DNA of 31,230 nucleotides from a virus (IMGVR_UViG_3300017766_001325:1-31230), one strand, 5' to 3'. Counted from the first letter of the stretch, positions 1 through 31,230 are shown. The notes: a model not told the origin generated them from the letters alone. Made by a program: numbers and translations.

Positions 1-123
1 AGGCTATCTATGAGTAGCAATCGCTTTTCACCGATCGACCTTTTTGATTCTGGGATTTTCATTCGATATGAAGAAGTTGATCGAGAAGTAAAAAACTGCG
101 CCTGCGGATGCGGATCGTGCGAT
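1..123 (+). repeat. Terminal direct repeat, left copy (circular overlap)
   Basis: aggctatctatgagtagc...ggatcgtgcgat is identical to 31108-31230. Confidence 0.97.
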
Positions 124-1152
124 GCGAAGAAGTCGCTCTCTGATCTCTGGACGAAGATGATCGAGTCCGACGAGATCGAGCCTCCGCACGTTCTCACGAA
201 GGATCTCGGAAAGGACGCGCTCAAGGAGTTCGACAAGATCACAAAGCGCGAGGATGAACTCGGGAAGAGCGTCGGTCGCATCTTCGATCGACAAGTCAAG
301 GCCGTCCTCGAACGCATTGCGAAGGAGGACGCGCCGACGCAGGAACTCGCCGCAGAAGTGCAATCTCTTCTCGATTCGAAGAAGTGGCGAAAGGACATCG
401 TCGACGCGCTTCGACCGTATCTCGAAGACTCGCTCGCGGCAGGGATCATCCTCGGGAAGACGACGCTTGAGAAGATGAAGGCTCTTCCGGTGAACTTCGA
501 CAAGCACGGCGAGGATCTAAAGGCATACGCTCGAACCGAGTCGATCCGTCTCGCGAATCGCGCGGCAGACTCGACGAATCGTTGGACAGCGGTCAAGTTC
601 TCGAAGGTCATCGGCGACGGAGTCGCGAACGGCGAGACGATTCCAGAAATCGCGGAGCGCGTGAAGACGTGGGCCGTGAAGGACGGAGATGCGGAACGCG
701 CGACGACTCGTCGCGCTCTGACGATCGCTCGCACCGAAGCGCAACGCGCGAGCCGTCGCGCCGAGGTCGAAGCATGGAAGGCATCCGGCGTAGTCAGCGG
801 GAAGACGTGGCTCCTCGCGCCTGATCCTTGCGAGTTCTGCGAGGCCGCGAGTGATGCGTTCTCGAAGAACGCAGTCGGCCTCGAAGAGTCGTTCTACGGT
901 GAAGGCTCGGAGATCATCGGCAAGGACGGAGGAATCATGGTCGCCGATTATGAAGCGATCGACGGGCCTCCGCTGCATCCGAACTGCCGCTGCGCTCTAC
1001 AGCCTCGGCTCGATGACGAGTTCGAAGCAGAAATGCAACAAGCAGAGCGCGAACTCGCCGAAGCGGAAGCAGAGAATCTCCGGCAGATCATCGCGGAGAA
1101 TGCAGAAGAAATTGCAGCGATTGACGCGCAAGTCGAAAGGATCATGCGATGA
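10..1152 (+). CDS. MuF / SPP1 gp7-like minor head morphogenesis protein
   Basis: Contains IARTE, CEFC and PPLHPNCRC motifs. Lies between portal (across the origin) and prohead protease. Confidence 0.92.
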   Translation: MSSNRFSPIDLFDSGIFIRYEEVDREVKNCACGCGSCDAKKSLSDLWTKMIESDEIEPPHVLTKDLGKDALKEFDKITKREDELGKSVGRIFDRQVKAVLERIAKEDAPTQELAAEVQSLLDSKKWRKDIVDALRPYLEDSLAAGIILGKTTLEKMKALPVNFDKHGEDLKAYARTESIRLANRAADSTNRWTAVKFSKVIGDGVANGETIPEIAERVKTWAVKDGDAERATTRRALTIARTEAQRASRRAEVEAWKASGVVSGKTWLLAPDPCEFCEAASDAFSKNAVGLEESFYGEGSEIIGKDGGIMVADYEAIDGPPLHPNCRCALQPRLDDEFEAEMQQAERELAEAEAENLRQIIAENAEEIAAIDAQVERIMR

Positions 1153-1817
1153 ACGATCTCAAGCGGAAGGCACTTGGTGCGGAACTCACTTCGACAGCGA
1201 AGGGATTCACCGCAGTCATCACGGCAGAGACGCTCGATCGCGATGGCGAAGTCTTGATCCCTGCCGGAATGAACTCGAAGGAATTCGAGCAGAATCCGAC
1301 GCTCTTCTGGAATCACGACTACGCAGAGCCAGTCGGGACGACGGTCGGCCTGAAGCGTCGAGAGCGAGACATCGTCGGAGACTTCGTCTTTGCGAAGCGG
1401 CCTGACGGATACTCAGGCGATTTCTTTCCAGAGGTCGCCGCCGCTCTCGTCGGTCAAGGAATCGTCCGCGCTGTCTCGGTCGGATACGTTCCAGAGGCCG
1501 GAGGAGTGCGCCGCGCGACCGACATCGACAAGAAGAAATACGGCGAGGACGTGAAGACGATCTACTCGCGGTGGAAGTTGCTCGAAGTCTCGCTCGCTCC
1601 ATTGCAGGCGAATCCCGAGGCACTCATCACAGCCGTGAAGAAGGGCATTTGCTCTCCTGCTTCCGCGCGGAAATGGTTCGGAATCGAGCCTCCAAAGCGC
1701 ACGGTCGTTTCGATTTCGATTCCGGCGCACTCATCTACAAAGACTGCGCGGTCGATCATGCTCTCTGAAACCGTAGAGCGCGAAATTGCTCGCGCTCGCG
1801 GTCGGCTCTGGCTCTGA
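1149..1817 (+). CDS. HK97-family prohead maturation protease
   Basis: Contains DRDGEV, LFWNHD (His), SVGY (Ser) and LLEVSLAPLQANP motifs. Lies upstream of the capsid gene. Confidence 0.93.
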   Translation: MNDLKRKALGAELTSTAKGFTAVITAETLDRDGEVLIPAGMNSKEFEQNPTLFWNHDYAEPVGTTVGLKRRERDIVGDFVFAKRPDGYSGDFFPEVAAALVGQGIVRAVSVGYVPEAGGVRRATDIDKKKYGEDVKTIYSRWKLLEVSLAPLQANPEALITAVKKGICSPASARKWFGIEPPKRTVVSISIPAHSSTKTARSIMLSETVEREIARARGRLWL

Positions 1818-1904
1818 CGTTCGGCAACGCTCACGGCACTTCGCTTGAAACGCGGCCTCGCTCGGAAGAGAAGAGTTGTCTCTTTGAATTCGAAAGGTAC
1901 AGAC

Positions 1905-3269
1905 ATGAAGACGATGAATCTCGATCAGTTCAAGAACGCGCTTGAGAAGGCCGCTCGCATCAAGGGTGCGGACGGCGTGGCAATGCAGAAGAAACTCATC
2001 CTCGAGGGCTACATGGTCACCGATGCCGAAGGCATGGCGGTTGATCCTGAGATGCTCGATGTGACGATCTCCGCCGCTGCTCCATCGACCGACATGATGA
2101 GCGATGAGGAGAAGGAACAAATCTCGAAGTCGATCCGTCGCGAAGTCGCTTCGCGTCTCGACGCGATGCCGCGCGGCCTCTCGGCTGTCGCCAACGTCGA
2201 CGAAAAGCCATGGGAACGCGCTCGCGTTTACAGCGCAGGCCGCAAGGCTTTCTCCTCGAAGGAGATGGCTTGGAAGTTCGGTACGTGGTGTCTCGCAACT
2301 CTCGGCCACAAGAAGTCGGTCGAGAATTGCAAGAACTTCGGCATCACGATCAAGGCTCACACGGAAGGCGTGAACTCGCAAGGCGGCTTCCTCGTCCCTG
2401 ACGAGATGGCCGCTGAACTCGTCACGCTTCGCGAGCAGTACGGTGTCTTCCGTCGCAACGCGAAGATCTACCGAATGACGAGCGACACGCTCCGCATTCC
2501 TCGCAAGAATACGGGCCTGACGGCGTACTGGGTCGGCGAAGCGATCGCGGCGACCGAGTCGACGATGGGCTTCGACAACGTGCAACTCGTCGCGAAGAAG
2601 TTGACCGCGCTCACGACCGTCTCGAACGAACTCCTCGAAGACTCGGTCATTGACCTCGCGAGCGATGTCGCGAATGAAATCGCGTACCAGTTCGCGTTCA
2701 AGGAAGATGATGCAGGCTTCAACGGCGACGGCACGTCGACCTATGGCGGCGTCGTCGGTCTTACGACTGCGCTCTCGAACGCGACCTATCAAGTCAGCGA
2801 TTCCGGTGCATCGACGGATTACTCAAACATCACCTCGGCGCAAGTTTCGAAAGCATTCGCATTGCTTCCCGCTTGGGCATTCAATCGAAACAACGTCAAG
2901 ATCTTCTGCAACAAGTCGACCTATCACGATGTGTTCGAGCGTCTCGCGTTTGCCGCAGGCGGCGCGACCGCAAGTGAGATCGTGAATGGCATTTCTGCTC
3001 CGAAGTTCTTCGGTACGCCAGTCGAATTCACGCAAGTGATTCCGTACACGCGAACAACTGGCGATTCGGTCGTCGCCTACATCGGCGACCTCGCGCAATC
3101 CTGCTATCTCGGCGATCGTCGATCGACCTCGATCGCGTTCAGCGATTCGGCTCTCAACGCCTTCGAGCAAGATGAGCGCGTCGTTCGTGGCACCGAGCGC
3201 GTGGATATCGTCTGCGCGAACGTCGGATCGTCGTCCGCAACTGGTGGCATCATCAAGTTCACCTTCTGA
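1905..3269 (+). CDS. Major capsid protein, HK97 fold, with N-terminal scaffold/delta domain
   Basis: Contains GGFLVP, AYWVGEA, VSNELLEDS, FNGDG and YIGDL motifs. Start placed at ATG 1905 after AAAGGT. Confidence 0.96.
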   Translation: MKTMNLDQFKNALEKAARIKGADGVAMQKKLILEGYMVTDAEGMAVDPEMLDVTISAAAPSTDMMSDEEKEQISKSIRREVASRLDAMPRGLSAVANVDEKPWERARVYSAGRKAFSSKEMAWKFGTWCLATLGHKKSVENCKNFGITIKAHTEGVNSQGGFLVPDEMAAELVTLREQYGVFRRNAKIYRMTSDTLRIPRKNTGLTAYWVGEAIAATESTMGFDNVQLVAKKLTALTTVSNELLEDSVIDLASDVANEIAYQFAFKEDDAGFNGDGTSTYGGVVGLTTALSNATYQVSDSGASTDYSNITSAQVSKAFALLPAWAFNRNNVKIFCNKSTYHDVFERLAFAAGGATASEIVNGISAPKFFGTPVEFTQVIPYTRTTGDSVVAYIGDLAQSCYLGDRRSTSIAFSDSALNAFEQDERVVRGTERVDIVCANVGSSSATGGIIKFTF

Positions 3270-3288
3270 TTCAAAGGAGAAAACACAC

Positions 3289-3711
3289 ATGAGAAATATC
3301 TCCCGAATCATTTCCGGCGGCGGCAATGGAACGACCGTCACGCAAATCACGTCGACTTTCGACACTCGCGGTTTTTCATACGCGACGATTTCCGTCTTCG
3401 GAATCGCAAGCACGATCACTCCGAGTACTGTGGCAGCGAATCACGTTCTTGAAGAGAGTGATGCTTCCGGTTCAGGATTCGTCGCAATTTCCGGAGCGAC
3501 TCCAAGCCCAATCGCATCGACGACAGCCATCGCGACGAACATCGCAAAGATGGTCTACAACGTCGACCTTCGAGGTCGCAAGCGATATCTCAAGGTGACG
3601 TATACGCCGCACTCCGGCGATGCTCTCCTCGTGACTTGCGACTTGGGCAATGCGGCAGACGGAATCGTTTCCGCGAGCGAGCAAGGCTCCGCTGCGGGAG
3701 CAACGGTCTGA
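3289..3711 (+). CDS. Putative head decoration / minor capsid protein, paralog 1
   Basis: AAAGGAG RBS. Ser/Thr-rich beta-type sequence with DTRGFSYA and LRGRKRYLKV. Directly follows the capsid gene. Confidence 0.7.
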   Translation: MRNISRIISGGGNGTTVTQITSTFDTRGFSYATISVFGIASTITPSTVAANHVLEESDASGSGFVAISGATPSPIASTTAIATNIAKMVYNVDLRGRKRYLKVTYTPHSGDALLVTCDLGNAADGIVSASEQGSAAGATV

Positions 3712-3723
3712 ACTTCTGAATAG

Positions 3724-3751
3724 GGGCCGGGAGGAGAAATCCTCCCGGCCT
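3724..3751 (+). promoter_or_regulatory. GC-rich stem-loop with GAAA tetraloop (attenuator or mRNA stabiliser; no U tract)
   Basis: GGCCGGGAGGA-GAAA-TCCTCCCGGCC, a perfect 11-bp stem. Confidence 0.7.
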
Positions 3752-3770
3752 ACATCACGAAAGGACAAAA

Positions 3771-4193
3771 ATGAATTTTCTTCAGAATGTCAAGATCGTC
3801 ACAGCCGTAGAAAACGGAGGAACGACAACCATCACTGGTTCTGTCGATACTCGCGGTTTCTCTTATGCGATGATCGTGATGGCATCGACAGTCGCCGGAA
3901 CGATTTCGAGCGTTGCAAGCAATACCAAGATCGAGCAGAGCGACGACAACTCGACGTGGGAGGCTATGCCGGGACTCGTGACCGGGACAGACTTCACTCC
4001 TGCGACCGGATCTATCGCGGTCACTCAGCCCAAGATTGTTCTTGGCTTTTCTTTGAAGGGACGCAAGCGATACCTGAAGTTCACCGGAGGCGCAGTTTCC
4101 GCGCGTCACACGGTGACGTTCATGCTCACGAATCCGAATGATGGAGTGGCATCCGCGACGGAGTCAGGCGTGACAAACTTCTTCATGCTTTGA
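3771..4193 (+). CDS. Putative head decoration / minor capsid protein, paralog 2
   Basis: Contains DTRGFSYA and LKGRKRYLKF. Same 140-aa length as paralog 1. AAGGA RBS. Confidence 0.7.
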   Translation: MNFLQNVKIVTAVENGGTTTITGSVDTRGFSYAMIVMASTVAGTISSVASNTKIEQSDDNSTWEAMPGLVTGTDFTPATGSIAVTQPKIVLGFSLKGRKRYLKFTGGAVSARHTVTFMLTNPNDGVASATESGVTNFFML

Positions 4194-4219
4194 AGTTCGA
4201 GCCTCTTTCTTTTTCCGGT

Positions 4220-4244
4220 GGGGAGGCGGCAAATCCGCCTCCCC
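4220..4244 (+). terminator. Probable terminator/stabiliser hairpin ending the capsid transcript
   Basis: GGGGAGGCGG-CAAAT-CCGCCTCCCC followed by TCTAT. Confidence 0.55.
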
Positions 4245-4279
4245 TCTATCATTCCAGAGCCTCACGGCAAGGAGACATC

Positions 4280-5329
4280 ATGGAAGAACTGAAGGACGGC
4301 GCGGACATCGGCTCGGGCTTGACGCAAATTCGCACAGAGGATGCTATTCAATGGCTTCGCTCGATCGCATCGCAACTCAAAGACGGAGCAGAACTCCGGC
4401 TCGAAGTGCCTGATCTTGACGGAGTAGTCAAAGCCTACAACGATGGAGAGCCAGAGACGGAGAAGATGCTCATCGGTGAAGGAGCGAAGTCGCTTTGGAA
4501 TCGCGAGAAACTCTCTCGCGTTCTGAATCTCGCAGGCTTCGAAGTGTCTCGCGGGAAGAATGGTTGGGCATGGAACGAGACGAAGACGAAGATTTCCGTC
4601 GTCGCTAGAAAGTTTGCGCGTCCGTTTCCGAATCGTCCGATGCGAGACATCCATTGCATCATGTCGCTTCCTCGCGTTTGTTGGACAGACACTCAAGGCG
4701 TTCTCCATCATGCGGCGGCCTCGCTTGGCTTTGATGTCACGCGAGCGACTGGTGTCTTCTGGGGGCAATGCCTCGAACGTCTTCTCGAAACTTGCCTCAC
4801 GATGGAAGGCGTGAAGTACGTTCTGACGGTTGACTACGATTCGATCTTCGACGCGGAGGACATCATTCGATTGTGGCAAGTGATGGAAACGCGACCAGAC
4901 GTTGCCGCGCTCTGTCCGCTTCAGATCGGACGCGACAAAGATCTGCCGCTCTTCTCGATCAAGAACGACGACGGAACGCTTCTCAAAGAGATGACGGAAG
5001 ATCGTCTCTACACAGACGCTCTCGAAATGAACACGGGTCACTTCGGCCTGACGCTGATTCGCCTTGATGCAATTCGCGATCTTCCAAGGCCGTTCTTCCT
5101 CGGCGTTCCAAACAAGGAAGGCAACTGGGGAGAAGGCCGCGTCGATGACGACATCCACTTCTGGAATCGTCTCCGCAATGCAGACCGGAAGATTTGCCTT
5201 TGTCCGCGAGTTCGCATCGGTCATCTTCAAAATGTCATCACATGGCCTTCAGAGAATTGCACGGCAATCACGCAATACCTTTCGAAATACCATGAGGACG
5301 GGAGGCCGACCGAATGCATGACATTCTGA
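4280..5329 (+). CDS. Glycosyltransferase (GT-A/GT2-like) with N-terminal class-I methyltransferase-like fragment
   Basis: N-terminus LKDGAELRLEVPDL...LNLAGF resembles the C-terminal half of SAM-dependent methyltransferases. C-terminal part has YVLTVDYD (DxD), HFGLTLIR, DDDIHFW and RIGHL. AAGGAGA RBS. Confidence 0.8.
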   Translation: MEELKDGADIGSGLTQIRTEDAIQWLRSIASQLKDGAELRLEVPDLDGVVKAYNDGEPETEKMLIGEGAKSLWNREKLSRVLNLAGFEVSRGKNGWAWNETKTKISVVARKFARPFPNRPMRDIHCIMSLPRVCWTDTQGVLHHAAASLGFDVTRATGVFWGQCLERLLETCLTMEGVKYVLTVDYDSIFDAEDIIRLWQVMETRPDVAALCPLQIGRDKDLPLFSIKNDDGTLLKEMTEDRLYTDALEMNTGHFGLTLIRLDAIRDLPRPFFLGVPNKEGNWGEGRVDDDIHFWNRLRNADRKICLCPRVRIGHLQNVITWPSENCTAITQYLSKYHEDGRPTECMTF

Positions 5330-5643
5330 TCGTCCTTCGCAACTGTGCGATCCATGAGAACGGAGTCGGTCGGCGCGATCTTCGGCCCGGAACGATCGTG
5401 AATGTGACTCCAGAGGTCGCGAAGATCCTCGTCTCGAAAGGCTACGCGAGACACGTCGTCGAGCCTGCTCCGCTCTTCGTGGATTCGACTCGACTGATTC
5501 AAACGCCGAAGAAGAAGGGAAGGAGAGCCGATGGCAGTAGCAACGAACTCGCTGACGACCTTGACAAGCCTCAAAGCGTATCTCGGCGTGACGACGACGA
5601 CCGACGACGCGCTGATGGAGAGCCTGATCGACCGAGCGAGTGA
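5314..5643 (+). CDS. Small hypothetical head-module protein
   Basis: PGTIVNV...AKILVSKGYA pattern is typical of small proteins preceding head-tail adaptors. GGGAGG upstream. The 3' end overlaps the next gene. Confidence 0.65.
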   Translation: MHDILIVLRNCAIHENGVGRRDLRPGTIVNVTPEVAKILVSKGYARHVVEPAPLFVDSTRLIQTPKKKGRRADGSSNELADDLDKPQSVSRRDDDDRRRADGEPDRPSE

Positions 5644-6346
5644 CTACATTCAGCGATACTGCGCTCGGAACTTCGTCTCTCAGCGATACTACGAGTGGCA
5701 CGACACGTACGGAAACGATCGAGTCGCGCTCCGGCATCATCCGATCGAGAACGTGCGGTTCGTTGGAGTCGGCGGCGACAACGTACTTTCGGTCGTCTCG
5801 AATCTCGCGAGCGATATCGTTTCGACGATCTCGGTGAATGGCGATCACATCCATCTATTCCGAGTCGCATCAAACGGACACGAGACATCGACGACGCTCA
5901 CTTTCGGAAGTCACGACACAGTTGCAGAGATGGCATCTGCGATTTCCGGAACGACTGGCTTCGCGGCGACGACGATCGTAGACACAAAGTCGCACTATCT
6001 GCGGAAACTCGCAGGCATCGACCTCAAGAAGCAGACGGCAATCCTTGAGGCTCCGAACGATGCTCTGACCGACTACGCTGTCGACTACGATCGAGGCATC
6101 ATTTACGGGCCGACGCTCCATCGGTATCGCGGATTCCTCGTCGACTACACAGGCGGATACGCGACGATTCCTTTCGATCTTCAGCAAACGACGATCGAGA
6201 TGGCATCGAAACTCTTCAACTCGAGGAAGCGAGATCCGAGCCTCCAGAGCGAATCGCTCGGTGGATACTCGTACTCGCTTCGATCCGTTTCCGATCTCGA
6301 TGCATCGACGAAGATGGTTCTCGATTCGTATCGGAGGCTTCGATGA
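5531..6346 (+). CDS. Head-tail adaptor (gp6/gp15-like) with internal insertion
   Basis: Contains LKAYLGV...DDALMESLI...YCARNF, YTGGYATIPFDLQQ and SESLGGYSYS. Confidence 0.85.
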   Translation: MAVATNSLTTLTSLKAYLGVTTTTDDALMESLIDRASDYIQRYCARNFVSQRYYEWHDTYGNDRVALRHHPIENVRFVGVGGDNVLSVVSNLASDIVSTISVNGDHIHLFRVASNGHETSTTLTFGSHDTVAEMASAISGTTGFAATTIVDTKSHYLRKLAGIDLKKQTAILEAPNDALTDYAVDYDRGIIYGPTLHRYRGFLVDYTGGYATIPFDLQQTTIEMASKLFNSRKRDPSLQSESLGGYSYSLRSVSDLDASTKMVLDSYRRLR

Positions 6347-6729
6347 GCATCGCGAGCATGATCTCGCAGTTCGGAATCCTCCTTCAAGTTCGCATCCCGG
6401 AATACGCTGTCGCGACGGACGGAAGCGTCACCCGATCGTATGGCCGCGAGTTCGAGGCTCGCGGATTCATTCAACCGAGCGGACAATCGGATCAAGTCTT
6501 CCAAGGCCGAATCAACGGCAGACGCAACGTGACGATCTACTTCGAAGGCGCACTCGATATCTCAGTCGATGCTGAGATTCACGATTCGCTCTTTCTTCCT
6601 GCTCGACAATGGCGAGTCACAGGCACGACGAATCCCGGCGAACTCGGCCAGAGCGGAGCGTCGCAGCATTTGAATATGACCGTCGTCGACGCTGTCGAGA
6701 TCAATCCTGAATACGATGAGGAAGTATGA
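6343..6729 (+). CDS. Probable head closure / stopper protein
   Basis: 128 aa, beta-rich, syntenic position, ATGA overlap with the previous gene. Confidence 0.65.
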   Translation: MSIASMISQFGILLQVRIPEYAVATDGSVTRSYGREFEARGFIQPSGQSDQVFQGRINGRRNVTIYFEGALDISVDAEIHDSLFLPARQWRVTGTTNPGELGQSGASQHLNMTVVDAVEINPEYDEEV

Positions 6730-7211
6730 GCGGCGCGAAGTTCAATCACGACGCGATCCTCGAAACGATGCGAGTCGGCCTCCGCGAAGGGATGAACTTG
6801 TCTCTTGTAAGGGCCGCTCGATTGATGCGCGGTCAACTATCTCATCCGGGACGAGGAACGCTCTATCGAGTTGCACAAGGAAAGGCGAAAGGCCGGAATC
6901 TTCGAGCGCGTGGCTATCATCGCGCATCGTTCCCCGGTCAATCTCCTGCGGCATTGACAGGAAGCCTTCGCGCTTCGTGGAGCGTCGAGACGGTCGGCAA
7001 TCGTCCAGACGGATTCGCGAACATCTTCGAGGACGGACGAGATGTCATCCTTCGATTCGGAAGCAATTTGCCATACGCTCCGATGCTTGAATACGGAACT
7101 CGCCGGATGAAGCCTCGTCCGTATGTGAGGAAGATCCTGCCTCGTCTCGCGGCATTCTCGAAGAAAGACATTGTCTCTGCACTTGAAAGAGCATTCACGA
7201 GGACTCCATGA
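6726..7211 (+). CDS. HK97 gp10-like tail completion/neck protein
   Basis: Contains PAALTGSLRASW and YAPMLEYGTRRMKPRPY. Confidence 0.85.
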   Translation: MSGAKFNHDAILETMRVGLREGMNLSLVRAARLMRGQLSHPGRGTLYRVAQGKAKGRNLRARGYHRASFPGQSPAALTGSLRASWSVETVGNRPDGFANIFEDGRDVILRFGSNLPYAPMLEYGTRRMKPRPYVRKILPRLAAFSKKDIVSALERAFTRTP

Positions 7212-7600
7212 GCAAGGCAATTCTCGACGCGATCAAAGGTCGGCTGTACGCGACGACTGCGCTGACGACCGAACTGACTTCGCGGATTTACTACAACTCC
7301 GCTCCGGCAGACGCGAGGCTTCCGCTCCTTGTCTACACGGCGACCGTGAGGACGACTCCGTTCTTCGGCTCGATCACTCGGCACGAAGTCGAGATCGAGT
7401 TCGCGACTCAGTATGACAATCGCGGAGGCACAGACATCTATATCGTATCGGATGGGCTAGCGACAGCCTTCTCGACTCCGATCGCGGTCACGGGATTCGA
7501 CGCGCTTCGAGGAGTTCGCATCGAGCGCGGTGTGCCATCATTCGCGGATGATGGTTGGACGATGGTAGAGCGGTGGCGTTTCATCGCGCACGACACATAA
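7208..7600 (+). CDS. Tail terminator (gp17/DUF3168-like)
   Basis: Contains RIYYNSAP...LPLLVY. Lies before the tail tube gene. Confidence 0.7.
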   Translation: MSKAILDAIKGRLYATTALTTELTSRIYYNSAPADARLPLLVYTATVRTTPFFGSITRHEVEIEFATQYDNRGGTDIYIVSDGLATAFSTPIAVTGFDALRGVRIERGVPSFADDGWTMVERWRFIAHDT

Positions 7601-7609
7601 GGAAACCAA

Positions 7610-8068
7610 ATGGCAATCGACACCTACGTCATCGGCAACGACGGAAACGTCGCGTACTCGCTGAACTCCGCGACTCAAGTCTTCTTCAAGGTGCAGAGTT
7701 ACGCTGCGACTTTGCAGCGTCCCGTCTCGACTCTGACGGCCTTCGGCGATACGGGACAGCGTAAGCGTCTCGGTATGCTCGATTTGACTGGCTCGCTGAA
7801 TGCTGTCATCGGTATCGATTCGACAGCCGGAACCAGTTCATCGAATACGGCGATCGTTCTCATCTCATCGCAAGATGTGGCAACAACTCGTCCGGCTATC
7901 TCGCTTTCGATTTACGACACGACATCGACGAACGACGCGAAGATCACATCGAATGCCGTCTTCTCCTCGTTTGCGTTCAATTCGTCGAAGACTGGCGATA
8001 CCACCGTCACGGTCAATTTCGAGAACGCTGACGGCGTGGCTCCGGTTGTCACTTGGTTGATTGCATGA
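7610..8068 (+). CDS. Major tail tube protein
   Basis: AAGGA RBS, 152 aa, LTAFGD...LGMLDLTGS pattern, syntenic position. Confidence 0.75.
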   Translation: MAIDTYVIGNDGNVAYSLNSATQVFFKVQSYAATLQRPVSTLTAFGDTGQRKRLGMLDLTGSLNAVIGIDSTAGTSSSNTAIVLISSQDVATTRPAISLSIYDTTSTNDAKITSNAVFSSFAFNSSKTGDTTVTVNFENADGVAPVVTWLIA

Positions 8069-8337
8069 GTCTTTCCGCTTCTGAAGTTATTCCTCTATTC
8101 GGGCCTTCCGATGCAGACTGGATCGTGACGCTTGTCACGAAACAGGGAAGGATCGTCTCGCGCCGAGTCAGTCCGGGAAGGCTCGATGAGGAAACCGCAG
8201 TCAAAGTCGCTATGAACGCTAGCGAGATCGGCATTGCGAATCTTGACTCGTATTCCGTGCGCCGCGCATCCGATCGCTCACTCGTTGCCAACGGCGACGA
8301 GTTTCTCGCACATCTCAAATCGAAGAAGAGGAACTAA
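8065..8337 (+). CDS. Hypothetical protein in tail module
   Basis: ATGA and TAATG translational coupling with both neighbours. Confidence 0.65.
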   Translation: MSLSASEVIPLFGPSDADWIVTLVTKQGRIVSRRVSPGRLDEETAVKVAMNASEIGIANLDSYSVRRASDRSLVANGDEFLAHLKSKKRN

Positions 8338-8711
8338 TGGTTCACCCTTGGAACGAGACGCTTCCTGATGGTCGCGTCGTCACGATTCGGCCTTTGACCG
8401 TTCGTCAGCGTATCGCGCTCACGAACGAACTCGCAGACATTCGAGCAAGCGAAGCGAGGAAGGCGGCAGAGATTGCAGGCCTTCCCGTTTCGCTTCAGGC
8501 CGTCGAGAAGGCCCGTAGGGACGCTCTCGTCGCTTCGTCCCTAGTTCTAGACTGCTACACGCTCGCAGGCTCCTTGCGCGTTCTGTGCGCCGCGAGCGAG
8601 TTCGGCGAGTTGATCGCGGATTCGGTTGACGCGAAGCGATCGACGGAGATCGCGCTCTGTGCGCTCGGATTCGGTGGAGACGATCGAGAAGAGAAGCAAG
8701 CGGGAAACTGA
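8337..8711 (+). CDS. Tail assembly chaperone (lambda gpG-like)
   Basis: Contains VTIRPLTV. Ends in a slippery heptamer upstream of the tape measure gene. Confidence 0.75.
   Translation: MVHPWNETLPDGRVVTIRPLTVRQRIALTNELADIRASEARKAAEIAGLPVSLQAVEKARRDALVASSLVLDCYTLAGSLRVLCAASEFGELIADSVDAKRSTEIALCALGFGGDDREEKQAGN
8702..8708 (+). promoter_or_regulatory. Programmed -1 ribosomal frameshift site
   Basis: G GGA AAC is in frame just before TGA. The -1 frame is open and continuous with ORF 8732-8926. Confidence 0.85.
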
Positions 8712-8731
8712 CCGGGCCTCCGCGCGAGCCG

Positions 8732-8926
8732 ATGCCGCGCGACTATCTCGCGGAGGCGCATCTCATCGCTCGAACTGCCGCAGGCCTCGGGAATCCGCTC
8801 GATCTCACTTGCGCCGAATTCGATCGTCATCTTCTGCTCTGCCTGAAGGGGTACGAATCGAAGACGGATGCGTCGACTGATTCGCGCGACTGGGCGCGAC
8901 GATATGTGGAGCGGAGCATCACATGA
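8732..8926 (+). CDS. Tail assembly chaperone frameshift extension (gpT-like)
   Basis: In the -1 frame of the slippery site, with no RBS of its own. Confidence 0.75.
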   Translation: MPRDYLAEAHLIARTAAGLGNPLDLTCAEFDRHLLLCLKGYESKTDASTDSRDWARRYVERSIT

Positions 8927-10002
8927 AAGGCGGCGACATTTACATCGACGTGCGAGCGAACTACTCCGCAATGGAGCGCGATCTCGTCGAGGCAGAGTCA
9001 AAGGCCGCCGCGTCAGCCGAAGGCGCGGCAAAGCAGTACGAGTCGAAGTTCGGCGCGTGGCTTCAGAGGAGCGCAGGAAGCGTCACGAAGAAGATCGAAG
9101 GCTTCCTCAATCCGATTCAACTCCTCGATCGAGTCGCGGATTTCGCGGAGCGAGCCGGAGAGGAGGGCATCGGCTCCGCGCTCGATGGCCTCGCGAAGTC
9201 GACTCCGATCATCGGCGCGGCATACCGAATCGGAACGGCGATCGGTACTTCGCTGATGAATGCCTTCGGCGCGGAGACGAATGAACAGTTCGCCGCGCGT
9301 GTCGAGCAGGAACTCGCAGACGCGCAGGCTCGAGCGGATCGTCAGCGCAAGATCGCGCAGGGACAAGAAGCAGAGGCTCGCCAGACTTTCGGGCTTGAGC
9401 AGGAGGCAGGCGCGGCAGAGTTCGAGGCTCAGATGCGCCAACTTGAGCGCACGGGCCAAGCGGAACGCGCAATCTTCCTTCGAGGCTTGAACGAAGAGGA
9501 GCGTCTCCAGACTGAAATGGAATTGCGAGTCGCCGATGCCGCGAACGAAGCGCAGGCTGACGCGATTCGTCGACTGTATGAAGCGAAGATCCAAGCAAAC
9601 GCTGACGAGACGCGCGACAAACTCGACAAGCAGAAGGCCGCAGACAAGGCCGCTGCCGAGGCTCGAATCGCAGAAGAGACTCGCGCGGCAGATGAGATCG
9701 CGAAGGCCGAGGCCGATGCGATCGCGAAGGCGCAACGTGAGCAGGAGAAGGCCGATCAGGAGGCCGCTCGCGCTCGCGAGAAAGCAAACGAAGATCAGGA
9801 GCGACGATTTGCGGAGGCTACGCGCCTCGAAGAAGAGCGGATCACGTCGCAGGCCGCAGGCATTCAAGGCGCGAATACTGCGCTCGGAACTTTCCGCTTC
9901 GATGCGTATCCGGACAATGACAAGCGTCGAAACGATGAGCGCATGGTTCGAGGCATCGAGACGCTCGTCGCGAACTCTGGAACTGGTGGAGGATTCGTCT
10001 GA
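8923..10002 (+). CDS. Tape measure protein (short)
   Basis: GDIYIDVRAN N-terminus, Ala/Glu-rich helical sequence, follows the chaperones. Confidence 0.8.
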   Translation: MKGGDIYIDVRANYSAMERDLVEAESKAAASAEGAAKQYESKFGAWLQRSAGSVTKKIEGFLNPIQLLDRVADFAERAGEEGIGSALDGLAKSTPIIGAAYRIGTAIGTSLMNAFGAETNEQFAARVEQELADAQARADRQRKIAQGQEAEARQTFGLEQEAGAAEFEAQMRQLERTGQAERAIFLRGLNEEERLQTEMELRVADAANEAQADAIRRLYEAKIQANADETRDKLDKQKAADKAAAEARIAEETRAADEIAKAEADAIAKAQREQEKADQEAARAREKANEDQERRFAEATRLEEERITSQAAGIQGANTALGTFRFDAYPDNDKRRNDERMVRGIETLVANSGTGGGFV

Positions 10003-10805
10003 TGGCTTTCGAGTTTGTCGAGTTGCAGGAGACGCGAGGATTCAGCGACAGCGGAGGCCGCGTCAGCGCGAGCCGAACTTTCCGTTGTTGGGACGATGCC
10101 GCTCCACTCACGTCGCCGAAGATGGTCAAGGATCATTTCGGAGTCGAGTTGCCGGACATCCGCGAAGAGTTTCCCGATGAGAAATTGATCTTCGCCACGG
10201 CCTTCTCGATCAAGCACATTGCCGAATCTCGCAATGTGTGGGAAGTGCAGTTCACCTACGAGAACACAGAGCCGGGAGACAAACTCCCGAATGAAGAAGG
10301 CTACATCCAGATCACGATCGACTATGCCGCGGAATTTCGAGATGCGTGGCGTTCTGGTGTGACGATTCCCGCGAATGGAACGCAGACTGGCCTTGATTGC
10401 GGAGGAACTCCGATCGACAAGGCCGGAGTGCCTCTCTCGATTCTCGTTCGCATGAGCGACATCACGATTACGGAAACCGTCTCTGCGGCGAGTTTCCCCG
10501 AGCGATCGCTAAAGATTCGGCAGGCGCGAGGCCGTCGCAATTCGACGATCTTCCAAGGCGCACCGATCGGACAAGTTCTCTATCTCGGCGCAAATGCATC
10601 GCGGATCGGCCTTGAGAAGTTCTCGATCACGCACAAGTTTCGACAGGATGAGTTTCAGCACATGATCCAAAGTGCGAGGAGAAATCAACTCAGCCAAGTG
10701 GATACTGTCGCAGACGCTCAAGGAATCTTCAGAGCAGGCAACGTCGATCTCGTTCAGCCTTTCCCGAACTTCGCAGACTTCAATCTTCTTTCGGAGAATT
10801 TCTAA
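10002..10805 (+). CDS. Putative tail tip / baseplate protein
   Basis: First gene after the tape measure, coupled start, typical codon usage. No family recognised. Confidence 0.55.
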   Translation: MAFEFVELQETRGFSDSGGRVSASRTFRCWDDAAPLTSPKMVKDHFGVELPDIREEFPDEKLIFATAFSIKHIAESRNVWEVQFTYENTEPGDKLPNEEGYIQITIDYAAEFRDAWRSGVTIPANGTQTGLDCGGTPIDKAGVPLSILVRMSDITITETVSAASFPERSLKIRQARGRRNSTIFQGAPIGQVLYLGANASRIGLEKFSITHKFRQDEFQHMIQSARRNQLSQVDTVADAQGIFRAGNVDLVQPFPNFADFNLLSENF

Positions 10806-11170
10806 TGGCTCGCGAGATCACGGTCAATCTCAAGATCTCAACTCTCAAGGGAGATCTCAATCACACAGAGAATCCCGGAACGCTCTTCGTCGATCTCGCG
10901 GGAACGACGGCAGTCGGTGGCGCGGCAACCGTGACGACGACAGCCGCCGCGCTCGCGATGGGAAGCGTTTCATCCGCAGGCTATGCGTACTTCAAGAACA
11001 CAGGCCCGACCAACTTCGTCGAGATCGGAACTGGAACTGGTGGATCGTTTGTCGCGTTCCTCAAGTTGAAAGCAGGAGAGGCCGCGATATGTAGGCTCGG
11101 AACAAACACCCCGACAGCCAGAGCCAATACGGCGAGCGTCGCGCTTCAATACTACATTCTGGCGGACTGA
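10805..11170 (+). CDS. Putative minor structural protein
   Basis: Ala/Thr/Gly-rich, YFKNTGPTNFV...LKAGE beta-sandwich pattern. Confidence 0.6.
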   Translation: MAREITVNLKISTLKGDLNHTENPGTLFVDLAGTTAVGGAATVTTTAAALAMGSVSSAGYAYFKNTGPTNFVEIGTGTGGSFVAFLKLKAGEAAICRLGTNTPTARANTASVALQYYILAD

Positions 11171-11892
11171 TGACGCTTCCAAAGTTCACCGCAGGCCAAG
11201 TCGGCAAACTCGAATTCCATCATCTCAACGAGGCGTTCGAGCGCATCGAGAGACTGGATGGGAATCCTGCGCTCGTCGCGGCATCCGGGCCAGTTCTTGG
11301 CCGGGTGATCCTTGTTCGGATCACGGGACAGAACGGAAGCGGAAACGCAATCAAGGGAAGTTTCCAAGAAGTCGCGCTCTCGGCTGTCGGTTCGAATTCA
11401 TACGTCGCCGTATCTGGCGGCGTTACTTCGGCAGTCTCGGGAGATACATACGGCGCACCGATCGTCTTTCCTTGCTCCGCAATCGGAACGATTGTTCCGG
11501 TGCTTGGACACATTGCTCATGATGGGAAACTCTATTTCCGAGAGTGCGCCGGAGTTTCTTCTGCCGCAGGAGTTCGCGCCGGACGAATCACAGCCTCAAC
11601 GCAGATCACGGCGAATACGAAATGGCTCTACACGCTGACCGACGTTCGAGTCAATACGCTCTCCGCAGGAACGTATACGGCAACCGGAGTCGGATCATTT
11701 CAGGCATTGAACGGATGCGAAGAAGCAGTCGATAGCGTGGCGAATCGAAACATCGGAGTCGGAACGATTCACGTCGTTGGATCGACTGCGACTCGTCAGC
11801 CGATCAAGAACAACACGATTGTCGTCTGCACAGAAACTCTCGGCGGATTCGTCTTCTCTGTACCGAATGGATATGCCTTCACTTGCACATGA
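11170..11892 (+). CDS. Putative tail tip/fibre protein
   Basis: Gly/Ser/Thr-rich, LNEAFERIE N-terminal helix, coupled genes. Confidence 0.55.
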   Translation: MTLPKFTAGQVGKLEFHHLNEAFERIERLDGNPALVAASGPVLGRVILVRITGQNGSGNAIKGSFQEVALSAVGSNSYVAVSGGVTSAVSGDTYGAPIVFPCSAIGTIVPVLGHIAHDGKLYFRECAGVSSAAGVRAGRITASTQITANTKWLYTLTDVRVNTLSAGTYTATGVGSFQALNGCEEAVDSVANRNIGVGTIHVVGSTATRQPIKNNTIVVCTETLGGFVFSVPNGYAFTCT

Positions 11893-12251
11893 GCGCGATA
11901 CCTTCAACCATCAACTCGATGACGCGCTTCAACGAACGAAGGCGAATTGTCTCCGCGCTCGCGAAGACATCGACTCTCGTCGTCTATGAAGTTCCGGCAG
12001 GAAAGACGCTTCGCATCGAGTCGATGAGCGTTTGCAATGTCGCGACGACGACGGCGACTTTCCGATTCCACGTTGTCGGAGCGAATGAATACATCGGATC
12101 TTCGAATGCGGTTTACTATGACAATCCGCTTCGAGGGAATGCCACACTCCTCGATGATTCGATTCGATATCTGAACGCCGGAGATCGGATCGCGATTCGA
12201 TCGGACACGGCGAGCGCGATCGTCGTCCAGATTCACGGAGTCGAAGAGTGA
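11889..12251 (+). CDS. Putative virion beta-sandwich protein
   Basis: VYEVPAGKT...VCNV...YLNAGDRI...IHGVEE pattern is common in phage structural proteins. Confidence 0.65.
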   Translation: MSAIPSTINSMTRFNERRRIVSALAKTSTLVVYEVPAGKTLRIESMSVCNVATTTATFRFHVVGANEYIGSSNAVYYDNPLRGNATLLDDSIRYLNAGDRIAIRSDTASAIVVQIHGVEE

Positions 12252-13243
12252 GCGTCGACGCGGCCTGCACCGCTTGTTGCTGTGGCGGATCTGTCTCGTG
12301 CTGCTTCCCTGACGCATCGAAGCCTATCGAGATCAACTATGTGACTCGAAAATCGACGTTCGCAGGCGCGACGGAAGTCGAGAGATATCTCGTTTCCGTT
12401 TCGATCACGACGACGATGATCCGGAATTCGATTCCGGGATCGCCATTCGTTGCATTCATGCAATCAAGTGGAGGCACTTTGCTCGCACGAGTTGAAAGTG
12501 TCGCGCTCGAGGGAAGAAGCCCGGTTCCCGGTGTCATCTGTCCGGGACAGCCAAATCCGTATGAGTGTCCTCCATGCAATTCCTTCGTGAATTGCAACTC
12601 ATATGACTGGGTCTATTCCGGCCCTCTTCCAAATGGATCGGTCGTCATCAACTGTATTGATCTCTGTCCTGCTCCACCGTCGACAGTCATACAGAGGCCT
12701 GCGTATAGGCTCGGCGTCTCGATCGGCTCGAATGTGCTTGGAACTCTCACAGAAAGAAATGGCAACAACGAGACATTCTCTCTTTGTGGGCCGGAGACGA
12801 TCACAAGCACTCCGAACGTGGCTTTGTTGAATGGATTCAATTTCCAAGTTTACGGATCGAGTGCTTGCCTTGATTCATCGACGTTCTCGAATGGCTACGC
12901 GACAGGCGGCGACCCGCTCGGAGGGAATGGTGTTCCATGCTCTTCGCATCCATGCTATGACCCGAACTTCTCGCTAGCATCGATCTGTCTGAACGGGAAT
13001 CCTATTCCCGCTTGTATGGGTTACTCCGTCTCTACTTGTCCCGAGTTGCGTTGCAATCCATTCGGAGGAGCAATCGCGGGAAATGCGTATGAATGCTTCG
13101 GTGTGGATTGCTTCGGAAATGGAATTTCCTTTGGATGGCAAGGATGCGATTCATTCCCCGGACAGACGGTGAACGAGGGAACTGCTTGTGAAATTTCGGT
13201 ACGCAACGAAGCCACAAAATCTTGCTCGGTGACCTATGGCTGA
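12248..13243 (+). CDS. Cysteine-rich hypothetical protein (tail-associated?)
   Basis: About 25 Cys in 331 aa with an N-terminal CTACCC...CC. DNA is AT-richer here. Confidence 0.7.
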   Translation: MSVDAACTACCCGGSVSCCFPDASKPIEINYVTRKSTFAGATEVERYLVSVSITTTMIRNSIPGSPFVAFMQSSGGTLLARVESVALEGRSPVPGVICPGQPNPYECPPCNSFVNCNSYDWVYSGPLPNGSVVINCIDLCPAPPSTVIQRPAYRLGVSIGSNVLGTLTERNGNNETFSLCGPETITSTPNVALLNGFNFQVYGSSACLDSSTFSNGYATGGDPLGGNGVPCSSHPCYDPNFSLASICLNGNPIPACMGYSVSTCPELRCNPFGGAIAGNAYECFGVDCFGNGISFGWQGCDSFPGQTVNEGTACEISVRNEATKSCSVTYG

Positions 13244-13505
13244 CGGTTGCTTCTTCCTTCGAATCAGCGGCGACATCTGCGAACATCCGATCCTCGCAGG
13301 CCCAACGAATCTAGAGAAGTGCGCGAGTTGCTCGAAGTATCGAGGCAGGCCGCGAGGCCTTGGCGACGTAGTTCACTCGATCACAACGGCGACGGGAATC
13401 GCGAAGGCCGTCGATACTGTGACTGGCGGCTGTGGAGGATGCGCCGCACGTCGCGCCGCGCTGAACGCGGCAGTTCCATTCTCCGATACTCCAAAGGAGA
13501 AATAG
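13236..13505 (+). CDS. Small Cys-rich protein (GLGD...CGGC..R...LN type)
   Basis: Contains C, CEH, CASC, RGLGDVV and GCGGCAARRAALN motifs. Confidence 0.75.
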   Translation: MADGCFFLRISGDICEHPILAGPTNLEKCASCSKYRGRPRGLGDVVHSITTATGIAKAVDTVTGGCGGCAARRAALNAAVPFSDTPKEK

Positions 13506-13506
13506 C

Positions 13507-14892
13507 ATGGCATTTACCTACACAGGCACGGATGGACTCTTCCCGCGACTCGGTGCGCTTGTCTACATGATGGATCAAGTTCGAGCGCATCAGAACAATC
13601 TGAAGACGCTCCTTGCCAACGTGCAGGCTGAGTACTCGTCGACTGATGCTTGGATGATCGACGTTCTTTCCGGCAATATCGAAGCGCGAATCGCGGAAGC
13701 GGGAAACGTTCTGAACGACGTACGCTCAGCGGCAGAGCGAACGATTCTTGAGATGTGCTTCGATGAAGCGAGCGATCCGGCGGCAACGAACACAATGGTT
13801 CGGAAGGACATCCGCGACGCTCTCATCTGGCTGATTCGTCAGATGGATGTCGACATTCAATCAATCGACGGAACGACGATTACGAAGTCAAGTCTGTCGG
13901 TCGGAGGATCGAACAACGGCAACGGAAAGTTTTACTACCTCTTCGAGGCTCCGAACATTCTCCTCGGATCGACTGCCGACTGGCCGAACATTCGCACGGA
14001 AGTTCTCGAAGCGCGATGCATTCAAGACGCAACGTCCGGCGCGATCTCGCGAGGCTCTGAGATCTTCGAGATTCGAGGACAGCCTTCGTACCAAGGCCTT
14101 GACTACCGATTCCCCGGCGGAAGTGGAACGCTCATGCGTTTGACGACTGCTTGCGCGAGCGTCGACAACGGAATCCCCGGACAGAACATCCTCCACAATT
14201 CCGACTTCGAGGATCAGACTTCGAATCTTTCTGATCGATTCACGGTCGTGAGCGGAGCAGCAGGCACAGAGTTTCTCACGGAGACGACGACGGCGAATGT
14301 CTTCCGAGGATCGAGCGCGATCAAACTCGCGGTCACGGGATCGACGTTCAATATCCGCCAGAGGCTCGCAGACTTCGACGGAACTCTCGGAAGGCTCACG
14401 CCGGATCGACCGTACATCCTCGCCGTCGCAATCAAGAAGGACACAACCGCAACCGGGACGCTCCGCCTCTCGGTGAAGGACGGATCAGGAAATATCATTG
14501 ACGGCGGAAGTTTCTTGTTCTCGCAATCAATCGCGGCGACAACGACTTCGTATGCGATCTACGCGACACAGTTGCGCTCTCCGCGCATCGTGCCAAGCGA
14601 GTTATACTTTCACATCGAGACGACGACGGCGATCGCGACGGATGCCGTCTACATCGACGAGATCGTTCTCGCCGAGATGATGCCGATCGCGAATGGTGGG
14701 CCTTCGCTCGCGATCGTTGCAGGCTCAACGAACTGGAGCGCAGACGACAACGCTCGATACACATTCACGAACAACGGCGAGGGCGCGTTTGCTACGGCGT
14801 TCGATCGCTTGTTCGATATGTACGGGAAGGGCCTCAGCCTTCCCGCGAACTATCTAGGAACCGAGACGATCGCTGATTCTCTGATCGCCTGA
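13507..14892 (+). CDS. Putative structural protein with C-terminal carbohydrate-binding-like jelly-roll
   Basis: AAAGGAG RBS. NILHNSDFED...VYIDEIVL bracket is typical of CBM4/9-like folds. Confidence 0.6.
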   Translation: MAFTYTGTDGLFPRLGALVYMMDQVRAHQNNLKTLLANVQAEYSSTDAWMIDVLSGNIEARIAEAGNVLNDVRSAAERTILEMCFDEASDPAATNTMVRKDIRDALIWLIRQMDVDIQSIDGTTITKSSLSVGGSNNGNGKFYYLFEAPNILLGSTADWPNIRTEVLEARCIQDATSGAISRGSEIFEIRGQPSYQGLDYRFPGGSGTLMRLTTACASVDNGIPGQNILHNSDFEDQTSNLSDRFTVVSGAAGTEFLTETTTANVFRGSSAIKLAVTGSTFNIRQRLADFDGTLGRLTPDRPYILAVAIKKDTTATGTLRLSVKDGSGNIIDGGSFLFSQSIAATTTSYAIYATQLRSPRIVPSELYFHIETTTAIATDAVYIDEIVLAEMMPIANGGPSLAIVAGSTNWSADDNARYTFTNNGEGAFATAFDRLFDMYGKGLSLPANYLGTETIADSLIA

Positions 14893-15139
14893 TGAGATCT
14901 CCGAGGATCGCTGCTCGCGCTTGCGCGACGAGGAAGCGAAGATCGTCTTCCTCGGCGAGATCGACGGCGAGTGTGTAGAGGTCGAGGGCTTCCCAAGTCG
15001 GAGAGAGGATCGAGCGGCATCGGAGCGCGGCTCGATCGGAGTTGCCTCGCGTGACCGCGAAGGAAAGCACCGTCTCGACGTGTGCTTGGACGCGACGAGA
15101 TTCGAGTTTGTGCAGGCCTCTCGGATTTTTTCTCGACAT
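14834..15139 (-). CDS. Hypothetical helical protein; the only credible minus-strand gene
   Basis: Minus-frame codons are genome-typical (GCC CTC GAC CTC TAC ... GCC GTC GAT CTC GCC GAG). Fills the gap between the late and early modules. Start is uncertain. Confidence 0.65.
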   Translation of the reverse strand: MSRKNPRGLHKLESRRVQAHVETVLSFAVTRGNSDRAALRCRSILSPTWEALDLYTLAVDLAEEDDLRFLVAQARAAILGDLIRRSENQRSSRFLDSSREG

Positions 15140-15162
15140 CTCCTCAAATCTTCCGATATAGT
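15133..15162 (+). promoter_or_regulatory. Sigma70-like early promoter
   Basis: TCGACA-18 bp-TATAGT, preceded by a T tract, upstream of the annealing-protein gene. Confidence 0.6.
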
Positions 15163-15187
15163 GTCCGCAAGCGGACACGGTGTCCGC
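15161..15187. repeat. Triple alternating 8-mer GTGTCCGC/GCGGACAC/GTGTCCGC (operator and/or leader hairpin)
   Basis: GTGTCCGC-AA-GCGGACAC-G-GTGTCCGC, read directly from the sequence. Confidence 0.75.
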
Positions 15188-15204
15188 AGAATTTGGAGAC
15201 ACAA

Positions 15205-16089
15205 ATGACAGCCATGATCGTATCGGAGGCCGCGAAGTCGGCCAGTGGTCAACTCGCAATTGCAGGCACGAAGGCACTCGAGGCCTACATCGCCGCAGGC
15301 GACATCGGAAGGTTGAATCCAGATCAGCGCATCGCGCTCTATCGCGCCGTCTGCGATTCGATGGGGTTGAATCCCCTCACGCAACCATTTCAGTATCTGA
15401 CCCTGAGCGGGAAGACCGTGCTCTATGCAACCAAGAGTTGCACCGAGCAGTTGCGCTCGATTCACGGAGTTTCGGTGCTTCGAATGGAGCGCGAGATCAT
15501 CGGCGACATCCTGACCGTCACAGTCGCCGTGACCGAGCGAACAGGCCGAGAAGACATTAGCACAGGATCGGTGAGCCTCGCCGGATTGAAAGGCGAGAAC
15601 TTGAGCAATGCGTACATGAAATGCGAAACGAAGGCAAAGCGTCGCGCGACCTTGAGCATCTGCGGCCTTGCCGTCCTCGATGAAACCGAGGTCGACTCGA
15701 TCGCCGGAGCGCAGGCCGTCTCGGTGCAGGAGTTCCACTCTGAGCCAAAGAAGGCCTTGAAGCCAACGAAGGAAGAGCGCAGGAAGGATCTCGACGAACT
15801 CACGAATCCGACTCCGATCGCGAATCGAGTCGCCGAGCCGGAGACGGTCGCCGAAGACTGCATCACGATCATGGCTAGAAGCCCGATCGGGGTAGTCGAA
15901 GGGAAGTCAGGCCGTCGCGTCTGGCGCATCGATCAGGAAGATCAGCCGATGCCGATCGCGGTTCTCTCCGAAGAGATCGCCTCGGGACTGGAAGCGAATC
16001 AGGCCTTCAGCGTGAATACGCGCGTCCGCGTCAAGCCTCGCGCGAATGGTGGCTTCGAGGTCGTCGAGATCATCGGAGACGCTCCATGA
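15205..16089 (+). CDS. RecT/Bet-like single-strand annealing protein
   Basis: Contains GLNPLTQPF and MKCETKAKRRATLSICGL...DETE. RBS GGAGACACAAATG. Confidence 0.7.
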   Translation: MTAMIVSEAAKSASGQLAIAGTKALEAYIAAGDIGRLNPDQRIALYRAVCDSMGLNPLTQPFQYLTLSGKTVLYATKSCTEQLRSIHGVSVLRMEREIIGDILTVTVAVTERTGREDISTGSVSLAGLKGENLSNAYMKCETKAKRRATLSICGLAVLDETEVDSIAGAQAVSVQEFHSEPKKALKPTKEERRKDLDELTNPTPIANRVAEPETVAEDCITIMARSPIGVVEGKSGRRVWRIDQEDQPMPIAVLSEEIASGLEANQAFSVNTRVRVKPRANGGFEVVEIIGDAP

Positions 16090-16445
16090 GTGGCGAGATC
16101 GTCGGCTCGGCGAGCCTTCGATCGCAGATCGGGATCGCGGCGGAAGATCCGAAGATTTTCCGTCCGATCTCGGTCGCGGAGGCTCTGGATGTCGCGCGAA
16201 TCATCAAGGCGGATACGTCGATCGAGGAGGACATCCGCGACGTGATCGAGGTCGGGATTCCGCTCGATCTGATGCCTGCTCATCTCACGCCGAGAAAGGA
16301 GATTCTCGCCGAGGCTCTCCGCGTCTCGGTACGCACGATCCGCCGGAGAGAACTTGCTTGGGAACTTTGCGACCAGAGGATTCGATTCGATCTCGTGCAT
16401 CGAGCGAGTCGGCTCGTCTTCGCGAATCGCGGATCGCGTCTCTGA
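16086..16445 (+). CDS. Putative HTH DNA-binding protein
   Basis: Contains EILAEALRVSVRTIRRRE. Confidence 0.6.
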   Translation: MSGEIVGSASLRSQIGIAAEDPKIFRPISVAEALDVARIIKADTSIEEDIRDVIEVGIPLDLMPAHLTPRKEILAEALRVSVRTIRRRELAWELCDQRIRFDLVHRASRLVFANRGSRL

Positions 16446-16455
16446 ATCACTCGTC

Positions 16456-16489
16456 GAGCCTGCCGTGAGAAGTTCGCGGCAGGCTTTTT
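16456..16489 (+). terminator. Rho-independent terminator
   Basis: GAGCCTGCCGTGA-gaagt-TCGCGGCAGGCTT followed by a T run. Confidence 0.8.
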
Positions 16490-16689
16490 CACAATCTTCG
16501 GAAATTTCCAAGTTTCCCCTCTTTACAAATCGAAATCCCTCCCCCCTAATAACCCCCCACCCGAGCAAAGCGAAACAGATACGCACTCGGTGTTCCGGCT
16601 CGACTCCTTGCGTGTAACTCCTTCTCTCTTCTCTTCTGTGAACCGGAAGCGGAGTACGTCGGACGTGATTCACGAGATAGGCCGCGAAA

Positions 16690-16723
16690 CTCTGGAAGGA
16701 TCCAGAGAAAGAGAGACACAATG
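16690..16723 (+). promoter_or_regulatory. ANGGA-loop leader hairpin plus RBS
   Basis: CTCTGG-AAGGAT-CCAGAG then AGAGACACAATG. Confidence 0.6.
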
Positions 16724-17338
16724 AAATCGAAATCGAACGGAATGACGCGCGAGGAACTCGCCGGATTTACTGCGCGAGCGAACAAGTATTTCAAAGGCGA
16801 AACCGATCGCGAACTCTGGTCGCTCGCGCTTCCGCGCATCGCGGAGGAATCCGCCGAAGTGGCGATGGCCGCGCTTGAGAACTACTCGATTCAATGGGGA
16901 GGGCCGCGAGCGCGTTTCCTCCCTGCGAAGTTCTTCGAGTTCCTTGCCGACGTGAAAGTTCGCCGTCTCGAACTGACGCAGCGCGAGGCTCGCGAGCGTG
17001 AAGCGCGGATGCGCTCGATCGCGGCGAGTCGAGACGCGGCAGTTTGTGAGGCCGACTGGCTCTCGCGACGGCGCGAGATCGAGACTGCGAATCCGCTCGA
17101 AGTCGGAGAAGCGGTCGACTACCTTCGATCGCTCGGGTGGGGGAATCCGCCGGAAGCATTTGGTGCATGGAGCCGACCGTGGATTCTCGCCGTCTCGGAT
17201 CTCGTCTGCCGGAGGACGCTGGCCGGATACGATCGGGATCGGCAGGGATTCGAGGATCGCGACCGGAATCCGCTCCGGCCAGTCTCGGCGGCGACTTTCT
17301 ACCGTGAGGCCGGAAAGGCCGCAGGACGGCTCTCCTAG
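16721..17338 (+). CDS. Hypothetical protein, possibly replication-associated (helicase loader-like N-terminus)
   Basis: Good ORF and leader. The W...AMAALENY...FLPAKF pattern is only weakly suggestive. Confidence 0.55.
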   Translation: MKSKSNGMTREELAGFTARANKYFKGETDRELWSLALPRIAEESAEVAMAALENYSIQWGGPRARFLPAKFFEFLADVKVRRLELTQREAREREARMRSIAASRDAAVCEADWLSRRREIETANPLEVGEAVDYLRSLGWGNPPEAFGAWSRPWILAVSDLVCRRTLAGYDRDRQGFEDRDRNPLRPVSAATFYREAGKAAGRLS

Positions 17339-17471
17339 GCGTTTGTCCCGTCCGGAGGCCTTCCGAGGCCTGTCGCACTCCGATGCCCGTACGGGCCATT
17401 TCCCGCTCTCTGGATATACAGAGTCCCGATAACCTAGAATCTTGAGGAAATTTCGGAAATGCTCAAGCGAT

Positions 17472-17502
17472 TTGCTTGCGCGAGCCGAAATCTCTGTATA
17501 CT
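17472..17502 (+). promoter_or_regulatory. Sigma70-like early promoter
   Basis: -10 TATACT at 17497-17502. TTGCTT or TTGCGC are -35 candidates with non-ideal spacing. AT-richer upstream. Confidence 0.5.
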
Positions 17503-17509
17503 CATCGCA

Positions 17510-17548
17510 TCGAGGCACGGAGCCTCGAACACAAAGGAGACACAAATG
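17510..17548 (+). promoter_or_regulatory. ANGGA-loop hairpin plus SD (CsrA-type dual site)
   Basis: TCGAGGC-ACGGA-GCCTCGA then ACACAAAGGAGACACAAATG. Confidence 0.7.
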
Positions 17549-17752
17549 TTCAGCAATTCAGCCGATGAAATCGAGTTCGTTCGCGAAATCCTCCTCTCGA
17601 ATCTTTGCAAGGTCGTTTCCGATTCTCGCCTGTCTGAATTCAAGTCTTTCACACTCGAAGGCACATTTAGAAATCCGGAATCAGTCACTCTCTATTCGGA
17701 TCGCAATCCTGATCTTTTCGATGATGGTTTGCTGATTCGCTTCACTCGCTGA
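17546..17752 (+). CDS. Small early hypothetical protein (68 aa)
   Basis: Strong RBS, AT-richer DNA, stop codon is part of the following repeat. Confidence 0.75.
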   Translation: MFSNSADEIEFVREILLSNLCKVVSDSRLSEFKSFTLEGTFRNPESVTLYSDRNPDLFDDGLLIRFTR

Positions 17753-17802
17753 ACGACTCGGATCGGAGGAGCCTCTTCGGAGGCTCCTCGAATCTGAGCC
17801 GT
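17750..17802 (+). repeat. 53-nt structured intergenic repeat, copy 1
   Basis: TGAACGACTCGGATCG-GAGGAGCCTC-TTCG-GAGGCTCCTC-GAATCTGAGCCGT. Confidence 0.85.
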
Positions 17803-17810
17803 GAGCCAGA

Positions 17811-17849
17811 CTCGCGAATGGATCGCGAGGAACAAAGGAGACACAAATG
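17811..17849 (+). promoter_or_regulatory. ANGGA-loop hairpin plus SD (CsrA-type dual site)
   Basis: CTCGCGA-ATGGA-TCGCGAG then GAACAAAGGAGACACAAATG. Confidence 0.7.
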
Positions 17850-18269
17850 AGCGCATACATCGTTCCCGCAGAAACCATTCACGTCCTCGCCGCTTGGGCA
17901 AGCGTTTCGGAATCGCCTTTTGGTCTCAAGATGGCGAACGAAGCAAAGGCTCGCGAGGCCTGCCGCGTCCTCTTCGCGGAGAACGCGCGATCGGTCGGAC
18001 ATCGCTACTCCGAGACTCCGGCTGAAGTCTCGCCGGAGTTTCTGAACGCTGACTTCTCCTCGATCATCCAGAAGTATCGACCGGAACTTTGCCTCGCCGC
18101 TGCTCGCGGATATGAGTATCAAGCCTGCGAATGCAGCGACTACGAGACGACCGCCGCCGCGCATCTCGTCTCTCGCGCGATCAAGAACGCGAGCGAGCGT
18201 CTCTGCGAGATCGCCGGAATCGGATGCTGGACGGTCGGCGCGGATGAAATGGCACAAGCGAAGAAGTGA
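17847..18269 (+). CDS. Early hypothetical protein with YEYQACE motif
   Basis: Strong RBS. Contains ENARSV..RY and YEYQACECSDYE motifs. Confidence 0.8.
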   Translation: MSAYIVPAETIHVLAAWASVSESPFGLKMANEAKAREACRVLFAENARSVGHRYSETPAEVSPEFLNADFSSIIQKYRPELCLAAARGYEYQACECSDYETTAAAHLVSRAIKNASERLCEIAGIGCWTVGADEMAQAKK

Positions 18270-18319
18270 ACGACTCGGATCGGAGAGGCCTCGCGAGAGG
18301 CCTCTCGAATCCGCGCCGT
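18267..18319 (+). repeat. 53-nt structured intergenic repeat, copy 2
   Basis: TGAACGACTCGGATCG-GAGAGGCCTC-GCGA-GAGGCCTCTC-GAATCCGCGCCGT. Confidence 0.85.
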
Positions 18320-18328
18320 AGGCCGGAG

Positions 18329-18367
18329 CCTCGCACGGAGCGAGGAGCAGACAAGGAGACAGCCATG
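18329..18367 (+). promoter_or_regulatory. ANGGA-loop hairpin plus SD (CsrA-type dual site)
   Basis: CCTCGC-ACGGA-GCGAGG then AGCAGACAAGGAGACAGCCATG. Confidence 0.7.
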
Positions 18368-18619
18368 CAAGAAGAAACCGACATTAAAGAACTGACCGAC
18401 CTCGAACTCGATCTCGCGATCTACGCGATCAACGAACTCGTGCGCGAGCCTTACATTTGCCCGTATGGCGAGCATGCATGGCTCGATAAGCATTGTTCAG
18501 GATCGTGGATTCAGGAACTCGAACAGACTTCTTCGATCGAGATTCCTGCGTACTACACGCGAACTAAGCGTCCCGAGCAGATCAAGCGCGAATCGCTCAC
18601 GATCGGAGGCATGCGGTGA
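18365..18619 (+). CDS. Small acidic early hypothetical protein (84 aa)
   Basis: AAGGAG RBS; begins MQEETDIKEL. Confidence 0.75.
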   Translation: MQEETDIKELTDLELDLAIYAINELVREPYICPYGEHAWLDKHCSGSWIQELEQTSSIEIPAYYTRTKRPEQIKRESLTIGGMR

Positions 18620-18876
18620 GCGATACAAAAACCGAACTCGATCAGATTCTTCGATTGATTGAAAGCGAGACACAATCTCTCGCGAACTACGGAGGGAAGC
18701 CGTTCCATACGATCGGAAACGCGAGCGAACAAGCCGAACGGATACACGGCATGATTGACGTTTTCTCGATCATTCGGAACGGAACCAGATTCTCCGACGA
18801 ATCCGATTCGCTGCGGATAAACGTCACCGATGCGATCCGAGACGCTTTCGGAAGATTGACGGGAGTATTTCGATGA
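18616..18876 (+). CDS. Hypothetical protein
   Basis: GGAGG RBS, GTGA overlap. Confidence 0.7.
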   Translation: MSDTKTELDQILRLIESETQSLANYGGKPFHTIGNASEQAERIHGMIDVFSIIRNGTRFSDESDSLRINVTDAIRDAFGRLTGVFR

Positions 18877-19145
18877 GCGATCGACTTCAGAACACAATCG
18901 GCTCAGTTTGGGAAGACGTGCAAGATCTCGACTGGAGCGGATTCTTTCCGCTCTTCCAAGTGCGCCGCGCCGAACTGCTCGTCGTCGGATTGATCGAGGC
19001 CGATCACGAAGATCTTTCCGATCTCGTGCCGATCGCATATCGAAACGGCGAAGCCTGCGCTTGCCTCGCCGGAGATCAAGATGGATTCATGCTCGCGAGC
19101 GAATATCGCCTCTTCTTCGATCAGCAGACGGGAGGCGAGCAATGA
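18873..19145 (+). CDS. Hypothetical acidic protein
   Basis: GGGAG RBS, ATGA overlap. Confidence 0.7.
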   Translation: MSDRLQNTIGSVWEDVQDLDWSGFFPLFQVRRAELLVVGLIEADHEDLSDLVPIAYRNGEACACLAGDQDGFMLASEYRLFFDQQTGGEQ

Positions 19146-19285
19146 AAGATCTCATCGTCTGTCTCGCGTTCCTTTGGTACGTCGCGATCCTCGTTGGCAT
19201 CGTGATGATTGAATATCGACTCTCGCGAATCGCGAAGCGCATCGATGAAATCGAGCGCGAAGACAGAAAGCGAGGTATTCGATGA
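19142..19285 (+). CDS. Small membrane protein (47 aa)
   Basis: GGAGG RBS. Hydrophobic LIVCLAFLWYVAILVGIVMI followed by a charged tail. Confidence 0.65.
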   Translation: MKDLIVCLAFLWYVAILVGIVMIEYRLSRIAKRIDEIEREDRKRGIR

Positions 19286-19683
19286 CCTCGTTCCTCCTCT
19301 CTACTCTCCTCCTCATCGCTCCACCGAAAGGCACGGACACGCGAGCGATCCTCGATGCGATTCGCACCGTCGAGACTGGCGGCGAGGCCGATCCTGATCG
19401 AGCCATCGGCGACAAAGGCAAGGCTCTCGGCGCGTATCAAATCCATCGAGGCTACTGGCTCGATGCGACGGAGAAAGATCCTGCGCTTCGCGCTCTCGGA
19501 TACGAGAGCGTGACGGATCGAGCCATCGCCGAGCGCGTCGTCCTCGCGTATCTCACGCGATACGCGCCGGACTGGAAACTCGAAACCGTCGCGCGGATCC
19601 ACAATGGAGGCCCAAAGGGCCATCGGAAAGAAAGTACACTTGACTACGCTCGCAGGGTGCGAGCAGCAATGGAGACACAATGA
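19282..19683 (+). CDS. Lysozyme-superfamily muramidase/transglycosylase (i-type/destabilase-like) with signal peptide
   Basis: Contains AIRTVETGG (catalytic Glu), GAYQIH..YW.DA and ARIHNGGP.G. Hydrophobic N-terminus. Confidence 0.85.
   Translation: MTSFLLSTLLLIAPPKGTDTRAILDAIRTVETGGEADPDRAIGDKGKALGAYQIHRGYWLDATEKDPALRALGYESVTDRAIAERVVLAYLTRYAPDWKLETVARIHNGGPKGHRKESTLDYARRVRAAMETQ
19648..19682 (+). promoter_or_regulatory. ANGGT-loop variant leader hairpin plus RBS
   Basis: GCTCGC-AGGGT-GCGAGC then AGCAATGGAGACACAATG. Confidence 0.5.
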
Positions 19684-20204
19684 ATCGAACCATCTATGAC
19701 ATCAGCGCGGATCTTGCCGCGCTCGAAACGATCCTCCATGAGAACGGAGGCGACGTATCAGATCCGCAGGCACAGGCCGCGCTCGCAGAGTGGGAACGCG
19801 AACTCGAAAGCGATCTCACAGGAAAGGTCGACCGATACTGCTCGCTCATCGCAGAACTTGAAGCGCGATCGGCAATGCGACAGGCAGAGGCCGAGCGTCT
19901 CGCGGATCTCGCGAAGGCCGACGACAAAGCAGCGCAAGGCCTGCGCGAGCGTCTGCGATTCATTTGGGAAACTCGAAATCTCCCGAAGATCGAAACGTCT
20001 CGCTTCCGAGTCGCACTCACGCGCAACGGCGGAAAGGCTCCGCTCGATCTCCGAGTCGGGCCGGAAGAGTTGCCAGAGTGGGCCATCGAACGGAAGACGA
20101 TTGTGACGGCAAACAAGGACGCGATCCGCGCTCGGCTCGAAGCAGGCGAGAATCTGCCGTTCGCGAATCTCATGGAACGAGGAACGAGGATTTCGATCAA
20201 ATGA
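19680..20204 (+). CDS. Siphovirus Gp157-family protein
   Basis: Contains TIYDI...KVDRY...EAERL...ANKDAIRARLEAGE...A.L...ISIK. Confidence 0.85.
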   Translation: MNRTIYDISADLAALETILHENGGDVSDPQAQAALAEWERELESDLTGKVDRYCSLIAELEARSAMRQAEAERLADLAKADDKAAQGLRERLRFIWETRNLPKIETSRFRVALTRNGGKAPLDLRVGPEELPEWAIERKTIVTANKDAIRARLEAGENLPFANLMERGTRISIK

Positions 20205-20422
20205 ATCGGCCCTATCTCTCGAAGCGAGTTCGCGAAGGCCTCGAATCGATTCTCTCGCGCTCGATCGCGACGACCGAGGAAGATCTCGTCGCGATGCAAT
20301 GGATTCGCGGAATGCTCGATCGCGCTGCTATCATCGCCAGTCCGAAAGCGCAGGACGCGCCGTCTCCTCGGATGGGAGGGAGCAGCAATGCTCCCTCCCA
20401 AGGAGAGGAGGCCATCGTATGA
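20201..20422 (+). CDS. Hypothetical protein
   Basis: GAGG RBS, ATGA overlaps on both sides. Confidence 0.6.
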   Translation: MNRPYLSKRVREGLESILSRSIATTEEDLVAMQWIRGMLDRAAIIASPKAQDAPSPRMGGSSNAPSQGEEAIV

Positions 20423-20622
20423 AACAACCGATCGACAAACCGTCGCACTTTGGCCGCGTCATCCGGCAAGCCTACGAAGGCGATCGGATCTGGCTCATCG
20501 CCGAGAACGGCGAGGATCTCGGATTCCTCGAAATGAAGCGCGTACCGAAAGACTTGAAAATCACAGTCGCGCTTTGCTTTGATCGATCGATTCGCATCGA
20601 GCGCAGAGAGGAGGAGCGATGA
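20419..20622 (+). CDS. Divergent CsrA/RsmA-like small RNA-binding protein (putative)
   Basis: 67 aa. EGDRIWL aligns by eye with CsrA VGETLMI, and ITVALCFDRSIRIERRE with VRIGVNAPKEVSVHREE, including the R44 and E46 equivalents. Strong RBS. Confidence 0.5.
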   Translation: MKQPIDKPSHFGRVIRQAYEGDRIWLIAENGEDLGFLEMKRVPKDLKITVALCFDRSIRIERREEER

Positions 20623-20972
20623 GGCATGATCCGATGATGCGAGCCGGAAACGCTCCGCCGCCGGAAGGCTCGCTCTTCTCTCTCGGGATGCACAGAACCA
20701 ACGATCGCGAGACTTCGATCGAGGCCGCGAAGCGAGCATCACCGCGAGCAGGAAGCGGACGCGCTCTCGCGCTCGAAGCATTGCGAAACAATCCAGACGG
20801 CCTCACGGACGAGGAACTCGCGAGCGTAACCAAACAATACATGAACTCAATCGGCAAACGCCGAACGGAACTCACACAGGCCGGATTCATCGAGGACAGC
20901 GGCATTCGGCGGATGTCGTCGAGAGGCTCGATGATGATCGTCTGGCGGATTAAGAAGGAGGCAACGACATGA
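20619..20972 (+). CDS. Winged-HTH DNA-binding protein
   Basis: Contains GLTDEELA...KRRTEL...G.IEDSG.RR....G....VW. Confidence 0.8.
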   Translation: MRHDPMMRAGNAPPPEGSLFSLGMHRTNDRETSIEAAKRASPRAGSGRALALEALRNNPDGLTDEELASVTKQYMNSIGKRRTELTQAGFIEDSGIRRMSSRGSMMIVWRIKKEATT

Positions 20973-21274
20973 AGGAATTCGAGCGCATCGAGAAGCGGTT
21001 CAAGGAACTTCGAAACTGGCTTCTCGAACTTCAATCGGAAGATCCTCACGCTGATCGAGACGACGAGCACGACTCGCACAATCTAGGCCTCATCGACTTG
21101 CATGAGATCAAACTTGCTTTCTTTGCTCTAGCGCAGGAGCGAGATCGACTCCGCGCCGAACGCGACGATGCGCGGCAAAGGCTTTGCAAGGTTGTCGGAG
21201 ACAATCGCGATATGTGGGGCGAAGATGTCGCAAAGGAATACGGCTGGGACTGCTTCAAGGAGGCGACCGGATGA
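20969..21274 (+). CDS. Hypothetical coiled-coil protein
   Basis: AGGAGG RBS. Contains LRAERDDAR and YGWDCFK. Confidence 0.7.
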   Translation: MKEFERIEKRFKELRNWLLELQSEDPHADRDDEHDSHNLGLIDLHEIKLAFFALAQERDRLRAERDDARQRLCKVVGDNRDMWGEDVAKEYGWDCFKEATG

Positions 21275-21432
21275 CCGTCGTCAAACCGAAACCGTCGCAT
21301 CCTTGGAACTCTCATATCTCGATCGAGACTCGCATCGCGCGAATCCGAGAAGAGATCGAGAAACTGCGCGAGGAGATCAAAGCGAAGACGGCGGACATCC
21401 GCGAACTTCAGGCGAGGAGGATGCAGAAGTGA
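21271..21432 (+). CDS. Small coiled-coil hypothetical protein
   Basis: AGGAGG RBS; begins MTVVKPKPSHPW. Confidence 0.65.
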   Translation: MTVVKPKPSHPWNSHISIETRIARIREEIEKLREEIKAKTADIRELQARRMQK

Positions 21433-21722
21433 CGCACGAAGAATACATCGCGCAACTCGAAGCCATCAGCGAGGCGCAACTCCCTTCGGCTCAAACGATG
21501 GAATGCCAACTCGCGCTCTCTTTCGTTATGTATCTCCAGAAATTCGAGGCATACGAAACAAGAACGGCTCAAAGACTCATCCTCGACATTCTGGAGAAGA
21601 ACAACGTCAGAATCGTTCGAGAAGTACCACCACATCCAGATGAGCCTTTGGCTTCCGTGTATCGCGTCAATCAAGAACTGAAGCGTCGCGGATGGATTCC
21701 AGAATCAAAGGAGGCCAAATGA
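21429..21722 (+). CDS. Hypothetical protein
   Basis: GGAGG RBS, GTGA overlap. Confidence 0.65.
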   Translation: MTHEEYIAQLEAISEAQLPSAQTMECQLALSFVMYLQKFEAYETRTAQRLILDILEKNNVRIVREVPPHPDEPLASVYRVNQELKRRGWIPESKEAK

Positions 21723-21982
21723 GGACGCAAGCCACACTCTCCAGAGGACGAAACAGCGATGACATGGAAAGCAAAGAAGACATCGAAGGTCTCATCCTCC
21801 AACTTGCCGAACTCCGGCGGCGGAACTTCACGCTCGTCCGCGAAGCGAACGTCCTCCGGCGAGAAGTTCACGCATGGAGGAAATGGCGCGAGAACAACGA
21901 CCCGAGCCTCTGGACGCACGTCGTCCGCGCTCGCCGCGCAACCGACGCGGCAGGCGCGTTCCGATGCGTCGATGACTCCTGA
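21719..21982 (+). CDS. Hypothetical protein
   Basis: AAGGAGG RBS, ATGA overlap. Confidence 0.6.
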   Translation: MRTQATLSRGRNSDDMESKEDIEGLILQLAELRRRNFTLVREANVLRREVHAWRKWRENNDPSLWTHVVRARRATDAAGAFRCVDDS

Positions 21983-22337
21983 TGGAATGACGATCCGGAT
22001 CGTCCTTCCGCTTCCGGCAAGGCAACTCTCGCCAAATGCTCGCGTGTGTTGGCAGGCGAAGGCGCGAGCCGTCAAGCAGTACCGCTCGATCTCCTTCTTC
22101 GTCTCGCAGCGTTTCCCGAGCCGATGGAAGGCCGCCGAGGTTGAGTCGACGTTCTTCTTCCGCGATCGGCGACGGCGTGACCGGGACAATCTCCTCGCCT
22201 CGCTCAAGGCCGCATTCGACGGAATCGCCTCGGCAGGAATCGTCGACGACGACGCGAATCTCACGCATCTTCCCGTACGGCTCGAAGTCGACCGAGACGC
22301 GCCGAGAGTCGAGATCTCGATCAGGAGGACGGAATGA
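21972..22337 (+). CDS. RusA-like Holliday junction resolvase
   Basis: Contains LPLP...SPN, RRRDRDNLLASLKAAFDG...GIVDDD and PRVEISI. Confidence 0.85.
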   Translation: MTPDGMTIRIVLPLPARQLSPNARVCWQAKARAVKQYRSISFFVSQRFPSRWKAAEVESTFFFRDRRRRDRDNLLASLKAAFDGIASAGIVDDDANLTHLPVRLEVDRDAPRVEISIRRTE

Positions 22338-22474
22338 ACGACGGACTAGATGAAATGCACAGCGATCGGCACGAGGGCTTCTGGCCGGATTTGAAAGAAA
22401 TCCTCGCGGCCTTTACCCTCTGGCTCATTGTCATGCTCCTGCTATCGTTCTCCCTCGCAGGATGCCTCTCGTAA
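22334..22474 (+). CDS. Small membrane protein (46 aa)
   Basis: AGGAGG RBS. Hand translation: MNDGLDEMHSDRHEGFWPDLKEILAAFTLWLIVMLLLSFSLAGCLS. Confidence 0.55.
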   Translation: MNDGLDEMHSDRHEGFWPDLKEILAAFTLWLIVMLLLSFSLAGCLS

Positions 22475-22514
22475 CCAACTCCCGCGTCGATCCGCCTCTG
22501 GTCGATGCGTCTCC

Positions 22515-22550
22515 GGCTCGCCGTTCGCGCTGAACGGCGAGTCTCTTTTT
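22515..22550 (+). terminator. Rho-independent terminator ending the early/middle operon
   Basis: GGCTCGCCGTTC-gcgct-GAACGGCGAGTC then TCTTTTT. Confidence 0.8.
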
Positions 22551-22609
22551 GATCGTGCAACAAAAGGAGCGGACGCGAGTCGAAACGCGCCGATGCCGAT
22601 CTTCGAAGC

Positions 22610-22882
22610 ATGGCGGAAGGCACACAGAAGAACGTCCTCTCGACGGCGATCGGCATCGGCCAGATCGCGACGATGATCGTCGGATTCTCCGCGCTCATCT
22701 TCACGGTCGGCGCGAAATCCAAGGAACTTGAAGTCGCACGAACCGACATCGACAAACTCGCGGAGACGGTGCAGGATCTCGCGAAGGCGCAGGCCTCTGC
22801 GGCGGTGAATGACGCAAGCCACTCCCGAACACTCGAAGACATCCAACGGCGACTAGAATCGCTCGAAAGGCGGATCAAATGA
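22610..22882 (+). CDS. Membrane-anchored coiled-coil protein (lysis cluster)
   Basis: One transmembrane segment followed by a heptad pattern. Confidence 0.65.
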   Translation: MAEGTQKNVLSTAIGIGQIATMIVGFSALIFTVGAKSKELEVARTDIDKLAETVQDLAKAQASAAVNDASHSRTLEDIQRRLESLERRIK

Positions 22883-23082
22883 GCAAGGCTTCATGGCGGA
22901 CGACGACGACGGGCATCCTCGCGATCGTGGTCGCGATCGCAGGCGCGGCAAAGGCTGAGTTCGACGGCGATCCGGTCACGGTCGCAGACTGGGGCGCGGT
23001 CGCCGCCGCGATCATGGCAGGCATCGGCCTCATCCTCGCGCGAGACGCGAAGGTATCGTCACAGCAAGAAGGCATCCGATGA
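22879..23082 (+). CDS. Putative holin (2 TM)
   Basis: Contains SWRTTTTGILAIVVAI...WGAVAAAIMAGIGLILARD. Confidence 0.6.
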   Translation: MSKASWRTTTTGILAIVVAIAGAAKAEFDGDPVTVADWGAVAAAIMAGIGLILARDAKVSSQQEGIR

Positions 23083-23288
23083 TCGATTTGGAGCAGACGC
23101 TCGCCGTCGCGCTCGAATACAGAGAGAGGCTCGCTCGCGCGACTGACTCGCCGTCGCGACTCCGTGTCCTCTCCGATGCTCCGCTCTTCTCTCTGTGGCA
23201 CGAAGTGCGAAACGAACTCAAGACGGCGGCGGATGAGATCGAATCGCTTCGCGCTCGCATCCGCGCTCTGGAAGGTGAAGATGCTTGA
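23079..23288 (+). CDS. Hypothetical protein
   Basis: Coupled ORF with an AADEIESLR motif. Confidence 0.6.
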   Translation: MIDLEQTLAVALEYRERLARATDSPSRLRVLSDAPLFSLWHEVRNELKTAADEIESLRARIRALEGEDA

Positions 23289-23448
23289 GTTCATCACGTC
23301 ACTCATCGTCGCGATCCTCCTCTGGATCGAGAAGCGATTCGACAAAGGAAAGAATGCAACCGATGGTCAAGAAGATCCTGATTCTCTCACTCGTGCAGGC
23401 AAGCGTATTTCTGACGGCCTGCGGCCCAAGGACGGTACTCGTCCGTGA
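23281..23448 (+). CDS. Putative i-spanin-like membrane protein (55 aa)
   Basis: MLEFITSLIVAILLWIEK transmembrane segment. Overlaps a lipoprotein gene in another frame. Confidence 0.5.
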   Translation: MLEFITSLIVAILLWIEKRFDKGKNATDGQEDPDSLTRAGKRISDGLRPKDGTRP

Positions 23449-23587
23449 GTCGTCGCCGATTCGAATCGGGCCGGAGGTGAAAGGCCATGTCTACATTCGC
23501 GAGAATGGCGAGTGGACACTCTCCGCGAATCGCGTCGAGATCCCCGAAGGCTACTATCTCGTTCCTCCTTCCTATGTCGACGAATAA
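23363..23587 (+). CDS. Lipoprotein, putative o-spanin-like
   Basis: MVKKILILSLVQASVFLTAC signal peptide with lipobox. Start is embedded in the previous gene. Confidence 0.6.
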   Translation: MVKKILILSLVQASVFLTACGPRTVLVRESSPIRIGPEVKGHVYIRENGEWTLSANRVEIPEGYYLVPPSYVDE

Positions 23588-23828
23588 AGCGAAGTCGCGC
23601 ATTCAGCCTCCGCTCTCGATCGAGGGCGAGATGAATGTCCCTTGGATGACGACGGGACAAGTCGCTGCACGTCTCGGAGTTTCGATGAGAACCGTCTCGA
23701 AGTGGATCGACAACGGAATCCTTCGAGGGATTCGAATCCCGTTCTCGAAGGATCGCCGAGTTCATCCGCAGGCTCTCGTCGAGTTTGAGAAGTTGCACGG
23801 ATTCGATCGAGCGCGAGGCAAGCAATGA
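23574..23828 (+). CDS. MerR/excisionase-type HTH (HTH_17) protein
   Basis: Contains MTTGQVAARLGVSMRTVSKWIDNGILRGIRIP..KDRRV. Confidence 0.85.
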   Translation: MSTNKAKSRIQPPLSIEGEMNVPWMTTGQVAARLGVSMRTVSKWIDNGILRGIRIPFSKDRRVHPQALVEFEKLHGFDRARGKQ

Positions 23829-24526
23829 ATCGAATCATTCCGATCGAGCCAGATCACGACGACCCTCGCGCGTTCATCGTGCAGGCTTCAGATATGGCCG
23901 TCGTCTCGCCTTTCGCGTCGGCGACTTCTGGAACCGGAGCCTCCGTCGCTTTCACTTCCGTCCTCGGCGCGATCGGCGCAGTCTCGGGCAGATACGGAAT
24001 TGCATCGCTCGCGACCGGAACGACGACGACAGGACGCGCACAAATCCAGACTTCGGTCATCGACCAGATCCTCTTCGGATTCGGTCGGATCTCGATGTCT
24101 GCGATGATCCTCACGCCGTCCTCTCTCTCGGATGGCACGAATCGCTACGGCCTCAAGATCGGATTCGGCAATCAGACGACGCTCATCACGGAAGCCTGCG
24201 GAGGAGTTTTTCGATATCGAGACAACATCAACTCCGGCAAGTGGGAAGTCTACGTCGTCGACTCTTCGTCGACTTTGACGCAGGTAGATACGGGAGTGAC
24301 GGTCGCCGCGTCGACGTGGTATCGACTTGAGATCATCATCAATCCGGCGGCCTCGATCTCAGAGTTCTTTATCAACGGCGTGAGAGTCGCGACCGTGACC
24401 GCGAATCTTCAGAGCGGAACGTCGATCACCGCAGGACTTCTCGCGATGATAATCAAATCGCTCGGGACGACATCGAGAACTTTCTATATCGACAGCCTCG
24501 AATTCAGACAGGAAGTGAATCGATGA
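23825..24526 (+). CDS. Putative virion protein with ConA/lectin-like beta sandwich
   Basis: Ser/Thr/Gly-rich. Contains DTGVTVAASTWYRLEI...FFINGV.VAT and FYIDSLEF. Confidence 0.6.
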   Translation: MNRIIPIEPDHDDPRAFIVQASDMAVVSPFASATSGTGASVAFTSVLGAIGAVSGRYGIASLATGTTTTGRAQIQTSVIDQILFGFGRISMSAMILTPSSLSDGTNRYGLKIGFGNQTTLITEACGGVFRYRDNINSGKWEVYVVDSSSTLTQVDTGVTVAASTWYRLEIIINPAASISEFFINGVRVATVTANLQSGTSITAGLLAMIIKSLGTTSRTFYIDSLEFRQEVNR

Positions 24527-24882
24527 ACTTCGCGCAACTGGATTCTCGAAACGTGGTCATCTCTCTCGTCGTCGCGGATCAGAGGCCGGATGGATGCGTT
24601 CCGAACGATGGCTCGGCGCAAGTCGGCCTCATCTATGATCTCGGCACGTTTCGATACCCTCGATGGACGGCCTTCGAGTTCATTCAGCGATTCACCGAGT
24701 CGGAACTTGAGATCGTTCGAGGTCGCGCCGTTTCCGATCCGATCGTCTGGCGGTTCTTGACCTTCGCGCAAGCAGCGCAGGAGATCGACGGCGGCGACTC
24801 GATGACGATCGCAGGCATGGACTATCTCGTCGCAGTCTCGATCTTGACGCAGGCTCGACGAGATGCGATCCTCGCCGCATAA
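24523..24882 (+). CDS. Putative tail-fibre-associated/chaperone-like protein
   Basis: Contains FAQLD..NVV, FIQRFTESE and GMDYLV...ILT.AR...IL. Confidence 0.55.
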   Translation: MNFAQLDSRNVVISLVVADQRPDGCVPNDGSAQVGLIYDLGTFRYPRWTAFEFIQRFTESELEIVRGRAVSDPIVWRFLTFAQAAQEIDGGDSMTIAGMDYLVAVSILTQARRDAILAA

Positions 24883-24892
24883 AGGAGACATC

Positions 24893-25570
24893 ATGGAGCA
24901 GAAAGAAGAAGAAGGAACGGTACTGCGAAACTTCTCGCAGGCAGGGCAGGATGTGTTCGTTTCGCTCACGCTCGATCGCAAGCAGAGCGGCCTCTTCGTC
25001 GACCTCGGCGCAGGACATCCGCAGACCTACTCCAACACATTCGGACTTGAGAAGTTCGCTGGATGGCGAGGCATCCTCGCCGACATCGAGACGGTCGATC
25101 AGTTGAAGGCCGAGCGCGATCCTCGGAATCTCTTCTACGGGAACGCGCTCGATCCGAAACTCATGGCCGACATCCTCACGCTCGCCGATGCGAATGAAGG
25201 AACGCTCGACTATCTCTCGCTTGATCTTGAACCGCCAGAGTCCACGCTCGCCGCGCTCTACGGCCTTCCGCTCGATCAAATGACGTTCGCGATCGCGACC
25301 GTCGAGCATGATCTCTATCGCGGAAAGCAGTCGATCAAGTTCGCGATCGAAGGGATCTTGCAAGGCTACGGATATCGCCGAGTCGCTGAGAACGTGCGGA
25401 TGATCGCGAAGAACGACAGCGGGTATCTCCTTGTTCCGGTTGAAGACTGGTGGGTGCATCCTTCACTCGTCGACGTGCATCGCGCGAGCGAAATCGCGGC
25501 AGACGTACGCCGCGAGCAGGAGATCCGACTGCTTGAGATCATCGAGCGATTGAAGACGGAGGAAGCATGA
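24893..25570 (+). CDS. FkbM-family methyltransferase
   Basis: Contains SQAGQD, FVDLGA, SNTF.LE...W.GIL.D, DYLSLDLE and TVEHD. AAAGGAGA RBS. Confidence 0.85.
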   Translation: MEQKEEEGTVLRNFSQAGQDVFVSLTLDRKQSGLFVDLGAGHPQTYSNTFGLEKFAGWRGILADIETVDQLKAERDPRNLFYGNALDPKLMADILTLADANEGTLDYLSLDLEPPESTLAALYGLPLDQMTFAIATVEHDLYRGKQSIKFAIEGILQGYGYRRVAENVRMIAKNDSGYLLVPVEDWWVHPSLVDVHRASEIAADVRREQEIRLLEIIERLKTEEA

Positions 25571-26721
25571 AGACGGAACTCGTCAAGATCGACGCGCTTG
25601 TCTTCGATCCGGCAAACGCTCGCAAGCACGGAGAGAAGAATCTCGCCGCGATCAAGTCGAGCCTTCAGCGATTCGGACAGCAGAAACCGATCGTCGTCGA
25701 CGCAAACGGAGTTGTCCGCGCAGGCAACGGAACGCTCGCCGCTGCAAAGGCTCTCGGATGGAAGGAGATCGCGATTGTTCGATCTCCTCTTTCGGGAAGC
25801 GAAGCGACGGCCTACGCGATCGCGGACAATCGAACGAGTGAACTCGCCGAGTGGGACGACGACGTTCTTTCGCAGACGCTCGCGGCACTTCAGATCGAGG
25901 ATGAGGAACTTGCGCTCGCGAGCGGATTCGATGCGAAGGAGATCGACGCTCTACTCTCTCCCGATGAAGTGAAGGAGGACGAAGTCCCTGAGCCTCCAGT
26001 CGATCCGATCACGAAGAGCGGCGACCTCTGGATTCTTGGAGATCATCGCTTGCTCTGCGGAGACTCGACGAAGTCGGAGGATGTCGATCGATTGATGAAC
26101 GGAGAGAAGGCTGGCATGGTTCACACTGATCCGCCATACGGGATATCTTATCAGTCGAATAGGCGAACCAAGTCAGCCGAGTTCGAGGTATTAGAAAACG
26201 ACGACCGGGTGCTCACGGAATGGATTGAGCCAGCCATCCGAAGCAGCGAAGGTTGGGTATTCATCTGGACTACATGGAAAGTTTTGGAGCAGTGGTTTCC
26301 GGTCGTCAAGCCATTTGGAAACCTGAGCAATCTGGTTGTCTGGAGCAAGGGTGGCGGCGGTATCGGTGACCTTAAGAAAACCTTCTCCACCGACTATGAG
26401 ATCGCGTTTGTATTCAATCGCGGAGCCGAGTTGCGCGGCAAGAGAATCGGCAGCGTCTGGTCGTTTGGGAAGGACGCCGCAGGCAACTACGAACACCCGA
26501 CACAGAAGCCAGTTGCGTTGGCTTCTGAAGCAATCGCCAAGACCACAGTAAAATCCTGCACGGTCTACGATCCGTTCCTCGGATCAGGGACGACGCTCAT
26601 CGCCGCAGAACAACTCGGTCGCAAGTGCTACGGAATGGAGATCTCTCCTCAATACTGCGACGTGATTGTAAAGCGATGGGAGAATTTCACAGGAAAGAAG
26701 GCCGTCCTTGCCACTCGGTAG
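25567..26721 (+). CDS. ParB-like N-terminal domain fused to N4/N6 DNA methyltransferase (beta class)
   Basis: Contains NARKH...FGQQKPIVVD...AGNG...IADNR, then TDPPYG, HPTQKP and DPFLGSGTT. Confidence 0.93.
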   Translation: MKTELVKIDALVFDPANARKHGEKNLAAIKSSLQRFGQQKPIVVDANGVVRAGNGTLAAAKALGWKEIAIVRSPLSGSEATAYAIADNRTSELAEWDDDVLSQTLAALQIEDEELALASGFDAKEIDALLSPDEVKEDEVPEPPVDPITKSGDLWILGDHRLLCGDSTKSEDVDRLMNGEKAGMVHTDPPYGISYQSNRRTKSAEFEVLENDDRVLTEWIEPAIRSSEGWVFIWTTWKVLEQWFPVVKPFGNLSNLVVWSKGGGGIGDLKKTFSTDYEIAFVFNRGAELRGKRIGSVWSFGKDAAGNYEHPTQKPVALASEAIAKTTVKSCTVYDPFLGSGTTLIAAEQLGRKCYGMEISPQYCDVIVKRWENFTGKKAVLATR

Positions 26722-27049
26722 ACCTCGCGCCGAGATCGACTTGCGTCTCGTTCAATCGCTCGCGCGAATCGGATGCACTCATGCCGAGATCGCAACAATC
26801 TGCGGAGTTGCAGAGCCGACGATTCGTCGACGATGCCGCAAGGAAATCAACGCAGGCTATGACGAGATGCGGATGAGTCTGCGCCGTTGGCAATACGAGA
26901 AGGCAAAGGAAGGAAACGTCGCGATGCTGATCTGGCTTGGCAAGCAGCATCTCGGAAAGCGTGAGAAGATCGACGAGACGAGGCGCGAAGAGGTCGTCAC
27001 GATCGAGCCGTTCGAGGCTCCGAAGCCTCGGCTCGCGGATAGCGCGTGA
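26708..27049 (+). CDS. terS: Terminase small subunit
   Basis: Contains GRP, HTH (GCTHAEIA...) and GNVAMLIWLGKQHLG. Directly upstream of terL; TTG start. Confidence 0.8.
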   Translation: MPLGRPRAEIDLRLVQSLARIGCTHAEIATICGVAEPTIRRRCRKEINAGYDEMRMSLRRWQYEKAKEGNVAMLIWLGKQHLGKREKIDETRREEVVTIEPFEAPKPRLADSA

Positions 27050-28224
27050 AGATTCGCGTTCCAACTCCAGAGTCGGTTCTTCATGCTTCGCAACTCGACG
27101 TATTCCGTCGACTGCGTCGATTCAACGTGCTTGAAATCGGTCGTCGTTGGGGAAAGACGAAATTCGAAGAGTTCGTAATTCTCAACGACGCGATCCGAGG
27201 AAGGCGGACGGCATGGTTCGCGCCTTCGTATAAGTACCTTGCCGAGCCAGTTCGCGATCTTGAACGCGCTCTCCTTCCGCTCATCTCGAAGCACGATCGA
27301 GTCGAGAAGCGCATCGAACTCTCGACCGGAGGCACGATCGACTTCTGGACGCTCGAAGACGCTGACGCAGGCCGAGGCCGTTTCTACGATCGAGTTGCGA
27401 TCGACGAGGCCGGATTCGTCGTCGGCCTTCTCGACATCTGGCGAGCAGCGATTCGACCGACTCTCGCCGATCGCAAGGGAAGCGCGATCTTCGCCGGAAC
27501 GCCAAAAGGGACTGGCGACTTCCATCGTCTCTTCCTTGAAGCGGAAGGAGACACGACCGGAACTTGGGCCGCGTTCCGAATCGGCTCCATGTCGAATCCG
27601 TTTCTCGATCCTGCGGAAGTCGAAGCCATGCGAGCGAGTCTGCCGAAGGCAATCGCCGATCAGGAACTCGAAGGCATTCCCGCAGAGGACGGAGGCAATC
27701 CGTTCGGCCTCGATGCGATCCGCGCTTGCATTGCGCCGATGTCGACGGCAACGCCAGAGGCTTGGGGAGTCGACCTCGCGAAGAGCCAAGACTGGACGGT
27801 CGCTGTCGGCCTCGATGCCGAGGGCCGCGTCTGTCGGCTCGAACGATGGCAGGCTCCTTGGAACGTCACGCACGAACGACTCGCGAAGATGATCGGCAAC
27901 GCTCCGGCACAGATCGATTCGACCGGAGTCGGAGATCCGATCGTCGAAGATCTTCGCAAGGTCTGTCGAAGAACTGAAGGCTTCAAGTTCACAAGCCAGA
28001 GCAAGCAACAACTCATGGAAGGTCTTCAGATCGCGATCTCGACTGCGGACATCCGCTTTCCAGATGGTTGGCTTCGGAGTGAACTCGAATCGTTCGGCTT
28101 CCGATACTCAGGGAGAAACGTCTCCTATGAGGCGACAGTCGGACACGACGACGGAGTCTGCGCTCTCGCGCTTGCCGTTCTTGCGCGTCGAGCGCGAAGG
28201 CCTCTCATGGTGAAAGTCATCTGA
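27046..28224 (+). CDS. terL: Terminase large subunit
   Basis: Walker A GRRWGKT, Walker B IDEAG, GTPKG coupling motif, nuclease GVDLA and HDDGV. Confidence 0.95.
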   Translation: MKIRVPTPESVLHASQLDVFRRLRRFNVLEIGRRWGKTKFEEFVILNDAIRGRRTAWFAPSYKYLAEPVRDLERALLPLISKHDRVEKRIELSTGGTIDFWTLEDADAGRGRFYDRVAIDEAGFVVGLLDIWRAAIRPTLADRKGSAIFAGTPKGTGDFHRLFLEAEGDTTGTWAAFRIGSMSNPFLDPAEVEAMRASLPKAIADQELEGIPAEDGGNPFGLDAIRACIAPMSTATPEAWGVDLAKSQDWTVAVGLDAEGRVCRLERWQAPWNVTHERLAKMIGNAPAQIDSTGVGDPIVEDLRKVCRRTEGFKFTSQSKQQLMEGLQIAISTADIRFPDGWLRSELESFGFRYSGRNVSYEATVGHDDGVCALALAVLARRARRPLMVKVI

Positions 28225-31124
28225 TGAATCTACTCGCACGAATCAAAGCGGCGTTCACTCCGGAGAAGTTCTTCAACTCCTCGATGACGATCCTGCGCGG
28301 CGAGCCTGCGAAGCGTTCACCGTTTGACTATCGCTCCGCCGTGAATGCGTACCGATCATGGATCTACGCGGCGGCGAATCTGAACGCCGTCGCTGTCGCG
28401 AGTCAGCCTCTTCGCTTGTACGTTCGGAATAAGAGTCAGTCGACGAAACTCTGGAACACTCGCAAAGCCTCGCGCCGCACGAAGTCATATCTCTTCGGCG
28501 ATCTCGAACAGCGACCGAGCCGATACGCGCTCACGAAGGCCGCAGAGTACGGCGACGACTTCGAGGTCGTCGACGACGCGCATCCGATCCTCCAGTTGCT
28601 CTCGAAGGTCAATCCGTATCAAAACGGATTCGACGCGACAGTTCTCCGCGTTCTGTACGGCGAGTTGACGGGCAACGCGTACGTGCATCCAGTCATCGAT
28701 CAGCGTCTCGGCGTTCCAGTGCAACTCTGGACAATGCCTTCGCAATTCGTCGAAGTCGTTCCCGGTCAGCAAGGCGAAGACTTCATCAAGGCATATCGCT
28801 ACGGCGCGACCGAAGAGCAGAAGCGCGAGAACACATACGCGCCGGATGAAGTGATCCATTTCAAGCGACCGAATCCGGCGGATATGTACTACGGCATTGG
28901 AAAGGTCGAGGCCGCTTGGGGCGCGATCATGGCGAACGAAGCCATTCACGAGATGGATGTCGCGTTCTTCGCGAACAAGGCGCGGCCTGACTATCTCCTC
29001 GTCGTGAAGTCGCCTGCACACGACGACGAACTCGAACGGCTCGAAGTCTCGATCGACGAGAAACTTCGCGGATCGAAGCGCACCGGACGCTTCCTCACGA
29101 CGACGGCAGATATCGACCTCAAGCCTCTCTCTTTCCCTCCGAAGGATCTCGCAGGACGCGAGCAGATCGTCGAAGAGATCGCCGCAGTCTTCGGCGTTCC
29201 CGTCTCGATGCTCAAGGCGAACGATCCGAATCTCGCGAGCGCGACGGTCGGATTCGCATCATGGAAGCAGACGACGATCCTTCCGCTGCTCCGCATGGAT
29301 GAGGAGACGCTGAATCAGAATCTCCTCCCTCTCTTCAATATCGAAGAGGATGCCTTCCTCGCCTATGACAATCCGGTTTCCGAGGATGAGCGATTCGCCT
29401 TCGAGAAACTCCGCTCGATGGTCGCAGGCGGAATCATGACGGCGAACGAAGCGCGAATGCGCGAAGGCCTTGAGCCAGTCGAAGATCCGATGGCCGATGC
29501 GCTTCTCGTCAACGGACAGCCTCTCGGCGGCCCTGCGCCTGCCGCGCCTCTCGGAATGGCTTCGAGTGCGCCGGACGGCCTCACCGGGCCTCTGGATGCC
29601 TCAAATGAGATCGAGGAGCCTCCGATGCTCCCGACACAGCCAGAGCAGAAGGATGCGCTCTCGGATTGTGTCTCGGAGAAGATTCCGAAACTGATCGCGG
29701 AAGGCTATCCGCAGGATCAGGCAGTCGCGATCGCCTATTCGATGTGCGCCGAAGGGAAGACGCTCGACGAGATCGAGACGAAGGCAATCGGCGATATCGA
29801 CACTCGGCCTCCGCAGTCGGTGGCCGACAATGCTCGCCGCGCTCTCGAAGTTCGCGCTCGCAAGCCAGAGAGCGAGCGCGGAATGACCGCAGTCGGCATC
29901 GCTCGTGCTCGCGACTTGATGAATCGAGTTCGCCTCTCTGAAGACACGATCCGCCGCATGGCTTCGTACTTCGAGCGTCACGAAGTCGACAAGCAAGGCT
30001 CCACTTGGGACGAGCAAGGTCGCGGATGGCAGGCATGGTACGGATGGGGAGGCGACGATGGATTCGCTTGGGCAAAGCGCAAGATCGAGGAGTTCGATCG
30101 CGAGCGCGAGCGCAACGCGGAGCGCAAGAAGAAATGTGCTTGCAGTTGCCGTCGTGGCTCCATTTCAGCCGCAGAGATGGAGCGGAAAGATTGCGGCACG
30201 GGCGCAGGAGGATTCCAAGAAGGGAATACTTGCGGACAGGAGGAGGGAGGATCGTCCGATTCGCAGACATCCGCTTCGAATCTTGCTTCTGACTTTTCAA
30301 ATGCTACGGCATCAGAAGGCCGAATCAAGTTGAATGGAACGATTGAAGAAGTAAGACGCACCGCTGAAAAAATCATTTCTAAATGGCAGGGTGATTCTCT
30401 TTCACCTGAAAAATCTCTTGAACTTGCACAGCAAGTAAAAGACTCGGGAATCGCAACGCAAGAATACATGGATGCTTCTGCTTCTTACACGCTGACAGAT
30501 GGCGACGACATTCTTGCTGCACAGGCATCAAGAAGAAAAGGAGAAACATTTCAGGATCGAGAGTTCAGACTCTTGAGGTCGCTGAGAGACGGAAATCTCA
30601 ACAGTTCATTGCGTGGATTGTCAGACGATGTTTTGATGAGAAGAGCGGCGCAGAGAGCGAAGATTGTTGAGCAGTTGTCTGCCAAAGTTATAAATCAGGC
30701 ACAATCGGATCTACCCAAAGAAATGACTGTGTTTCGAGGGATGTCTGCTCTTTCAGACGATTCGAAAGAGTTCCTGCAAAATGTGAAAGTAGGTCAGTCG
30801 ATAGAAACTGGCATCATTTCAACTTCTGCGAATGCTTCCGTTGCGGGAAAGTACGCAGGCGATCTGATGAAAGACAAAGTGATTATGAAAATCACGACGA
30901 AGAAGGGGATCGTCGCGCAAGCCGATGATAGAAACAATGCACAAGAGGGCTATCTGCAAGAGATAGTTCTTGCGCCCAAAAGGCTCGTCGTGAAATCAGT
31001 CATAAGTCTTGATGCCGAGACAGACCCCCAAAAATTTGATCCATCTTCTGGATGGGGTGATCTCGAACTGCCTTCGGAAAGATCAAGGTCGACACTTATT
31101 GAACTGGAGGCTATCTATGAGTAG
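28224..31124 (+). CDS. Portal protein (HK97-type) with long multidomain C-terminal extension ending in an ADP-ribosyltransferase-like domain
   Basis: Portal motifs LL.KVNPYQ, GNAY, EVIHF, IAAVFGVP and IMTANEAR in the first ~430 aa. Then EGYPQDQAVAIAYS, WYGWGGD and CGTGAGGF modules. Then VFRG / ISTS / QEIVL. Confidence 0.9.
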   Translation: MNLLARIKAAFTPEKFFNSSMTILRGEPAKRSPFDYRSAVNAYRSWIYAAANLNAVAVASQPLRLYVRNKSQSTKLWNTRKASRRTKSYLFGDLEQRPSRYALTKAAEYGDDFEVVDDAHPILQLLSKVNPYQNGFDATVLRVLYGELTGNAYVHPVIDQRLGVPVQLWTMPSQFVEVVPGQQGEDFIKAYRYGATEEQKRENTYAPDEVIHFKRPNPADMYYGIGKVEAAWGAIMANEAIHEMDVAFFANKARPDYLLVVKSPAHDDELERLEVSIDEKLRGSKRTGRFLTTTADIDLKPLSFPPKDLAGREQIVEEIAAVFGVPVSMLKANDPNLASATVGFASWKQTTILPLLRMDEETLNQNLLPLFNIEEDAFLAYDNPVSEDERFAFEKLRSMVAGGIMTANEARMREGLEPVEDPMADALLVNGQPLGGPAPAAPLGMASSAPDGLTGPLDASNEIEEPPMLPTQPEQKDALSDCVSEKIPKLIAEGYPQDQAVAIAYSMCAEGKTLDEIETKAIGDIDTRPPQSVADNARRALEVRARKPESERGMTAVGIARARDLMNRVRLSEDTIRRMASYFERHEVDKQGSTWDEQGRGWQAWYGWGGDDGFAWAKRKIEEFDRERERNAERKKKCACSCRRGSISAAEMERKDCGTGAGGFQEGNTCGQEEGGSSDSQTSASNLASDFSNATASEGRIKLNGTIEEVRRTAEKIISKWQGDSLSPEKSLELAQQVKDSGIATQEYMDASASYTLTDGDDILAAQASRRKGETFQDREFRLLRSLRDGNLNSSLRGLSDDVLMRRAAQRAKIVEQLSAKVINQAQSDLPKEMTVFRGMSALSDDSKEFLQNVKVGQSIETGIISTSANASVAGKYAGDLMKDKVIMKITTKKGIVAQADDRNNAQEGYLQEIVLAPKRLVVKSVISLDAETDPQKFDPSSGWGDLELPSERSRSTLIELEAIYE

Positions 31125-31230
31125 CAATCGCTTTTCACCGATCGACCTTTTTGATTCTGGGATTTTCATTCGATATGAAGAAGTTGATCGAGAAGTAAAA
31201 AACTGCGCCTGCGGATGCGGATCGTGCGAT
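31108..31230 (+). repeat. Terminal direct repeat, right copy
   Basis: Identical to 1-123. Confidence 0.97.

Follow-up and report, generated by a model that had tools for sequence, protein, structure and literature searches.

The question raised by this locus is whether the short stem-loops in front of several early genes of a phage, together with a small open reading frame downstream of them, form a translational regulon of the CsrA type, as the initial annotation proposed. The window analysed here, 31,230 nucleotides in all, is a complete siphophage genome, and we infer that the phage is probably one of the class Phycisphaerae. It was compared with a family set of 28 related records that includes more than 20 distant relatives of the window phage; family-wide hairpin tallies refer to 106 leaders with ANGR loops, and the loop and ribosome-binding site (RBS) counts to 99 loops and RBSs. 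The leader elements of the early region are as follows.

15133..15162, plus strand: sigma70-like early promoter, TCGACA-18-TATAGT, from a promoter consensus scan
15171..15187, plus strand: leader hairpin 1, GCGGAC-ACGGT-GTCCGC, before ORF 15205-16089, from a motif scan and relatives
16690..16707, plus strand: leader hairpin 2, 7-bp stem with an AGGA tetraloop, before ORF 16721-17338
17497..17502, plus strand: -10-like hexamer TATACT at the head of the variable cassette array, seen in the sequence and kept in close relatives
17510..17528, plus strand: leader hairpin 3, TCGAGGC-ACGGA-GCCTCGA, before variable cassette gene 17546-17752
17753..17802, plus strand: long imperfect intergenic hairpin, cassette repeat (z=-4.5 for 17752-17867)
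17811..17829, plus strand: leader hairpin 4, CTCGCGA-ATGGA-TCGCGAG, before cassette gene 17847-18269
18270..18319, plus strand: long intergenic cassette hairpin, second copy
18329..18345, plus strand: leader hairpin 5, CCTCGC-ACGGA-GCGAGG, before ORF 18365-18619
19648..19664, plus strand: leader hairpin 6, GCTCGC-AGGGT-GCGAGC, before gp157

All six stem-loops first described are present with the positions and sequences originally given. Across the whole window and both strands, Watson-Crick stems of at least 4 bp close an ANGG[AT] pentaloop at only five places, all on the plus strand and upstream of GAGAC..ATG. The sixth, at 16690, is the sole ANGGAN loop with a stem of at least 6 in a whole-window scan; its loop had been drawn as AAGGAT and is instead an AGGA tetraloop closed by an A-U pair, which is C-G in 11 of 11 close relatives, and the RBS behind it has no GGA. 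The loops stand above background (6 strict sites, whereas 200 dinucleotide shuffles gave 0.3 on average and 2 at most; the pattern was set after the sites had been seen). Hairpins 4 and 5 belong to a duplicated intergenic cassette, one to each copy, and so do not count as independent sites. Given the promoter at 15133..15162, hairpin 1 falls at a predicted transcript 5' end; the TATACT hexamer was missed by the promoter consensus scan. Neither ORF 15205-16089 (294 aa) nor ORF 16721-17338 (205 aa) has a family match, and hairpin 6 lies within the 3' end of a destabilase/lysozyme-like gene (19282-19683). The original list lacked a seventh hairpin (20348), which lies in the csrA-like leader. Loop GGA occurs at five of these seven sites (17510, 17811, 18329, 16690 and 20348; not at 15171 or 19648), and the reported distances of 17, 17 and 18 nt from loop GGA to Shine-Dalgarno (SD) GGA hold at three sites.

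In the related phages the hairpins are confined to early leaders and are conserved in the RNA sense. The expected enrichment in early over late leaders is borne out, since every one of the 106 ANGR-loop leaders in the 28 records stands before an early gene (102 by score, and 4 more in G001 that were mis-binned owing to its start point), and an ANGR-type loop occurs in none of the 16 remaining non-early hairpin leaders. The stems also vary among relatives with pairing kept by compensatory change. Hairpin 3, for example, has the compensatory variants TCGAGGA/TCCTCGA (L005) and TCAAGGC/GCCTTGG (L004) and a G-U variant (L001), and 20 of 23 orthologues of ORF 16721, picked by protein homology, have an ANGR hairpin with differing stems. 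Among 14 non-Watson-Crick pairs, G-U occurs nine times and C-A once, which points to the mRNA sense; a double-stranded DNA operator or an antisense or single-stranded DNA hairpin is rejected on this bias, the 26 distinct 5' arms and the loop length of 4 or 5. The hairpins are 4-7 bp long and lie 3' of a -10 box, followed by an A-rich SD and not by U tracts. Rfam 15 covariance models gave only two matches in 14500-24000, with E values of 0.74 and 3.9, far under gathering scores. GAGAC as a motif private to the regulon was rejected, as two late genes carry it without a hairpin and as the AGAAAG of the RBSs matches the host-class 16S end CCUCCUUUCUA in 18 of 20 loci.

The loop itself departs from the canonical motif. 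Its family consensus is a C-closed A-N-G-R(-H) in which GGA is not invariant: 55 of 99 family loops are without GGA and 44 have it, so GGA is not supported as the conserved determinant that had been assumed. Bridging between two GGA elements is likewise unsupported as a general mechanism, given that 40 of 99 RBSs lack GGA and that loop GGA and RBS GGA are uncorrelated (Fisher p=0.54), a value on which we also reject sequence co-variation between loop and RBS. The ANGGT loops had been read as T variants; relatives show ACGGC (3/9) and AAGGC (6/12) at those loops, and position 5 is therefore free. An aside in the initial annotation, that ANGGT loops may reflect altered specificity, comes closer to the data than its GGA model. 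Outside the family, the unrelated phages G420, G421 and G422 (81%, 70% and 91% complete) have one ACGAW leader each and no credible CsrA match, and G419 (99% complete) has only a weak CsrA candidate (E about 0.1). L212 combines ACGAT leaders with a more canonical CsrA and no self-leader.

The candidate reader and its own leader lie at the end of the region.

19680..20204, plus strand: Sipho_Gp157/Mu Gam-like gene (PF05565, E 2.5e-26; phrog_253)
20201..20422, plus strand: 73-aa ORF spanning the csrA-like leader, its TGA overlapping the csrA-like ATG
20348..20360, plus strand: hairpin 7, GCGC-AGGAC-GCGC, candidate autoregulatory site (27/28 homologues)
20362..20369, plus strand: anti-SD GTCTCCTC, predicted to pair with the SD at 20405-20412
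20373..20400, plus strand: 12-bp GC-rich hairpin inside the anti-SD/SD helix, structure kept and sequence different among phages
20405..20412, plus strand: SD of the csrA-like gene, predicted accessibility 0.28, lowest of seven RBSs tested
20419..20622, plus strand: very probably a divergent CsrA-family gene, 67 aa, P0001 (profile comparison; R62 aligns with CsrA R44)

Profile comparison makes it very probable that ORF 20419-20622 encodes a divergent member of the CsrA family. The kinship runs by way of a host paralogue and not through a direct match to Pfam or to canonical CsrA. P0001 matches nothing in Pfam, PHROG or the PDB sequences, searches with the profiles A2 and A6 did not bring up CsrA for it either, and an Atlas search gave no usable match for P0001. 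In a blind search of 401 host-class genomes, 28 of the 30 loci retrieved with the phage family profile held a CsrA paralogue, two examples of which exceed the curated Pfam CsrA (PF02599) cut-off of 27 bits with 53.8 and 51.0 bits. HHalign of the phage family against this host paralogue subfamily gave 95.6-96.9% with a score of 51.6, against 12.0 for reversed and at most 19.1 for column-shuffled controls; the link to CsrA is thus transitive via a paralogue set chosen by the same profile. Against canonical host CsrA (a set that excludes L078, a false row) the score was 12.1, not above controls. Other family members all fall under the PF02599 cut-off (two of 30 with a best E of 0.001, three of 15 with E 0.001-0.009), the L166/L212 protein reaching 25.5 bits. 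As a lead only, residues 35-94 of P0016 hit Atlas viral clusters in which 21% and 11% of the proteins carry PF02599 (score 0.84).

The AlphaFold2 monomer of P0001 (mean pLDDT 85.2) is predicted to have five strands (E11-18, 23-28, 33-38, 48-55 and 58-61) and no C-terminal helix. For two monomer models, Foldseek and VIA-align did not return CsrA, whose fold is a strand-swapped dimer, among the matches listed (best Z 3.8). The R44 equivalent, R62 in P0001, is Arg in 17 of 24 family members; Arg stands at position 4 in 22 of 24 and Asp at Pro37 in 21 of 24. In its lack of a C-terminal helix and its insertion between strands 2 and 3, the protein resembles RsmN/RsmF of Pseudomonas aeruginosa, as described in the available part of PMC3791407, where the RsmN insert is helical and about 16 residues long and RsmN still reads ANGGA; unlike that insert, the phage one has about 4 residues and is common to the Phycisphaerae host paralogue. 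Loop type does not visibly track the protein tree, which is poorly resolved (22 of 42 forks open). The proposal that loss of R44 tracks AAGA loops (G012) was rejected on the same tree and on the mixed loops of R44-less members, and a requirement of the Pro37-to-Asp change for ANGA loops was made less likely by L212 and L168, both of which retain Pro.

The most conserved of the sites is found within the csrA-like leader. The csrA-like gene is present in 24 of 28 records and follows gp157 in every case in which the two were mapped; in the window the gp157 stop overlaps the start of ORF 20201, which may in turn be translationally coupled to the csrA-like gene. A loop plus GTCTC element occurs in the csrA-like leader of 27 of 28 homologues, and because the spacers range from 1 to 7 nt the element is not a codon effect. 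The loop varies among AGGAC, ACGAC and ATGAC, and the outer pair of hairpin 7 is G-C in 8, C-G in 8, A-U in 1 and U-A in 1 of 18 unique forms. RNAalifold recovered three helices, with 93.9% of cells paired and 5 compensatory pairs. A strict composite motif matched 27 times in 1,141,088 nt, 26 of them within csrA-like leaders; with only one match elsewhere, the loop is tied to the csrA-like gene.

Taken as a whole, these sequence comparisons lead us to favor, with somewhat better than even confidence, the hypothesis that the phage CsrA-like protein binds ANGR loops and represses both early translation and its own synthesis. Early mRNAs would start at host sigma70-like promoters, carry the hairpin near the 5' end and be translated at first. 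Synthesis of the CsrA-like protein would come late in the early operon: with its SD sequestered, the gene would rely on ribosomes coupled from gp157 and ORF 20201. Once accumulated, one face of the dimer would grip the loop, and the bound protein would hinder the 30S subunit at the adjacent AGAAAG..GAGAC site, possibly via a second contact there; because of the RBSs without GGA, this second site is putative only. The protein would also clamp its own SD/anti-SD helix. If the strict need for GGA has been lost, the circuit would be partly independent of host CsrA and of its sponge RNAs. Precedents reviewed in the available part of PMC7652899 include hairpin-plus-SD repression, SD/anti-SD clamping (psl) and repression through coupling (iraD). 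The best reading appears to be a RegA-like role on a CsrA scaffold with shifted specificity. Like T4 RegA, gp32 and gp43, the protein is proposed to repress many pre-late mRNAs and itself; RegA, however, has an unrelated fold, and its sites are unstructured, AU-rich and placed over the AUG (PMC3014915), unlike the structured loop upstream of the SD in the phage family.

The same geometry also suits activation (ymdA) or 5' protection (flhDC) (PMC7652899, in part), and the sign of the effect could be the opposite: the protein would activate translation or protect early mRNA 5' ends and open its own SD in a positive feedback. About half of the hairpins lie at predicted 5' ends (TANNNT 5-14 nt 5' of the stem in 54 of 106 family leaders, against 264 of 8400 random positions), a second GGA is missing from many RBSs, and the hairpin ends just 5' of the SD without occluding it (predicted 0.73-0.75 unpaired at the three cassette genes). 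A site 5' of an SD-sequestering stem is moreover the ymdA layout, and 5' sites that of flhDC protection. However, an activator would be required by the first early genes before any had been made, unless virions carry it; one CsrA peptide is reported in the virion of phage JC1 in the accessible text of PMC9144972. The loop-to-GAGAY distance is tight, as for an operator (12-22 nt, 62 of 99 at 15-17), and the small hairpin and anti-SD helix of the self-leader are compatible, not competing. We regard activation as unlikely, though it is the strongest of the alternatives to repression.

Slightly less probable still is that mainly canonical host CsrA or the Phycisphaerae paralogue reads the loops, so that early expression follows host physiology and the phage gene is a modulator or decoy. 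CsrA is present in 135 of 151 host-class genomes, often in two copies, most loops in the window's own clade are of the canonical A(N)GGA type, spaced at 17-18 nt, and some unrelated phages carry the leader without a detectable csrA. Yet canonical CsrA, with its A(N)GGAX motif (PMC4005645, in part), would have to read the loops without GGA, conservation is highest at the site within the phage gene's own leader, and none of the 301 host-class genomes searched has the full leader pattern.

The cassette region at 17.5-18.4 kb brings to mind the PeSL cassettes of RB49 and phi1, promoter, stem-loop and SD units that flank exchangeable small ORFans (PMC2839356, cited here from the part available). 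In this region only, a sigma70-like promoter, a stem-loop and an SD flank ORFans, and close relatives exchange 2-3 small genes between conserved leaders, as PeSLs do. The hairpin could then be a 5' stabiliser or a recombination handle, its loop read by an unrelated factor or by none, with the small ORF uninvolved; the recurrence of a closing C-G pair (93 of 99) and of the stem GCGGC fit this account, and the monomer fold searches, with no CsrA among the matches listed, may be compatible with it. PeSL stems, however, are poly-G/poly-C terminators at or within the promoter with no fixed loop, a feature that the ANGR hairpins do not show. In the phage family the loop is a fixed element, hairpins are also found before core genes and within coding sequence (19648, 20348), the G-U bias marks the mRNA strand, and the loop in the csrA-like leaders would be left unexplained. 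We consider this account improbable. The long hairpins at 17753 and 18270, which are terminator- or RNase III-like in appearance, may be the PeSL-like part and the ANGR hairpin an additional element. That early mRNA serves as a sponge titrating host CsrA is very improbable: abundant early transcripts do carry several CsrA-type loops, but each start codon has a single hairpin at a fixed distance, tandem arrays never occur, and GGA is missing from more than half of the loops.

Returning to repression by the phage protein, the window's clade shares with CsrA/RsmA/RsmE and their glgC- and hcnA-type leaders (PMC7652899 and PMC4005645, both in part) a short hairpin with a purine-rich loop just 5' of the SD, A(N)GGA penta- or tetraloops, the GGA spacing noted above at three sites, and a small five-strand protein with an R44 equivalent. 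The phage family differs in its invariant A-N-G-R(-H), the frequent absence of a second GGA, the missing C-terminal helix, and in that protein and targets are both phage-encoded. Phage-borne csrA has been catalogued in 30 phages (PMC7366521) and as gp47 of the Bcep22-like phage JC1 (PMC9144972); those genes were found by PSI-BLAST or Pfam, and the available sections of both papers leave their function open and describe no targets. The present family, by comparison, falls under the Pfam cut-off and has mappable candidate sites and a self-leader. We found no report of a phage CsrA regulon in the literature searched, mostly papers accessible without subscription.

What is new here is the loop shift to A-N-G-R(-H) in place of GGA and the conserved self-leader of the csrA-like gene. 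With the protein, a full list of candidate operators, negative controls in late leaders and host genomes, and the self-leader in hand, the role of phage CsrAs becomes directly testable. To our knowledge, GGA specificity has been treated as a constant of the CsrA family. If our reading is true, a natural ANGA-accepting member would illustrate how recognition of this backbone-based kind may be rewired, and it would serve as an orthogonal repressor of translation. As this CsrA lineage was overlooked by Pfam and PHROG, such phage regulons are probably under-counted. A more specific scenario, to which we lend a little less than even confidence, is that a widespread family of Planctomycete phages domesticated a host CsrA paralogue as an orthogonal reader of a one-G loop (ANGA/ANGAH), making it a self-limiting early-to-late timer with a dedicated autoregulatory leader, and that new early genes recombine in behind the operator cassette. 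As judged from sequence, these phages likely possess a private, self-limiting translation switch that would read a looser loop than bacterial CsrA does.

The window carries an RNA leader element that is real and family-wide. The features concerned lie on the + strand, which carries every annotated gene of the window:

15171, 16690, 17510, 17811, 18329 and 19648 (+): six leader hairpins
17497-18365 (+): array of exchangeable small genes
20201-20422 (+): 73-aa ORF
20348 (+): seventh hairpin, in the csrA-like gene's own leader (self-leader)
20419-20622 (+): csrA-like gene, encoding P0001 (67 aa)

All six stem-loops claimed in the initial annotation are exactly as described and exceed background frequency, with a shuffle mean of 0.3 and a maximum of 2 in 200 shuffles for a pattern that was post hoc, that is, set after the sites had been seen. 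The GGA-to-GGA spacings of 17, 17 and 18 nt at the three best sites were likewise borne out. The site sequences stand, but close relatives correct three details: the 16690 loop is AGGA, its closing pair being A-U in the window and C-G in 11/11 relatives; the fifth base of the two loops given as 'ANGGT' is C in 3/9 and 6/12 relatives; and the leaders at 17.5-18.4 kb belong to an array of exchangeable small genes, described below. At 15161-15187, GTGTCCG is repeated on both sides of the first hairpin's 5' arm; the upstream copy lies directly 3' of a -10 box, a position that the same GTCCGC also takes in distant relatives.

Scanning viral contigs while holding stem and RBS constant and leaving the loop open gave 76 loci, 34 of them without any protein common to the window. 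After removal of overlaps and near-duplicates, 19 related loci remained, roughly one for each lineage (one, L156, shares gp157 only), and nine records added by protein homology, window included, brought the total to 28. In these, a loop-blind scan found 136 starts led by a hairpin. A-N-G-R loops account for 106, all ahead of early genes, four of them (in G001) being mis-binned owing to that record's start point; other loop types comprise 14 early and 16 other hairpins. ANGR occurs in 99 of 111 unique early leaders. Of 78 pentaloops, 77 have A at position 1, 77 have G at position 3 and 77 have a purine at position 4, while position 5 is never G; 21/25 tetraloops are ANGA, and C-G closes 93 of the 99 ANGR leaders. 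GGA, initially taken as the conserved determinant, lies inside the loop in only 44/99, and the family consensus is instead A-N-G-R(-H). Nor is a loop GGA paired with an SD GGA the general layout: 40/99 RBSs lack GGA, the two are uncorrelated (p=0.54), and GAGAY lies 12-22 nt downstream of the loop start. As a class, the family sites are not the canonical A(N)GGAX described in the part of PMC4005645 seen, although 5/7 window sites qualify.

Orthologues of ORF 16721, the 205-aa gene behind hairpin 16690, were picked by protein homology and provide an unbiased check on conservation: 20 of the 23 with a printed start (two weak orthologues excluded) keep the hairpin, with widely differing stems. 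Since G-U accounts for nine and C-A for one of 14 non-Watson-Crick stem pairs, the hairpin appears to act on the mRNA strand. A TANNNT hexamer lies 5-14 nt 5' of the hairpin in 54/106 leaders versus 264/8400 random sites. The AGAA 3' of the stem belongs to an extended SD, because the host-class 16S ends CCUCCUUUCUA in 18/20 loci. The full leader pattern was found in 0/301 host-class genomes, and the leader region has no Rfam match. Three unrelated phages (G420-G422; L180, L192, L203), in which no credible CsrA was detectable, each have one ACGAW leader, which precedes the gene for a protein of 62-64 aa. On five other phage contigs, 11-137 kb long and not related to the window (L152, L165, L167, L181, L197), hexaloop leaders of the form GCGGC-A(A/T/G)C(G/T)A(A/G)-GCCGC stand ahead of genes from a single common family of about 90-110 aa.

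The csrA-like gene's self-leader is built in a fixed order. An ANGAH loop on a stem of 4-6 bp comes first, followed after 1-7 nt by GTCTC, then by a long GC-rich stem whose sequence is unrelated between phages, and finally by GGAG. The predicted partner of GTCTC is either the SD or a GGAGA copy immediately 5' of the SD, and the csrA-like SD has the lowest accessibility of seven tested (0.28). The arrangement occurs in 27/28 homologues (24 records and four fragments), the exception being L212. Among 18 unique forms the outer stem pair is G-C in 8, C-G in 8, A-U in 1 and U-A in 1, and the loop is ANGAH, with N free, in 17. The strict motif has 27 matches in 1,141,088 nt, 26 within these leaders. 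RNAalifold recovered the three helices from 13 self-leaders; 93.9% of alignment cells are paired and 5 pairs show two-sided change (0-1 of 500 shuffles), although relatedness inflates these figures and the structure was taken from the same alignment. ORF 20201-20422 contains the self-leader in the window; its start and the gp157 stop overlap, as do its stop and the csrA-like start. In G002, G012 and G015 (L025, L036, L115) the called csrA-like ORF is extended in frame at its N-terminus and this extension contains the self-leader, so that either the start would be mis-called or the upstream ORF fused. G001, G011, L064, L151, L162, L037, L038 and L047 have a pair of GGAG elements after the long stem, and the anti-SD could possibly switch between a decoy and the true SD.

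P0001 has no Pfam, PHROG or PDB match, and its homologues form a phage family; intermediate members match PF02599 below cut-off. When the family profile was run blind on 401 genomes of the class of one Phycisphaerales MAG (an order of Phycisphaerae), 54 matched at E<=0.05 (best 7e-6). Of 30 fetched loci, 28 represent a single CsrA paralogue, which shares the phage family's short insertion separating strands 2 and 3; two of these proteins reach 53.8 and 51.0 bits against PF02599 (cut-off 27). HHalign of the phage family against this paralogue gave 96.8% and a score of 51.6, versus 12.0 reversed and <=19.1 in 40 column shuffles. With canonical host CsrA the score was 12.1, at control level. The proposed divergent CsrA thus stands as a remote homologue by profile, but it fails the Pfam cut-off, and its kinship is transitive, through a paralogue set chosen by the same profile. 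The paralogue subfamily occurs alongside canonical CsrA in host-class genomes (L116-L145), and a literature search found no description of it. The AlphaFold2 model (pLDDT 85.2) has five strands and lacks a terminal helix. Fold searches with monomer models listed no CsrA (best Z 3.8), which says little about a strand-swapped dimer. In the alignment R62 corresponds to CsrA R44 and is kept in 17/24 members; position 4 is Arg in 22/24, and Pro37 is replaced by Asp in 21/24. Because the matching region of RsmN holds the two guanines, according to the portion of PMC3791407 available, an altered reading of G is plausible. The gene is present in 24/28 records; three of the others are fragments (21-59% completeness), and the fourth, G419, has a weak candidate only. 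The initial idea is partly right: there is a leader element and, judged from sequence, a phage-encoded divergent CsrA whose self-leader is conserved, with A-N-G-R(-H) in place of GGA.

As a virus record the window is complete and has direct terminal repeats. It encodes an HK97-type head (portal, protease, capsid), terminase, methylase, RusA and gp157, and the ORFs tested yielded no integrase. The hairpins and csrA-like gene lie in the early region, downstream of the tail genes. A destabilase/lysozyme-like gene with a hydrophobic N-terminus (19282-19683, PF05497) is also in the early region, not in a lysis module, and strong GC hairpins without U tracts lie between late genes at 3725-3750 and 4220-4244. 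Capsid relatives in bacterial genomes are titled Planctomycetota at 11/14 loci, 10 of these Phycisphaerae, two of which sit in megabase contigs (43% identity). The remaining three bins (Rhodobacteraceae 80%, Terrimicrobiaceae 58%, Coriobacteriia 45%) are short contigs, and the two examined (L048, L049) hold runs of window-family phage genes; these matches are possibly mis-binned phage contigs. Because the relatives are mostly Phycisphaerae, yet the two closest matches lie in other bins, we only infer a Phycisphaerae host. AGCT, an AluI-type restriction site, occurs 0 times in 1-31230 versus about 81 expected; it is also absent from several relatives (G005, G011, L162, L187, L198, L220) and common in G001, G002 and G012. 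Its absence likely reflects avoidance of host restriction, which could divide the phage family by host.

Because the csrA-like leader contains the regulon's own site, the strongest argument here, the phage protein is the probable reader of the loops. We lean toward repression with negative autoregulation, in which a dimer would bind the loops and time early expression, since the geometry fits glgC-type repression, psl-type SD/anti-SD clamping and iraD-type coupling. Precedents for these, and for activation or 5' protection (ymdA, flhDC), are found in the part of PMC7652899 consulted; activation or 5' protection by the phage protein is unlikely, as an activator would not yet exist at the time the first early genes are expressed. 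Counted against repression by the phage protein are the ACGAW leaders of G420-G422 without a credible CsrA, L212 without a self-leader, and loop types that do not visibly track the poorly resolved protein tree. Host-class CsrA is present in 135/151 genomes, yet a host reader is quite unlikely given the site in the phage regulator's own leader.

The leader/protein pair resembles a CsrA operator system, and the repressive role proposed would resemble that of T4 RegA (as covered in the PMC3014915 text seen). Phage csrA genes are known from 30 phages (PMC7366521) and JC1 (PMC9144972), whose targets are not described in the sections available; the accessible part of PMC13418256 concerns chromosomal csrA-tldR loci, with no bearing on this system. 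In our literature searches neither a phage CsrA regulon nor ANGA specificity turned up.

At 17497-18365 and in loci L001-L011, 2-3 exchangeable small genes stand behind repeated conserved leaders in a hypervariable array (10/13 records parseable). This resembles PeSL cassettes, in which small genes are swapped behind conserved leaders, but a PeSL-like structural role for the hairpins (PMC2839356, in the part seen) is very unlikely. Between the cassette genes, 17753-17802 and 18270-18319 form long imperfect hairpins without a U tract that may be RNase III-like or terminator-like, and cleavage there would place the ANGR hairpin at a new 5' end.
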